Below are positions 1 to 64,000 of a stretch of DNA of 64,000 bases, piece by piece. Position 1 is the first letter of the stretch. Each line of letters begins with the position of its first letter. The notes under the pieces were generated by a model. That model ran no database searches. It saw only the letters and a program-made list of their open reading frames with translations, and had not been told where the DNA came from. This stretch comes from an uncultured Clostridium sp. (GTDB taxonomy: Bacteria > Bacillota > Clostridia > TANB77 > CAG-508), in assembly GCA_947575605.1 (NCBI GenBank), contig CANPNZ010000002.1, positions 31,020-95,019 on the forward strand, written 5' to 3'. A program made the translations under genes and the position numbers.

Positions 1-70
1 GAAATGTGCAAGCGGTTATGGATGGCGAAATTGATGCTTTTATGGAAAGCTTTTTAAAAATGAAATTATA

Positions 71-312
71 ATAAGTTAACTCTAACACTTTATTAAATTA
101 TAAAAAATAAAACTATAAAAATTAAAAAAGGTGAATGGAAAATAATTGAACTAGAACTTTTTAATTTATTTTATGGAAATAGTTCACGCTTGACGTGAAA
201 GGGAGCCATAAAATAAATTTAAAAGTTCTGTGAAAATTAGTTTGACCGAACATTTTTTAATTTTTATAGTTTTATTTTCTATATTTGTTAAAATGATAAG
301 TATTAACTTATA
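71..312. repeat. Family A palindromic structured repeat (~245 nt), copy 1, with outward -35/-10-like TTGACC-17-TATAGT at 242-270
   Basis: About 80 % identical to 20045-20300. Terminal inverted repeats ataagttaa/ttaacttat and aaaactataaaaatt/aatttttatagtttt. Nested hairpins preserved between copies by compensatory base changes. Confidence 0.6.
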
Positions 313-395
313 ATCACAAAAGAGATTCTTGCATACAATATAGAGAGTAGATTTAAAATAAAATCAGCTCTCTATATTATTTTTACAAAAGGCGA

Positions 396-1379
396 GTGAT
401 TAAGGTGGACACAATCGTATTAAAATTTGGAGGTAGTTCAGTTGCTGACAATGAAAAATTGAAATTAGTTGCCGAAAGAATTATCGGTTTATATAAAAAA
501 GGTCATAACATTGTAGTAGTTGTTTCTGCTCAAGGAAAAACAACAGACAAATTAATTTCGGAAGCAAAAGAGCTTTCAAAAGATACAGAAGACAGAGAAA
601 TGGATGCATTACTTAGTACAGGGGAACAAATGTCAACTGCCAAATTAAGCATATTATTAAATCAAATGGGATATAAAGCGATTTCTTTAACTGGATGGCA
701 AGCAGGAATTTATACCAATAATACCAATCAAAATGCCATTATCAAATGTATTGATACAGCAAGAATTAGAAAAGAATTAGAAAATAGAAAAATTGTCATT
801 ATAGCAGGATTTCAAGGAATGAATGAAAACATGGATATTACCACATTGGGAAGAGGAGGCTCTGACACAACAGCAGTAGCCATAGCAGCAGCATTAGGAG
901 CTAAAAATTGCTATATTTTCTCTGATGTAGATGGCGTTTATACAACTGACCCTAATCGATTAGAAGGAGCCAAAAAGTTGTCAGCACTTTCTTATGAAGA
1001 AATGCTTACTTTATCTAGTGAAGGGGCTAAAGTCCTTCATAATCGATGTGTAGAAATAGGCGAAAAGTTTAAGGTACCTATTATTACAAAATCTACCTTC
1101 AATAATAAGCCGGGAACGGTCATATCTGATATTATTGAAGAAAATACCATAAAAAGTATTGTTAAAAAAGATATTTCTAGGATTTCCATTGTAGGCAATG
1201 GTATTATTAGAAACTTTCAAAATATTAAGCTAGTATTAGATATTATTGAAAAAAATAAATTAGAAATGTTAGATTTTGAAGTATCAGAATGTAAAATTTC
1301 AATTAGTTTTAAAAACCAAGTATCTGACAAAATATTAGATGAAATTCATTTGAAATTAATTAATGAAGTTAATATTTAG
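396..1379 (+). CDS. aspartate kinase (short form with C-terminal ACT domain)
   Basis: KFGGSSV amino-acid-kinase motif; VVVVSAQGKTTDKLI; C-terminal ISIVGNG ACT-like segment. Confidence 0.65.
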   Translation: MIKVDTIVLKFGGSSVADNEKLKLVAERIIGLYKKGHNIVVVVSAQGKTTDKLISEAKELSKDTEDREMDALLSTGEQMSTAKLSILLNQMGYKAISLTGWQAGIYTNNTNQNAIIKCIDTARIRKELENRKIVIIAGFQGMNENMDITTLGRGGSDTTAVAIAAALGAKNCYIFSDVDGVYTTDPNRLEGAKKLSALSYEEMLTLSSEGAKVLHNRCVEIGEKFKVPIITKSTFNNKPGTVISDIIEENTIKSIVKKDISRISIVGNGIIRNFQNIKLVLDIIEKNKLEMLDFEVSECKISISFKNQVSDKILDEIHLKLINEVNI

Positions 1380-1534
1380 GAAATTCAAGTTATAAAAAAT
1401 GTAAAAAATTACAATATAAAGGAAAACTTTTATCAAGTTTTCCTTTTTTCGTTCTAAATAAGGCAAGCCGTGAATATATATAATTTAGCAAGAAAAATTT
1501 GCAATTTAAAGAATTTCAAATAGGAGGCAAAAAA

Positions 1535-1831
1535 ATGACAATAGAGGAAAGAAAAAGCATAAGCACAGGAGTCATTCAAAATCTTATTTTAGAAAATAGA
1601 GGAAAGTTAAGTATATCTGGTGTTTTAGATGTACTAAGCTTTGATGATCAAGTAGTTATCTTAGAAACAGAATTAGGACTATTAACCGTAAAAGGTGAAA
1701 ATATTAGAATTAATAAATTAAGTATTGATACATCAGAAGTTATTGTGGAAGGAGATATTTCTTCTTTAATTTATAGCGATAAAGAAAGTGAAAAAACAAA
1801 AGGAACTTTTATGAGTAAAATTTTTAAATAG
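1535..1831 (+). CDS. yabP: sporulation protein YabP
   Basis: AGGAGG RBS 7 nt before ATG at 1535; YabP-like sequence (SISGVLDVLSFDD...LTVKGENI). Confidence 0.8.
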   Translation: MTIEERKSISTGVIQNLILENRGKLSISGVLDVLSFDDQVVILETELGLLTVKGENIRINKLSIDTSEVIVEGDISSLIYSDKESEKTKGTFMSKIFK

Positions 1832-1850
1832 AGTAGGGAGGAGTCAAGTA

Positions 1851-2336
1851 ATGATTTCAAATCAAGCATATTTATTTTTTGTTTTTATCGTAAACGGCAT
1901 AATAATTGGTCTATTATTTGACTTTTTCAGAATTGCTAGAAAAGTGTTTCACACAAACGATGTAGTAACGTATATAGAAGACATTTTATTTTGGATTTTA
2001 GCAGGAGTTATCATGTTATATTCTATCTTTGTATTCAACAATGGTGAATTACGATTATTTATGTTTTTAGGAATTATACTAGGAGCTTTTATTTATATGC
2101 TATTTGTAAGTTCATACATTATAAAAATTAATGTAAAAATAATTACAATGTTAAAAAAGGTTTTTGGAATCTTATTCACTCCGTTTAAAATGATTTACCA
2201 AATGTTACACAAAATACTTTTAAAACCAATTACATTTCTATTTATCAATATTAGAAAAAATTTTACAAATTTCGGGACAAAAATAGGTAAAACTTTAAAA
2301 ATGCCAAAAAAGACGAAGAATATTGTAAAAAATTGA
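1851..2336 (+). CDS. yabQ: spore cortex biosynthesis membrane protein YabQ
   Basis: GGGAGG RBS; polytopic membrane protein immediately after yabP, the conserved yabP-yabQ-divIC order. Confidence 0.7.
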   Translation: MISNQAYLFFVFIVNGIIIGLLFDFFRIARKVFHTNDVVTYIEDILFWILAGVIMLYSIFVFNNGELRLFMFLGIILGAFIYMLFVSSYIIKINVKIITMLKKVFGILFTPFKMIYQMLHKILLKPITFLFINIRKNFTNFGTKIGKTLKMPKKTKNIVKN

Positions 2337-2409
2337 AAATAAAAGAAGGAAAACTCGAAAATATGTAGAATATATAAATGTATAATCCATAAGGATTTAT
2401 CACAGAAAA

Positions 2410-2700
2410 ATGGAGAGATTACAGATGAAGAAAAACAAAAAAATATATAAAAGATTACTGATATTAGGAATTGCTATTTATGTAATTTTTACTTTAGTCA
2501 ATCAACAAAAAACATTAAATCAGTATATAGCAGATGGTAACGAATTAGCTTCTAAAATTGAAGAGCAAAAAGAATATAAAGAAGAATTAGCAAAGAAAAA
2601 AGAGGATGTAACATCATTAGACTATATCGAACAAACAGCTAGAGAAAAGCTAGATATGTATTATCCCAATGAAAGAGTATATGTAGATAGAGGAATGTAA
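2410..2700 (+). CDS. divIC: septum formation initiator (DivIC/FtsB family)
   Basis: N-terminal TM then coiled coil; conserved position after yabQ. Confidence 0.7.
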   Translation: MERLQMKKNKKIYKRLLILGIAIYVIFTLVNQQKTLNQYIADGNELASKIEEQKEYKEELAKKKEDVTSLDYIEQTAREKLDMYYPNERVYVDRGM

Positions 2701-2842
2701 TGATAAATTATATTCCTTTTTTTGGAAAAAATATTCCTTTTTTTAAAAATCTGTGTTATAATTACTATACTATTATTTATTATTTCGTTTTCAAAAATTC
2801 CCATAAAAATATAAATTAAATAGAAAGAATAAGGAGGACTTT

Positions 2843-4195
2843 ATGTTAGACATAGAATCAATGACTTTACTAGAATTAAAAGAACTAGCAAAAGAAAATA
2901 ATATTAAAAATATTTCGAAATTAAAAAAAGATGAATTAATAACCGTTTTAAAACAAATTACCAACCAACCAGAAACAAACATGGAAGAGTTAGAAAGAAT
3001 AGAAGAGACAGATAAACCAGAAAGACAATATGATGCTAATGGAGAACCTATTGTAGATTATAAGTTAACAAGCGATGGTGACGAAATAGTAGAGGGAATA
3101 TTAGATATTTTACCAGATGGATATGGATTTTTAAGGGGAGAAAATTTCTTATCTAGTGATAAAGATGTCTATATATCAATGGTTCAAATTAGAAGATTTC
3201 GATTAGATACAGGAGATATTATAAAAGGTATATCCAGATTTAGAGAAGGAGAGAAATTCCCATCTTTAATTTTTGTTGGTGAAGTAAATGGAGAACATCC
3301 AGAAAAAGCCATGAAAAGAAGAAGATTTGATGAATTAACGCCAATCTATCCAAATGAAAGATTGAAATTAGAAACGATATCAAATGATTATGCTACTAGA
3401 ATGATTGATTTAATGAGTCCTATTGGAAAAGGGCAGAGGGGAATGATTGTAGCACAACCTAAAGTTGGAAAAACCACATTAATGAAAAAGGTTGCTAACA
3501 GTATTGCTAAGAACAATCCCGAAGTGGAATTGATTGTATTATTAATTGATGAAAGACCTGAAGAAGTAACGGATATGAAGCGTTCTATTAAAGGTCAAGT
3601 AATTCATTCTACATTTGATGAATTGCCAGAACATCATGTAAAAGTAGCTGAAATGGTGTTAGAACGTGCTAAAAGATTAGTGGAACAGGGGAAAGATGTT
3701 GTTATTTTATTGGATAGTATTACAAGACTTACAAGAGCTTATAACTTAGTTATCCCTTCTTCAGGAAGAACTTTGTCAGGTGGTATTGATCCAGCTTCTC
3801 TACACAAACCTAAAAAATTCTTTGGTGCTGCTAGAAATATTGAGTTTGGAGGAAGTTTAACAATTTTAGCTACGTCATTAATTGATACAGGAAGTAGAAT
3901 GGATGATGTTATTTTTGAAGAATTCAAAGGAACTGGTAATATGGAAGTTCATTTGGATCGAAAATTGTCTGAAAGAAGAATTTTTCCTGCTATTGATATT
4001 AATAAATCTGGTACCAGAAGAGAAGATTTATTACTAACACCAAAGGAAAAAGATACCGTTTTTGCTTTGAGAAAAGCTATGAATAGTATGCCAGTAGCTG
4101 ATGTAACGGAACAAGTTATTAGCCATATGACACAATCTAAAAATAATGATGAATTTATTGAACAAATGGATAGCTATCTGAGAAGATTTAAATAA
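2843..4195 (+). CDS. rho: transcription termination factor Rho
   Basis: Rho N-terminal domain, RNA-binding OB region and P-loop ([11 protein letters not shown]); full length. Confidence 0.95.
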
Positions 4196-4242
4196 AATAT
4201 TGAGATTATAACAGATTTGTAATTTTATAAAATTTATGATAT

Positions 4243-4280
4243 ACTATTGTCAAGATATAAAAGGCAATAGTGTTTTTTTT
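4243..4280 (+). terminator. intrinsic terminator after rho
   Basis: Stem CTATTGTC/GCAATAG followed by T8. Confidence 0.6.
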
Positions 4281-4294
4281 GAAAGGAGAATAAT

Positions 4295-4501
4295 ATGAGA
4301 GAAAAATTTTTTTCATGTTACGATGAAGTTTTCGATGAATATGGAAATATTAAGAGTTGTGGGCGGGAGAACTGCATCCGGCTCATAGAAGCAGCAGAAA
4401 GTTTACCTGGCACTAGGTCAGGCCAATTTGGTTCGAACCAAACAGGCTTTATGGATAAACAGGAAATTTTTAAATTATATATAACTCTGATTCTGGATTG
4501 A
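4295..4501 (+). CDS. small hypothetical protein (68 aa, 3 Cys)
   Basis: Strong RBS AAAGGAGAA 8 nt upstream of the ATG. Followed by a 13-bp-stem hairpin at 4522-4573. Confidence 0.4.
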   Translation: MREKFFSCYDEVFDEYGNIKSCGRENCIRLIEAAESLPGTRSGQFGSNQTGFMDKQEIFKLYITLILD

Positions 4502-4862
4502 ACCAAGTCAAGTAATATACCAAAACTCCCCTCTTGTTGAAGTAAAAAATCACAGGAGAGGAGTTTTGGTACTATTCTAAATAATATTTTAAAGTTTCTC
4601 ATGGGAAACCAAATACGTGATATTATCTCAATAGGAGATGATATCATGAATTATTATAAAAAAAGTAAGAAGATATTTAAGGAAAAAATAAAAGAAAATA
4701 GAAATATTAGTAAAGTGGAATGGGATGAATTCGCTCAAGAAAACTCTTTATTTAGTGCTAATACCTTAATGTTTCATGTTGACGCTAAATCTTTTGAAAA
4801 TTTAAAAGAAAAACTTTCATAAAAATTAAAGAAAATGCAAATACTAAAGATGAGGGATTTTT

Positions 4863-5063
4863 ATGAGAGTAGAAATATTGATAAGGCAAAAGAGACAAGA
4901 AAAAGATTACACAATAGATAAATTAGCAGAACTTGCGAATATGTCTAAAGGACATTTAAGTAGAATAGAAAGAGGAGAAACAGAACCAACAATAAGCACT
5001 TTAGTAAGAGTGGCAATGGCATTAAAAGTTAAAGTAGAAGAATTATATAAAATACATTATTAA
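4863..5063 (+). CDS. XRE-family helix-turn-helix transcriptional regulator (Cro/CI-like, 66 aa)
   Basis: DKLAELANMSKGHLSRIERGETEPTISTLVRVAMAL is a typical HTH_3 signature. Confidence 0.75.
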   Translation: MRVEILIRQKRQEKDYTIDKLAELANMSKGHLSRIERGETEPTISTLVRVAMALKVKVEELYKIHY

Positions 5064-5404
5064 TTATATTTAATAGTGTATTTTTTATTTTATATAATTT
5101 GAAAGAAAGATATAAAATAAAAAATACAACATTGCACAAAATCAAAGTTTTGTGAAAAGAGAAATAGGATCAAAATAGAATTATACGAATATAGTCATAT
5201 TTCCTATATTAGCTACTCTCAAGCTTATTTTTAACAACAAACTTATTCATTACTAATAAAAACTCCTTAAAATTGATTCTGAAGCTTCGTTTATTTTAGT
5301 TTATACCAGGTTTTATTATTATCATAAATTATACATTATTTATATAAATTTTTATACAAATAATGTATAATTTTATCAAATTTCGCAAAATCCTTGTATT
5401 TCAA

Positions 5405-5560
5405 TAATTATACCATTTTTATAGACAGCAAACTATATGTCTATTTTTTTAAAACGGCTTAAAATCGATTCTCGTGCTTCGTTTTTTTACACTTTTTCAG
5501 CTACTTTAATAAAACTACTTATTATCAGCATTTTATAGCATTTTAGTAAATTTGTATTAG
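5405..5560. repeat. ~140-nt intergenic repeat E (also at 7040-7195; partial at 5225-5300)
   Basis: Direct sequence comparison; shared core aaaacggcttaaaatcgattctcgtgNNtcgttttttt plus flanks. Confidence 0.7.
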
Positions 5561-6210
5561 ATATAATACTATATGAAGAATATCTATACAAAATTAGACA
5601 TGTAATTTATTGATTAAATATAAAAATGTCTTAAAAACGATTTTAGAGCTTCATAAATATAAAATATTTTATTAGCATATATATTACAAATTCTAATAAT
5701 AAATTTAGAAATATTAATACAAAATTATTAATTGTATATATATAAAGTAAATTATAACAAGTGTTCGTTTTTTGAAAAGTCATATTATAAATTAACTTTG
5801 CACAAAATGAAAATTCTAAATAACATCTTTCCCCTACTCTACTTAATTTTATTAAATTTATTCTTTTATATTTTCTTACTGTTGTAGTGGTTGATTAGAC
5901 ATTGCTTAAAGTAAATGAATAAATTTCTTTATTTTTCTGTTATATGTATCAAGTAACAACAATACAATAAATATAGTATATTTTATGTATTGTTTACTAA
6001 GATACTATAGATTTAACTCAGTATAATATTGTATAAAAATTCCCCTTAAAATAGTCTATTTTTTCCTCCTCCATAACTAGTTTTATAAAATGTAAATTAC
6101 AAAAGTAGTAGACATATTTATGTATATATGGTATAATGACTTCATTCATCTATGTACTAAGAGATGAAATAAAGGCACTAATAAATTAGACATCATTAGG
6201 AGGCGAAAAA

Positions 6211-6825
6211 ATGGAAGATTTACTAAACAAAAGTACTCAAACTTTATTATGTGAGTTTTGGGATTTTTCAGAAAAAACGGAAGAATTACTAAAACAACTT
6301 GATGTATCAGTGAAATTGCCTATTGATATTCAGAATTTTGCTAAGAAATTAGGACTTAGCATAGAAGATGCAAATCTTATTCCTTTTTCTGAACGGCACT
6401 ATGGATATATCAATCAAAACACCATAACAATAAAGGCAAATTTAATCTACAAAGAAAAAAGGTGGGTAATTGCCAAATCTATAGCAAGCTTCTTGATTCA
6501 CGAAAATAAAGTTAAAGAAGGACTGCTTATAGCTAATCCGTTTTTAGTTAGTTATAAGCCTGCTGAGTTTTACTTGGATTCATTAGCAATGTTGATTTTA
6601 TTTCCTATATCTCTATTTAAGAAAGAAGTTTCTGAAAATATTGATGAGACAAATGACTTATTGCAATATTTAAGTGATAAATCACAAATATCACAATTTC
6701 AAATGTCAATAGGATATCAACTCCTAAAGCAAATGCTTTGGTTTCAAAGAAACCAGTCTTTTAAAGAATGTAATTATGATATTACACAAGTTTCAGTTGA
6801 CCAATATGAGAATATCTTCGTTTAA
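6211..6825 (+). CDS. hypothetical protein (possible degenerate ImmA/IrrE-like partner of the XRE regulator)
   Basis: ORF with RBS GGAGG; no canonical HEXXH motif; positional inference only. Confidence 0.3.
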   Translation: MEDLLNKSTQTLLCEFWDFSEKTEELLKQLDVSVKLPIDIQNFAKKLGLSIEDANLIPFSERHYGYINQNTITIKANLIYKEKRWVIAKSIASFLIHENKVKEGLLIANPFLVSYKPAEFYLDSLAMLILFPISLFKKEVSENIDETNDLLQYLSDKSQISQFQMSIGYQLLKQMLWFQRNQSFKECNYDITQVSVDQYENIFV

Positions 6826-7039
6826 TCTCTCATCATATTCAAAAATTTTTGGATATTCTAAACAAGAGCCACTTTTAGCTATAAGCTAAGAATGGCTCTT
6901 ATTCTATTCTATTTTAAGAATCTATATGTTTGGTGTCTATTATGTAAATTTTGTGCAAATAGAGATAGGAGCAAAAATAGAACCATGTAATATGGTCCTA
7001 TCTTCATAAATCTTGCTATTCCTTGCCATTATGCCTATT

Positions 7040-7195
7040 TCAGCTTATTATTCTAACAACAAACTATATGCTTAATATTTAAAAACGGCTTAAAATCGAT
7101 TCTCGTGTGTCGTTTTTTTAGACTTTTTTCAGCACTTTTAATAGATGCCTAAAAATTAGCATTTTACTAAAATTATATTATAAAGATTATATTTC
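7040..7195. repeat. intergenic repeat E, second copy
   Basis: About 85 % identical to 5405-5560. Confidence 0.7.
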
Positions 7196-7466
7196 ATAAA
7201 ATACACATCAAATTTAAAACATATAATTATACAAAAATTTTATTTAAAAAATGTATTTTAAAATTTCTATTTTCTCTAAAATAGCTTATTCCCCATTCCC
7301 TACTCATTTTGCTATATTTATGAAAAATTGTTTATATAACTTTTAAGTTCTTTTTTTGCTTAATTTCGCTAAAATCTTTACTTAATATTAGATTTTCCTA
7401 GAATATCCTCTCTCCTACATATTTATCTATATTCTTTTCGATAGTTTATAAATATTTTTTTATTTA

Positions 7467-8528
7467 CTAGTTATCTGACAATAATTTTATCAACCTTGTA
7501 TTTTTATATATCTTTTCTCTACCGATTTTTTCAGATTCTAAAAGATCGATTTCTTCTAGTTGATTTAAATATGAAGTTGCAGTAATTCTTGTAACATCAC
7601 ATGTTTTTTCTATATATGATATCTTTGTATAAACTTCATAGAATAAACTTTCTAATAGTTCTTTTGAGTAAATTTTAGGTAGTTTATTTCTAAATTCTTC
7701 TTTGTAATTTTTTATTTCAGTTTGAATTTCTTCAATCAACGCTATTGTTTCTTTAGAAGTAATTTCAATACCTTTTAAAATATACAGAATCCAATCTTCA
7801 AAATTATTATTGTTTCTAACTTCATTAAATAATTTGTAATATTCTTGTCTAGTTTTATTTATGTATTTACTTAAGTATAGAATTGGGCTATCTATTAAGT
7901 TATTTAATACAAGATAAAGAATATTTAATATTCTTCCAGTTCTTCCATTTCCATCATAAAAAGGGTGAATACTTTCAAATTGATAGTGTATTAAGCATAC
8001 CTTTATTAACGGATCTATTCCATCCTCATTATCATTAATAAAATCTTCTAAATTCTTTAGATACTTTCTTATTTCTTGCTCACTTTGAGGAGGTGTATAT
8101 ATTGTTTCTCCAGTAATAGAATTCTTTAATTCTGTACCTGGTAGTTTTCTAATTCCAGCATTATTATGTTCAATAGTTCCTTGAATTTTAATTATAGTAT
8201 TTGTGTTTATAAAACTATCTTTTTTTATTTGCTCATATCCAAGCCAAATAGCATTTCTGTAATCTACAACTTCTTTTGCATTTTCTTCTTTATATCCACT
8301 CTCTGTAAGAACCTTATATATATCATCATGAGTAGTAACGATATTTTCAATAGCGCTACTATCTTTAGCTTCATTAATAGTTACAGCATTTATTAAAATG
8401 TGCATATTGGGAATAGTGTTTGCAAAACCTTTAAGTTCAGCTAATGCTCTTGATGATAAAGTTAATTGCTCTAAAATTTTATTCGTTTTTAAAATAGTAT
8501 TTTTATATGGTAACATTTCTAATTTCAT
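7467..8528 (-). CDS. Fic family protein (adenylyltransferase/AMPylase fold)
   Basis: Canonical Fic motif HPFYDGNGRTGR; GGAGG RBS before ATG at 8528. Confidence 0.85.
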   Translation of the reverse strand: MKLEMLPYKNTILKTNKILEQLTLSSRALAELKGFANTIPNMHILINAVTINEAKDSSAIENIVTTHDDIYKVLTESGYKEENAKEVVDYRNAIWLGYEQIKKDSFINTNTIIKIQGTIEHNNAGIRKLPGTELKNSITGETIYTPPQSEQEIRKYLKNLEDFINDNEDGIDPLIKVCLIHYQFESIHPFYDGNGRTGRILNILYLVLNNLIDSPILYLSKYINKTRQEYYKLFNEVRNNNNFEDWILYILKGIEITSKETIALIEEIQTEIKNYKEEFRNKLPKIYSKELLESLFYEVYTKISYIEKTCDVTRITATSYLNQLEEIDLLESEKIGREKIYKNTRLIKLLSDN

Positions 8529-8733
8529 AAATTTACCTCCACCTATATAAAATATCACATTTTTTATATATTTTCAATAAATGTGTATAAAAAAATTAAA
8601 AAATTATACATATTTTTTTGGTATGTATAATTTTTTGTGTCTATTATCAAAGTTTTGTGCAAATAAGAGTAGGAATATAAATATTTTTTCTATACATGAT
8701 ATCTAGTATATAGCTTTTCTTTTTGTAAAAACT

Positions 8734-9567
8734 TTATTTTTTTTGACTTTTAATTAACTTTGCATGCATTACTATTCTTTCATTCTTATTATGGCAGGTA
8801 GATAAAGTAAGTATTTTATTATTTGTATCTATTGTTGTTTTAAAATCATATATACTACGTTCTTTTATCTTATTCAAAAATTCTTTATATGAAGTCTCAT
8901 CTAAGAAATCTGTTTGAATATAGTCACTTGTAGTTGGAATACAATAAACACTAAATGCTTGCCATAAACTATTCTCATATTTGGTAGATACTCTAATTGC
9001 ATAATTATTTTTATTTTCATACCATGTATTATTTAATATATTCCCCAGAGAACCAAACATAGAGCCATCTTTCCTTGTATGCCCATATACTATAGTGTTT
9101 TTATCTAAATTTTTAATTGAATTACGATAATCCATAAAAATCCAACCTGCTTCATTTTTATATCTATTAAAGGAATGATTTAAGTAATATTTATTATCAG
9201 AATGTTGGACAATTGGATAATTTATATTAGTATTAGGTACAGAAATCCAAGCAACTATTTCTGGATTAGATTTTTCTAAATTAGAAAAATCTACTTCTAA
9301 ATAATTCATTTTTTTTAAATCCCAATAAGGATCTGAATCAAGTAGAGCTTTTTCATCAACCATTATTTCTTCATCTAGTACTTTTGTATTTTCTACTTCT
9401 GTTATAGCAACATCTTTTTCTATCTTATTTTCTTCTTTCTTAATATTATAATTATCATAAATCCAAAAAGCAATATGGAGAAAACTATACAAAATAATTA
9501 TAATAGCTAGAATGCTTACAAATACTAAAAAAGTCTTTCTGTTTTTTATAATTAACACTTTTTTCAT
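8734..9567 (-). CDS. srtB: class B sortase
   Basis: N-terminal TM; VYGHT and LTLSTC catalytic motifs; adjacent NPQT-type substrate. Confidence 0.8.
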   Translation of the reverse strand: MKKVLIIKNRKTFLVFVSILAIIIILYSFLHIAFWIYDNYNIKKEENKIEKDVAITEVENTKVLDEEIMVDEKALLDSDPYWDLKKMNYLEVDFSNLEKSNPEIVAWISVPNTNINYPIVQHSDNKYYLNHSFNRYKNEAGWIFMDYRNSIKNLDKNTIVYGHTRKDGSMFGSLGNILNNTWYENKNNYAIRVSTKYENSLWQAFSVYCIPTTSDYIQTDFLDETSYKEFLNKIKERSIYDFKTTIDTNNKILTLSTCHNKNERIVMHAKLIKSQKK

Positions 9568-9616
9568 CTAATACTCCTAAAAAGTTCTATGTTTTTTTAA
9601 CATAGAACTTTAAAAT

Positions 9617-10696
9617 CTAATTTTCTTTCTTTTTTAAAAATATATTACTTGCTATTAAAGTCGTCATTCCTAATCCTAATAATATTACATAAAATTGTAT
9701 ATTATCAAATGTTTGAGGATTTTCTTCATTAGCAAGATTCTTATTCGTTTTTGATATAGTATTTGAATTTACATTCAATTCTGTATCTTCTGTTGGTTGG
9801 CTTTGATTTATATTTTGATCAATATCTGGCTTTTGAGTATTAATTCCATATACTATATACTCTGATAAATGTGTTGTTGTAAATTCGATACTATTGTTAT
9901 TATAGGTAGTATTAAAGTTTTCTTGAATTTTTCCATCCTTTATATACCCTACTTTATATTCATCATATTTAGTATTTACTGGGATTCTTATTGTATAAGA
10001 ACCATTGTTCAATGGAACTAGTACATTTCCATTATACATAGCAATGTCATAAGAAACAATATAGCTATAACCTTCTTGTAATTCTATATTTTTATTATCT
10101 ACTTCTTTTACTTTTAAAGTATAACTTTTGTCCAATCTGGTACTACTTGTTAAAGTAATATTAGTTGTATTGTCGGTAAATACTTTTTTACCTGAAAGTT
10201 CTTCTAATATATCATATCGATTACTACTATTATATAAAGTATTTATTGCATTTTCAATTCCTGCTTGGTCTTGCCATGAAAATGTTTTGTCACCAATAAA
10301 TATGGTTGGTGTAGCATAGGAAACAGCTTGTTCATTAATTAATGTTTTGGCTGCATCCAGTAATCCATAATTTATTTTATTGTTTTTTACTTCATAACTA
10401 ATGATCTTTATTTTGTCACCATGACTTGAAAGTAAACTATTGGCAATATAATTTGTATATAAATTTTTACAATTTAAACATCCATCCCCTCGAAATATAT
10501 AAATGTTTACTCTTTTGCTATTAGGTGTATTGTATTTTGTCAAATCGTAGTTAGTAATACCTTCTATATTAAAGGTGGTTGCCAAATCTTCACTTGTATA
10601 TTTAGATAAGTCTGTCACAGCTGCATTTACTTTAAATGGAATTATAAAAACTAATGTTAACATTATTAAAATTATAATACTTATATTTTTTTTCAT
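9617..10696 (-). CDS. cell-wall-anchored surface protein with NPQTF sorting signal (sortase B substrate); contains a CLNC (CxxC) motif
   Basis: Signal peptide; C-terminal NPQTF, then hydrophobic segment, then KKKEN tail. Confidence 0.7.
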   Translation of the reverse strand: MKKNISIIILIMLTLVFIIPFKVNAAVTDLSKYTSEDLATTFNIEGITNYDLTKYNTPNSKRVNIYIFRGDGCLNCKNLYTNYIANSLLSSHGDKIKIISYEVKNNKINYGLLDAAKTLINEQAVSYATPTIFIGDKTFSWQDQAGIENAINTLYNSSNRYDILEELSGKKVFTDNTTNITLTSSTRLDKSYTLKVKEVDNKNIELQEGYSYIVSYDIAMYNGNVLVPLNNGSYTIRIPVNTKYDEYKVGYIKDGKIQENFNTTYNNNSIEFTTTHLSEYIVYGINTQKPDIDQNINQSQPTEDTELNVNSNTISKTNKNLANEENPQTFDNIQFYVILLGLGMTTLIASNIFLKKKEN

Positions 10697-10774
10697 TTCT
10701 TTTCCCCTTTCATTTTATAAGTATTTTACATAATAATTAGAATTTTGTCAATACATTATATTATATTTTAGTAT

Positions 10775-13255
10775 TTAATTTAAAGAATTTGTATTTATGT
10801 TAGTATTACTATTAGGAACATTGGTACTAGCATTAGCAGTATTATTTCTTTGTGAATTTGTTACATTTTCATTACTATTTGATACATTCGTATTCGTTTT
10901 ATTAGATGTATTATTGCTATTTATCGTATTCGTAGTATTTTTTATAGAATTACTATTAGTTATTATAGGAGAGGATTGATTTTCTACTGAATTATTGGTT
11001 GGTTTATTTGTATTATTATTTGGCAATATTTGTTGAGGATCCTCAGCATCAATATCTTGGGTAATCCCTTGTATAATTTCTTCGACTTTTTGATGCGTTG
11101 TATTAGTATTATTTTCTTTTAACTCAGATCCAGAATGTTTATCACATAATTGTGGTGTCGTTAGCCATAAGAAATATTCTGTATATGTATTTTGACATCC
11201 AGTAGTAGCCCTTTTCCCTGTTTCAGTACATATGGTACAACTAGAAACATTATTTGGTTTCTCAAATTTACTACTATTTAATCCAGCGTGAATTCTTGAC
11301 ATAACATTAGCCCACAATAGGCCAGCAGGATTTTTTTTGTTATAATCTATGGGTTCATTTACATCATAGCCATACCAAGTAACTGCTGTATAATAAGGTG
11401 TGAAACCGCAAAGCCATCGGTCATTGTTATCATCAGTTGTCCCTGTTTTAGCTGCAACATCTACTCCAGAAATTTTACAATAGGTAGCTGTTCCATTTGC
11501 TCCCTTAACTGGTTGTGTTAAGATGTCTTTTACGATATAAGCAACTTCTTTTGATACCACTCTTCTTTTATTTTGTACTGTTTTTAAAATTGTCTTACCA
11601 GCTTCATTTTCTATGCTAGAATAAAAGGTTGGTTCTATATATTCACCATTATTTGCTATGGTTGCATAGGCTCCTGCCATTTCTAAAGGACTAATTCCTT
11701 TTTGTAATCCTCCCAACGACAATACTAAAGTTTCATCTTCTTCTGTTAAGGAAGTTATTCCCATTTTTTTCAAATATTTGATAGCATTTTTTGGTTTTAA
11801 CGTTTCCATGATTTCTACAAAAGGAATGTTTTGTGAGGATTCTACCGCTCTTCTGACAGTTATTTTTCCTAAAGAAGGATTATAGTCTGTTGGATGATAC
11901 CCTTCTGCAAAGTCTCGTTCGGTATCATCATAAATAGAAGCTGCCGTAATAATCTTTTTATCAATGGCTGGTATTAATATCGATAAAGGTTTGATAGAAG
12001 ATCCTGTTTGTCTTACACTTTGCGTTGCTCGATTTAGTGATCTGGCTTTTGTTTTCTCTCCTAAACCACCTGTACAGCCAACAACATATCCTGTTTTATG
12101 GTCGATTATAACCATAGCAGCTTGTGAAGAATTTCCACCTGTTTTAGAAGGTAAGCTATATTTTGATTTTTCAAATTCTGTTTCTGTTTTTTCTTGTACT
12201 TTGGAATCTTGTGTACTATGTATTGTTAATCCTGCCATATTCATATAATTAGTAGCAAAGCTTTGGGATATATGATACTTTTTAGCAATATCTTCTGTTA
12301 TTTCTAAAATCAAAGCATCGGTATGGTAAGAATAAATAGCATCTTCGGATTTTATTTGACCTTTTTTAAATTTCAATCCTTCGTCCACATGGCTAAGCGC
12401 TATATTATAATTTTCTTCACTAATATATTTTAATTCTAACATTTTAGCAAGAACAGTTTTGGTTCTTTTTGCGATTTTTTCTTGATTATCCTTTTCTTCA
12501 AAGGGATTATAAGAATTGGGTGAATGATTAATGCCTGCTAAAAAAGCACATTCTTCTAAGGATAAATCCTTTGCCGATTTTTTAAAATAATAGTTAGCTC
12601 CTGTTTCGATACCATACATATTAGGACCAACATAGATAATGTTCAAGTAAGCTTCTAAAATTTCATCTTTTGATAGACAGGTTTCTAATTGCCATGCTTT
12701 CCACCATTCTTTTACTTTTCTTGTAATACTATCAGTTGAATCTCCTGTTAAATTTTTTACTAATTGTTGCGTAATGGTACTTCCTCCATAAGAAGATTTG
12801 CCAAAGTGAGTAATATAGGAAATAATAGCTCCACCCGTTCTTTTAATGTCAACTCCTCCATGTGAATAGAAACGTTCATCTTCAATGGCAACATAGGCAT
12901 TTTTTAAATCGTTTGGCATACTAGAAGATGAAATGGTTTCATTTTTTCTTTCACATCCTAATGTAGCAATTTCATTTCCATCCATGTCAACCACAATTGA
13001 ATTCTGATTGATTAACATTTCTTTGGCAAGTGTTTTCCATCGATGTGCAGAAATCCCCAATGTAATTCCTATTACTAAAATAGCACTTACAATGATAAGC
13101 AATATCAGCTTTTTTAATTTTCTTTTTTTATTTTTCTTTTTGGATTTTCCATTTTTCTTTTTATTTGTTTTTTTATTTTGATTCTTTTCTTCTATTTTTT
13201 TATTTTTTCGGAAGGCTTTTGGAATATAATCTTCTTCCTCTTTCTTACGAGACAA
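10775..13255 (-). CDS. penicillin-binding protein 1A (bifunctional GT51 transglycosylase/transpeptidase) with N/T/S-rich C-terminal tail
   Basis: GT51 motifs (ISYITHFGKSSYGGSTITQQ); transpeptidase SxxK (TGSSIKP); KTG motif. Confidence 0.9.
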   Translation of the reverse strand: MSRKKEEEDYIPKAFRKNKKIEEKNQNKKTNKKKNGKSKKKNKKRKLKKLILLIIVSAILVIGITLGISAHRWKTLAKEMLINQNSIVVDMDGNEIATLGCERKNETISSSSMPNDLKNAYVAIEDERFYSHGGVDIKRTGGAIISYITHFGKSSYGGSTITQQLVKNLTGDSTDSITRKVKEWWKAWQLETCLSKDEILEAYLNIIYVGPNMYGIETGANYYFKKSAKDLSLEECAFLAGINHSPNSYNPFEEKDNQEKIAKRTKTVLAKMLELKYISEENYNIALSHVDEGLKFKKGQIKSEDAIYSYHTDALILEITEDIAKKYHISQSFATNYMNMAGLTIHSTQDSKVQEKTETEFEKSKYSLPSKTGGNSSQAAMVIIDHKTGYVVGCTGGLGEKTKARSLNRATQSVRQTGSSIKPLSILIPAIDKKIITAASIYDDTERDFAEGYHPTDYNPSLGKITVRRAVESSQNIPFVEIMETLKPKNAIKYLKKMGITSLTEEDETLVLSLGGLQKGISPLEMAGAYATIANNGEYIEPTFYSSIENEAGKTILKTVQNKRRVVSKEVAYIVKDILTQPVKGANGTATYCKISGVDVAAKTGTTDDNNDRWLCGFTPYYTAVTWYGYDVNEPIDYNKKNPAGLLWANVMSRIHAGLNSSKFEKPNNVSSCTICTETGKRATTGCQNTYTEYFLWLTTPQLCDKHSGSELKENNTNTTHQKVEEIIQGITQDIDAEDPQQILPNNNTNKPTNNSVENQSSPIITNSNSIKNTTNTINSNNTSNKTNTNVSNSNENVTNSQRNNTANASTNVPNSNTNINTNSLN

Positions 13256-13316
13256 TTAAAATCACTTCCTTTTCAAATCTATTCATAGTATATCATAAAT
13301 TGCATAAAATACAAAT

Positions 13317-14643
13317 ATGGAAATTGAAAAAATAGAAACTAATTTAAAAAGAAATTTATACCTTCATTCTTCCTCTAGGAAGTTTTCCTCTCAAGCGAAA
13401 CAAATAGAAAATCAAGTAATTCGTATTAATCCAGAATTTACGTTTCAAGAAATTCTTGGATTTGGAGGAGCTTTTACAGAAAGTTCTTGTTATGTTTTAA
13501 GTAAGCTTCCAAAAGAAATCTCAGAGCAAATTTTAGAAGAATATTTTTCCCCTAATGGTTTACAGTATCAATTTGCTAGACTCTCGATTGGAAGTTGTGA
13601 TTTTTCTTTAACTAGTTACTCATATTCTTACGAAAAAGATTTGTCAGACTTTTCTATTCATCATGATATGAAATATATCATTCCCATTATTAAATCTGCT
13701 CAAAGACAAAATGGAAATCTTAAATTTCTTGCTAGTACTTGGTCTCCTCCCGCTTTTATGAAAGATAATCAGAGTTTAATGGGTGGTGGTAAATTATTAT
13801 CTCAATATAGAAAATTATGGGCCGAATATCTTGTAAAATATGTTCGTAGCTATCAAGAACAAGGGATTCCTATCTCCTATATGACAATTCAAAATGAACC
13901 AAATGCCAAACAAATATGGGAATCCTGTTTGTATTCTTCGAAAGAAGAAGCAGACTTACTAAGAAATTACTTATCCCCTACTTTCAAAATAAATGGATTG
14001 CCTACACAATTTTTGATATGGGATCATAATAAAGATATTATATTAGAAAGAAGTCTTGAAACACTAATTCATCATAATGCTTTAACCGCTAGCAGTGGTA
14101 TTGCTTTTCATTGGTACACAGGTGGACATTTTGACAGTTTAGAAAGATTACGTCATCTATTCCCTAATTTACTTTTATTTCATACAGAAGGTTGTACTGG
14201 TTATTCTCATTTTAAACCAAAAGATGAACTATTTAATGCGGAAATGTATGCTTATGAAATGCTAGAAGATTTTAATCATGGCGTAAATGCCTTCATCGAT
14301 TGGAATATCATTTTAGATTATAGTCGGTGGTCCCAATCACGTTAAAAATTATTGCAATAGTCCTATTATGATGGATAAAAAGGGAACTGGTTATAGTAAG
14401 ACTCCTACTTTTTATTATATTTCACAGTTAGCTAAATTCATTAAACCTGGTAGCAAAAGAATTCATTTTAATAAATTTTCTGAAGATATTTCCGTATCTG
14501 CCTTTAAAAATCCGGATAAAAGTGTTATTATAGTATTGTTAAATAAAACGGATAAAAATGTCGAATATAATTTGTGTTATAATGAGTTTACTCTTCATGA
14601 TAATTTGGATAGTCATGCGATTGTAACTTATAGAATTAATTGA
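13317..14643 (+). pseudogene. glycosyl hydrolase family 30 (glucosylceramidase-like), frameshifted near 14325
   Basis: N-terminal GFGGAFTE. The hallmark GGPNHVKNYCNSPI appears only in another frame across 14330-14370. Confidence 0.6.
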
Positions 14644-14661
14644 CATATTATTTTTGAAAGG

Positions 14662-15654
14662 ATGGATACTATGATAAATCGAGAAGATAATCCAGAATTC
14701 GTAAATTCTTTTTTAGATTATTCTATTACTATTTTAAATAAATCACCCAATAGTATTAAAGAATACAATTATGATTTAAGTATGTTTTTAAGGTTTATAA
14801 AATTACATTTTCATATGACCGAAAAAACGGATTTAAAAGAAATTAAAATAGATGATATGACAATTGATACCATAAAGAAAATTACATTAGATGATATTCA
14901 TGCTTTTATTTCCTATTTAACTCGTGAGTATCATAGCAAAGCTACTACTAGAGCTAGAAAGGTTTCAACGATTCGAATCTTCTTTAAATATCTAAGTAGA
15001 AAAGCAAAATTAATTGATGTTAATCCAGCACAAGATTTAGAAACTCCTAAATTAGATAAAAGATTACCGAAATATTTATCTTTAGAAGATAGTAGAAAAC
15101 TACTTGCTATTACTTCTAATGAAGATAACAGAAATTGCGAAAGAGATTATGCTATTATTACTTTATTCTTGAATTGTGGTATGCGTCTTTCTGAATTAGT
15201 TGGTATTAATCTTCAAGATATTGATTTTGGAGAATGTAAATTAAATGTTATTGGTAAGGGTAACAAAGAAAGAACGATTTATTTGAATAGAGCTTGTATG
15301 AAAGCAATTGCTGATTATATGGAAGTACGACCAAAACAAGGTATTAAACATGATAGTAAATCTTCTGAAAAAGCACTTTTCTTGAGTGAAAGAAAAACTA
15401 GAATTAGTAATCGAACGGTTGAAAATATAGTTTCTAAACAATTACAATTAGCAGGTCTGGATACTAAAAAATATTCCGTTCATAAGCTAAGACATACGGC
15501 TGCTACTTTGATGTATCAATATGGACAAGTTGATATTCGAGCTCTTCAAGAGCTTTTAGGACATGAGAGTATTGCTACTACTGAAATATATACTCACGTT
15601 AGTAATGATCAAGTTCGTAACGCAGTAGAAAATAATCCATTGGCTAATTTATAA
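14662..15654 (+). CDS. tyrosine recombinase XerC/XerD family
   Basis: N-terminal SAM-like domain; C-terminal catalytic RHT...HESIATTEIYTHV with catalytic Tyr. Confidence 0.85.
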   Translation: MDTMINREDNPEFVNSFLDYSITILNKSPNSIKEYNYDLSMFLRFIKLHFHMTEKTDLKEIKIDDMTIDTIKKITLDDIHAFISYLTREYHSKATTRARKVSTIRIFFKYLSRKAKLIDVNPAQDLETPKLDKRLPKYLSLEDSRKLLAITSNEDNRNCERDYAIITLFLNCGMRLSELVGINLQDIDFGECKLNVIGKGNKERTIYLNRACMKAIADYMEVRPKQGIKHDSKSSEKALFLSERKTRISNRTVENIVSKQLQLAGLDTKKYSVHKLRHTAATLMYQYGQVDIRALQELLGHESIATTEIYTHVSNDQVRNAVENNPLANL

Positions 15655-15679
15655 AATTTTTTGATATAAAATACATTCC

Positions 15680-15780
15680 ACAGAAAATTCTGTAAGAATT
15701 TTTGTGGCAAACAAAAACAGGGCATGTAAGTTATTTAAAAGTTCAATAAATTTTAATCATGCCCCTTTTGTTCTTATAGA
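15680..15780. repeat. Family D hairpin repeat (second copy, inverted, at 57055-57150)
   Basis: About 80 % identity of the reverse complement to 57055-57150; internal hairpin ccacagaaaattc/gaatttttgtgg. Confidence 0.6.
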
Positions 15781-16073
15781 TTTGGAATCAAAATTTTTTG
15801 TCCTATTTCTAAATTTTCACTTTGAAGATTGTTGAGTTTTTCAATTTCATACATAACTTCTCTAATGTCTTTATTTTTATAATATTCATTGTTACTTACT
15901 TCATTTTCAGCAATGGACCATAAGGTATCACCTTTTATAATGTAATCTTCTTTGTAGGCTACTTCTGTTTTAGAATAAGTATTACTAATTCCTAAAAAGG
16001 CAAGAATGCTTCCCCCTAGTATAATTACCATACTTCTTATAAATTTCTTTTTGTTTACTATTTTCATTTTCAT
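15774..16073 (-). CDS. LysM domain protein with N-terminal TM
   Basis: LysM signature YIIKGDTLWSIA...GQKILIP. Confidence 0.7.
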   Translation of the reverse strand: MKMKIVNKKKFIRSMVIILGGSILAFLGISNTYSKTEVAYKEDYIIKGDTLWSIAENEVSNNEYYKNKDIREVMYEIEKLNNLQSENLEIGQKILIPNL

Positions 16074-16232
16074 ATATAATCATCTCCTTTTAGAAATTTT
16101 GTTCGCTTGTTGAGATAATTATATACGAACATTTTTTCTTTGTCAATACTTTTTTGAAAAAATGTTCGTTTTTTTTATTGTTCAGCCAGATAGTTATTTT
16201 TGTATGTGAAAGTTTATAAGACTGAATGATAA

Positions 16233-17007
16233 CTATTTTTCAAATATCTTTTTATAGTATGGTTGTATTTCTGGTAATAAACTATCTAAGTAAATAATAT
16301 GGTTATTGCTATCTTCTATTTTCATATTAGGAAAAGTTCTTATCATTTTTTTGTCATTCCAATACGTATTAATAAATTTTGATAAGGATTGTTTTTCTTG
16401 TATTTTTTGATAGTCCTTTTCCCTTCTTTTTATGTCTTTCATTTCTATTTCATTTTCAATAGCCATTCTTGTAATAAAGGCATCTTGAGCATAACAGGTT
16501 GCCATACAATCAATCAGCAAAAATAAAATAATAACAGTAAGCATCGTTTTTGCCAGTTTACGAGATATTTTACTTGTTATTTTTTCTATACTATTCTCTA
16601 CCAACGGATGAAATTTCTTTATTAGAAATAAGGTTAAAATTCCCCAAAATACAGAATATAACAAACATACTCTTCCATTGATATTCAATATATTATTGCT
16701 ATAATCCCACCATTTAGCATGTAAAAATACTTCTGCTAAAAAACTAATTAAATATTCTGTTATAGTTCCAATAACATATCCACCTAAAAATAAAGTAACA
16801 TTATTTTTGTCTAAATATTGAGAAGCTATTATAATAGTAATTGCCCCCATGCCATAGATACCGTAAAAATGGTCCATATAAAAAACTTTGTCTACATTCC
16901 CATAATCCAGTAGTCAAAATACCATATATGGTTTCTAGGATATAACCTAAAAAACTATATAAAATAAAATATGCAAATATTTTCCATATGCTAATTTTTT
17001 CTTTCAT
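16233..17007 (-). pseudogene. putative ABC-transporter type IV/DUF1113-like membrane protein, frameshifted in an A5 run at 16866-16870
   Basis: Two overlapping ORFs. Removing one A restores ...SFLYGPFYGIYGMGAI, matching the family motif GPWCPIYGFGA. Confidence 0.5.
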
Positions 17008-17066
17008 ATTCTTTCCTTTTTATCTATTTTTCTCATTTTCTACTTTTTCATTCATTTAGTTTTTAG

Positions 17067-17650
17067 TATTTTATAGTAAAATGGGACTAATTTGTTCCCC
17101 ATCTAAGGCATATTCTATGGTTTTTATGATATACTCAAAATCAAATACGATAGATCTTGGTTTTGTAATGGGATTATCTTGTCTAAATGGTACAAAGTAA
17201 TAATTTTTTCTATTTAATAATCTCCCTAAGTTTTCCGCATTTCCGGCTTAAACCATTGTTGGTAGATGGTGCAATTACTAAAGGATACCCATTTCTTAAA
17301 TGGGATTTGGCAGCCATAGTAGCTGGTGTATCAATAATATCACATGCTAATTTTGACATAGTATTTCCTGAACAAGGTGCAATAATCATAATGTCTGTCA
17401 TTTTTTTAGGTCCAATGGGTTCGGCATCTTGAATGGTATGAATTATTTTTTTGCCAGTTATGTTTTCAATTTGTTCTATAAAGTCTTTTGCTTTACCAAA
17501 TTTGGTGTCCATAGAATAGCTATTATATGACATGACTGGTATGATTTCTGCCCCTTTATCTATCAGTTCTTTCATTTTTGGTATCGTTTTACTAAAGGTA
17601 CAAAAAGAACCTGTTAATACAAATCCTATTTTCTTATTTTTCACTTCCAA
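17067..17650 (-). pseudogene. dpaB: dipicolinate synthase subunit B (DpaB/SpoVFB, HFCD flavoprotein), frameshifted near 17230
   Basis: IGFVLTGSFCTF...IIAPCSGNTMSKLA matches SpoVFB. The C-terminus (NAENLGRLLNRKNYYFVPFRQDNP...) continues in the +1 frame to a stop at 17067. Confidence 0.6.
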
Positions 17651-17825
17651 ATTTGTCTAGTCCTCCTTTCATATTATATTTATATATAATATGAAATTAT
17701 GTAAATTTTGAAAGCTATTTTATTTATTTTTTTACATTTTTAAAGTTAAATATTATAAGTATTATTGTCAAATAGTTCTAGTGGATAAATATTATTGTTT
17801 TCGATGTCATTAATTGCTTTCATTT

Positions 17826-18551
17826 TTAATCCTCCAATTCTTCTTTTATATAATTTAACATTTCTTTAAAATCATTAAATCGATATTGGCATAAGTTATT
17901 AATTTCATCTCTATTACCATCTGAATATTGGTCATACATTACAGCTACTTCAATATTAGCATTATTAGCTGCCTCCACCCCAATAAGTGAATCTTCTATA
18001 ATTAAACATTCTTCTGGTTTAACCTTTAGTTCTTTTAAAATTTTATAATGTATGGCTGGATTTGGTTTTAATTCTTTTACAGCTCCTTTTGAATATACAA
18101 TAGAAAATATAGCATCAAAAGAAGCTTTATTGATTATGTTTTTGTTTTCTTTTTTATAATTTTCTATTGTATGATCATTCGTTGTACTTGCTATTGCTAA
18201 AATAAATCCTTTTTCTTTTAAATATTTTAATAGTTCTTCGGCATTTGGTTTATAGTCTATCACTTCTTTTAAATATTTATCAGCCATCTGATATCTTAAT
18301 TCTTTAATTTCTTTTTTATTCATTTTGGCATGATATTTTTGTTTTAGAAACCCACAATATTCCAAATAAGCATCTTCCTGTTGGCTATATTTTTTCAATA
18401 TTAAATCTCTTTGTTTTCCCAAGTCTACATTTTCTATTTTGTAATCTGATATTGTCTCTATTACTTGTTTGTCTATTAAATTCCAGATTCCAATGGAATC
18501 AATTAATGTTCCATCTAAATCAAAAATGATTACTTTTTTTCCTTTTACCAT
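17826..18551 (-). CDS. HAD-superfamily hydrolase (beta-phosphoglucomutase-like phosphatase)
   Basis: DLDGTL motif I; HAD motifs present. Confidence 0.7.
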   Translation of the reverse strand: MVKGKKVIIFDLDGTLIDSIGIWNLIDKQVIETISDYKIENVDLGKQRDLILKKYSQQEDAYLEYCGFLKQKYHAKMNKKEIKELRYQMADKYLKEVIDYKPNAEELLKYLKEKGFILAIASTTNDHTIENYKKENKNIINKASFDAIFSIVYSKGAVKELKPNPAIHYKILKELKVKPEECLIIEDSLIGVEAANNANIEVAVMYDQYSDGNRDEINNLCQYRFNDFKEMLNYIKEELED

Positions 18552-18640
18552 ATTTACCTCTTTCGATTTATTTTTCTATTTAGTTTATATCATAATAGAC
18601 TATTTATTTCAACTTGTACATATTATTAAAAGGTGATATT

Positions 18641-20026
18641 TTGAAAAGAACAAAAAAATTTTTTATGAATGGAATTATCTTAACCATAACAGCTTTCTTT
18701 ATGAAAAGTATAGGTATGTTATTTAATCTATATATCTCTAATAAAATTGGTTCAGAAGCAGTTGGTGTATTTAGTTTAGTTATATCAGTTTATATCTTTG
18801 CCATTACCTTAGCTACCTCTGGATTAAGTCTTGCCTGTACATGTATTGTTTCAGAACAATTTGCCCAGAAAAGCTTTCTAAATGGATTAAAAGCAGTTAA
18901 AAGTTGTCTTTTCTTTTCCTTGTTATTAGGTTTAGGAAGTGGATTTCTTATTTTAATTTTTTCTAATACAATTTCTCAGAATTGGCTTACATCAATGGTA
19001 TCTTGTATTCCTATTTACTTGATTGCTGCTGGACTACCTTTTATTAGCATTTCTAGCGTATTAAACGGATACTTTTCAGCGGTAAGAAAAGCTTATAAAA
19101 GTGCATTTTCTCAAGTATTCGAACTACTTGTTAAAATTTTGGTAAGTCTTTTATTATTAAATTTTTACACCAATAGAAATGTAGAAACTATTTGTATTTG
19201 CTTGATTCTAGCGGATGTTATTTCTGAAATTGCTTCTTGTTGCTTATTATTTGCTTTATATAAAATAGATCGACGTAGATATAGTAATCGTTGTATTACG
19301 AATATAACCTTCAAAAAAAGAATTTTTAAAATTACAATTCCTGTTTCCATTACTTCCTATATTCGCTCTGGATTATCTATGTTAAAACAATTTCTAATTC
19401 CTAGTCGTTTAGTATTATTTGGATTACCTTATAGTATGGCTTTATCAGAATATGGAAAAATCAATGGAATGACTATATCTGTTCTTATGTTTCCGAATGT
19501 CTTTATTACGTCATTTAGTAATTTATTGATTCCTGAGTTTTCTAGTTTAATGGCGAAACAATATAAAAAGAGAATGATAGAGGTTTGTCAAAAAGTATTT
19601 TTGGTTACCTCTATATTCTCTATTGCTATTTCTGTTATATTCTTTTTGTTTGCCAATGAAATTAGTCTTATGGTATTTAAAAATTTAGAATGTGCTAAAT
19701 ACATCAAAATTCTTTCTCCCCTTGTTTTATTTATGTACCTAGATAATATTATAGATAGCATACTAAAAGGTCTAAATAAACAATTTGGAGTTATGTTTTG
19801 TAATATTTTAGATTTGATTTTGACAATTAGTATTTTATATTTTTTATTACCATCTTTTGGTTTGACTGGTTATCTTTTAGCTATTGTAGTTAGCGAAATG
19901 TTTAACTTTTGTATTAGCTTTTTTCAATTGTATCGAGCTATCGAATTTAAAATGAAATTTTGGTTAACTAGTTGTTGTCTATTTTTTCTTTTCTTAGCCA
20001 CATATCAAATTATAGAAATTATGTAA
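18641..20026 (+). CDS. MOP-superfamily flippase (SpoVB/MurJ-like polysaccharide biosynthesis protein)
   Basis: 14-TM Wzx/MurJ-like profile; N-terminus resembles stage V sporulation protein B. TTG start at 18641 with RBS AAAGGTGA (ORF track begins at 18614). Confidence 0.65.
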   Translation: MKRTKKFFMNGIILTITAFFMKSIGMLFNLYISNKIGSEAVGVFSLVISVYIFAITLATSGLSLACTCIVSEQFAQKSFLNGLKAVKSCLFFSLLLGLGSGFLILIFSNTISQNWLTSMVSCIPIYLIAAGLPFISISSVLNGYFSAVRKAYKSAFSQVFELLVKILVSLLLLNFYTNRNVETICICLILADVISEIASCCLLFALYKIDRRRYSNRCITNITFKKRIFKITIPVSITSYIRSGLSMLKQFLIPSRLVLFGLPYSMALSEYGKINGMTISVLMFPNVFITSFSNLLIPEFSSLMAKQYKKRMIEVCQKVFLVTSIFSIAISVIFFLFANEISLMVFKNLECAKYIKILSPLVLFMYLDNIIDSILKGLNKQFGVMFCNILDLILTISILYFLLPSFGLTGYLLAIVVSEMFNFCISFFQLYRAIEFKMKFWLTSCCLFFLFLATYQIIEIM

Positions 20027-20044
20027 AATTTGTAACTCGCTTTG

Positions 20045-20300
20045 CTTTATATGCTTAATACCCGACACTTTTTTGAAATGTGTAACAAAATATAAAAATT
20101 AGAAAAAAAGCGAATGGAAAGTAATTTATACTAGAACTTCTTAATTAATTTTATGGAAAATGTTCGCACTTTATGTGTGAGAGCTGCCATAAAATTAATT
20201 TAGAAGTTATGTGAAAATTAGCTTGACCGAGCGTTTTGATAATTTTTATATTTTATTACACTATAAAATTAAAAACTGTCGGGTATTAAGCTTTATATGG
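20045..20300. repeat. Family A palindromic structured repeat, copy 2, with promoter-like TTGACC-17-TTATAT
   Basis: Terminal inverted repeats gcttaatacccgacac (20052-20067) and gtcgggtattaagc (20278-20291). Internal hairpins are conserved with copy 1 via compensatory substitutions. Confidence 0.65.
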
Positions 20301-20363
20301 CTAAGAAATCTTAAATAGACATCTATCTCAAATCCGACAAAAATGTCGGAAAAGAAACGTCCC

Positions 20364-20943
20364 TTAAAAACGATGATTGACTTCGTTCCAATTTACAATA
20401 TTCCAAAAAGCATTAATATAATCAGGTCTTTTGGTTTGATATTGTAAATAATAAGAATGTTCCCACATATCCAAAACTAATAATGGTTTACATCCCCACA
20501 AAGTAAGATCTTGATGTTTCTCACATTGTAGTATTTCAAGTTTGTTCCACTTAGAAACCCAAACCAATAAACACCAACCGGGAAGCCTCTACCATTTTAC
20601 TTGCTTCGTTAAATTGATTTTTAAAAGCTGCATAACTTCCAAAATCTTTTGTAATTTGCTCCATTAATGGCAAACTTGGTTCGGTTGGAACCGCTGGTCC
20701 CATATTCATAAAAAATAATTCATGTAAAATAGCTCCTGAACCAAAAAAACTCAAATTCTTTTCATAACATTTTATATTGGCAAAATCATTATTTTTTCTA
20801 GCTTGTTGCAATTTTTCTTCTGTCTGATTGGTATTATCTACATATCCTTTATATAATACATTATAATGTAAATCTAAGGTTTCTTTTGAATAGTATGGTT
20901 CTAACGCATCTAATGGATAGGGCAATTCTATCATTTTTAACAT
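20364..20943 (-). pseudogene. sodA: Fe/Mn superoxide dismutase, apparent frameshift in a C/G run near 20575
   Basis: N-terminal HYNVLYKGYV... and C-terminal LDMWEHSYYLQYQTKRPDYINAFWNIVNW lie in different frames. Confidence 0.75.
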
Positions 20944-21105
20944 ATGAAAATCCTCCTTCCTTATAAATATATGTATCCTGAATCTTTTAAATTATAACTA
21001 TGTCATAAAAATGTAATATTTTTCCTTGCTTTTTTCTGTTATAATAAAATAAATAGCAGAAGAAAAAAATGAGTTATAATTCACAGCTAGATATACTTTT
21101 ATAAA

Positions 21106-21255
21106 CAAAATTTATTATATTTTTATAAAATAACAATTCGGGGGGACCAACAAATTATAGAATGTTATCAAATTTTATTAATTTTTTTAATAAAATTTGA
21201 TTTACAGTCTATTATGTGGTTGGGAGTTATTTTATAAAAATACTAATAAATTTTG
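21106..21255. repeat. Family B palindromic repeat, copy 1 (inverted partner at 46538-46686)
   Basis: Reverse complement of 46538-46686 matches with about 93 % identity. Internal perfect palindrome ATCAAATTTTATTAA-T7-TTAATAAAATTTGAT; G6 tract. Confidence 0.8.
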
Positions 21256-21287
21256 TTAGTATTTTTTAACTGTAAAATGTAACAAAA

Positions 21288-22259
21288 ATGGAGGAAACTA
21301 TGCTTTTTTATAATTTTGATTACTTGGATGATTTCATAAAAAATGATATCATTCCTAATTTAAAAAAAGAAAGAGAAACCATAAAAGAAATTATAAATGT
21401 ATATGATAATAAAAAAAACAATTTATTAACCATTATCAACAACATGCTTGATATAGCAGATTCTATTCAAAAGCCTAATTTAGATGAGTTTCATAAAACT
21501 GTTTCTTTTTTAAAGCAATCTTTAGAAAACATAAATTTTATGGAAGAATTAGCTTCTAAATTAGAGCAAGAGTTAAGTTTAATCCTTTCTTTATATGACA
21601 AAAGTATCGAAAATAACTTGGAAGAAATAAAAGCAAATTTAGTAGAATATAATAAGCAACGTGATGAATTATCCCAAAAAATTTTAGAATTTGAAAATAC
21701 CTATACTTCTATTTTGAATTCTGCCATTGAATTATCTTTAAAAACAAATCGTAAAAAAGTAAAAAAACAAAATAAGATCAAAAACAATGCTTTTTCAAAA
21801 GATACCTTAAAAGTGAATATTGAACTGGAACCTTTTGATTATAACATTTTAACCGTTTCAGAAAAAGATCAAAAAGCTTATTTGCCTTTCTTCTACTCAG
21901 AAATAAAAGAAATTTACCAAAATTCAAATGATTATGCAACCTTACAAGATGTCGTAAATAATTTGTATATTGTTCCATTGGATCGATTCAGAAATTCGGC
22001 TATTGCTAGATTTAAAGAAAGCTTTCATTTAATGCGTAACAAAGAAAAGAGTTCTATTACGAAAGCTTTAGATTTAGCATTAGAGTTGATGTTTAAATAT
22101 GAACTAAATCCTATTGTTATTGCTGCTTGTAGAAATTTAGATGAATTAGATATTTACTTGGATTGTTTAGAAGAAAATGAATTGCAAGATTTTTCTTGTT
22201 TTGAGATAAAATTTGAAGTGATGCCAAAATTAACGAAAAAAAATACCTTTTTATTTTAA
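21288..22259 (+). CDS. hypothetical coiled-coil protein
   Basis: ORF with RBS GGAGGA; no recognisable domain. Confidence 0.4.
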   Translation: MEETMLFYNFDYLDDFIKNDIIPNLKKERETIKEIINVYDNKKNNLLTIINNMLDIADSIQKPNLDEFHKTVSFLKQSLENINFMEELASKLEQELSLILSLYDKSIENNLEEIKANLVEYNKQRDELSQKILEFENTYTSILNSAIELSLKTNRKKVKKQNKIKNNAFSKDTLKVNIELEPFDYNILTVSEKDQKAYLPFFYSEIKEIYQNSNDYATLQDVVNNLYIVPLDRFRNSAIARFKESFHLMRNKEKSSITKALDLALELMFKYELNPIVIAACRNLDELDIYLDCLEENELQDFSCFEIKFEVMPKLTKKNTFLF

Positions 22260-22279
22260 GGTATTTTTTCCTATTTTTT

Positions 22280-22930
22280 GTGTACACTAAATTTATTATG
22301 AATCAAATTCTAAGTACAAATTTAAAACAAAATAAAAAATCTCCCGAAAAGAAAAGTTGGTTTAAATTTCAGTTTACTTTTTCCGTGTTAATTATCATGA
22401 TATGTCTTTTTGGTATATCATCGTATTTTTATCATTTACAAAAAGAGGAAAATTTTTCCGATCGCCTAATTGCTAATTATAATATTTATCGTTTATATAG
22501 TACTCCTGAAAATAATCCACAAAGGGAATCTTCCAATGGCTTATTTGGTATTATAGAAATACCAAAAATCAATTTGTATTATCCTATATTTTCACATTTA
22601 ACAGAAGATTTATTAAAAGTTTCTCCTTGTAAATTTTATGGTGATACGCTAGATATCGAGGGAAATATCTGTATAGCGGGTCATAATTATGATAATTCTT
22701 TATTTTTTAGTAAAATATCTACTTTGTCGATAAATGATGAAATATCTATTTTTGATAATAATGGCAAACAATATCTTTATTGGATTTATGATATTTATGA
22801 AGTTTCTGAATCCGATCTTTCCCCTATTTTAAATTATCAAGAAGGTGAAAAAATTCTGACCTTAGTTACTTGCAATAATTTTAATAGCAATAGAATTATT
22901 GTAAGGGCAAAACAAAAAAAGCTTTCCTAA
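22280..22930 (+). CDS. sortase (class A/D-like)
   Basis: N-terminal TM; catalytic His region (CIAGHNYD) and LTLVTC Cys motif. Confidence 0.7.
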   Translation: MYTKFIMNQILSTNLKQNKKSPEKKSWFKFQFTFSVLIIMICLFGISSYFYHLQKEENFSDRLIANYNIYRLYSTPENNPQRESSNGLFGIIEIPKINLYYPIFSHLTEDLLKVSPCKFYGDTLDIEGNICIAGHNYDNSLFFSKISTLSINDEISIFDNNGKQYLYWIYDIYEVSESDLSPILNYQEGEKILTLVTCNNFNSNRIIVRAKQKKLS

Positions 22931-22963
22931 AAAAGCTTTTTATATAAAACAAGAAATCTTTAC

Positions 22964-23320
22964 TTATATGTTTCTATAATCTTTTATTTTCTTGTAAGCA
23001 TAAGCTGCTGATATACTAAATACAACTACTAACATAGCTACTGGAATAGAATCTTCTATACCTGTTTTTGGTAAATTGGTATTATTGTAAATACTTGAAT
23101 TGTTAGTATTATTAGCTTTGTTTGTATTGTTGGTATTAGTATTTCTGTTAGTATTATTAGTATTGCTATTACTATTTGTATTATTGTTATTGTTATTATT
23201 AACAGTTGGTGTTAAATCAGTAAAGTCATTGTCAGCTGCTAATACATTGGTACTAAACATCATTACCATTACCGTAATTAATAAAATTGAAAATAATTTG
23301 ATTAAATTTGATTTTTTCAT
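22964..23320 (-). CDS. small LPXTG (LPKTG) cell-wall-anchored protein, Asn/Thr-rich
   Basis: Signal peptide; N/T repeat region; LPKTG then hydrophobic domain and KKIKDYRNI tail; adjacent to the sortase. Confidence 0.7.
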   Translation of the reverse strand: MKKSNLIKLFSILLITVMVMMFSTNVLAADNDFTDLTPTVNNNNNNNTNSNSNTNNTNRNTNTNNTNKANNTNNSSIYNNTNLPKTGIEDSIPVAMLVVVFSISAAYAYKKIKDYRNI

Positions 23321-23540
23321 TTTTGTTTCTCCTTTTCTTTTTATACATTTTTTATTAGTATTCTTTTAATCGTTTTAAATTATACCACTTTTTTATGTAT
23401 AATTCAAGTGACTTTTACAAAAAATATATAAATACTAATTTCTTTCGTTTTCATTTATTATTTTATACTTAAAAATAATATAAGTCAATACTTTTTTTGG
23501 TTTTTAATTTTACATTTGCGTTACATAAATGTTACATTTT

Positions 23541-24632
23541 TTACACATTAAATTTGAATAGTACAATATCCCCATCTTGCATAACATATTCCTTTCCTTC
23601 GGAACGTACCAATCCTTTTTCCTTTGCATTTGCCATAGAACCTACCTTCATTAAATCAGAATAAGAAACAACATCTGCTTTTATAAATCCTCTTTCAATA
23701 TCTGAGTGAATTTTGCCAGCTGCTTGCGGAGCTTTGGTTCCTTTTTTTATCGTCCATGCTCTTACTTCTGGCTCACCAGCTGTTAGAAATGACATTAATC
23801 CTAATAAATCATAACTTTTTTTAATTACTTTATCGAGTCCCGATTCTTCTAATCCAAGAGCTTCTAGCATTTCTTTTTTGTCTCCTTCTTCTAAACCAGA
23901 TAATTCTTCTTCTATTTTTACGCATAATGGTATTACTTCTGCTTTTTCCTTTGCCGCATAGTCTTTTACTTTCTTTACCATCTCATCCTTTTCCAGATCC
24001 TCTAGTTGTTCTTCTGAAACATTAGCAATGTATAAAATCGGTTTTGTGGTTAATAAAAACATTTCTTTTACCAATTCTTCCTCTTCTTCACTAAAATCAA
24101 TGGCTCTTGCTGATATTCCATTTTCTAAATTTTCTTTTATTTTTTCTAATAGATTAATTTCTTCTTGGTATTTTTTGTCTGCTTTTAAATTTTTTCTTGC
24201 TTTATCTAACCTTTTATTGACAGTTTCTATGTCAGCAAAAATTAATTCTAAATTAATTGTCTCTATGTCTCTAATCGGGTCAACATTTCCATCTACATGG
24301 ACAACATTGGAATCTTCAAAACATCTTACCACTTCACATATACTGTCTGTTTCGCGGATATGAGATAAAAATTTATTTCCTAGACCTTCCCCTTTGCTAG
24401 CTCCTTTTACTAATCCAGCTATGTCAACAAATTCAATGACAGCATGGGTTGTTTTTTGTGGTTGATACATCTTGGTTAATTCTTCTAATCTTTCATCTGG
24501 TACACCAACGACCCCTACATTTGGTTCAATCGTACAAAATGGATAATTGGCACATTCTGCCCCTGCTTTTGTAATACTATTAAACATGGTACTTTTTCCG
24601 ACATTTGGTAATCCTACAATTCCTATTTTCAT
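23541..24632 (-). CDS. ychF: ribosome-binding ATPase YchF
   Basis: GLPNVGKST P-loop; 363 aa with TGS domain C-terminus. Confidence 0.9.
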   Translation of the reverse strand: MKIGIVGLPNVGKSTMFNSITKAGAECANYPFCTIEPNVGVVGVPDERLEELTKMYQPQKTTHAVIEFVDIAGLVKGASKGEGLGNKFLSHIRETDSICEVVRCFEDSNVVHVDGNVDPIRDIETINLELIFADIETVNKRLDKARKNLKADKKYQEEINLLEKIKENLENGISARAIDFSEEEEELVKEMFLLTTKPILYIANVSEEQLEDLEKDEMVKKVKDYAAKEKAEVIPLCVKIEEELSGLEEGDKKEMLEALGLEESGLDKVIKKSYDLLGLMSFLTAGEPEVRAWTIKKGTKAPQAAGKIHSDIERGFIKADVVSYSDLMKVGSMANAKEKGLVRSEGKEYVMQDGDIVLFKFNV

Positions 24633-24654
24633 CTTTTTTTCCTTTCCAAAACTT

Positions 24655-24850
24655 ACTATTGTTTATTAGAAAATATTGCCAATCCAAGATAATTTATATT
24701 ATTTTTGCAACTACTTTGTAAGCGATCAAACGAGCTATGCGAGTGCGATTGGAGCAATCGACGAACATCTCTTTAATTTTGGAGATTGCGACGCACAAAG
24801 TGTAAAAAAATACTATAAATTATCTTGGAGGCAGATTACTAAAAAACATA
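24655..24850. repeat. Family C palindromic repeat (core aagcgatcaaacgagctatgcgagtgcgattggagcaatcgac)
   Basis: Core about 90 % identical to 41003-41065; flanked by imperfect inverted arms. Confidence 0.65.
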
Positions 24851-24852
24851 AA

Positions 24853-26763
24853 TTAGCTATTTTTTAGTTTTTGTTCAAAATCTTCTATGGACATAGTTCC
24901 CATATCGCCTTCTTCTCTGGAGCGAACTGCGACTGTCTTGGCCTCTACTTCTTTATCTCCAACAACTAGCATATATGGCACTTTTTCAAGCTGAGCTTCT
25001 CTAATTTTGTATCCGATTTTTTCATTCCTATCATCGACTACTACACGAATACCTTTTTTGAATAGTTCTTCTCTTACTTGTTTTGCATATTCTTGTTGAT
25101 TATCTGTAATTGGTAGTATTTTTACTTGTGTTGGTGCTAACCAGATTGGGAAAGCTCCTTTATATTCTTCGATTAAGAAAGATAAGAAACGATCAAAAGT
25201 ACCTAAAATAGCTCTATGAATCACAACTGGTCTATGTGCTTTTCCATCTTCTCCAATATATTCTAATTCAAATCTTTGTGGCAATAAGAAATCTAATTGA
25301 CAAGTTGATATAGTAATATCATGTCCAATTGCTGTTTTGATTTGAACATCTAGTTTTGGGCCATAAAATGCTGCCTCTCCTTCTGCTTCATAGAAATTAA
25401 TTCCTAATTCTGTTAAAATTTCTCTTAATTGACTCTCTGCGTTATCCCACATTTCATCATCATCTAAATATTTTTCTTTATCCTTTTTATCTCTTAAGGA
25501 TAAACGGAAAGTATAATCTTTAAATCCAAAATCTTCATACACAGATAAAATTAATTTTACCACTTCACCAAATACGGACTTGATTTGTTCTGGTGTTACA
25601 AAGATATGGGCATCATTTTGACACATTTCACGAACTCTCTCTAGTCCGCAAACACTACCACTTGATTCATATCTAAAATCATGGGCTAATTCTCCTATCT
25701 TGATTGGTAAATCACGATAAGAATGTAATTTGTTTTTGTAAATTAACATATGATGAGGACAGTTCATTGGTCTTAAAACCAATTCTTCATTATCCATTTT
25801 CATAACAGGAAACATATCTTCATGGTAATGATCCCAATGACCACTTGTTTTATATAACGCTACATTAGCAAGTGATGGTGTATAAACGTGTTGATAACCT
25901 AAAGCAATTTCTTTATCCGCAATATATCTTTCTAAAATTCTTCTAATGGTTGCTCCATTTGGTAAATACATAGGAAGACCAGAACCTACCAATTCATGTG
26001 TCATAAATAGTTCTTGCTCTTTTCCTATTTTTCTATGATCTCTTTGTCTTGCTTCTTCTAAAAAATCTAAATGTTCTTGTAACATACTTGCTTTTGGAAA
26101 AGAAATAGCATAGATTCTTTGTAACATTTTATTTTTCTCGCTACCTCTCCAATAAGCTCCAGAAGAAGATAAAATTTTGACTGTTTTTACTTTTCCTGTA
26201 CTTTCTAAATGAGGACCTGCACATAAATCAGTAAAATCACCTTGTTCATAAAAACTGATTTCTTCTCCTTCTGCTAGTTCTTCAATTAATTCTACTTTAT
26301 ATGGTTCATTTTTCATGAATGCAATGGCTTCACTTTTAGGCAAAGAAAATCTTTTAATGGATAAATCTTCTTTGATGATTTTTCTCATTTCTTCTTCGAT
26401 GTTTGCTTTATCTTCATCCGTAAAAGGTTTTTCTACATCAAAATCATAATAAAATCCTTCGTCTATGGCTGGTCCGATTGCCATTTTAGCATCTGGAAAT
26501 AATCTTTTTACAGCTTGTGCCATAATATGTGATGTGGTATGCCAGTATGCTTTCTTTCCCTCTATATCTTCATTTTGAAAAGTATGAATGACTAATTGGC
26601 AATCTTGTTTTAATTCATATCTTAAATCTTTTACTTCTCCATCTACTTCCCCACATGTAGCATTTCTTGCTAGTCCTTCACTAATTTGTTTTGCTACTTC
26701 TAAAATAGAACTTCCTTCTTGTACTTCTAAAATTGACCCATCTTTTAATGATACTTTAATCAT
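24853..26763 (-). CDS. thrS: threonine--tRNA ligase
   Basis: TGS, editing and class II catalytic domains; start MIKVSLKDGS with AAGGAGG RBS. Confidence 0.95.
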   Translation of the reverse strand: MIKVSLKDGSILEVQEGSSILEVAKQISEGLARNATCGEVDGEVKDLRYELKQDCQLVIHTFQNEDIEGKKAYWHTTSHIMAQAVKRLFPDAKMAIGPAIDEGFYYDFDVEKPFTDEDKANIEEEMRKIIKEDLSIKRFSLPKSEAIAFMKNEPYKVELIEELAEGEEISFYEQGDFTDLCAGPHLESTGKVKTVKILSSSGAYWRGSEKNKMLQRIYAISFPKASMLQEHLDFLEEARQRDHRKIGKEQELFMTHELVGSGLPMYLPNGATIRRILERYIADKEIALGYQHVYTPSLANVALYKTSGHWDHYHEDMFPVMKMDNEELVLRPMNCPHHMLIYKNKLHSYRDLPIKIGELAHDFRYESSGSVCGLERVREMCQNDAHIFVTPEQIKSVFGEVVKLILSVYEDFGFKDYTFRLSLRDKKDKEKYLDDDEMWDNAESQLREILTELGINFYEAEGEAAFYGPKLDVQIKTAIGHDITISTCQLDFLLPQRFELEYIGEDGKAHRPVVIHRAILGTFDRFLSFLIEEYKGAFPIWLAPTQVKILPITDNQQEYAKQVREELFKKGIRVVVDDRNEKIGYKIREAQLEKVPYMLVVGDKEVEAKTVAVRSREEGDMGTMSIEDFEQKLKNS

Positions 26764-26769
26764 ATCAAT

Positions 26770-27040
26770 TCCTCCTTTAAACATCAAAAAACACTCCAAT
26801 TGATAATTACTATCTAGGAGTGTATATTTTACACGGTTCCATCCTATTTTTTACTTAATTTAAGAGGATAACGGTTCTTTTCCGCCTAGCTTATTCACTA
26901 GGAACTTTCGAAGAGTTAGTTTTTCAGATAGGTTTTCTTGAATCGGTTTCCAGCCTAAGACCCATTCTCTCTTGAAGTAACCTCTATCTTACTTTTCTCT
27001 TACTTGTTTTTATTTTTTATAAGGCAATAAATTTAAAATC
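26770..27040 (-). promoter_or_regulatory. T-box riboswitch leader (Thr specifier ACC) with terminator
   Basis: On the minus strand: AGAGAG, specifier region gaaaACCtatc, and T-box sequence AATAGGATGGAACCGTG. Terminator ACACTCC...GGAGTGT followed by T6 just before the thrS RBS. Confidence 0.7.
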
Positions 27041-27174
27041 ACACTATATTCTCAATTTATAGCCATTTTCTTTTCTCACCATTATAATTTTAATCTATTT
27101 TTTGAAAAAAGTCAATAGAAATTGTTTACTTTTTTGTTTTCTTGTTGTATAATAAAAAAGTGATGTGTCTTTAT

Positions 27175-27250
27175 GCTTCCATAGCTCAGTTGGTAGAGTG
27201 CTACCTTGGTAAGGTAGAGGTCACGGGTTCAATTCCCGTTGGAAGCCCCA
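27175..27250 (+). tRNA. tRNA-Thr (anticodon GGT)
   Basis: Cloverleaf; anticodon loop TTGGTAA; T-loop GGTTCAATTCC; 3' CCA encoded. Confidence 0.9.
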
Positions 27251-27323
27251 TGAATTCTAATAAAAAGAGTTGTTAGCTTTTATTTTGGCAACAACTCTTT
27301 TTTTATTCGTAGTACTTTGATTA

Positions 27324-27974
27324 CTACTCATTTTCATTAAACATATTTTTTATTGCTTTTTTTCGTATTCTTTGTATGGCATTATCTACTGATTTTACAG
27401 GGGAATCTAATTTTTCTGCTATGGTTATATAACTTTCTCCTTTTATAAATCTAGCTAAAACTTGTTTTTCAAATTTGCTTAAATGTTTATTTACTGCTGT
27501 TTCAACTTCTTCATAATATTCTTTTTTCATTACTGTTTCTAATGGGTCTTCTATGGTTTTACTATTAAATGTGTCCATTAATTCTACACTATCTTCTTCG
27601 TTGTTGTCATACGCTGCCGTATTTAATGACAAATACGAATTTAAAGGCATGTGCTTTTGTCTGTTCGAACTTTTTATAGCTGTTATTAATTGTCTTTCAA
27701 TACAAATATTAGCAAATGATTTGAAAGTACTTTGTTTTTCCTCATTAAAGCTTTTGATTGCCTTAAACAGCCCTATCATTCCCTCTTGTACAATGTCTTC
27801 TTTTTCTGCTCCAATGATAAAATATTTTCCTACCTTTACATTAACTAAATTTTTGTATTTCTCTAACAAGTAAGATAAAGCTTTTTCGTCTCCTTCTTTA
27901 ATTAGAGATACTATCTGTTCGTCTGCTAAATTATTGTATTGATTAGTTGTGTAGAATACATTTTCATTTTGCAT
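27324..27974 (-). CDS. sigH: RNA polymerase sigma factor SigH
   Basis: DIVQEGMIGLFKAIKSFNEEK and the region 4 HTH closely match Bacillus SigH. Confidence 0.85.
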   Translation of the reverse strand: MQNENVFYTTNQYNNLADEQIVSLIKEGDEKALSYLLEKYKNLVNVKVGKYFIIGAEKEDIVQEGMIGLFKAIKSFNEEKQSTFKSFANICIERQLITAIKSSNRQKHMPLNSYLSLNTAAYDNNEEDSVELMDTFNSKTIEDPLETVMKKEYYEEVETAVNKHLSKFEKQVLARFIKGESYITIAEKLDSPVKSVDNAIQRIRKKAIKNMFNENE

Positions 27975-28140
27975 ATGTGTTTTAATACCTCCAAAATGTA
28001 CTTTTTTCTTATTATATCTATCATTTTTCGCATTGTCAAGCAGTTTTTAAGGTTTTTTTTACTATTTTGCTAATATTTGTTACTGGACAGCCTACTCTTA
28101 TATTTTTTAATGAGAAAACATGACTAATAACTAGAAAATA

Positions 28141-29862
28141 TTACAAGCCTAATTCTTCTTTTAGCATTCCCCAGACATCATCTGTTTCCATTCCTTTTTG
28201 CCAAGAACCAACACCAGCTAAATCATTTTCTTTAATCAAGGAAAGTTTAGCTTTTAAAGAATCGATATCCTCTATCCATATTTGTTTTTTATTTCCCTCT
28301 TCTGTATATTCTACATAATTTTGTTTTAATGTATCATCCCATTGTTTTTCTGTTCCATCTGGTATTACTTTATCTATATTTTTCATGGCTACTGTTTTAC
28401 TGGTTGTTTTTCCTTCGTTATCAGTTGTCCAAACCCTTGTATAGAATGGGATTGCTAAAATAATTCTATTGGCTTCAATTTCTTCTGTTTGTAAAAATTT
28501 ATTTAAACTTAATTTAACCCAATCATATCCTGCTGTTGTTCCTGGTTTGGTACTAGATACGCCATATTCATCATAGGCCATAAATACAATATAATCTGCT
28601 ACATTTCCTATTACATGTCGATCAAAGCACATTGACCAGGTTTCTCCTCCATCTGGTGCTGTTACATCAACAGAAGTAATTAATCCAATTTCTTTTAATC
28701 TAGGCGTTAATTCTATGATAAACCTAGAAAACATATTTTTATCTTCTTGTTTCATATTTTCAAAGTCAATATTAATTCCATCTAATTCATATTTAACACA
28801 AACATTTACTATCTTTTCTATTAATTTTTGTCTTTTTTCGTAATGATTCATAATATCTGATGTAATGGATAAACTTTCTGTTGCTGCTTCCGCATTTGAT
28901 ACCATTGGCCAAACCTTATACCCATTAGCATGAGCCCATTCCATATAAGCTTGTCCCTTACTTCCTACATTTTCTTTCAAATCACCTTTTTCATCTAAAT
29001 AGAAAAAGGCAGGTGATACAACATTAACGCCTTCTATGCTTGTCCCATTTCTTTCTGGAGCTGAGGCATATTTTGAAAAGTAATCCCAAATTAGATTAAC
29101 TTTTCCTTCTATTTGTTTTTCTTCTTCCATTGCTTCTCGAACCGTATATTCATTTTCTAATTTCTCTGACTTAACATATCCTAATTTTCCATTTTCTGTT
29201 CTAACTTTTGTCTTTCCTTTATCAGAAGATACGACAATAACGCTTTCTCCTTTTTGTATTCTGTCTACTGTTTTAGCAATTATATTAGTAGAAGATTTAA
29301 CAGGTATATTAGACGAAACAATCGCTCTTTTTTGTTCTTTGTCTAAGGAATCCATTGTAATTACTTTCGATTCTTCTATATTTTCTATTTCTATATCATA
29401 CACATCTTTCATTTCTGATATTGGCAAATATTCTACCTCATCTTTTTTGATGGCATGGGCATAGATATTCTTTTCAGAACCATTTATGGTAATACTATTT
29501 TTTTCAAAGCCAATAGTTGCTATTTTTTTATCATAAGTTGTTACAATTTGATTGGATTCTTTCTCATCATATATATACTTATCAAAAAAATTAGCAATAT
29601 CCGATTTAGAAAGATAGATAACGTTATTTTCAATGATAATGTCATTTTTTAAGTTAGATGTGACATTTCTATTATTAATGACTAAATTTGTTTTTTTGTT
29701 GTTATCTAATATAATATAGTCATTCGCTATTAAGGCAACAAATGCTAACAAAATGATGGCTACTATTGTAATAAAAACTTTTATAATCGTTTTTTTCTTT
29801 TTTTCCACTTGTTCTTTTGACATTCTTTTGGGTTCTTTTTTTGTTTTCTTTATTTCTTCCAT
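28141..29862 (-). CDS. glycoside hydrolase family 18 protein (YdhD/SleL-like peptidoglycan hydrolase) with N-terminal TM
   Basis: GH18 catalytic motif DGINIDFE; SH3/LysM-like N-terminal repeats. Confidence 0.7.
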   Translation of the reverse strand: MEEIKKTKKEPKRMSKEQVEKKKKTIIKVFITIVAIILLAFVALIANDYIILDNNKKTNLVINNRNVTSNLKNDIIIENNVIYLSKSDIANFFDKYIYDEKESNQIVTTYDKKIATIGFEKNSITINGSEKNIYAHAIKKDEVEYLPISEMKDVYDIEIENIEESKVITMDSLDKEQKRAIVSSNIPVKSSTNIIAKTVDRIQKGESVIVVSSDKGKTKVRTENGKLGYVKSEKLENEYTVREAMEEEKQIEGKVNLIWDYFSKYASAPERNGTSIEGVNVVSPAFFYLDEKGDLKENVGSKGQAYMEWAHANGYKVWPMVSNAEAATESLSITSDIMNHYEKRQKLIEKIVNVCVKYELDGINIDFENMKQEDKNMFSRFIIELTPRLKEIGLITSVDVTAPDGGETWSMCFDRHVIGNVADYIVFMAYDEYGVSSTKPGTTAGYDWVKLSLNKFLQTEEIEANRIILAIPFYTRVWTTDNEGKTTSKTVAMKNIDKVIPDGTEKQWDDTLKQNYVEYTEEGNKKQIWIEDIDSLKAKLSLIKENDLAGVGSWQKGMETDDVWGMLKEELGL

Positions 29863-30048
29863 TTTTCTTCATCCTTTCATTTGTTCTTACTATAACACAA
29901 AACTTTATTTTAGCAAATAGTTTTTTCTATTTTTTTCGACTTTGTTTTTTATGTCCGTTACTGTTCAGCCTTATAAATTGTTTTGTTTGAAAGTTTAGTC
30001 TATTATTTATGAAATACCGCTGTCCCATTAATACGATTAAACGCTACT

Positions 30049-30735
30049 TTAAACTTTCTTCATATTTCGCAAAATTTCTTTTTTCTCCTCTGCTATTCGA
30101 TAGGATTCTATTGCCTTTTGTAATGCTTTATTATAAGTAAATTTATCTAAGTTGGCAGACTTCAAAAATTTTATGGTTTTATCATAAAATTTAATCAGAC
30201 AAATAGATATGGCCCATGCTACTGCCATTTGGACATAATAAGCTTGATTCGTTATGTTTTCAAAAATTTCTAAATCTTTTTGAATGTACTCCTCTTCTAT
30301 ATAAAAATCTAAAATCATAACAACAGCAAATCTAATTTCAAATTCTTGATTAGAAGTTAGATATTTTTGTAAGAATTCCCACATTTCTTTTTTATACTTT
30401 TTCGTTATTTTTAAACCTGCGCAAAACACATCACACACAGCCCAATTATCAATTTTCGGTACAAATTCTTCCATATGTTTTTTTACGGTTTCTATCTCTT
30501 CTTTTTCAAGTCCAATTAACATACCTTGCAACATAATTTCTTCATAATATTGATGATCGATTTGTTCTAATAATTCTTTTATTTCATATTGTTTTGCCAA
30601 TTCTTTTGCATAATTTCTTAATACAGGAACTCTTACACCAATTATATTGTCTGTTCCTGGACATAACCCACTATGAAATTGTTTATATTTTTCATCTTTT
30701 AATTCCAATAATTTTTCTTTTATTTTTTGTTTCAT
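30049..30735 (-). CDS. DNA alkylation repair enzyme (AlkD-like HEAT-repeat glycosylase)
   Basis: Family-typical sequence (FHSGLCPGTDNIIGVRVPVLR...). Confidence 0.7.
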   Translation of the reverse strand: MKQKIKEKLLELKDEKYKQFHSGLCPGTDNIIGVRVPVLRNYAKELAKQYEIKELLEQIDHQYYEEIMLQGMLIGLEKEEIETVKKHMEEFVPKIDNWAVCDVFCAGLKITKKYKKEMWEFLQKYLTSNQEFEIRFAVVMILDFYIEEEYIQKDLEIFENITNQAYYVQMAVAWAISICLIKFYDKTIKFLKSANLDKFTYNKALQKAIESYRIAEEKKEILRNMKKV

Positions 30736-30911
30736 TTAATCTCCTATATTCCACTTTCAACAGTTCCTAAGTTTTCTTAATTTTATAAAGAAAGTTATAT
30801 GTATTTAAAGTATTCTAACATAAAGTTTTTATTTTCTCAATAAAAAGTCGAAACTTGAAAAATTTGCAATCCTTTCCAAATCATTATATAATAATATAGT
30901 CGGAGGTATCC

Positions 30912-31943
30912 ATGAAAATTTTAGATGCAAAAAATAAAATAGAAGAAAAAAAATTAAAAGAAATAGCTTATGGCATGAAAAATGGTAAAATCTGTGTATT
31001 TCCAACAGAAACGGTTTATGGTATTGGAACCAATGGATTAGATGAAAAAGCAGTAGAAAAAATTTACGCAATTAAAAAAAGAAGTAAAAAAAATCCTATC
31101 AATTTATTAGTTAGTGACATGGCAATGATTGAGAACATAACACAAAATATTTCACCTCTTGAATATAAACTTATGGAGGCTTTCTTTCCTGGTCCTTTTA
31201 CCATTATCTTAAAAAAGAAATCTATCGTACCTAATATAGTAACTGCCAATTCCAATTTGGTTGGCATTCGTATGCCAAGTAGTACCATTGCCCAAAAAAT
31301 AGTTACCTTAGCTGGTATTCCCCTTGCCGCGCCGAGTGCTAATCTTTCAGGTACCTTAAGTGGAACTAATTTACAAGATATTCTAGCTGAGTTTTCTAAT
31401 GATATAGATTTTGCTATTGATGGTGGGGAAAGCAAAATTGGAATGGAATCAACTATTATTAAAGTTATGGATAATATTCCTCACATTTTAAGGCCTGGTT
31501 CTATTACACCAAAACAAATAAAAGATGTTGCGGGTAATGTTATTTTAGAGCAGATACATAATGATATTTTACCTAGCTCCAAGATGGAACATTACCAATT
31601 AAATGTCCCTTCTACTTTGATTTACAGTCAAGATAATAAAAAAATAATAGATAAAATTATAAATTTGAGTAGAAATTATAAAAATCCTGTTGTAGTTTGT
31701 TGCTCTGAAAATGTAGATTCCTATTCTACCACTCTACCTACAAAAAATATTATAGGTGTTGCTTCTAAAAATTCTTTAGAAGACTATTCGAAAAATCTTT
31801 TTACTTCTCTGCGTAAAGCTTCTTCCCTTACTCCTGATATGATATTAATAGAGGGAATTGATGAAAAAGAAGGTTTAGGAATTGCGATTAGGAATCGTTT
31901 GGAAAATATTTGTACGAATCAATTACTATTAGATAATATGTAA
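30912..31943 (+). CDS. tsaC: L-threonylcarbamoyladenylate synthase (TsaC/Sua5/YwlC)
   Basis: VFPTETVYGIG and YrdC domain plus Sua5 C-terminal domain. Confidence 0.85.
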   Translation: MKILDAKNKIEEKKLKEIAYGMKNGKICVFPTETVYGIGTNGLDEKAVEKIYAIKKRSKKNPINLLVSDMAMIENITQNISPLEYKLMEAFFPGPFTIILKKKSIVPNIVTANSNLVGIRMPSSTIAQKIVTLAGIPLAAPSANLSGTLSGTNLQDILAEFSNDIDFAIDGGESKIGMESTIIKVMDNIPHILRPGSITPKQIKDVAGNVILEQIHNDILPSSKMEHYQLNVPSTLIYSQDNKKIIDKIINLSRNYKNPVVVCCSENVDSYSTTLPTKNIIGVASKNSLEDYSKNLFTSLRKASSLTPDMILIEGIDEKEGLGIAIRNRLENICTNQLLLDNM

Positions 31944-31963
31944 AATGAAAGGGAATTAATAGT

Positions 31964-33859
31964 ATGACTATTTATGAAACAACCAAAAAAGAATTTTTAG
32001 AAAATATGAAAAATCAAACTGTCTTTGAGCAATTAGAAAAAGCATATACTGAAAAATTAAAAAAGCCAAATTATAAACTAACCAATTCGTGGAATGGTTC
32101 TTTTCCTTATCTATATATGGTTTTAGAAGATGAAAGAATCCCTGAAAATTGTGGGATTAGTATAGAATATGTTATTCCTAATATTGATAAGGACAAAAGA
32201 ATTGACTTTCTTATTACTGGTTATGACAATAACAAAAACAGAATAATAATACCAATAGAAACAAAGCAGTGGTCAACTGTAAAACACCCCGCTAATAAAA
32301 TCGGCTTTATAGAAACTGACTTTTCCTCTAAAAAAAATAATTTAAGTATTCATCCCTCCTATCAAGTTTGGTCCTATTCTCATTTTTTAAAAGAATATAA
32401 TCAAGCAATTCAAGAAGAAAAAATTTCAATTCATCCATGTGTATTAATGCACAATTATAAAAAAAGTGAAAATAATTTGTTAGAAGATAATTATAAAAAA
32501 TACATTGAAAAAGCTCCTATTTTTTATCGTAATGACTTAAAAAAATGTTCTGATTTTATTGCCAATAAAATTTGTTATGGTGATGATAAGAAAATTCTTC
32601 ATATTCTTGAAAAAGGAAAAATAACATTATCCAAAATCTTACAAAATGAAGTTCCAGATATTATGAAATATTCTAATTTTGCTACGCTAATTGATGAACA
32701 ACAGATTGTATATGAAACTGCAATGAAAATGGCTAAACAATCTAAAAAAGATAATAAAAAAAGGACTTTAATTGTAAAAGGTGGTGCTGGTACTGGAAAA
32801 ACAATTGTAGCTTTAAAAATTTTAATAGATCTTTTAAAAAATCCAGAAAATAACATCAAAAAAATAGATTTTGTTTCTGCTGTACAAACTGTAAGTGAAG
32901 TATGCAAATATAAATTAAAACAATCAAATATTTATAAAGAATATTTAAAGAACTTCAAAACTGCTAGCCAATATTTTAAATGTAGCAACAATGAAAAAGA
33001 TGTGGTAATTGTTGATGAAGCTAGAAGATTACGTGAAAAATCCGGATTTTTTTCTCAAGATGGAGAAAATCAAATAAAAGAAATTATACTTTCTAGTAAA
33101 TTTTCTATTTTCTTTGTTGACAATTTACAAAAAGCTACCTTAAAAGATATTGGAAGAACTGAAGAAATAAAAAAACATGCTAAAAATTCCAATTCTTCTA
33201 TAACAGAATTGGAATTAACCTCCCAATTTAGATGTTCTGGTTCTTCTGTTTATATCACTTGGCTAGAAAATACTTTACAACTGGGAACACCTAAAGAATT
33301 ACATGATAAATTTGATTATGATATTAAAGTAGTTACTACTCCTCAAGCATTACAAAAACAAATAAGCAAAAAGAATGAAAAAAACAATTTTTCAAGAATT
33401 GTAGCTGGCTATTGTTGGGATTCTGTAAAGGGAAATAGAAATGATCCTGATTTCTGTGATATTCAAATTCCAGAATATAACTTTCAGATGAGTTGGAATT
33501 TAATTGGCACTAAAACATGGGCAATTGATGAAAATTCTATTGAACAGGTTGGATGTGTTTATACTTGTTCTGGATTAGATTTTGAATATGTTGGTGTTAT
33601 TATAGGAAAAGATATGATCTATAAAAATGGAAAAATACAAACTGATGTTAGGCATAGAGCTCGTACGGATAATGCACTAAAAGGTATTAAAACACAATTG
33701 AAAAAAGATTATCTTCCTTCTTATCAATTAGCTGATGAAGTTATTAAGTCTACTTATCGAATTTTGATGACAAGAGGTCAAAAAGGATGTATTATATTTT
33801 GCCAAGATAAGGCACTATCCAATTATCTAAAAGAAGAAATTAAGAAATATAAAATGTAA
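31964..33859 (+). CDS. DUF2075-type protein: N-terminal PD-(D/E)xK-like nuclease domain fused to an SF1-like P-loop ATPase (Schlafen-like helicase)
   Basis: RIDFLITG...IIIPIETKQW (D/E-K); Walker A GGAGTGKT; VVIVDEARRL; motif VI-like ILMTRGQKG. Confidence 0.6.
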   Translation: MTIYETTKKEFLENMKNQTVFEQLEKAYTEKLKKPNYKLTNSWNGSFPYLYMVLEDERIPENCGISIEYVIPNIDKDKRIDFLITGYDNNKNRIIIPIETKQWSTVKHPANKIGFIETDFSSKKNNLSIHPSYQVWSYSHFLKEYNQAIQEEKISIHPCVLMHNYKKSENNLLEDNYKKYIEKAPIFYRNDLKKCSDFIANKICYGDDKKILHILEKGKITLSKILQNEVPDIMKYSNFATLIDEQQIVYETAMKMAKQSKKDNKKRTLIVKGGAGTGKTIVALKILIDLLKNPENNIKKIDFVSAVQTVSEVCKYKLKQSNIYKEYLKNFKTASQYFKCSNNEKDVVIVDEARRLREKSGFFSQDGENQIKEIILSSKFSIFFVDNLQKATLKDIGRTEEIKKHAKNSNSSITELELTSQFRCSGSSVYITWLENTLQLGTPKELHDKFDYDIKVVTTPQALQKQISKKNEKNNFSRIVAGYCWDSVKGNRNDPDFCDIQIPEYNFQMSWNLIGTKTWAIDENSIEQVGCVYTCSGLDFEYVGVIIGKDMIYKNGKIQTDVRHRARTDNALKGIKTQLKKDYLPSYQLADEVIKSTYRILMTRGQKGCIIFCQDKALSNYLKEEIKKYKM

Positions 33860-33958
33860 TTTAATTCTTCGACATATACTACCATTGAAAATACACCTCA
33901 ATGTTAACTTTTTTGTGTAACATTTGAGGTGCTTTTTTCGTTTTAGTTTCTTCTATTT

Positions 33959-34557
33959 TTATTCACAAGGTTTCCTATCATTCATATAAAATTTTTTCTC
34001 TGCTAATTTATCTTGAACGCCACGTAGTGCTTCTCCAAATCTTTGGAAATGGACTACTTCTCTTTCTCTTAAATATCTTAATGGATCTAAAACATCTGGA
34101 TTGTCACGGCAAAGATCAATTAATTTTTCATAGGTCGCCCTTGCTTTTTGCTCTGCTGCTAAGTCTTCTTGTAAGTTTGCAATTGGATCTCCTTTACAAG
34201 CAATATATGCTGCTGTGAATGGTACTCCTGCTGCTGATGCTGGATATACGTCTACTCCATGATCCGTATAATATGGTGCTAATCCTGCTTTTTCAATTTC
34301 TTCAATGCTTGCTCTGTCTGTTAATTGGTGTACTATGGTTCCTACCATTTCTAAATGGGCTAATTCTTCGGTTCCAATATCATTTAAAATAGCTTTTGCT
34401 TTTTGATCTGGCATACCAAATCTTTGAGAAAGATATCTTAAAGAAGCAGCAAGTTCTCCATCAGGTCCACCATATTGAGATATAATCACTTTAGCAAGTT
34501 TTGGATCTGGACATTTTATATTGATTGGATATTGTAATGTTTTATTATAAGTCCACA
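33959..34557 (-). CDS. cotJC: spore coat protein CotJC (manganese-catalase-like)
   Basis: MWTYNKTLQYPINIKCPDPKLAKVIISQYGGPDGELAASLRYLSQRF is near-identical in pattern to B. subtilis CotJC. RBS AAGGGGG. Confidence 0.85.
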
Positions 34558-34639
34558 TTAATAATTCCCCCTTTCCCATGGCCAGTTTTCGTTTTGTTTG
34601 GAGGAACTATTTGTTTATACAATTTTTATATCCATATTT

Positions 34640-34707
34640 ATCATTAAAGTGGATATTAAATAGCCTTCAAATGGATACCTTTAATATATCCACTGGGGGC
34701 TTTTTTT
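34640..34707 (+). terminator. hairpin plus T-run built from inverted TTAAAGTGGATAT motifs
   Basis: aagtggatattaaa...tttaatatatccact followed by GGGGGC T7. Confidence 0.5.
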
Positions 34708-34958
34708 AGTATCTTTAAAGTGGATATTTTGAGAGGCTTCTAATATGCTAAAAATAAGTCAAAACTCAAAAAAAGTTGTTTGGAGTTTAAAGGGTATGAT
34801 ACAGGAAAAGGGATTTCAAGAAAATTAAGTGTGTATATTGTTTTATGTTTTGATATGGATATATAGCTGATAAAAATTAATGTAAAAATTTGTTGAAGAG
34901 ACGAATTTTTTATGATAACATACTATCAAGATTTATTTAAGTAATTAGGAGATTTGTA

Positions 34959-35489
34959 ATGAAATTATATGTAATTAGACATGGTGAAACTAATATGGGT
35001 AAAAATGAAATTATAGCAACTGAAGATGAGCCATTAAATGAAACAGGTATCCAACAGGCTATAGCAGTTGGAAGAGATATTAAAAAGTTAAATATTAATA
35101 AAGTATTTTGTTCTCCAATACCAAGAGCAAAACATACATTAGAATTATTTGGATTAAATAAAAATATTCCTGTGATAATTGAAAATAGAATAAAAGAACG
35201 AGATATGGGAATATATGAAAAAGTTCCTTTTGAGCAACTTAAATGGGATGAATTTTGGAATTATAATTCAGATAGATTATATCCAGAATTAGAAACTATG
35301 AAAAGTGTATATGAAAGGATATCAGATTTTCTAAATGAATTAAAATCAAGTAATAGTAATGATAATATTTTATTAGTTACACATGGAGGAATATCAAGAG
35401 CGATTTATTGGTATTTCAATGGAATACCAGACAATGGGAATTCATCTAATATTAATGAAAATTGTAAAATCTATAATTATGAACTATAA
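34959..35489 (+). CDS. histidine phosphatase family protein (phosphoglycerate mutase-like)
   Basis: RHGE catalytic motif at N-terminus; HGG motif. Confidence 0.7.
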   Translation: MKLYVIRHGETNMGKNEIIATEDEPLNETGIQQAIAVGRDIKKLNINKVFCSPIPRAKHTLELFGLNKNIPVIIENRIKERDMGIYEKVPFEQLKWDEFWNYNSDRLYPELETMKSVYERISDFLNELKSSNSNDNILLVTHGGISRAIYWYFNGIPDNGNSSNINENCKIYNYEL

Positions 35490-35504
35490 AGAAAGGATTT
35501 AAAA

Positions 35505-36029
35505 ATGAAATTATATTTAGTAAGACATGGAGAAGTAAATCATAATTTATATGGATTGTATAACAGAGAAGATGAGGACTTAAATGAAACAGGAATACAA
35601 CAAGCAAAGAATTTAAAAGAAAAAATTAAGGCTATAAAATATGATTTTATTATCTGTTCTCCATTATCAAGAGCAAAACATACTGCTGATATTATTAATA
35701 TTGATAATAAAAATATAAAAATAGATGATAGACTTAAAGAACGAGATCCAGGTAGTTTAAGTGGACAACCCATCGAAGTAACAAATAGAGAAGAATATTG
35801 GAATTATTATACATCTATTCAATATGGTACAAGTGAAAATATTAAAGAATTTTTTAATCGTGTTTACAATTTTTTAGATGAGTTAAAAACAAAGGATTAT
35901 GAAAACGTTTTAATTGTAGCTCATAGTGGAGTATCGAAAGCATTTAATGGTTATTTTAATGGAATAGTTGATGGTAAATTCTTAAATAGAGGATTGAAAA
36001 ATTGTGAAATAAAAGAATATGAAATGTAA
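35505..36029 (+). CDS. histidine phosphatase family protein (tandem paralog)
   Basis: RHGE motif; paralog of the preceding gene. Confidence 0.7.
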   Translation: MKLYLVRHGEVNHNLYGLYNREDEDLNETGIQQAKNLKEKIKAIKYDFIICSPLSRAKHTADIINIDNKNIKIDDRLKERDPGSLSGQPIEVTNREEYWNYYTSIQYGTSENIKEFFNRVYNFLDELKTKDYENVLIVAHSGVSKAFNGYFNGIVDGKFLNRGLKNCEIKEYEM

Positions 36030-36480
36030 AACTAATATTAAAGTGGATATATTTTTCTTCTATAACCTTTGAAACATAAGCCTTTAAAAAATTTGCATGT
36101 ATATATTTTCAAAACAATTAAAATATTATATAATCACTTTAGTAACAATTAACATTCAAATTGCTACTACAAAACTATATAAAAAAATAAGTAAACACTT
36201 TTTGAACTAAAATGAATAAATATAAATTATCTTCGGACAATTTATATTTATTTTTTTCGTTCATAAACTTATGTAGAAGGTGATTCAATGCAAAAAAACA
36301 CATTACAACCTAAAGTAAAAAATATATATAATGAAAATGGCTTAACACTTACAGAATTAATACAAGAATGGTTAAATGAAAATTATTTTTTTTGGAATTT
36401 AAATAATGATAAAAATGAAATAAAATATAAAGGTATAAATAAATAGTTATCGTAAATTTAAACTCTGGAAAGGAGGATAA

Positions 36481-38031
36481 ATGCAAGAGTTAAACTATAA
36501 CTTTCCCCCTACTTATTTTAAAGTAGGAATTTACACAAGACTTTCAAGAGAAGATGAAAAAGACAAAGAATCTGAAAGTATTGATACTCAAAAAAAGTTA
36601 TTAACAAACTATATAAAAAGTCAAGGTTGGACTTTATTTAAAATATATGTAGATGATGGATTTACTGGTACAAATTTTAATAGACCAGATTTTAAAAATT
36701 TAATAAATGATATTGAACTTGGTAATGTAAATGTAGTCATTACAAAGGATTTATCAAGACTTGGCAGAGATTATATTGAAACAGGTTATTATTTAGAAAA
36801 ATACTTTCCATTAAAAAATGTAAGATATATTGCTTTAAATGATGGAATTGATACATTTGATAATAACAACACCAATAATGATATGACACCATTTAAATCT
36901 GTTTTTAATGATATGTATGCAAAAGATATCTCAAAAAAAGTTCGTTCCAGTTTGCTAACAAAAGCATCAAGTGGACGAAATATCAAATCTTTTTTACCTT
37001 ATGGCTATAAAAAAGATGAAAAGGACAAAAATATCATTTTAATAGATTATGAAGTTTCTCCTATTGTTCAAAAAATATTTGAAATGTATTATGCAGGAAA
37101 TAATAAAACTGAAATATGTAGATATCTAAATAAAAATAAAATACTAACACCACTTGCCTATAAAAGAAAAACTACAAACTATTATAATCCAAATAACAAA
37201 ACAAATTTATGGAGTACAACCATGATTTCTAAAATTCTTAGAGATAGAATTTATACAGGAGATTTAGTACAACATAAATATAGCAAATTGAATTACAAAA
37301 CTAAAAAAATTATTGATGTACCAAAACAGCAACATATTATTATTGAAAATAATCACAAACCAATCATTGATAAAAATATTTTTAATAGTGTTCAAATTAT
37401 GCTTGATAAAAAATCAAATGAATGGAATTATACCGCTTCTTCTGCTCATTTGTTACAAGGGCTAGTTCTATGCAAAAAGTGTAAATCAAAAATAACCTAT
37501 AATAAAAATCATGGAAAATATTTTAGATGTGTGTGTTCTTCTTATAAAAGAAATGGTAGTAAATTTTGCTCTAATATCCATTTAAGAGAAGATACTTTAA
37601 TTAGTAGTGTAATTACTAGTTTGAAAGAAAACATTTCTGATTTTCTAAAATACGATGAATTAGAATATATCTGTCCTAATACACAAATAGATAATAAAAA
37701 ATTAGATTATTTGAATTCTAAAATAACTGAAAAGGATGATTTGATCCAGTCTTTATATGAAGATAAAGTAAAAGGAATTATCACAGAAGATTTATTTATC
37801 AAACTTTCTAAACAATATGAAGTAGATAAAAAAACTTTACTAAATCTAGTTCAAAAAGAAAAAGAGATTAATAAGAATACAATAAAAAAAGAAGATTTAA
37901 TCTGTAATGTGAAAGAATTATTAGATTTTAATGAAAATAACCTAGATAGAAATTTGCTTTTAAAATTAATTGATAAAATAGAAATAGATGATGACAATAT
38001 TGAAATTTATTATAAATTTAAAGCCATTTAA
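36481..38031 (+). CDS. large serine recombinase (resolvase domain + recombinase domain + zinc ribbon)
   Basis: YTRLSREDE catalytic Ser region; LSRLGRD; Cys-rich zinc-ribbon CKKCKS...CVCSSY; C-terminal coiled coil. Confidence 0.9.
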   Translation: MQELNYNFPPTYFKVGIYTRLSREDEKDKESESIDTQKKLLTNYIKSQGWTLFKIYVDDGFTGTNFNRPDFKNLINDIELGNVNVVITKDLSRLGRDYIETGYYLEKYFPLKNVRYIALNDGIDTFDNNNTNNDMTPFKSVFNDMYAKDISKKVRSSLLTKASSGRNIKSFLPYGYKKDEKDKNIILIDYEVSPIVQKIFEMYYAGNNKTEICRYLNKNKILTPLAYKRKTTNYYNPNNKTNLWSTTMISKILRDRIYTGDLVQHKYSKLNYKTKKIIDVPKQQHIIIENNHKPIIDKNIFNSVQIMLDKKSNEWNYTASSAHLLQGLVLCKKCKSKITYNKNHGKYFRCVCSSYKRNGSKFCSNIHLREDTLISSVITSLKENISDFLKYDELEYICPNTQIDNKKLDYLNSKITEKDDLIQSLYEDKVKGIITEDLFIKLSKQYEVDKKTLLNLVQKEKEINKNTIKKEDLICNVKELLDFNENNLDRNLLLKLIDKIEIDDDNIEIYYKFKAI

Positions 38032-38134
38032 ACTTTTAAAACCAAATTCTAATAAATTCACAATAGAGATTGTAAATTCAATTTGAACTTGCTATAATAT
38101 ACATATAAATTACAAAGAAAGGAGCTGATTAACT

Positions 38135-38431
38135 ATGTCTGAAACACAAATACAAGCAATCAAAGATGTTATAAAAATGACACCACGACTTAATATAGAA
38201 TGTCTAAATTCTGTTAAAATTCTAATGGAAAAAGCTATTGATTCAGAATTATTAAGACTAGAACCTACTGTCATTTTAGAAAACATGGATATTACGGAAA
38301 AAGTAATGTATTTGGACTATTTAACAGAAAGCAAAGATACCAAAGAAAAAGAACAAAAAAATGCAGTATCTTTTGAAGAAATACTAAAAAGAGAGGGGTT
38401 GACTTACGATGATTTACAAGATAAAAATTAG
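38135..38431 (+). CDS. putative antitoxin (upstream partner of the RelE/ParE-like gene)
   Basis: Small acidic protein whose stop overlaps the start of the toxin-like ORF. Confidence 0.45.
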   Translation: MSETQIQAIKDVIKMTPRLNIECLNSVKILMEKAIDSELLRLEPTVILENMDITEKVMYLDYLTESKDTKEKEQKNAVSFEEILKREGLTYDDLQDKN

Positions 38432-38655
38432 ACCCAAAGCTCTCAAATTTATTGAAAAACAAGACAAAATTCAAAAACTACGAATTTACAAAGCAATTTA
38501 CAACCTGCCCAATGGCGATGTTAAGAAAATGGTAGGTTGTAAAAATGAATATCGACTTCGAGTTCGGTGATTATCGTATTATTTATGAATTAAATCAAGA
38601 TGAACTTATTATTTTAGTAACAAAAACTGACAACAGAGGACAAGCTTATAAGTAA
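38416..38655 (+). pseudogene. RelE/ParE-family toxin, frameshifted near 38565
   Basis: MIYKIKIRPKALKFIEK...NEYRLRV, then +1 frame GDYRIIYELNQDELIILVTKTDNRGQAYK, matching the RelE/ParE fold. Confidence 0.55.
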
Positions 38656-38710
38656 TGATTTTTAAATCTTTAAAATTAAACTCTAAATCAAATTTTTATT
38701 CAGAAAGAGT

Positions 38711-39079
38711 TTAAACTACTCCCAAACCAAACGAAACCCATGGCTCTTCCAACCATCTCCATTTATTACAAGGGTACTGAATGGTAAGAGGTCCATATAC
38801 TTTTTGGTATTTATCTTTTAAATCTTTTACATATTTGCAATACTTTCTATGCAAACAAAGTGCTTTTTCATCTTCTGGATGGGTATCTAAATATAATGCC
38901 AATTCTGTAATAGCAAAATCATAACATCTAATTTGTTCGATCATTTCTCTTCTTTCTTCACAATCAACTGTTCTTTCTACTTCACAAGTACAGTTATTAG
39001 ACATATTAGATACCATCATAGCATCATCCATATGGTTGTTACAACTGCAACCACAATTTCTGCTTTCTTCTACTGACAT
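38711..39079 (-). CDS. cotJB: spore coat protein CotJB with Cys-rich N-terminal extension
   Basis: CotJB signature LYLDTHPEDEKAL...YGPLT...EEPW. Confidence 0.8.
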   Translation of the reverse strand: MSVEESRNCGCSCNNHMDDAMMVSNMSNNCTCEVERTVDCEERREMIEQIRCYDFAITELALYLDTHPEDEKALCLHRKYCKYVKDLKDKYQKVYGPLTIQYPCNKWRWLEEPWVSFGLGVV

Positions 39080-39426
39080 TTATTACACCCCTTTCCAATT
39101 TCATTGGTTTCTCTTATATAGTTTATTTCCTCCATAGATTGGCCAGGTACATACGGACTAACTAATTCTGGAAAAATCGTTCCCATTTTTAAACCAACAC
39201 ATGGTTTAAAAGTTTTATCCATATATTGAATTGGTACATAACTTTGAGCTAACATTGGGTTTTCTGGAAACATATTATATTCTTCGTCAAATCCACAGTC
39301 ACAACTATTAGAATATTCTTCATAAGAAACTACATCATTACATTGTTTTTCTATCATATCATTTTGCATTTCACATGAATCATTATGATAACTATTATTC
39401 ATACAATAACATTTTCTTCTAAACAT
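39070..39426 (-). CDS. cotJA: spore coat protein CotJA
   Basis: CotJA signature SYVPIQYMDKTFKPCVGLKMGTIFPELVSPY; start MFRRK with GGAGG RBS. Confidence 0.75.
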   Translation of the reverse strand: MFRRKCYCMNNSYHNDSCEMQNDMIEKQCNDVVSYEEYSNSCDCGFDEEYNMFPENPMLAQSYVPIQYMDKTFKPCVGLKMGTIFPELVSPYVPGQSMEEINYIRETNEIGKGCNKCQ

Positions 39427-39993
39427 TTTCCTTCCTCCTTCTATTAACATAATATGTTTCTTCTTTGTAATATGATACAAAGTAATTTTCTAGTATAAAT
39501 TTAAACAATCATAACCACCCGTAAAACGGATGGTTTGCTCTAATCCTTTTTTCATTTTTCTTTCTTTTTCCTTTTCTTCTTTTTCAAATGGGTCTACATA
39601 TTCTTTAATACTTATTTGATCTGTTGCTATATCTTTTTGTAACTGCTTTCTTATGTATTCTTCTATTACTTTTTTATTTTTACCTACTGTATCTACATAA
39701 TAACCTGTACACCAAAAGTACCTATTTCCATATTTCTATCTATTTTCATAGATAAATTTCCTCCTTTGATTTTTATTTTTGAGGTTGACCAAACCAACAA
39801 TATTATATCAAAGAAGGAGATTTATTTTACTCATAGCTAGAAGCCTTTAGAACCCCACGTATAACATGAGGTTTTCATTATTCAACAAAATGCTAGTGAT
39901 AAATTACATCACTAGCATTAATCATTTTTCTTCAAAACTCAGATTAAATTCCCGTCTCGCCTATTCTATATCTTATATGTCACTTTTTTTAAA

Positions 39994-40524
39994 TTAATCC
40001 AAATAATGCTCTATCTTCTTAATAAATATCAAACTTTCTAAGATATCTATAATACCATAAGCCACTATAATTCCACCAATAATTTGCCACATAGCACCCA
40101 CATTCATTAAAATATAAATTCCTGCGATTATTGTTACAATCGCTAATAATACCGTTAATAACCACAATCTGGATTGATAATCTTTCCATATAATACTAGT
40201 TTGTAAATTCATAATTCCACTATAAACAATCCATAATGCTATTATTATTCTAAAAATAGAAGCTATCATTTCAGAACAAAACATAATAATAATTCCAGCT
40301 ATAATGGCTACCATAGCAATAGACAATAAATAATTGTCTTTTTTACCAGATGCTAAATAATCGATTCCCTTTAAAAATCCCTTTATGATACAGATAGCAC
40401 CTAAAAAAATAGAAACCATAGACATAAAAAATTCTGGTCTTGCCATCAATAATATTCCAAATAAAATAAATAGAAATGACATGATAATGTCTGTCCAACT
40501 TGACTTCTTCAAAAATTTCTCCAT
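39994..40524 (-). CDS. HdeD-family (DUF308) membrane protein
   Basis: Six TM helices with DUF308-type repeats. Confidence 0.55.
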   Translation of the reverse strand: MEKFLKKSSWTDIIMSFLFILFGILLMARPEFFMSMVSIFLGAICIIKGFLKGIDYLASGKKDNYLLSIAMVAIIAGIIIMFCSEMIASIFRIIIALWIVYSGIMNLQTSIIWKDYQSRLWLLTVLLAIVTIIAGIYILMNVGAMWQIIGGIIVAYGIIDILESLIFIKKIEHYLD

Positions 40525-40644
40525 TTAATTTTCCTTCTTTCTTTTATCTTTTATTAATTCTTTACCATCACTTTTTTGCTCTTTTTTATATTAAATACAA
40601 AACAACACTCATATCAAAAATGACATAAGCGTTATTCTTAGTTT

Positions 40645-40836
40645 TTATACATTTTCAGTTTCTTTTTTAGCTACTACTTCTTTTCCATCGTAATATCCAC
40701 AGTTTTTACAAACTCTATGTGGTATTACTGGTTCATGACAATGTGGGCAACTTGAAAGTGTTGGGTTCTCTTTTTTCCATGTTGATCTTTTTGAATGTGT
40801 TCTTGCTTTTGACCATCTTCTTTTTGGTTGTGCCAT
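40645..40836 (-). CDS. rpmF: 50S ribosomal protein L32
   Basis: MAQPKRRWSKARTHSKRS...CPHCHEPVIPHRVCKNCGYY. Confidence 0.85.
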   Translation of the reverse strand: MAQPKRRWSKARTHSKRSTWKKENPTLSSCPHCHEPVIPHRVCKNCGYYDGKEVVAKKETENV

Positions 40837-40939
40837 TCTAATCCCTCCCTTGCTTTTCGATATAGCTATATATCTTTTTCTATTTTTTCGTTATTTTTAG
40901 TCACTATAAGATTATACAAGTATTTTTCTTTTTTGTCAA

Positions 40940-41150
40940 TAGTTGCTTTCTTTTAAGTTTCGACTTTTTGCAAGTAAGGTTGTACTATATAATTTTTGAA
41001 ACTACTTAAGTAAGCGACTAAACGAGCTATGCGAGTGCGATTGGAGCAACCGACAGATAAAATCTAATTTTATAGGTTGCTTTCGCACTAAGTGGAAAAA
41101 ATTATATAGTACAACCTTACTTGCAAAAAGTCGAAACTTAAGTTGCTTCT
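40940..41150. repeat. Family C palindromic repeat with 42-bp perfect inverted arms (aagtttcgactttttgcaagtaaggttgtactatataatttt)
   Basis: Arms at 40955-40996 and 41097-41138 are exact reverse complements. Core shared with 24718-24780; truncated copy at 44795-44860. Confidence 0.8.
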
Positions 41151-41709
41151 AAGATTTACAATATTTTTCATACAAACCTCTTATATTTTTCTTAGTTAAT
41201 GTTGCATCAATTCCTTGTTCTGCCACCTGTATAAAAACGGCCGTTATAAAATCCCTCATTTTAAGGTTCATCTCTAATTTATCCTTTTCTTTTTCTTCCC
41301 AATAAGACAGTTCAAACTCCTTTGTCCATTTTTCACCTTGATAAATCATACCTGCTGCTAATTTATCACAAATCATTTCAGCAGCATATGGATAAGGCAT
41401 AACAGGAGTAGCCTCTGGTGCATCATGATCCACCCAATATTGTGTATGATGTTTATTTCTACCTCTATGATGTAACCACGCTTCTGAATAACCTTTATCT
41501 TCTTTTGCCTCTCCAATAGGTGAATGATCTCCTACATAATAATTAGCACTTTCCCAAAATTCTGTTGGAGAATATTTTGATAAATCATGTACAAGCCCTC
41601 TCCAAGTCTCTCCTATCTTACAACATAATTTAAAAACAACCCATTTATGATGTGTAATCAATTTAAAATGTTTTATTGCATTTTTGAATTTCATTTCTTT
41701 CTCCTCCAA
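41149..41709 (-). CDS. hypothetical His-rich protein
   Basis: ORF only; no confident family assignment. Confidence 0.35.
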   Translation of the reverse strand: MEEKEMKFKNAIKHFKLITHHKWVVFKLCCKIGETWRGLVHDLSKYSPTEFWESANYYVGDHSPIGEAKEDKGYSEAWLHHRGRNKHHTQYWVDHDAPEATPVMPYPYAAEMICDKLAAGMIYQGEKWTKEFELSYWEEKEKDKLEMNLKMRDFITAVFIQVAEQGIDATLTKKNIRGLYEKYCKS

Positions 41710-41805
41710 AGTTAAGTTTACTATAACTTTTTTAGAAAATCAATAAATTTTCTTTTATTTCTTGCATATATTATATAATAGTTGATTGATAAATGGGAGG
41801 TAACT

Positions 41806-43626
41806 ATGTGTGGTTTTGTAGGCTTTGCCAACATAAAAGAAAAAATTTCACAAAATAGAACTGTATTAGAAAAAATGAATGAAACCCTTTCAAAAAGAGG
41901 TCCTGATGAAGATGGGTATTACCTAAAAGAACATATTGCTATGGGACATAAACGATTAATTGTAATTGATCCAAAAGGTGGTAAACAACCCATGATAGAA
42001 AGCTATTCTTATGGGGATTTTGTCATTTGTTATAATGGACAGATTTATAATACAAAAGAACTTAGAAAAACATTAGAAGAAAATGGATTTACCTTTCAAG
42101 GTCATTGTGATACAGAAGTTTTATTAAAAAGTTATATTTATTATGGAAATGATATAGTTCATCATTTGAACGGTATTTTTGCTTTTGCGATTTGGAATAG
42201 TAAAAAACAAGAATTATTCTTAGCACGTGATCATTTTGGTGTAAAACCGCTATTTTACACTATAAAAGATAATACTTTAATTTTCGCATCCGAATTGAAA
42301 GCACTTTTTAAATATCCTGCTATTACTAAAGAAATAGATGAACAAGGCATTTCTGAAATGTTTGGAATTGGTCCAGCTCATACACCTGGAACTACTATTT
42401 TTAAAGATATTTATGAAATAAAACCAGCACACTTTGGAATCTTTAATTCTTCTGGTTTACATTTGAAAAGATATTGGAAATTAACCTCAAAAGTTCATAC
42501 CGATAATTTTGCCCAAACTTGTGAAAAATTAAAATTTTTATTAGAAGATGCTATTACAAGACAATTAGTTTCTGATGTTCCCTTATGTACCTTTCTTTCT
42601 GGTGGATTAGATTCTAGTATTATTACAAAATTTGCCGCTGATTATTGCAAAAAGCAAGGATTGCCACCTTTAGATACCTATTCGATTGATTACGTAGATA
42701 ATGATAAAAACTTTGTTAAAAGCGATTTTCAACCAAATTCTGATAATTACTACATTGACTTAATGAATCAAAATTTGCATACAAATCATCATAAAATTGT
42801 AATTGATACACCAGAGCTTGCTTCTTATTTAGAAGATGCTATGATTGCTAGAGATATGCCAGGTATGGCTGATATTGACTCTTCTTTATTATTATTTTGT
42901 AAAAATGTAAAAAAAGAAATGACAGTATCTTTAACTGGTGAATGTGCTGATGAAATCTTTGGTGGATATCCTTGGTTTTTCCGTGAGGATGCTTTAAGTA
43001 GTAACACATTCCCTTGGTCAATTGCTTTGAAAGAAAGACAACAAATATTAAATCCTACTATTAGTAAAAAAATCAATTTGAAAGAATATGTTGATTTTCG
43101 TTATCATGAAAGTTTGGCAGAAGTCGAAATCCTAGATTCCGATTCGGAAGAAACTGCTGAAAAAAGAAAAATTTCTCATTTGACTTTAAATTGGTTTATG
43201 CAAACCCTATTAGATCGTTCTGATCGAATGGCTATGTATAATGGTTTTGAACTTCGTGTTCCTTTTTGCGATTATCGACTAGCTCAATATGTATGGAATA
43301 TTCCTTGGGAAATTAAAGCTTTGAATGGCAGAGAAAAAGGACTACTTCGTTATGTGGCAAGAGATTTTCTACCAGATGAAATTATTGATCGAAAAAAATC
43401 TCCTTATCCAAAAACTCATAATCCTACTTACCTCTATAAAGTTAAGTCACTGCTTACTGATATTATGAAAAATAAAAATGCACCAATTCATAGTTTGCTA
43501 AATCGCGATTTTATTTTGGATATTTTAAATACCGATGGAAAGTCTTTTTCACGTCCTTGGTTTGGCCAATTAATGACTCGGTCCACAACTTATGGCGTAC
43601 CTTTGCCAGGTGAATATGTGGCTTGA
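41806..43626 (+). CDS. asnB: asparagine synthase (glutamine-hydrolysing)
   Basis: N-terminal MCGFVGF nucleophile; SGGLDSS PP-loop. Confidence 0.9.
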   Translation: MCGFVGFANIKEKISQNRTVLEKMNETLSKRGPDEDGYYLKEHIAMGHKRLIVIDPKGGKQPMIESYSYGDFVICYNGQIYNTKELRKTLEENGFTFQGHCDTEVLLKSYIYYGNDIVHHLNGIFAFAIWNSKKQELFLARDHFGVKPLFYTIKDNTLIFASELKALFKYPAITKEIDEQGISEMFGIGPAHTPGTTIFKDIYEIKPAHFGIFNSSGLHLKRYWKLTSKVHTDNFAQTCEKLKFLLEDAITRQLVSDVPLCTFLSGGLDSSIITKFAADYCKKQGLPPLDTYSIDYVDNDKNFVKSDFQPNSDNYYIDLMNQNLHTNHHKIVIDTPELASYLEDAMIARDMPGMADIDSSLLLFCKNVKKEMTVSLTGECADEIFGGYPWFFREDALSSNTFPWSIALKERQQILNPTISKKINLKEYVDFRYHESLAEVEILDSDSEETAEKRKISHLTLNWFMQTLLDRSDRMAMYNGFELRVPFCDYRLAQYVWNIPWEIKALNGREKGLLRYVARDFLPDEIIDRKKSPYPKTHNPTYLYKVKSLLTDIMKNKNAPIHSLLNRDFILDILNTDGKSFSRPWFGQLMTRSTTYGVPLPGEYVA

Positions 43627-43654
43627 GAAATATCAGCCTAAAATTGAAATTTAA

Positions 43655-43698
43655 GTGAAAAAAGAGGTTCTTTATAGAGCCTCTATCTTTATATTTTT
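43655..43698. terminator. bidirectional intrinsic terminator between asnB and the CN-hydrolase gene
   Basis: AGAGGTTCT-ttata-AGAGCCTCT flanked by A6 and T-rich runs. Confidence 0.55.
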
Positions 43699-43813
43699 AT
43701 GTGTTATTTTTTAACATCCAAGTGATTGGCATTTTTTAGGTAACATATTTTACCAGCCATATATAGAGAATGGTTCTTTTTATTCACTCCTCTTTATTTT
43801 TCATCATTCCAAT

Positions 43814-44723
43814 TTATCTCCTTGCCTCATTTCTTACAAAAGGTGAAATTGGATGATTTAAAATTAAATCTCCGTAAGCAAATGGTTTTCTAAAAGCATC
43901 TCCTAAATACTGTGTTTCTCTATACTTTCTAATACTTTCCATATCAAAAGATACGATTTGAATTTCCTCATCTTCTCCCATTACTAGAAGTTCGTTGTCC
44001 ACTTCGTTTCCATATTCATCTTTTGTAATCGGACTATAAGCTGACGATTTTCCTTTATTTCTTTCGTTGGGATAATTAACGGTAACCATTCCTACCATAT
44101 TCTCATAAGCTCTGACTCTTTGTTCGTGTAATATGATATTTCTCATATTGCAGGCATTAGGTACTAATATTATTTCAGCCCCTTTTAGCATCAAAATTCT
44201 AGCACTTTCAGGAAAATCTCTATCATAACAAATCATAGTTCCTATTTTTACACTTTGCTTCCCATACTTCAACTCACACACATTAAAATCTGTTCCATAA
44301 TCTGTAAAAGCTTCCATTTTAAAATCTACGGTATGTACTTTTGAATAATCCAATATGATTTCTCCCTTTTCATCTATAATAGAAACTGTATTTCTTGGTT
44401 GTGGTTCGTGTTTTTCTAAATAAGTAACTGCTATTGCCATCTTTAATTCTTTAGCCGTATTTCTAAATTTTCTTATATAATCACTATTTTTATCAATTGC
44501 CTTATCTTGCCATTTTTTTATTTTATCTTCGTAGATTTCTGTCTGTTCTCTCTTATATCCGATAAAAGATATGTTCATACCCATTACTAAACATTTCTGG
44601 AAATACTGCAATATCTGCTCCCATTTCCTTTGCCTTTTTACAATATGCTATTCCTTTTTTTAGATTTTCTTCTATATTGCTGGTTGCATTAATTTGCAAT
44701 AGAGCAACTTTAAAATCGTTCAT
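43814..44723 (-). pseudogene. carbon-nitrogen hydrolase family protein, frameshifted near 44590
   Basis: N-terminal MNDFKVALLQIN...FPEMFSNGY in one frame. The remainder, including catalytic ICYDRDFPE, is in another frame. Confidence 0.6.
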
Positions 44724-44951
44724 TTCTATTTCTCCTCTTTTCTCTTATATTATGTTTCTATTTTAATCCTTTTTTTAATAATTCGCAATCCTATTTTTTC
44801 AAGTTTCGACTTTTTGTAAGTAAAGGCTTTCCTATATAATTTTTTAAACTAGTCAGGTAAGTGACCAGACAATCTTTTTATTCAGAGGAAATCTTCCTAG
44901 TAAAAAAAGAAATAGATAAAACTTATCTACCTCTTTTTTTACATTCAAAAT

Positions 44952-45203
44952 TTATTCATCATCATCATCGACCACTTTTTTTGGTCTTGAGATAATTTCA
45001 ACATGTTCTCTTTTTGTATTCTCTGGTTGTGATGTAATCAGACTAGACTTATCTGACAATTCAGAATATTTTTCTAAACTCATCATAACCATCGAACCAT
45101 ATCCATTTTTTGTTAAATAGATGGTTTGATTATTTTCCAAGATTGATTTTTCAATGGAATTATAATCATTTTGTAAATCTGGTATGGGTCTAATTTGTAT
45201 CAT
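44952..45203 (-). CDS. Phd/YefM-family antitoxin (orphan)
   Basis: Phd/YefM-like N-terminus IYLTKNGYGSMVMMSLEKYSEL; acidic C-terminal tail. Confidence 0.65.
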   Translation of the reverse strand: MIQIRPIPDLQNDYNSIEKSILENNQTIYLTKNGYGSMVMMSLEKYSELSDKSSLITSQPENTKREHVEIISRPKKVVDDDDE

Positions 45204-45382
45204 AAAATCACCAATCCTTTCTAATTGTTATTTATATTATATACAAAATTTTCAAAATTACACATATTTATAGGATTTTATAAAAATTTGTAAATTTTAC
45301 TAGACAATTTTTAACTTTTTGTGTTATCATAGTAAAGAAACAAAAGAACTAACCAAATTGGTTAAAATGGAGGGAAAAAATA

Positions 45383-45793
45383 ATGAAAACAAAAATATTT
45401 TTAATTTTAACAATAATAGCTATTTTATTAGGATTTAATTTCTGTTATGCCGTAGATTTAAACATGACTGATGATTTAGCTGATGATATGGATTTAACAA
45501 ATTCTTCATCAAACACCAATAGAACTTCCCCTACAAATACTACTAACTCTAACACAGATAATGCTAATAATACCACCTCTAATGATAATGAAGCAGATGA
45601 AATGAATACGAACAACACTACTTCAAATAGAAGTAATACCAGCACTCTAAGTACGCCAACAACAGTAAGTGACTTAAGTTCAACATCTAATTCAGGTTTA
45701 AACTTATCTACTATACTTAATATACTTTTAATTGTAATTGGTATACTTTTAATCTTATTAGCCATAGCAATTTTAATTCGATTAAAAAAATAA
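45383..45793 (+). CDS. small Asn/Thr/Ser-rich secreted protein with C-terminal membrane anchor (no LPXTG)
   Basis: Signal peptide; N/T-rich low-complexity region; C-terminal TM plus RLKK. Confidence 0.45.
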   Translation: MKTKIFLILTIIAILLGFNFCYAVDLNMTDDLADDMDLTNSSSNTNRTSPTNTTNSNTDNANNTTSNDNEADEMNTNNTTSNRSNTSTLSTPTTVSDLSSTSNSGLNLSTILNILLIVIGILLILLAIAILIRLKK

Positions 45794-45941
45794 ATTGTCA
45801 AAAACTCTCATTTTTGAGAGTTTTTTTTATTTTTGTAGGTATAAATTTTCTCTTTTTCTTAAATACTATAAATAGTATTTAATTTTCATATTTTATATGA
45901 AAACTAATAAGCTTATTAAATTAAAATAGGAGGATAATTTT

Positions 45942-46382
45942 ATGTACAAAAAATTATTATTAAGTATTGCTGTATTAATTATCGGAATTTTCTCTTTTTC
46001 TGTTTGTTTTGCTAATAATGGATTACAAGAGGCAGCAGATGGTGTTAGAAACGTAGTTGGTGATGCTGAAAATGCTGTTGAAGGTGCTGCAAGAGATATT
46101 TCAAATGCCTCTAAAGATGCCACAGGAAAAATGGAACAAGGTGCTAACAATGTAGGAAATGCCATCATGAATAATGACAACCATAACATGAATACAAGAA
46201 CAGCTACTGGAAACAATAATTATACTGCTACTAGAACAGGAACCACAGATAATACTTTTATGGGTATGAATGCTACTGCTTGGACATGGCTAATTATTGG
46301 TATCGCTGCTATTGCCATAGTAGCTTTAGTTTGGTATTACTCTATGCAAGTTCGTTCTTCTGATTATAATGGAAGAGATTAA
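45942..46382 (+). CDS. hypothetical secreted/membrane protein
   Basis: Signal peptide; C-terminal TM; RBS AGGAGG. Confidence 0.4.
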   Translation: MYKKLLLSIAVLIIGIFSFSVCFANNGLQEAADGVRNVVGDAENAVEGAARDISNASKDATGKMEQGANNVGNAIMNNDNHNMNTRTATGNNNYTATRTGTTDNTFMGMNATAWTWLIIGIAAIAIVALVWYYSMQVRSSDYNGRD

Positions 46383-46537
46383 TTTTAAAAGTTATGAATA
46401 GGTATTTGTACTAAATCTAAAAATTTAACATTTTTTCATTAAATACTAGGCAACTTAGGAATGAACTCTGTATTATCCAGAATTCATTCCTTTTTATTAT
46501 TATAATAGTTATAATTTACAGTTAAAATAGATACTAA

Positions 46538-46686
46538 CAAAATTTATTATATTTTTATAAAATAACTGCCAACCACATAATAGACTGTAAATCAAATTTT
46601 ATTAAAAAATTTAATAAAATTTGATAACATTCTATAATTTGTTGGTCCCCCCGAATTGTTATTTTATAAAAATATAATAAATTTTG
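46538..46686. repeat. Family B palindromic repeat, copy 2 (inverted relative to 21106-21255)
   Basis: Reverse complement about 93 % identical to copy 1. Confidence 0.8.
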
Positions 46687-46820
46687 TATATAAAAGAAAT
46701 CTAGCTGTAAATTGTAACTTATCATAATCTATAAAATCAAAAAAATATGAATTATGTTTCTTCAATTCTTGTAAAATATATGTTATAATAGAAAAAAATT
46801 AAAATTGAGGTATAAAATTA

Positions 46821-47273
46821 ATGAACACAAAATTAATAGCTAAAAATCCCACTGCCTATCATAACTATACAATAGAAGACAAAATAGAAACTGGAATTGT
46901 TTTAACAGGTACAGAAATCAAATCTATTCGAAAGGGAAAAATCAACTTAAAAGATTGTTATGCTTACCTAAAAAATAATGAAGTTTTTATTTGTGGAATG
47001 CACATTAGCCCATATGAACATGGTAACATCTTTAACAAGGATCCTTTACGTGACAGAAAATTATTATTACATAAAAAAGAGATAGCCAAATTAATTGGTT
47101 TAACCAAACAAAAAGGTTATAGTTTAATTCCTATTAGTCTTTATTTTAAGGGAAGTCATGTTAAAATAGAATTAGGCATTGGTAAAGGAAAAAAACTTTA
47201 TGATAAGCGTCAAGACTTAGCCAAAAAAGATGCCCAAAAACAAATTGCCATTAACTTAAAAAACAAACAATAA
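46821..47273 (+). CDS. smpB: SsrA-binding protein
   Basis: Full-length SmpB. Confidence 0.9.
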
Positions 47274-47365
47274 TAATGTGGTATGTTTGGGACAGGCACA
47301 AGTTATCCATTTTGGTGTTTTTTGGGACAGGTTAAAAAGTCGAACTTTCCTAGAAGATAAAAAAA

Positions 47366-47410
47366 GAAAAAGGACATATCTTTAAAAGCAAAAATATGTC
47401 TTTTTTCTTT
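47366..47410. terminator. bidirectional terminator between smpB and fba
   Basis: GGACATAT...ATATGTC with flanking A/T runs. Confidence 0.55.
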
Positions 47411-47412
47411 TC

Positions 47413-48342
47413 TTAAATCCTATTACTTGAACCAAAAACATTTGTCATCTTGTGTTTTACAGTTTCTTTGATTAATTCTCTGGCAGGTGTTAGATATTTT
47501 CTAGGGTCAAAAGTACTTGGTTCTTCTGCCAATACTTTTCTAATTCCCCCTGTCATAGCCAAACGTAAATCGGTGTCAACATTTATTTTAGATACTCCAG
47601 AGATGCTAGCTTCGTGCAATATTTCATCTGGTACTCCTTTTGCTCCTGGTATATCTCCCCCATATTGATTACACATTTCTACTAATTCTGGAATGACGGT
47701 TGAAGCACCATGTAATACAATTGGCGTATTTGGTATTCTCTCTTTGATTTCTTTCAAAATGTCAAATCGCAATTTGGCTTCTCCTTTAAATTTATAAGCA
47801 CCGTGACTTGTCCCAATGGCAATGGCTAAGGAATCACATCCAGTTCTTTCTACAAACTCTTGTGCTTGTGCTGGGTCTGTATACATAGCATCTGATGCCT
47901 CTACATTCACTTCATCTTCTATTCCTGCTAATTTTCCAAGTTCCGCTTCTACAACTACCCCTTTGCTATGAGCATATTCCACTACTTTTTTCGTTAACGC
48001 TACGTTTTCTTCAAAATCATATTTTGAACCGTCTATCATAACTGACGTAAAACCATTATCAATACACATTTTAGCTGTTTCAAAATCTGGACCATGATCT
48101 AAATGAATCGCAATGGGAACTTCTGGATATTGTTCTACGGCTGCTTCTACCATCTTCATTAAATAGTTAACTCTAGCATACTTAATAGCACTCGCGGAAG
48201 CTTGTAAGATAACTGGTGATTGACTCTCATGGGCAGCATCTACAATAGCTTGTATAATTTCCATATTGTTGACATTAAAAGCTCCTATGGCATATCCTTC
48301 TTTCATTGATTTTTCAAACATTTCTTTTGTTGTTACTAACAT
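47413..48342 (-). CDS. fba: class II fructose-bisphosphate aldolase
   Basis: Class II FBA motifs; start MLVTTKEM with GGGAGG RBS. Confidence 0.9.
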   Translation of the reverse strand: MLVTTKEMFEKSMKEGYAIGAFNVNNMEIIQAIVDAAHESQSPVILQASASAIKYARVNYLMKMVEAAVEQYPEVPIAIHLDHGPDFETAKMCIDNGFTSVMIDGSKYDFEENVALTKKVVEYAHSKGVVVEAELGKLAGIEDEVNVEASDAMYTDPAQAQEFVERTGCDSLAIAIGTSHGAYKFKGEAKLRFDILKEIKERIPNTPIVLHGASTVIPELVEMCNQYGGDIPGAKGVPDEILHEASISGVSKINVDTDLRLAMTGGIRKVLAEEPSTFDPRKYLTPARELIKETVKHKMTNVFGSSNRI

Positions 48343-48530
48343 ACTTTTTCCTCCCTTTTTCATGATAGAATAATATCTACTAACTTTTTGTTTTATAAAG
48401 TTATTGTATTTCTATTTTTTTTATCTGTCAAGTGTACTATCTTTTAAAGGTATAAAAAAATAATATACTAAACTTTCTAAGAATAAAAAAGGTTGGTATA
48501 TTATTATACGGCAACCTTTTCACAAATTTT

Positions 48531-48698
48531 CTATTCTTGTTCGTGTTTATAACTTGCACACATAGATTCATCTGCTAACTCTGTATTCATATTTTCAATT
48601 GGTGCTACATGTATTGCTTCTAATGTACATTTTGCTTTTTCACGATTATTATATTTACAACTTGCTACTGTACAGTTAATTTTTTGATTTGCTTCCAT
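48531..48698 (-). CDS. DUF1540-like small Cys-rich protein (55 aa)
   Basis: MEANQKINCTVASCKYNN...CTLEAIHV...MCASYKHE pattern of DUF1540; below the 60-aa ORF cutoff. Confidence 0.45.
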   Translation of the reverse strand: MEANQKINCTVASCKYNNREKAKCTLEAIHVAPIENMNTELADESMCASYKHEQE

Positions 48699-48785
48699 TT
48701 TGTACCCCCAAAATTTTATTTTTTAAACTTTTCAACCCTAAAGATGAAAATTTTATATATTTTAGTATGTACAATTTTTTCAAAA

Positions 48786-49355
48786 TTATTTTGTTTTATC
48801 TAATCTATTGCATTCCTTTTTATTTTCAAGACATTTTTTAGGCGGTTCTTGGAAACTCAAATACCAACTAATTCCATTTCCATTTTTTTCAATTTCTTCA
48901 TTTCTTGTTTGTAATTTTGCAAAAGTTTTAGGTGGCGGAACAATAACAGGTTGCCCTGGCATCCAGTTCGCTGCCGTAGAACCTTTGCTACAATCTGCCA
49001 TTTGCAATGCTTGCACAGTTCTTATAATTTCTGGAATAAATCGTCCTACATTTAGTGGATAAATTAATATCGTTCTTACAATGCCTTTATCATCAATAAT
49101 GAATACATTTCTTACTGTTTCTGTATTACTTATATCATTGGCGATCATTCCATATTTTCTGGCAATTTGACCATTTCTGTCTGCAATAATAGGAAACGAT
49201 ATTTTTATTCCTGTTTTACAATAAATGTCATACATCCAAGCTAAATGCGAACTGTTACTGTCTACACTTAGCCCCAATAATTCTGTGTTTAATTCCTGAA
49301 AATATTTTTGTGCTCTAGTAAAAGCTATCATTTCTGTTGTACAAACAGGGGTGAA
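48786..49355 (-). pseudogene. 1-Cys peroxiredoxin (Prx6-like), C-terminal fragment (from the CTTE of the active site onward)
   Basis: Begins ...FTPVCTTEMIAF; the upstream 46 codons are missing here and are found at 60400-60545. Confidence 0.8.
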
Positions 49356-49378
49356 GTACACATCTTTGGGTGTCATTT

Positions 49379-50959
49379 TTAAATCATTTTTTCAATATCT
49401 GTTTTTAATTCAAATTTTATCATTTTATCTCTATTTATATAAATTTTATCTATGAGCATTTGCAAAATCATTCTATTAGGTACTTCTGATTTTATAATTT
49501 CATCAAAATATTCAATTGAATTTCTTAACTTATTTCCTTTTTCTTCTAAATGCTTTTTTTCATCTTCTTGTAATAATGCTTTTAAATAAGAAATATTTTT
49601 TACTTTTTCCTTTTCAAGTTCTTTATATGTATTTTCAATAATCTTTCTTGCTATTTCATTATTAGCAGATGCCAGCTCTTTAATTTTTTGATTAACTAAC
49701 ATTTTATATTCTTCATTTAAGATGTTTATATTGTTTCGTAACTTAATTTTATTATCTTCTTTCTTATTTTGTTTTATTTCAATCTTAATATTTTGTATTT
49801 CTTCTAAATATTGCTTTTTAGTAAATTTTAAAAATTCTTTTAAATGTATTAAAATATCTTTTTCTTTAACCTCGTGGCAGTGACAAGCTTTTGTACTAAA
49901 TTGTCTATATCTTGAACAATCATATCCCTTTTCTTTTACTTTTCTCCTAATTACTATACCTGACATTCCTGAACCACAATCTTCACACTGACACATTCCT
50001 GAAAAATAATAGTCTCTTTTTGTATTTGTTCCTGAAGTATTTTGTTCATTCTTTTTCTTTCTTATTTCTTGTGCTAACTCGAATATTTCCTTTGAAATAA
50101 TTGGCTCGTGATGATTTTCAAATACAAAATGTTCTTCTTTTGGTAGCTTTACAGCTTTTCCTCTAATATTTACTGTTCGCTTTTTATGAGTAATTAAAGT
50201 ACCTGTATAAATCTCATTTTTTAATATATTACTTACCATATCTTTTGTCCAATCTTCTTGAACTTTGTGTCTATAAACTCTACCTTTTTCTAAATGTTTC
50301 ATTCTATAATATTCAGATGGTGTTGGATAATTATATTTTGTATTTAATATTTCGCTAATCTTTTGAAATCCATATCCATTTTCAACATATAATTTAAATA
50401 TAACTTCAATAACTGGTTTTAGTTCGTCTATGATATAGAGCATAGGTATATCGTCTTTAAAAACTTTTTCATAGCCATAGTAATTTCCCATAATTAGTCT
50501 TGCGTTTTTTTGCTTAGAATACATATGATCTCTTGTTTTTCTTGAGCAATCTTTTACATATCTTTCATTAAACCAAGTAGTTATTCCAATCGTATCATCT
50601 CTGTCATTTAAAACATCATAAGTTCCGCCCATTTCTGAAACTAGAATTAGATTTTTTTGCATATTTTTAAATTCATCTATAAGCACTAAAACTCTTCCAT
50701 TATTTCTGCCAATTCTTGATAAATCTTTTGCTATAACTACATCAATTTCTCCTCCTTTTACTTTCTCCATCATTTTTGAAAATTCAGGTCTATTAAAGGT
50801 ATATCCCGAAACATTGTCATCTATGTAGAAGTCTTCATCTTTGATAATCCAATTACAAGCCACTGCATAATCTTTAATAATTCTTTTTTGTTCCTCTATG
50901 CTTGAATAATTTTCTTTATCTTCATCTCTAGACAATCTACAATATCCTACAACTGTCAT
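49379..50959 (-). CDS. large serine recombinase
   Basis: GYCRLSRDEDK catalytic Ser; DLSRIGRN; zinc ribbon CQCEDCGS...CSRYRQ; long coiled-coil C-terminus; AAAGGAGG RBS. Confidence 0.9.
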   Translation of the reverse strand: MTVVGYCRLSRDEDKENYSSIEEQKRIIKDYAVACNWIIKDEDFYIDDNVSGYTFNRPEFSKMMEKVKGGEIDVVIAKDLSRIGRNNGRVLVLIDEFKNMQKNLILVSEMGGTYDVLNDRDDTIGITTWFNERYVKDCSRKTRDHMYSKQKNARLIMGNYYGYEKVFKDDIPMLYIIDELKPVIEVIFKLYVENGYGFQKISEILNTKYNYPTPSEYYRMKHLEKGRVYRHKVQEDWTKDMVSNILKNEIYTGTLITHKKRTVNIRGKAVKLPKEEHFVFENHHEPIISKEIFELAQEIRKKKNEQNTSGTNTKRDYYFSGMCQCEDCGSGMSGIVIRRKVKEKGYDCSRYRQFSTKACHCHEVKEKDILIHLKEFLKFTKKQYLEEIQNIKIEIKQNKKEDNKIKLRNNINILNEEYKMLVNQKIKELASANNEIARKIIENTYKELEKEKVKNISYLKALLQEDEKKHLEEKGNKLRNSIEYFDEIIKSEVPNRMILQMLIDKIYINRDKMIKFELKTDIEKMI

Positions 50960-50996
50960 TTTTCCTCCTTTTGCCTGATATTGCTCTTGGTCTATA

Positions 50997-51230
50997 TTAG
51001 CATACATTGTCCGATAACTCCACTTGTTTCGCAATTATTTTTTTGAGAATTTCGGGATAATTCTTTGTTCCTGTTACAAATATTCCAATTTTATACTTTT
51101 GTTCTTCATATTTTTCAATTGTTTCTTTAGTTTCTTGTTGTTCTAATTCTTCTTTAGTTAGATAAATTTGCATATATTTGGTATTAGAGATTTCATTAGA
51201 AGTAATTTGCATATTATTTAACTCCTTCAT
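50997..51230 (-). CDS. small conserved protein upstream of the recombinase (paralog at 56528-56761; possible directionality/regulatory factor)
   Basis: 77 aa, about 75 % identical between the two elements, co-oriented and immediately upstream of each recombinase. Confidence 0.45.
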   Translation of the reverse strand: MKELNNMQITSNEISNTKYMQIYLTKEELEQQETKETIEKYEEQKYKIGIFVTGTKNYPEILKKIIAKQVELSDNVC

Positions 51231-52065
51231 AATATTTCTCCCTAAATATTATGCAAAAAGAAACATATAAATATCTCCTTTTGTCTTAAAAAATTACTTG
51301 ATGAAATCTAATACACAACTTTCTTGATTACTATCAATAAATCACCTCCTGTTTTTAACATTAATAAATTTCTTTCTAATAATAGGAGTACCATTATTAA
51401 GCATAAATGTTGTATTTTATAAAAGAATTATTTCTATATAATAAAAATTTCTATATAATAAAAACTCCTTTATTAATATAAATCCAATATTTATGAATAA
51501 TGTTGTAAAATTATATATTTTTTATTTCTAATAAATAAGAACACTTTTTATTTTTAGAATGGGGAATTTTCTGAATTAAATATCTATCAAAACAAAAGAA
51601 ATGATAATCATGTATAAAAACACAATTATCATTTCTTTTTAGCTATAACATTGTATATGTGCCAATGTTTCATTTTTCCTAATCCAGTTTTTCCATCTTT
51701 TTCTAATTCATTAAAGTGTATTATTTCAAAAGCTAACACTTGCTCTTTTGTTAGAAATACCATTTGTTCTTTAATTTTTGTCCATGAATCATTTAATAAA
51801 AAAAGTTTCCAACAAAGTATCCGACCTTTTAAAATACTATCATTTATCTTATTCCAAAATTCATTAAAATAATCTTTACTACAAAAGGGAATACTAAAAT
51901 TAGAACTAATAGATTATTTTTTTCTAATTTAATATCTTCAAAGTTTTGAAGATTAAATCTAATAATATCAATTCCTTTCAATTTCTTAACAAGTATTATA
52001 GCATACAATTTTATAAAAAGTAATAGGAGAATGAAAATTTTATTTTTCCACTCTCCTATCGTGCC

Positions 52066-53100
52066 TTAAAACTTTTTCCAGCACTGAGGATCTTTTGAAT
52101 AAAAGTTTCCAGTTAAACATTTGGCTACCGAAGGACATCCTCTGCAAAAGTTCTTGATTTCACATTTAGAACAATGTTCAAATTTATCATACTGACGGTA
52201 TTTGTCCATTTCTTCACCATTGAAGATGTCATAGAAAGATTGCTCTGGAACTTTTCCTACAGGTGTTTCACTTCTTCTACAAGCATAAACTGTTCCATCT
52301 GCCAAAGTTGTTATGTGGGTAATTCCACAATGACATCCATCAAGAATCAGGTCATTTGGATTGTCAATCTCGTTAGGATTAAATAACCCTTTTTCATACA
52401 GATACAATTTCCAAAGATGGTCTTTCAAGGCAAACCTTGTGTCACATTCCTGATTTTGCATGTACTTTTCCCACATCTTATCCAGAAAATCTCTGTATTC
52501 TTCAGGTTCAACCATCAAATCGAAATCTTCAGGGCTAGGGCAATATCTTGCAAAACTAAAATTGCTAACTTTGTGTTTTACTACGATGTCCACTAATTCA
52601 GGAATTTCTGCAATATTTGTCTTTGAAACTGTTGTCATGATAGCAGTTTTGATTTTGCTACCCTCAAAATACTTTAAAGCATCCAAAGTAGCATCAAAAG
52701 AACCAGGCTTACGAATAAAATCGTGAGTTTCTCTCAAACCGTCCAATGACATTTGAAAGTTTATACAACCTAAATCTTCCAACTGCTTCACAACATCATA
52801 GTCCAAGTGGAACGGATTACCTAAAAGTCCAAAATGAACTTTATGTTCTTTGAGTATCTCCAGAAAATCCCATATTTTTTCGTAAAGTAAAGGATCTCCT
52901 CCTGTAATTACGAGGAAAGGGTCTCTGTTCAGCCTGTCACAACTTTGAATAAAATCTTTCAAAATTGCTTTCAATGTGCCTAAATCAAGTTCAAGACCAC
53001 ATTTTTTGTCTTTACCTTCATAGATGTAGCAATGCTTACACCGCTGATCACATCTATCAGTGATATGCCATTGCATACTGAATTTTGTTCTTTCTGCCAT
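52066..53100 (-). CDS. radical SAM/SPASM-domain peptide-modifying enzyme
   Basis: CDQRCKHCY (CxxxCxxC) cluster; C-terminal Cys-rich SPASM region (CHCG...CRRSE...CSKCEIKNFCRGCP). The ORF track starts upstream at 53181. Confidence 0.85.
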   Translation of the reverse strand: MAERTKFSMQWHITDRCDQRCKHCYIYEGKDKKCGLELDLGTLKAILKDFIQSCDRLNRDPFLVITGGDPLLYEKIWDFLEILKEHKVHFGLLGNPFHLDYDVVKQLEDLGCINFQMSLDGLRETHDFIRKPGSFDATLDALKYFEGSKIKTAIMTTVSKTNIAEIPELVDIVVKHKVSNFSFARYCPSPEDFDLMVEPEEYRDFLDKMWEKYMQNQECDTRFALKDHLWKLYLYEKGLFNPNEIDNPNDLILDGCHCGITHITTLADGTVYACRRSETPVGKVPEQSFYDIFNGEEMDKYRQYDKFEHCSKCEIKNFCRGCPSVAKCLTGNFYSKDPQCWKKF

Positions 53101-53204
53101 TATAAATCCTCCTTTTAGGGCAAGAGACACCTCTAAAAGAGATGCCTCTGCTTTGTTGAAACTAATGTGTGCTGTCGACAATACACATTATTCGTTCATC
53201 TGTA

Positions 53205-53423
53205 TTAACTACAAGATATCCTGCAAGATGTGCAAGCTCCACAGGAACAACTACTGCATTCTGTGTGACCGCTTGAGCAGCTACAAGAACAAACTGCAGC
53301 AACTACTTTGACTCCAGCTCCAACTAATTTAGCCTTTGCAGACTTCATAAAGTTCTGAGCAGAGTTTTTCCCAATGTAGTTTACACTGGGATTCCAGTAA
53401 TTTGTCCGTGCCATTCTGTTCAT
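53205..53423 (-). CDS. Cys-rich RiPP precursor peptide candidate (72 aa; 9 Cys in the last 31 residues)
   Basis: Leader MNRMARTNYWNPSVNYIGKNSAQNFMKSAKAKLVGAGVKVVAAV, then core CSCSCSSGHTECSSCSCGACTSCRISCS. RBS AAAGGAGAA. Immediately upstream of the rSAM/SPASM gene. Confidence 0.6.
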   Translation of the reverse strand: MNRMARTNYWNPSVNYIGKNSAQNFMKSAKAKLVGAGVKVVAAVCSCSCSSGHTECSSCSCGACTSCRISCS

Positions 53424-53508
53424 AGTGCATTCTCCTTTCCATAAAATTCCAACGGGTTGCTTAGAGCAATATTTACTGCCCTAAATAATACATAAAGATG
53501 TATTATAC

Positions 53509-53733
53509 TTACATAATATCATGTTTGGAATATTTTGTCAATAGTTTGTATTCTTTTACTTGACCATATGATAGATTACTCATTCCTATATTCAATTCTT
53601 TATCTATTCCATTTCTAATAATATCTGCTTTATATCTTCCTTGAGCTTTTGCAATATTCTTTATCATTTTCTTTTTATATCTTGGTATTCTTATTACCAT
53701 TGTTACTAATTCTTCATCTTTATTCTTTTTCAA
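53509..53733 (-). CDS. ribbon-helix-helix (CopG/Arc-like) DNA-binding protein
   Basis: VIRIPRYKKKMIKNIAKAQGRYKADIIRNGIDKEL fits the beta-alpha-alpha RHH pattern. Confidence 0.4.
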   Translation of the reverse strand: MKKNKDEELVTMVIRIPRYKKKMIKNIAKAQGRYKADIIRNGIDKELNIGMSNLSYGQVKEYKLLTKYSKHDIM

Positions 53734-53942
53734 ATTTTACCTTCATTCTTTTTTACTTTTTCATATCAAAATTACCTTAAAGTAATTTTGCAGGATCAGG
53801 GCGACGTCTCGAACCCCCATAACTGCCTAAAAGCGTAGCTTTTATCAGTATACACTTTCATTATAGCGATGTCACATAGACATCTCGTTTTTTGGTTAGA
53901 AAAAACCAATATAAATCCACAAATTTATATTGGTTTTCACTT

Positions 53943-54248
53943 TTATTTCAATTCTTCTTTTAATTTTATTCCATCTTTTAGTCCTGCAAAATAATATTTC
54001 TTATGAAAATAATAACTTTCAAAATCAATTGTTTCTACATAATCTTTTATCAACTTTTCAATGCTATCTTTTAGCCAATTAAGATTATATGGAATTTTTT
54101 CCAATTCTTTATTTAAACAATCAGATTTTTTAATTTTATTCGCTTTATCCTGACACATAAACTTCTTGTCTTCATCTGTAATAAAAGCCACATCTTCTTC
54201 TCTTGCTTCAAATATTGTTTCTAGCATATTGATTTTTTCTTTCTCCAT
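53943..54248 (-). CDS. hypothetical protein
   Basis: ORF only. Confidence 0.3.
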   Translation of the reverse strand: MEKEKINMLETIFEAREEDVAFITDEDKKFMCQDKANKIKKSDCLNKELEKIPYNLNWLKDSIEKLIKDYVETIDFESYYFHKKYYFAGLKDGIKLKEELK

Positions 54249-54311
54249 TTAACATCACCTCCTATTGGTGTGTGATGTTAACTCTTCTTGAAATTAATGT
54301 CAAGATAATTC

Positions 54312-54734
54312 TTAAAAGTTATTCGCATATAAACTTGTCCAATCAGAATCACTATAATCTCTGTCACTTTTATATTTATTTTTATGATTACTTTTTATCT
54401 CTTTAACATTTGTATTAATAGGTTTAGTATCAAATTGTTTATATGTATCAACATTTTTGTATATAGGTGTAATCTTCCTTAGAGCTATTTCTTTCGAATT
54501 TTCTTTATAAATCATTTCTACTTTTATATATCCTTTTTTCTTAAGTGAATTAATAATTCTTGAAGATTGTATTTTTGTAATACTTAATAATTCACTTATA
54601 TATAAATTTGACATAATACATTCTTTTTCTTTGCTTAAATATAAAATCATAGAATAAACTATTTTTTCTTTATCATTTAATTTTATATCCATTAATATTT
54701 CATAAGGTATCCATACTCCTTTAAATTCTTTCAA
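54312..54734 (-). CDS. winged-HTH DNA-binding protein (putative element replication/maintenance protein; paralog at 59812-60252)
   Basis: ISELLSITKIQSSRIINSLKKKGYI HTH; about 85 % identical paralog in E2. Confidence 0.5.
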   Translation of the reverse strand: MKEFKGVWIPYEILMDIKLNDKEKIVYSMILYLSKEKECIMSNLYISELLSITKIQSSRIINSLKKKGYIKVEMIYKENSKEIALRKITPIYKNVDTYKQFDTKPINTNVKEIKSNHKNKYKSDRDYSDSDWTSLYANNF

Positions 54735-54904
54735 TACTTTATTTTCTTTCCAATCAATCGCTCGACGATCGATTTCTAAGCCATTAAATTTAAAATTCGA
54801 TTAACTTATCAATATCGAAAATTATAAGCAATATCAGGCATTTTATTTATTCATCCAAAGATTTAGACTTTACGGGTGTAAAGTCTTACAATGTGGGGAG
54901 TTTT

Positions 54905-56484
54905 TTATATTAGTTTTTCAACATCTACTTTTAAATCAAATTTTACAGTTTTATCACTATAAATCCATATTTTATCTATTATATTTTCTAAAACATATCT
55001 GCTTGGTATTTCTTTTGCAATAATTTCATCGAAATACTCTATTGTATTTTTTAGCTTTTTTATTTTTTCTTTTGAAATTTCTTGTTCTTCTTTGTTTAGT
55101 ATTTCTTGTAATTTTTCTATTTTGTTTGTTTTATCCAGTTCTAATTCTTTATATGTATTTTCTATCATTTGTTTTTGATATTCATTTGTACTTGATGCTA
55201 AATCTTTTATTTTTTGGTTTAATAAAACTTTATATTCTGCCTTTAAAGTTTCAAGTTCATATTTAATCTTTTCTTTATTAGTTTGCATATTAGTAGTTTT
55301 TGTCTCAATTTCTATTTTAGTTATTTCATCAATATATTTTTGTCTTGTAAATTTTAGAAACTCCTTTAAATGAATAATCATATCAGTTTCTTTTATTTCA
55401 TGACATTTACATCTTGTTTTCCCATAAGTTCTATACTGGGAACATTCATATCCTTTTTGCTTTTGTTTTCGATTCATGGTTATACCGACTTACTCCAAAT
55501 CCACAATCACCACATTTAACTAATCCAGAAAAAGCATAGTTTCTTTTTCTTGTCCCGACAAGTACTTTTTGAATTTGCTTTTCTTTTTCTAATTTCTTGT
55601 GCTAATTCAAATGTTTCTTTTGAAATGATTGATTCATGATGATTTTCAAATACAAAATGTTCTTCTTCTGGAAGTTTAATTGCTCTGCCTCGTATAGAAA
55701 CAGTTTTCTTTTTATGAGTTCTTAAGTTTCCTGTGTATACATCATTATTTAAAATATTACTTATCATATAGGTAGACCATAATTTTTGTACAGGATGTTT
55801 GTATATTCTTCCTCTTTCTAAATGCTTTTGTTGATAATATACAGAAGGAGTAGGGTAGTCATATTTGCTATTCAAAATATCACAAATTTTCTTTCTACCT
55901 AAACCATCTTCAATATATAGTTTATATATTAATTCTATAACAGGTCGTATTTCTTCATCTACATATAACTTTGTAACATCTTCTGTATCTTTTACATAAC
56001 CATAATAATTTCCCATTATTAATCTTCCCGATTTTTGTTTAGAATACATATGATCTCTTGTCTTTCTTGAACAGTCTTTTACATATCTTTCGTTAAACCA
56101 TGTTGTAATTCCAATTGTATCATCTCTGTCATTTAAAACATCATAAGTTCCTCCCATTTCTGAAACTAGAATTAAATTTTTTTGCATATTTTTGAATTCA
56201 TCAATAAGTACTAAAACTTTTCCATTGTTTCTTCCAATTCTTGATAAATCTTTTGCTATTACAACATCAATTTTTCCTCCTTTTACTTTTTCAATCATTT
56301 TTGAAAATTCAGGTCTATTAAAGGTATATCCCGAAACATTGTCATCTATGTAGAAGTCTTTGTCTTCGATAATCCAATTACGAGAAATAGCATAATCTTT
56401 TATAATTCTTTTTTGCTCTTCAATACTTGCATAATTTTCTTTATCTTCATCTCTAGACAGTCTACAATATCCTACAATGGTCAT
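54905..56484 (-). pseudogene. large serine recombinase paralog, disrupted by at least 2 frameshifts in the zinc-ribbon region (55480-55570)
   Basis: N-terminal 340 aa about 80 % identical to the 49379-50959 product. Middle segment RNYAFSGLVKCGDCGFG is readable only in a third frame. The C-terminal 190 aa continue in a third ORF. Confidence 0.8.
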
Positions 56485-56527
56485 TTTTTCCTCCTCACTT
56501 GACCTGATATTGCCTATGTGCTGTATG

Positions 56528-56761
56528 TTAGCATACATTGTCTGTTAATTCCACCTGTTTCACAATAATTCTTTCAAGAATTTCGGGATAATTCTCTTTT
56601 CCTGATATAAAAATAGCTATATAATACTTTTCTTTTTTATATTTTTCAATTTTTGCTTTTGTTTCTTGTTTTTTCAGTTCTTCTTCCGTTAAATAAATTT
56701 GCATATATTTGGTATTAGAGATTTCATTAGAAGTAATTTGCATTCTATTTAACTCCTTCAT
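56528..56761 (-). CDS. small conserved protein upstream of recombinase (paralog of 50997-51230)
   Basis: Paralogy and position. Confidence 0.45.
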   Translation of the reverse strand: MKELNRMQITSNEISNTKYMQIYLTEEELKKQETKAKIEKYKKEKYYIAIFISGKENYPEILERIIVKQVELTDNVC

Positions 56762-57054
56762 AATATTTCTCTCTAAATATTATGCAAAAAGAAATACCAA
56801 TTATTTCTTTTTGTCTAAAAATTACTTTAGTAAAATTCTAATACTCTAATTTTTATTATTTTTCAAAAGCATCCCTCCTCTATAATATAAGAACACAAAA
56901 ATTTTATTAAATGGGTATTTTTAATAAAATCTTTCATATATATAAACACATTTTTTTCTATTAAATGTTGCATTTTTTGAAAAATTTATATTTTTTAATA
57001 TTTTATTCTTTTTATAAATTTAGTAATAAATGAAGATTTAACATATAAGAACAA

Positions 57055-57150
57055 AAGGGGCATGATTAATTTTTTTGACCTTTTAGATTCTTTACATGTC
57101 CCGTTTTTGTTCGCCCGCGAAAATTGCTAAGCAATTTTCTGTGGAATGCT
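57055..57150. repeat. Family D hairpin repeat, copy 2
   Basis: Matches the reverse complement of 15680-15780. Confidence 0.6.
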
Positions 57151-57235
57151 TTATATTCTAGGAAGTTCGGAGAATTTTCCTAGAATATAAAAAAGTAACT
57201 ATTGATATAGCTACTTATATAATCTTATTATTCAA

Positions 57236-57559
57236 TTATTCGTCTTTTAAATATTTTTCCCAATCCATAAAAGCATGACCGATTCTTAATACTAATACTT
57301 TAGATTTTTCTTCATCAACTATATAAAATATTATATAATTTCTTACATTGATTTTTCTAATATTTTTATGACCTGTCAAATCTTCATTTAAAATAAGCAT
57401 ACTTCCTGCTACATTTTCTAAATCTTTCAACTTTTGTTTAAATAAGAGTTTGTATTTGTCTGCTATAATATCTCCTGCTAGATTATATCGAAGATATGAA
57501 ATAATATTTTCTAAATCTTGTTCGGCAGTTTCTGAAATTTCCACTATATATTTTTTCAT
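57236..57559 (-). CDS. RelE/ParE-family type II toxin
   Basis: ParE/RelE-like length and motifs (YIIFYIVDEEKSKVLVLRIGH). Confidence 0.7.
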   Translation of the reverse strand: MKKYIVEISETAEQDLENIISYLRYNLAGDIIADKYKLLFKQKLKDLENVAGSMLILNEDLTGHKNIRKINVRNYIIFYIVDEEKSKVLVLRIGHAFMDWEKYLKDE

Positions 57560-57577
57560 AACATTTGCTCCAGTCTT

Positions 57578-57835
57578 TTACATATTATCTATTTTAGAAA
57601 AAACTTCATCTAAAGAATAGACTTTATTTTCTTTTATATCATCTAGTCCTTTTTGTAACTTTTCTTTTAAGTCTTTTTTACTTTTTATTGTTATACTCTC
57701 TGGAGCTTCTGTATCTATATATGATATTTTTAAATATTCAATAAAATTAATGACTTGATTCGTAAGTTCTTCTGGTAATGTTTCAATTTCATTATATAAT
57801 TTTTGTTTTTCTATAGACATATTGATTACCTCCAT
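57578..57835 (-). CDS. antitoxin partner of the ParE/RelE-like toxin
   Basis: Small acidic protein immediately upstream, 18-nt gap. Confidence 0.55.
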   Translation of the reverse strand: MEVINMSIEKQKLYNEIETLPEELTNQVINFIEYLKISYIDTEAPESITIKSKKDLKEKLQKGLDDIKENKVYSLDEVFSKIDNM

Positions 57836-58049
57836 AATAAATTTATACTATTATTATAGCATTTTTCCTTTCAAAAATCTATGAATTTGAGAAAATATTT
57901 TATATCTTAAAAAATAAAATATTTTTTGTTTTATCCTTTATAAAAAAAGTAACTATTTTAAATAAAACCATCTAAACAATAACTTGAGTATCTAATTGCT
58001 TTCAAGTCTTTTTATGTATCTTATTAAAAATTTATTATATTATGAAAAA

Positions 58050-58397
58050 TTACATTTGCAAATTTAATTCAAATCTTTCTATAAATCCTATCCATTCTCC
58101 TTTTTCATTCTTGACCCCTTGCATATAAACTCTTTGATTCCTAGCAGTTACGCATACAAACATTTCTTTTCCATTGCTTTTAATTCCCTCATAACCTTTT
58201 TTTATTCTTTCAATAGATTTTTCACTACTATGGCATTTAAATAGACTTTTTCCTATTAAATTTTTATATCCTCTTTCTTCATAATAATGGTATTGTGCAT
58301 TTTTATTCATAAATCTAATAATATAGTCATTATCTACAAAAACAATAGGATATGGATAACTATTCAAAATTCCTTTTAACATTTCTAATTCTTCCAT
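58050..58397 (-). CDS. PAS-domain protein
   Basis: PAS-like core (ILNSYPYPIVFVDNDYIIRFMNKNA...). Confidence 0.45.
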   Translation of the reverse strand: MEELEMLKGILNSYPYPIVFVDNDYIIRFMNKNAQYHYYEERGYKNLIGKSLFKCHSSEKSIERIKKGYEGIKSNGKEMFVCVTARNQRVYMQGVKNEKGEWIGFIERFELNLQM

Positions 58398-58529
58398 AAA
58401 TATTTCCTCCCTTAATCATTTATAATTATTATATTATTTTTTCATAGAAAACAAGCGAAAACAATATATTTTAAAAAAAGTTGTAATTTAATTACCCATA
58501 ATATAATAATGTTTTTTTCATCTAAAAAG

Positions 58530-59402
58530 TTAATTTAATTTGAATTGACTAGCCAATTTATCGATTGTAATGCCACCTCTATTTTTCCAATCAATTTCAA
58601 TACTGTTAAATCTTTTATCTTGGAAATTATTAAGTAGCTCTATCTCTTTATTCTCTAATGTAAAATCTAAAGATTGTAAATTACTATCTATATTTTGTAT
58701 TGTATTAGTTTTTATGATTGTATTTAAACCTTTCTCTTTTATCATCCAATTCAATAAAATTTGATTTTGTGTCCTATTATATTTATTTGCTAATTCTACT
58801 AAAAAAGGATAATTTCTTTTAGCTATATTATTTCTTCTTAATGCTTGATAACATACAAATTTAATATCATTAGATTTACAAAAATCTATTAAACCTATAT
58901 TTTCGTAATATTTACATTCTAAATTATACACACCTTCAAAACTATATAGTTTAAAATATTTTTGGATTTCTTTCAATTCTTCAAAAGAAGTATTGCTTGC
59001 AGATATGTATCTAATTTTTCCTTTTTCTACTAACTTGCTTATTTCTTCATATGTTTCTAGTAATGGTATCTTTAACGCATAAGATATATGAACTTGCAAA
59101 GCATCTACATAATCAATATTCATTCTCTTTAAATATTCATCTAATTGTTTTTCTACATCTTCTTTTTTCTCTATGTAAGGTTCTAAATGACAAGTAAGAA
59201 ATATATTGTCTTTACTCACTTGTTTAAAAAAGTCACCTAGAAAGTCTACAACATTACAATTATCGTATAAAAGACTTGTACTCATAAAATTTTGCCCTTT
59301 ATTAACAGAATATAATAATGATTGTAAAGTCTTATCTTTGTTTTCTAAATCAAGTTTATATGTACCTATTCCAATTGGATTAATTTTATTTAATTCTATC
59401 AT
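58530..59402 (-). CDS. aldo/keto reductase family oxidoreductase
   Basis: AKR motifs IGIGTY, DALQVH, GKIRYISASN, ILLNWMIKEKG. Confidence 0.75.
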   Translation of the reverse strand: MIELNKINPIGIGTYKLDLENKDKTLQSLLYSVNKGQNFMSTSLLYDNCNVVDFLGDFFKQVSKDNIFLTCHLEPYIEKKEDVEKQLDEYLKRMNIDYVDALQVHISYALKIPLLETYEEISKLVEKGKIRYISASNTSFEELKEIQKYFKLYSFEGVYNLECKYYENIGLIDFCKSNDIKFVCYQALRRNNIAKRNYPFLVELANKYNRTQNQILLNWMIKEKGLNTIIKTNTIQNIDSNLQSLDFTLENKEIELLNNFQDKRFNSIEIDWKNRGGITIDKLASQFKLN

Positions 59403-59811
59403 AATTTCTCCTCAATTTTACTCTTAGTATTTTCTCTTAAAACCATTATACCATATGTTTCTTTATAAAACTACTATTTGATTATAATTTTTTCTGCCTT
59501 ACCAATAATCAAAATTGCTAAAAAGCAATACAAAATGCATACTGAGACTGTAAAAAAATCAAAGATTTTAACAGCCTCAGCATTTTGCAGGATCAGGGCG
59601 ACGTCTCGAACCCACACAACTACCTAAAAACGTGGTTTTTAGCGGTATACGCTTTCATTATGGCGATGTCAAATAGATGTCTCGTTTTTTGTCAGAAAAA
59701 AGCCAATATAAATTGATAAATCTATATTGGTCTTCACTTTTATTTCAATTCTTCTAATTTTATTCCAACTTTTAGTCTTTCAAAATAATATTTTTGATGT
59801 CAAGATAATTC

Positions 59812-60252
59812 TTAAAAATTATTCGCATATAAACTTGTCCAATCAAAATTACTATAATCTCTGTCACTTTTATATCTGTAACCATTTTTATTATATATCT
59901 TATTATTATTTATTATTTCTTTAACATTTGTGTTAATAGGGTTAGTATCAATTTGTTTATGGGTATTAACATTTTTGTATATAGGTGTAATCTTTCTTAA
60001 GGCTATTTCTTTTGAATTTTCTTTATAAGTCATTTCTACTTTTATATATCCCTTTTTCTTAAGTGAATTAATAATTCTTGAAGATTGTATTTTTGTAATA
60101 TTTAATAATTCGCTTATATATGAATTTGACATGATACATTCTTTTTCTTTGCTCAGATATAAAATCATTGAATAAACAATTTTTTCTTTATCATTTAATT
60201 TTGTATTTATTAATACTTCATAAGGTATCCATACTCCTTTAAATTCTTTCAA
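59812..60252 (-). CDS. winged-HTH DNA-binding protein (paralog of 54312-54734)
   Basis: Paralogy. Confidence 0.5.
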   Translation of the reverse strand: MKEFKGVWIPYEVLINTKLNDKEKIVYSMILYLSKEKECIMSNSYISELLNITKIQSSRIINSLKKKGYIKVEMTYKENSKEIALRKITPIYKNVNTHKQIDTNPINTNVKEIINNNKIYNKNGYRYKSDRDYSNFDWTSLYANNF

Positions 60253-60399
60253 TATTTATTTTTCTTCCCAATCAATCGCTCGACAATCGATTTTGTGCCA
60301 TTAAATTATAAAATTTGATTAACTTATCAATATCGAAAGTTATAGATAATATCAGGCATTTTCATATTTTTTTCAACGTTCCCCAAATTGTAAGAATAG

Positions 60400-60545
60400 A
60401 CGGGGGTAAAATCGCCTGGATGTGAAAATAATACTAACCATTTTCCTTGATAATCTTCTAGTTTAATTTCTCCAAATGTTGTGTTTGCTTCAAACTCTGG
60501 AGCTTTTTGTCCGATTTTAACATTTCCATTCATCATTAATTCATA
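60400..60545 (-). pseudogene. 1-Cys peroxiredoxin, N-terminal fragment ([15 protein letters not shown]...[11 protein letters not shown])
   Basis: Ends exactly at the FTPV of the peroxidatic-Cys motif and then reads through into element DNA. Confidence 0.8.
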
Positions 60546-60624
60546 ATCCATAAAAAACAAACTCCTCTCATTTTTTATATCATATGAGAAAAGTTTGTTT
60601 TGGTTACATGATTTATTAGATTTG

Positions 60625-61191
60625 TTATTTACCACACAATTTTCTTTGAACCTCTTTTAATTCTTCAACTCCTTTACTTTGTTCTTTTATAATAGCATCT
60701 GCAACCGCTTTTAATCTTGGATCGATACGATAAGATAATAAATTTTTACACATAGCAATGGCACCTTCATGATGTGGTATCATTTCATTGGTAAAATCTA
60801 AATTGATATACACACATTTAGGAGTATTTTTCATTCTTTCTATCATGTTCTTGGTAATTTCTAAGTACTTTTCTTCATAACATTTTATATCTTGTATCAT
60901 GTTTTGATATCCATAGTTGGTTCTTGCAATTTCTTTCATTTGCTCAATTCCTTCTGTCTGCCTTTTAATAATATTTTTTGCTATTTGTTGTAAGGGTTGA
61001 TAAGTTGTATATTCTAATAAGTTTTCAGACATATAAATGGCTGCTTGATGATGTGGAATCATACATTGTATAAAATTAATGGTTATACTGTTTGTTACCT
61101 CTTGTGATAACATCTTTTCTGCCATTTGATTTAAAATTTCATCAAATCGAGATAAATATCTTTTGGCTCTCATAATTTGTCTATTATTCAT
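60625..61191 (-). CDS. DUF305 domain protein (two MIPHHxxAI motifs)
   Basis: Duplicated HH motifs typical of DUF305. Confidence 0.7.
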
Positions 61192-61350
61192 CTATTACAC
61201 TCTCCTTTTTGTTTTCTTTCTATATCATATAAAATTGGTACAAAAATGTTACTGTTATATAATAAACTAATTTTAACTTGTCAAAAGGCGAAATAAGATA
61301 ATTTATATTATTTTGTATATTTTTACAAATTGGGGACATACTTTTGATAT

Positions 61351-61536
61351 GTGGTGATTATTATGACAAGTAAAGAGCTTTTATATGTTGAAGATGCCTT
61401 AGGACACGAAAACTTTATGAAAACATGTAGTAAAAATACAGCATCTCAATTACAAGATGTTACTCTTTCAACTTATATAGGAGAATTAGAGCAAAAACAT
61501 ACTGAGATTTTTAATAAATTTTTAAATTTATTATAG
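61351..61536 (+). CDS. small CotF-like spore coat protein partner
   Basis: Small ORF directly upstream of a Coat_F protein; weak similarity. Confidence 0.35.
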   Translation: MVIIMTSKELLYVEDALGHENFMKTCSKNTASQLQDVTLSTYIGELEQKHTEIFNKFLNLL

Positions 61537-61548
61537 GAGGTATCTTTA

Positions 61549-61797
61549 ATGCAAGACAAAGATTTAATGGAAAAAGAACTATTGATTATTAAAGGTGTTT
61601 GTGATTTATATCTTCATGGAACAATTGAATCTTCTACTGCTGAAGTTCACTGTGCCTTTAAAGAAGCATTAAATGAATCTTTAGATATTCAAAATAAAAT
61701 TTATAACCTAATGGCTGAAAAAGGTTGGTATAAAATGGAAAATGCTGAACAAACTAAAATTGATAGTGCTAAGCAAAAATTCAGTGCTAATAATTAA
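61549..61797 (+). CDS. spore coat protein F-like (Coat_F domain)
   Basis: Coat_F pattern (KELLIIKGVCDLYLHGTIESSTAEVHCAFKEAL...MAEKGWY); AGGAGG RBS. Confidence 0.6.
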   Translation: MQDKDLMEKELLIIKGVCDLYLHGTIESSTAEVHCAFKEALNESLDIQNKIYNLMAEKGWYKMENAEQTKIDSAKQKFSANN

Positions 61798-61858
61798 TTT
61801 AAAAAGAGGAGAATCACTATTTTGGTTCTCCTCTTCTATTTTTTATAATCATCTTATC

Positions 61859-62566
61859 TTCTATTTTTTTCTAACTATGTTGTCTGCTTGTTTTTCCGTC
61901 AAATACCCATACTCTATCATTTTTTTCATCACTTGTTTTTGCCTTTGTTTTGCTAATTCTGGATTTACTGTCGGTGCATAGACAGAAGGTGCATTAGGAA
62001 TTCCTGCTAATAAAATACATTCATAATCTGTCATTTCTTTTAACTCCTTATTAAAATAACCGCTTACATGCCTCTTTTATCGTTTGGTAACCATCTCCAA
62101 AATAACTGCTATTTAGATATAACTCTAGTATTTTATCTTTGTTGTAGTTTTTTTCTATTTCAAAAGCCATAAAGACTTCTGCTGCTTTTCTCGTTATCTT
62201 TTTTTCTTGTGTAAAATAAATATTTTTAGCTAATTGCTGTGTAATTGTACTACCCCCTTCTATAAATTTCATGGCCTTGATATCATGAATAAAAGCTCTT
62301 CCTATGGCAATCATATCAATCCCTTTATGTTGATAAAATCTATGATCTTCTACTGATATAACTGCATTTATATACATTTCTGGTACTTCTTGCATTTTGG
62401 TATAATTATTTTTTCTTTCTATGCTTTCTACTTTTTGACTAAGAGGTATTTCCTTCACAGCTTCTTGATAATTCTCATATCCATTTCCTATAATTAATAA
62501 ACCTATACTTATAAAAATTAATACTACTGCAAAAATCACCTTTTTAAATATTCTCATTTTTATCAC
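61859..62566 (-). pseudogene. monofunctional peptidoglycan transglycosylase (GT51), frameshift in an A4 run at 62041-62044
   Basis: GT51 motifs EDHRFYQHKG, GGSTITQQLAKN. Removing one nucleotide joins ...EACKRLF to NKELKEMTDYECILLAGIPNAPSVYAP... Confidence 0.65.
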
Positions 62567-62627
62567 CTTTATTTGATTGCAAATTAGTAGCTTTTCAATT
62601 GTTATAACCTAAATTATTATTGTTTCT

Positions 62628-62975
62628 TTATTTACTATAATTAGCCTTGACTTCATCGGGAAGCTCCTCATATTGTACTTCTTTCCAAGAATGAACACCT
62701 GTTGACTTTACTTCTAATAACAAATAGGAATCTTCCCTTAATTCTCTACTGGTTTTAAAATTTATTTCTTTTTTCTTTCCTTTTTTATTATAACAATCTA
62801 ATGTATATTGATATTTCATCTCATCTGATGATGAAATTCCTTCTATTTTTGTATTATCAATTTGTGTATAATATACTGCTTCATAATATTCTAAATAGTA
62901 AAGTGCACCTCCTAGAATTACAATAGCTATTATTATTGCCATTATCATAGGAATTTTTTCTTTTATCATTTCCAT
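62628..62975 (-). CDS. yxeA: YxeA-family (DUF1093) small membrane-anchored protein
   Basis: N-terminal TM plus the YxeA-like fold region. Sits downstream of a BceB/YxdM-like permease, as in B. subtilis yxdLM-yxeA. Confidence 0.6.
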   Translation of the reverse strand: MEMIKEKIPMIMAIIIAIVILGGALYYLEYYEAVYYTQIDNTKIEGISSSDEMKYQYTLDCYNKKGKKKEINFKTSRELREDSYLLLEVKSTGVHSWKEVQYEELPDEVKANYSK

Positions 62976-63004
62976 TTTTAATCACATTCCTTCCTAAAAA
63001 ACTC

Positions 63005-64000
63005 TTATTCTTCCCTAATAATATTTTTACTTCCTAAATAAGTGGCTAAGAAATAAGCCCCATAAATACCTCCAATGACACAAACCGTTATGACAATAGA
63101 TGGTAATAAATCTTCTGCGTTAGCAAGTCCAGCCATCATGCTTAACACAAATTGAATTCCAAAAATAGAATGAATAATGGCTAATATAAGTGGCATAGCA
63201 AAAAATATACCGATTTGTCGAAATAAAGCTCGATTTATCATTTTTTCATCACATCCTATTTTTCTTAGGATAATATATCTTTGTCTATTATCTGAACTTT
63301 CTGTTAGCTGTTTTAGTGCTAGAATAGCAGAGCTAGCAATTAAAAAAATAATCCCTAAATAAATAGCAATAAAAGTTATAATAGTTGCCAATCCTACACT
63401 TGATTCTACAATACTTATCTTACTTATACCATCAATGATAATTCCTTGTTCTTCTAATTTTTGTATAAAACTAGAAGCATTTCTATTGGAAAACATCGTT
63501 TCTATTTCTTCCTTTTCTTCCTTTGTTGTTACATTATAATTAGCAGCTAACAAAGTACGTTCTTTATCTTCTTCTGTTAGTAGACAATTATCTGGTACTA
63601 AAATAATTCCTGTATTCGTATGATTGGTTGACATGACAATAAATCCTTCTTGACATTGCTTATATTTTGATTCATATTGTTTTCCTGCAATGGTAATCAC
63701 ATTTTTCTTTTCTAAAGCTTGATTCCTTATTTTAGTCATACTATCAAAATCACAAAGCATAATATATTCATTGTCTTTTAATTCATATTGCTTAATTCCA
63801 TAAAGCTTCGCTATTTTATTGTAATCCGATATTTTTACAATCGTTTCTGGTGTATCATAAGCAAGCATAGCAAATTGTTCTTTTACTGCATCAATGGAAT
63901 CACCAAAGAAAGTTTCCATTGTTAAATTCGGATTAACATAGATTGGTATCTCTACAACGTCTTTTAAAATATTAGGATTCATTCCCGCATTTTTTAGTGA
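63005..64000 (-). CDS. BceB/YxdM-like ABC transporter permease (FtsX domain), C-terminal part; gene continues beyond the window end
   Basis: C-terminal FtsX-like 4-TM module; no start codon within the window. Confidence 0.65.
   Translation of the reverse strand, partial: SLKNAGMNPNILKDVVEIPIYVNPNLTMETFFGDSIDAVKEQFAMLAYDTPETIVKISDYNKIAKLYGIKQYELKDNEYIMLCDFDSMTKIRNQALEKKNVITIAGKQYESKYKQCQEGFIVMSTNHTNTGIILVPDNCLLTEEDKERTLLAANYNVTTKEEKEEIETMFSNRNASSFIQKLEEQGIIIDGISKISIVESSVGLATIITFIAIYLGIIFLIASSAILALKQLTESSDNRQRYIILRKIGCDEKMINRALFRQIGIFFAMPLILAIIHSIFGIQFVLSMMAGLANAEDLLPSIVITVCVIGGIYGAYFLATYLGSKNIIREE

What the first reader, a model, noticed from the sequence alone, without database searches (positions are those of the whole stretch)
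52066..53733. Cargo RiPP locus: Cys-rich precursor (9 Cys in 31 aa) with a radical SAM/SPASM maturase, GC-enriched, on intervening element E1
A 72-aa ORF with a good RBS encodes a leader followed by CSCSCSSGHTECSSCSCGACTSCRISCS. It sits directly upstream of, and co-oriented with, a radical SAM enzyme carrying a CxxxCxxC cluster and a Cys-rich SPASM C-terminus. This is the classic arrangement of ranthipeptide (SCIFF-type) and sactipeptide systems. The alternating Cys-Ser core is unlike SCIFF, subtilosin or thuricin precursors that I can recall. The two genes are visibly GC-richer (about 38-40 %) than the ~25 % AT-rich surroundings, suggesting horizontal acquisition as element cargo. An RHH regulator gene follows. 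No dedicated protease or exporter is obvious nearby.
Basis: partly seen in the sequence, partly recalled or inferred. Interest (0 to 1): 0.8.

Follow-up and report, generated by a model that had tools for sequence, protein, structure and literature searches.

The report
Mobile Cys-rich peptide plus radical-SAM cassette
A small gene for a cysteine-rich peptide sits next to a radical-SAM enzyme predicted to modify it, forming a portable cassette on a mobile element; the enzyme family is already catalogued (the "ACGX system") but nobody has tested it, the peptide is a new type for that family, and this copy has lost its third gene.

Summary
On the minus strand, a 72-aa ORF (53423..53205, 9 Cys in its last 29 residues) lies directly upstream of an intact 344-aa radical SAM/SPASM enzyme (53100..52066). 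The pair has 37.0% GC against 27.3% for the window.

The enzyme is not a SCIFF, sactipeptide or sulfatase maturase. It passes the curated NCBIfam model TIGR04340, "radical SAM/SPASM domain protein, ACGX system" (acgM), with 461 bits against a cutoff of 400. It belongs to a distinct subclade, 45-46% identical to canonical AcgM.

The precursor does not match the ACGX-repeat peptide model (TIGR04341). It belongs to a small, unmodelled family with a conserved leader (TNYWN...SAQNF) and variable Cys/Ser/Gly cores. A peptide of this family sits next to the enzyme in every related locus where that region was held and examined.

The portable unit also carries a TehB-like methyltransferase. In this window that gene is a pseudogene, and the precursor core is unusually diverged. 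Protease and exporter genes are absent from the locus and from its relatives. The RHH-like ORF is not part of the cassette.

The cassette is cargo of a 5.5-kb serine-recombinase element that splits a peroxiredoxin gene. The enzyme's chemistry is unknown: its nearest characterised relative is SbtM, which makes thiooxazoles, and thioether formation is the rival. I rate it a new variant of a known, uncharacterised kind.

The parts
53513..53541 (-). Cassette promoter: TTGACA, 17-nt spacer, TG-extended TATTAT. Homology with more than 15 other loci begins exactly at the -35 box.
53424..53506 (-). Structured 5' UTR of the precursor mRNA with two tandem hairpins. It ends in the RBS GGAAAGGAG.
   Evidence: RNAalifold on 11 distinct UTRs predicts 18 pairs, 7 of them with compensatory double changes. 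No Rfam match.
53205..53423 (-). Precursor peptide gene, 72 aa. The leader is roughly residues 1-44 (53423..53292) with the TNYWNPSVNYIGKNSAQNFM motif. The Cys-rich core is residues 45-72, VCSCSCSSGHTECSSCSCGACTSCRISCS.
53101..53204 (-). Precursor-rSAM intergenic region with two conserved hairpins (AATGTGTA..GTCGAC..ACACATT and GAGGCATCTC-TTTT-GAGGTGTCTC), followed by the RBS AAAGGAGGA.
   Evidence: Sequences from 17 loci. Hairpins read directly from the sequences; not tested statistically.
52066..53100 (-). Radical SAM/SPASM maturase, 344 aa, AcgM family (TIGR04340). Intact.
52022..52060 (-). Terminator-like hairpin immediately after the rSAM stop codon. It is conserved in relatives, where a separate promoter (TGATATAAT) for the methyltransferase follows it.
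51629..52008 (-). Pseudogene of the cassette's TehB-like SAM-dependent methyltransferase. It has a 5' deletion of about 230 nt that removes the start codon and the DLGCGxGRD SAM-binding motif, plus two 1-nt deletions and a 15-nt deletion.
51594..51639 (-). Terminator hairpin at the end of the methyltransferase gene. This is the distal boundary of the portable cassette.
53509..53733 (-). 74-aa RHH-like ORF. It belongs to this element, not to the conserved cassette, and its last 11 codons read into the cassette promoter.
   Evidence: (DUF6290 E 0.078)
49376..54901 (-). Element E1, the carrier: a large serine recombinase (51034..49379), a 77-aa ORF, the cassette, a 101-aa ORF and an HTH_36 protein (54734..54312). 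It is inserted, in tandem with the related element E2 (54902..~60390), into a 1-Cys peroxiredoxin gene at the core sequence TT(T/C)ACCCC(C/T)GT.

Best explanation
**What it is.** This is a self-contained, horizontally mobile RiPP-type cassette of the ACGX kind. The intact form has, in order:
- its own sigma-70-type promoter;
- a structured 5' UTR;
- a precursor peptide gene;
- intergenic hairpins;
- an AcgM-family radical SAM/SPASM maturase;
- a terminator-like hairpin;
- a separately promoted TehB-like methyltransferase.

**How it most likely works.** The enzyme has no RRE domain and would bind the conserved leader (TNYWN...SAQNF). It would use 5'-deoxyadenosyl radical chemistry, with two auxiliary Fe-S clusters, to oxidise cysteines in the core. 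Those cysteines all sit among small residues (Ser, Gly, Ala, Thr).

**Likely chemistry.** My preferred reading, at about 35%, is a local, per-cysteine oxidation like that of SbtM, the closest characterised relative. SbtM carries out a 4-electron conversion of Cys to 5-thiooxazole. In intact cassettes the methyltransferase would then methylate the resulting thiols. Thioether cross-linking is nearly as likely, at about 30%.

**Fate of the product.** Because the cassette never has a protease or an exporter, the product probably acts inside the cell, or relies on host machinery as SCIFF peptides do.

**This particular copy.** It is a reduced version. The methyltransferase is a pseudogene. The core carries 7 amino-acid changes plus one inserted Cys relative to an otherwise almost invariant core. 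It therefore makes a variant, unmethylated product or is on its way to decay.

**Shown versus inferred.** Shown: gene content, family membership of the enzyme, conservation and purifying selection, mobility, and the pseudogene. Inferred: leader binding, the chemistry, the role of the methyltransferase, and the biological function.
For: **Enzyme family**
- TIGR04340 scores 460.9 bits against a cutoff of 400, covering positions 2-340 of the 341-position model.
- Relatives at 57-63% identity are named 'ACGX system' by NCBI. Annotated acgA/acgM pairs exist on Clostridium and Roseburia plasmids.
- The AF2 model (pLDDT 88.5) has a SPASM maturase fold, with TM 0.75 to SuiB and to anSME. It shows no N-terminal domain ahead of the CX3CX2C motif.

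**Precursor**
- It is adjacent and co-oriented in 26 of the 27 related genome loci (L010 is cut too short to show it) and in further loci, from Clostridia, Bacilli-binned MAGs and one archaeal bin.
- The leader Trp and Gln are invariant.
- The core shows 0-1 nonsynonymous against up to 14 synonymous codon differences between relatives.

**Local-modification reading**
- SbtM (TIGR04082) is the second-best model at 181.6 bits. Next come AhbD at 119, PapB at 73, anSME at 67 and SkfB at 56.
- Across the whole family the only constant core feature is Cys flanked by small residues: ACG, SCS or CG units. These are separated by spacers of free length and composition.
- SbtM converts Cys or Sec to thio(seleno)oxazole with loss of 4 H (PMC11002830, section 14).
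- 5-Thiooxazoles are readily alkylated (bioRxiv 10.1101/2025.11.18.689057).

**Methyltransferase**
- It is present in 23 of 28 loci and matches TehB-type models.

**Portability**
- DNA homology runs sharply from the -35 box (53541) to about 51630, in many different genomic contexts.
- It occurs on Tn4451-like elements and as an isolated insert between housekeeping genes.
- Its GC and GC3 are foreign to the host.
Against: - No experiment exists for any ACGX-family member. None was found in the searchable literature.
- The SbtM score is far below that model's cutoff (181.6 against 350). The fold search cannot separate the candidate chemistries.
- The precursor fails the family's own peptide model, TIGR04341 (against 52-74 bits for canonical AcgA). 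Profile comparison with canonical AcgA aligns only the YWN/GWN motif, at probability 1.8%. A shared substrate logic is therefore an assumption.
- This subclade has two extra conserved cysteines (C187, C328) that canonical AcgM lacks. That could mean different cluster ligation and different chemistry.
- In this window the methyltransferase is dead and the core is aberrant, so the locus may not be functional here.
Confidence: 0.6

Rival explanations
1. The enzyme forms intramolecular thioether cross-links of the sactipeptide or ranthipeptide type. Core cysteines would link to alpha, beta or gamma carbons of neighbouring Ser, Thr, Asp or Asn residues.
For: - Most characterised SPASM maturases that act on Cys-rich peptides make thioethers (established knowledge: CteB, PapB, AlbA, SkfB).
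- The best sequence match among solved structures is SkfB (6efn, E 9e-10).
- SkfB and SuiB are among the best fold matches.
- The two- or three-gene layout without a protease or exporter resembles SCIFF loci.
- The cores are rich in Ser, Thr, Asp and Asn, which could act as acceptors.
Against: - HMM scores against thioether synthases are low, and no better than against unrelated SPASM families. PapB scores 73, SkfB 56 and StsB 54 bits, while SbtM scores 182 and AhbD 119. The SCIFF maturase model is not among the 25 best hits shown.
- There is no RRE domain.
- No acceptor residue sits at a conserved spacing from Cys across the family. Canonical modules are simply ACG(S/T)ACGA or ACGxE, with free linkers.
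Confidence: 0.3
2. The copy in this window is a decaying remnant that no longer makes a functional product. It would be hitch-hiking on element E1. This reading can hold alongside the main explanation for the family as a whole.
For: - The methyltransferase is a clear pseudogene. It has a 5' deletion of about 230 nt that removes the start codon and the SAM motif, plus two 1-nt deletions and a 15-nt deletion.
- The core has 7 nonsynonymous codon changes plus one inserted codon, against 1-2 synonymous changes, relative to its nearest relatives. Those relatives differ from each other by 0-1 nonsynonymous changes per up to 14 synonymous.
- The changes include Cys to His through two nucleotide substitutions in one codon.
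Against: - The precursor ORF is still in frame and still has 9 Cys.
- The promoter, UTR hairpins and RBS are intact.
- The rSAM gene is full length with all conserved Cys. Against L001 it shows 36 synonymous and 15 nonsynonymous codon differences, within the range seen among intact relatives.
- Two-gene versions without any methyltransferase exist in chromosomes, so the methyltransferase is dispensable in some lineages.
- Hypervariable cores are normal for RiPPs.
Confidence: 0.35
3. The peptide is not a secreted natural product. Instead it would be the precursor of an intracellular redox cofactor or a metal or metalloid ligand. This would resemble the way the SPASM enzymes PqqE and MftC make PQQ and mycofactocin from small peptides. 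The TehB-like methyltransferase would point to chalcogen or thiol chemistry.
For: - No protease or exporter appears in any of the loci whose flanks were examined.
- Canonical acgA/acgM pairs sit among a flavin reductase, a nitroreductase, 4Fe-4S proteins, dehydrogenases, and MerR or TetR regulators.
- The methyltransferase is of the TehB type, associated with tellurite and selenite resistance.
- The cassette rides on transposons of the kind that usually carry resistance genes.
Against: - The cores are hypervariable in length and sequence. That is not expected for a cofactor precursor; PqqA and MftA have invariant reactive residues.
- No conserved partner oxidoreductase accompanies the cassette in the window's clade.
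Confidence: 0.15
4. The small ORF is not the substrate, and the enzyme acts on a non-peptide molecule. Candidates are a tetrapyrrole, as for AhbD and NirJ, or a sulfatase, as for anSME.
For: AhbD and NirJ models are the third- to seventh-best hits, at 96-119 bits.
Against: - All of those scores are far below their cutoffs of 500-650. anSME scores 67 against a cutoff of 349.
- No haem-pathway or sulfatase gene lies on the element.
- The small ORF co-occurs with the enzyme throughout and its core is under strong purifying selection.
Confidence: 0.03

Closest known systems
ACGX system (acgA ACGX-repeat peptide, TIGR04341; acgM radical SAM/SPASM protein, TIGR04340). This is a family defined by comparative genomics and named in NCBI annotation. 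I found no experimental characterisation.
   Same: - The enzyme passes the curated AcgM model (461 bits against a cutoff of 400), covering the full length.
- The small precursor lies immediately upstream and is co-oriented.
- The core cysteines are flanked by small residues.
- A Trp-Asn motif sits near the N-terminus (YWN here, GWN or SWN in canonical peptides).
- There is no RRE domain, no protease and no exporter.
   Different: - The enzyme is only 45-46% identical to canonical AcgM, which scores 578-599 bits. It has two extra conserved Cys (C187, C328).
- The precursor fails TIGR04341. Its leader is about 44 aa rather than about 18 aa.
- The core is one contiguous Cys/Ser-rich block, not ACGX modules separated by Pro/Glu/Lys linkers.
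- A TehB-like methyltransferase is added to the cassette.
- The cassette is carried on serine-recombinase and Tn4451-like mobile elements.
SbtM / SbtMa, the thio(seleno)oxazole RiPP system (TIGR04082; Lewis et al. 2021, as summarised in PMC11002830)
   Same: - It is the closest characterised relative by HMM (181.6 bits, E 2e-53, over the whole catalytic and SPASM region).
- It acts on Cys or Sec of a small peptide.
   Different: - The score is below the SbtM cutoff of 350.
- The window's enzyme aligns only to positions 198-515 of the 516-position SbtM profile, so it lacks the N-terminal ~197 residues of that profile.
- There is no selenocysteine and no SECIS element here.
- The chemistry is untested for any ACGX enzyme.
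SCIFF/ranthipeptide systems (CteB, Tte1186, PapB) and sactipeptide systems (SkfB, AlbA, StsB)
   Same: - They pair a Cys-rich precursor with a SPASM maturase.
- SCIFF loci likewise lack a protease and an exporter.
- The overall SPASM fold is the same.
   Different: - HMM scores are far below cutoffs (PapB 73 against 340, SkfB 56 against 300, StsB 54 against 625).
- There is no N-terminal RRE.
- The precursor leader and core are unrelated to theirs.
Other Cys-repeat rSAM target families defined by comparative genomics (TIGR04117 Cys-Xaa-Xaa-Xaa repeat target; TIGR04118 AC3_0185 family)
   Same: They have short peptides with periodic cysteines next to SPASM enzymes. Relatives of the window's precursor gave weak sub-threshold hits to both (E 0.09-0.16).
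   Different: The hits are not significant. The partner enzymes belong to other families.

Membership tests
ACGX system (TIGR04340/TIGR04341) | The radical SAM/SPASM enzyme scores above the curated TIGR04340 cutoff over its full length. | tested here: met
   460.9 bits against a cutoff of 400, covering model positions 2-340 of 341. Canonical AcgM scores 578-599 bits.
ACGX system (TIGR04340/TIGR04341) | The adjacent peptide matches the ACGX-repeat peptide model TIGR04341. | tested here: not met
   No hit even at E<=10 for the window's peptide or for 8 relatives. Canonical AcgA peptides score 52-74 bits against a cutoff of 28 in the same library.
ACGX system (TIGR04340/TIGR04341) | The core contains repeated A-C-G-X tetrapeptide modules. 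| tested here: not met
   The window's core, VCSCSCSSGHTECSSCSCGACTSCRISCS, has no ACG and a single SCGA. Relatives instead have SCS or CG units.
ACGX system (TIGR04340/TIGR04341) | The leader is homologous to the AcgA leader (the GWN motif). | tested here: inconclusive
   hhalign aligns TNYWN with LSGWN over only 9 columns, at probability 1.8%.
ACGX system (TIGR04340/TIGR04341) | The small precursor gene lies immediately upstream of the maturase and is co-oriented with it. | tested here: met
SPASM subgroup of radical SAM enzymes | A CX3CX2C motif plus a C-terminal Cys-rich SPASM motif that binds two auxiliary clusters. | tested here: met
   C17/C21/C24 form the CX3CX2C motif. Pfam SPASM scores E 1.7e-9. 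C256, C258, C274, C310, C313, C319, C322 and C340 are conserved. The predicted fold has TM 0.75 to SuiB and to anSME. Cluster binding itself cannot be tested here.
SCIFF / ranthipeptide maturases (CteB, PapB) | The maturase passes the family HMM and has an N-terminal RRE-type leader-binding domain. | tested here: not met
   PapB scores 73 bits against a cutoff of 340, and the SCIFF maturase model is not among the 25 best hits shown. The radical SAM motif starts at residue 17, and the AF2 model shows no N-terminal domain.
Sactipeptide / ranthipeptide class | The product contains S-to-C-alpha or S-to-C-beta/gamma thioether cross-links. | not testable with these tools
   This needs mass spectrometry and NMR of the modified peptide.
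Sactisynthases (SkfB, StsB) | The enzyme scores above the family HMM cutoffs. | tested here: not met
   SkfB scores 55.7 against 300. StsB scores 53.7 against 625.
Anaerobic sulfatase maturase (anSME, TIGR03942) | The enzyme scores above the HMM cutoff and has a sulfatase partner. | tested here: not met
   66.9 bits against a cutoff of 349. No sulfatase gene is present on the element.
SbtM thio(seleno)oxazole maturase (TIGR04082) | The enzyme scores above the HMM cutoff, matches the full-length ~516-position profile, and has a Sec/Cys peptide partner. | tested here: not met
   181.6 bits against a cutoff of 350. Only profile positions 198-515 are matched.
Large serine recombinase integrative element (carrier E1) | A recombinase with Resolvase, Recombinase and Zn_ribbon_recom domains sits at one end, and the target gene is split so that it can be rejoined in frame. 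| tested here: met
   All three Pfam domains are found. The peroxiredoxin fragments at 60635..~60395 and ~49355..48786 rejoin in frame to read ...[13 protein letters not shown].... Excision activity was not tested.

The most novel reading that the evidence does not exclude
The window's clade would be an undescribed RiPP class built on an AcgM-like enzyme. It would be a portable three-gene cassette, spread among gut Clostridia on serine-recombinase and Tn4451-like elements. Its rSAM enzyme would convert many cysteines of a Cys/Ser-rich core into thiooxazole-type or otherwise new sulfur heterocycles. Its TehB-like methyltransferase, made only through a programmed +1 ribosomal frameshift at a rare CGG codon, would S-methylate those products. 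That would give a new peptide scaffold and a new example of bacterial recoding used to meter a tailoring enzyme.
Probability: 0.2. Interest if true: 0.75.

Novelty: new variant of a known kind. Interest (0 to 1): 0.5.

Why it matters
The ACGX family is named in genome annotation, yet I found no biochemical work on it. Its closest characterised relative makes an unusual heterocycle, not the usual thioether, so the family is a reasonable place to look for new radical SAM peptide chemistry.

This analysis adds four things:
- AcgM-like enzymes serve a second precursor family that has no model.
- The unit is a sharply bounded mobile cassette with its own promoter and structured leader RNA.
- Most copies include a thiol-type methyltransferase.
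- The cassette is common in gut metagenomes. One 90%-identity cluster of the enzyme holds 1054 member sequences.

For this particular window the biological importance is lower, because the copy has lost the methyltransferase and carries an aberrant core.

Tried and rejected
**Searches that found nothing**
- Literature searches for ACGX, acgM, acgA, TIGR04340 and TIGR04341 found nothing relevant.
- The primary SbtM paper could not be read. Neither its DOI nor PMC8935624 is held. The SbtM substrate motif therefore could not be compared with ACG.
- DNA searches of element E1 against the plasmid and phage collections gave no match. A protein search of the enzyme against phages gave no match either.
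- Rfam (E<=0.1) and ARAGORN on 48000-61500 found nothing.

**Analyses that did not discriminate**
- Structure prediction plus Foldseek confirmed a SPASM maturase fold. SuiB, SkfB, anSME, ChlB and PqqE all score similarly, so this cannot separate the candidate chemistries.
- Profile-profile comparison of the new precursor family with canonical AcgA was not significant.

**Ideas considered and rejected**
- A compensated frameshift in the window's core. The DNA alignment instead shows in-frame substitutions plus one inserted codon.
- The RHH ORF as the cassette's regulator. It is not conserved with the cassette.
- An anSME or AhbD/NirJ assignment, rejected on HMM scores.
- A tRNA-like origin for the conserved non-coding block at 53785-53958. 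ARAGORN finds no tRNA there.
Full report
**1. What is in the sequence**

On the minus strand, a 72-aa ORF (53423..53205) encodes MNRMARTNYWNPSVNYIGKNSAQNFMKSAKAKLVGAGVKVVAAVCSCSCSSGHTECSSCSCGACTSCRISCS. It has 9 Cys in its last 29 residues and is preceded by GGAAAGGAG.

A radical SAM gene starts 104 nt downstream. The mechanical ORF begins at a TTG (53181). The ATG at 53100 has an AAAGGAGGA RBS, and every homologue starts there. The protein is 344 aa, with CX3CX2C at C17/C21/C24 and a SPASM domain.

The pair is 37.0% GC. The window is 27.3% and the rest of the carrier element 24.6%. The pair is the most GC-rich stretch of its length in the window, and its GC3 is 31-36% against 14-22% in host genes.

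**2. What the enzyme is**

Against NCBIfam the enzyme scores 460.9 bits on TIGR04340, "radical SAM/SPASM domain protein, ACGX system". The cutoff is 400, and the match covers positions 2-340 of the 341-position model.

| Model | Bits | Cutoff |
|---|---|---|
| SbtM thio(seleno)oxazole maturase | 181.6 | 350 |
| AhbD | 119 | 500 |
| NirJ-type models | 96-102 | 500-650 |
| PapB | 73 | 340 |
| anSME | 67 | 349 |
| SkfB | 56 | 300 |
| StsB | 54 | 625 |

The SCIFF maturase model is not among the 25 best hits shown. The enzyme is therefore neither a sulfatase maturase nor a haem-pathway enzyme, and it is not a member of any characterised thioether-synthase family.

NCBI names relatives at 57-63% identity "ACGX system". 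PGAP-annotated acgA/acgM pairs exist on Clostridium estertheticum and Roseburia plasmids.

An AF2 model (pLDDT 88.5) has the SPASM maturase fold. Its best matches are SuiB and anSME (TM 0.75), then ChlB, PqqE and SkfB. It has no N-terminal RRE-like domain. The fold does not separate the possible chemistries.

**3. What the peptide is**

Canonical AcgA peptides look quite different. One example is MALSNILGWNKKEEHQAGAACGTACGAGDKPEQKPAACGTACGAGAKPDEKPAACGTACGAGDK. They have a short leader with a GWN motif, followed by ACGxACGA modules separated by Pro/Glu/Lys linkers. They score 52-74 bits on TIGR04341.

The window's peptide and its relatives give no hit to that model even at E<=10. Profile comparison aligns only YWN with GWN, at probability 1.8%.

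The peptide is nevertheless clearly real.
- A homologous small ORF lies directly upstream of the enzyme in 26 of the 27 related genome loci, and in further loci from other look-ups. The 27th, L010, begins too close to the enzyme to show it.
- The leader has an invariant Trp and Gln, with the consensus TNYWN..V.Y...SAQ.F(L/M).
- The cores vary widely between clades. Examples are DCSCNCSSGCSACSSSCGSCTSCSTSCS, ECESGCNNSCGTACASGCTDF, SCGSCGDGPCGIGGCGSSGCDNY, ECGCESGCGSSG repeats and SCSxxxS repeats.
- Within the window's own clade the core is almost frozen. There are 0-1 nonsynonymous against up to 14 synonymous codon differences.

An exhaustive profile search of 1.84 billion representative proteins found only about nine small-peptide clusters. 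It is a small family with no model.

The enzymes of this supergroup are 45-46% identical to canonical AcgM. They have two extra conserved cysteines, C187 and C328.

**4. The real unit is a portable three-gene cassette**

Clustering the ORFs of 28 loci showed one further conserved gene. It is a TehB-like class I SAM methyltransferase, usually downstream of the enzyme and present in 23 of 28 loci.

DNA homology between the window and more than 15 loci begins exactly at a conserved -35 box (TTGACA, 53541). It ends at about 51630, after the methyltransferase terminator hairpin.

In order, the unit contains:
- a promoter;
- an ~85-nt 5' UTR with two hairpins, 7 of whose 18 predicted pairs show compensatory changes;
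- the precursor gene;
- an intergenic region with two conserved hairpins;
- the rSAM gene;
- a terminator-like hairpin;
- a second promoter;
- the methyltransferase gene.

No protease or exporter accompanies it. This holds on Tn4451-like mobilisable elements and where it sits alone between housekeeping genes.

The 74-aa RHH-like ORF is not part of the unit. It is absent from L001, the closest related element, and its last codons read into the cassette promoter.

**5. The state of this particular copy**

The methyltransferase is a pseudogene. About 230 nt are deleted, removing its start codon and SAM-binding motif. There are also two 1-nt deletions and a 15-nt deletion.

The precursor core differs from the near-invariant consensus at 7 codons. 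One change is Cys to His through two substitutions in a single codon. One extra Cys codon is inserted. Only 1-2 synonymous changes accompany these.

The rSAM gene is intact. Against L001 it shows 36 synonymous and 15 nonsynonymous codon differences, within the range seen among relatives.

This copy is therefore either a reduced two-gene variant or in early decay. Two-gene variants do exist elsewhere.

**6. The carrier**

The cassette is cargo of E1 (49376-54901), a 5.5-kb element with a large serine recombinase. E1 lies in tandem with a related element, E2 (54902-~60390). E2 carries a ParE toxin with an adjacent small ORF in the antitoxin position, a PAS protein and an aldo/keto reductase, and its recombinase gene is split.

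Both elements sit inside a 1-Cys peroxiredoxin gene. Its two fragments rejoin in frame across the core TT(T/C)ACCCC(C/T)GT to give ...[13 protein letters not shown]....

**7. How it probably works**

Shown: the gene content, the family of the enzyme, conservation, selection and mobility.

Inferred: the enzyme recognises the conserved leader without an RRE and uses radical chemistry on the core cysteines.

Two facts favour a local, per-cysteine modification over defined cross-links.
- SbtM is clearly the closest characterised relative by profile score. It oxidises Cys or Sec to a thio(seleno)oxazole with loss of four hydrogens (PMC11002830).
- Across canonical and new precursors, the only constant feature is Cys flanked by small residues, in modules separated by spacers of free length.

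A TehB-type methyltransferase would fit S-methylation of nucleophilic thiooxazole thiols, which are readily alkylated (bioRxiv 10.1101/2025.11.18.689057).

The evidence is indirect. I give about 35% to this chemistry, about 30% to thioether formation, and the rest to something else. I found no experimental work on any ACGX member.

**8. Verdict**

Three points need correcting:
- The enzyme family is already catalogued.
- The SCIFF/sactipeptide label is not supported.
- The RHH gene does not belong to the system.

New from this analysis are the unmodelled precursor family, the bounded mobile cassette with its methyltransferase, and the decayed state of this copy. I rate it a new variant of a known but uncharacterised kind, of moderate interest.

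Noticed in passing
Related loci: L001-L008, L011, L013, L014, L016, L019, L020, L022, L024, L025 (type A); L017, L021, L036-L038, L046, L047 (type B). The remnant in the window is at about 51860.: The cassette's methyltransferase gene needs a +1 frameshift in almost every locus. An invariant extra C sits directly 5' of a Gly codon, so the incoming frame reads the very rare codon CGG (2 of 203 Arg codons in host genes of the window). The C occupies two different positions, four codons apart, in two clades. Both halves are under purifying selection in their own frames: variable columns at codon positions 1/2/3 are 31/15/49 upstream and 19/8/42 downstream. Only L023 and L026 are unshifted. This is a candidate programmed +1 frameshift at a 'hungry' codon. 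Glass-sponge mitochondria offer a precedent, with C or T inserted 5' of GGA (PMC5009743)..
   Followed up: partly
window 53424-53506 (minus strand), and the equivalent region in 11 other loci: The precursor mRNA has a conserved 5' UTR with two tandem hairpins. Seven base pairs show compensatory double changes. There is no Rfam match. Its function is unknown; it could stabilise the mRNA or serve in regulation.
   Followed up: partly
window 48786-60635: Two related ~5.5-kb serine-recombinase elements lie in tandem inside a 1-Cys peroxiredoxin gene, right at the codons for its active-site motif FTPVCTTE. E1 carries the peptide cassette. E2 carries a ParE toxin (57559..57236) with an adjacent small ORF in the antitoxin position, a PAS protein and an aldo/keto reductase. 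The recombinase of E2 is split into two ORFs (56538..55516 and 55477..54905)..
   Followed up: partly
window 53785-53958 and 59582-59755; L001 3870-4290: A non-coding block is conserved at 86% identity between E1 and E2, and is also present in L001. Its predicted RNA structure is more stable than shuffled controls (z = -2.75), and a terminator-like hairpin lies on the plus strand at 53868-53884. ARAGORN finds no tRNA or tmRNA there and Rfam gives no match. It remains unexplained.
   Followed up: partly
window 53205-53291 (the precursor core): The window's core is an outlier within its clade. It has 7 nonsynonymous codon changes plus an inserted TGT codon, against 1-2 synonymous changes. Several changes cluster within 9 nt (GGT TGC TCA GCA becomes GGT CAC ACA GAA), which looks more like a replaced patch than independent point mutations.
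   Followed up: partly
Proteins P0003, P0006, P0009, P0011, P0012 (metagenome clusters): Several database variants of the precursor have a normal leader and then run into an alternative reading frame of the core (for example ...ACIVPVDHAHLAVHLVVNTKMN). These could be frameshifted alleles or assembly errors in the repetitive TGC/AGC-rich core.
   Followed up: no
L036-L038 (contigs carrying P0067): A more distant version of the cassette sits inside a Tn4451-like mobilisable element. That element has a TnpX-like large serine recombinase with DUF4368, plus TnpV, TnpW and Mob_Pre genes. Elements of this type usually carry antibiotic-resistance genes.
   Followed up: no
L042, L043, L044 (plasmids of Clostridium estertheticum, Roseburia sp. 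and Methanosphaera sp.): Canonical acgA/acgM pairs are flanked by redox and detoxification genes: a flavin reductase, a nitroreductase, 4Fe-4S proteins, a zinc dehydrogenase, MFS transporters, and MerR or TetR regulators. Proteases and peptide exporters are absent. In Methanosphaera the acgM gene is annotated as two CDS.
   Followed up: no
window rSAM residues C187 and C328 (gene 52066-53100): Two cysteines are conserved throughout the window's supergroup but are Val and Gly in canonical AcgM. This may indicate a difference in how the auxiliary clusters are ligated.
   Followed up: no
window 53101-53204: The precursor-rSAM intergenic region has two conserved hairpins. The first has a GTCGAC palindrome in its loop. 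The second is GC-rich and has no U-tract. This resembles the processing or attenuation hairpins that set the precursor-to-enzyme ratio in other RiPP operons.
   Followed up: no
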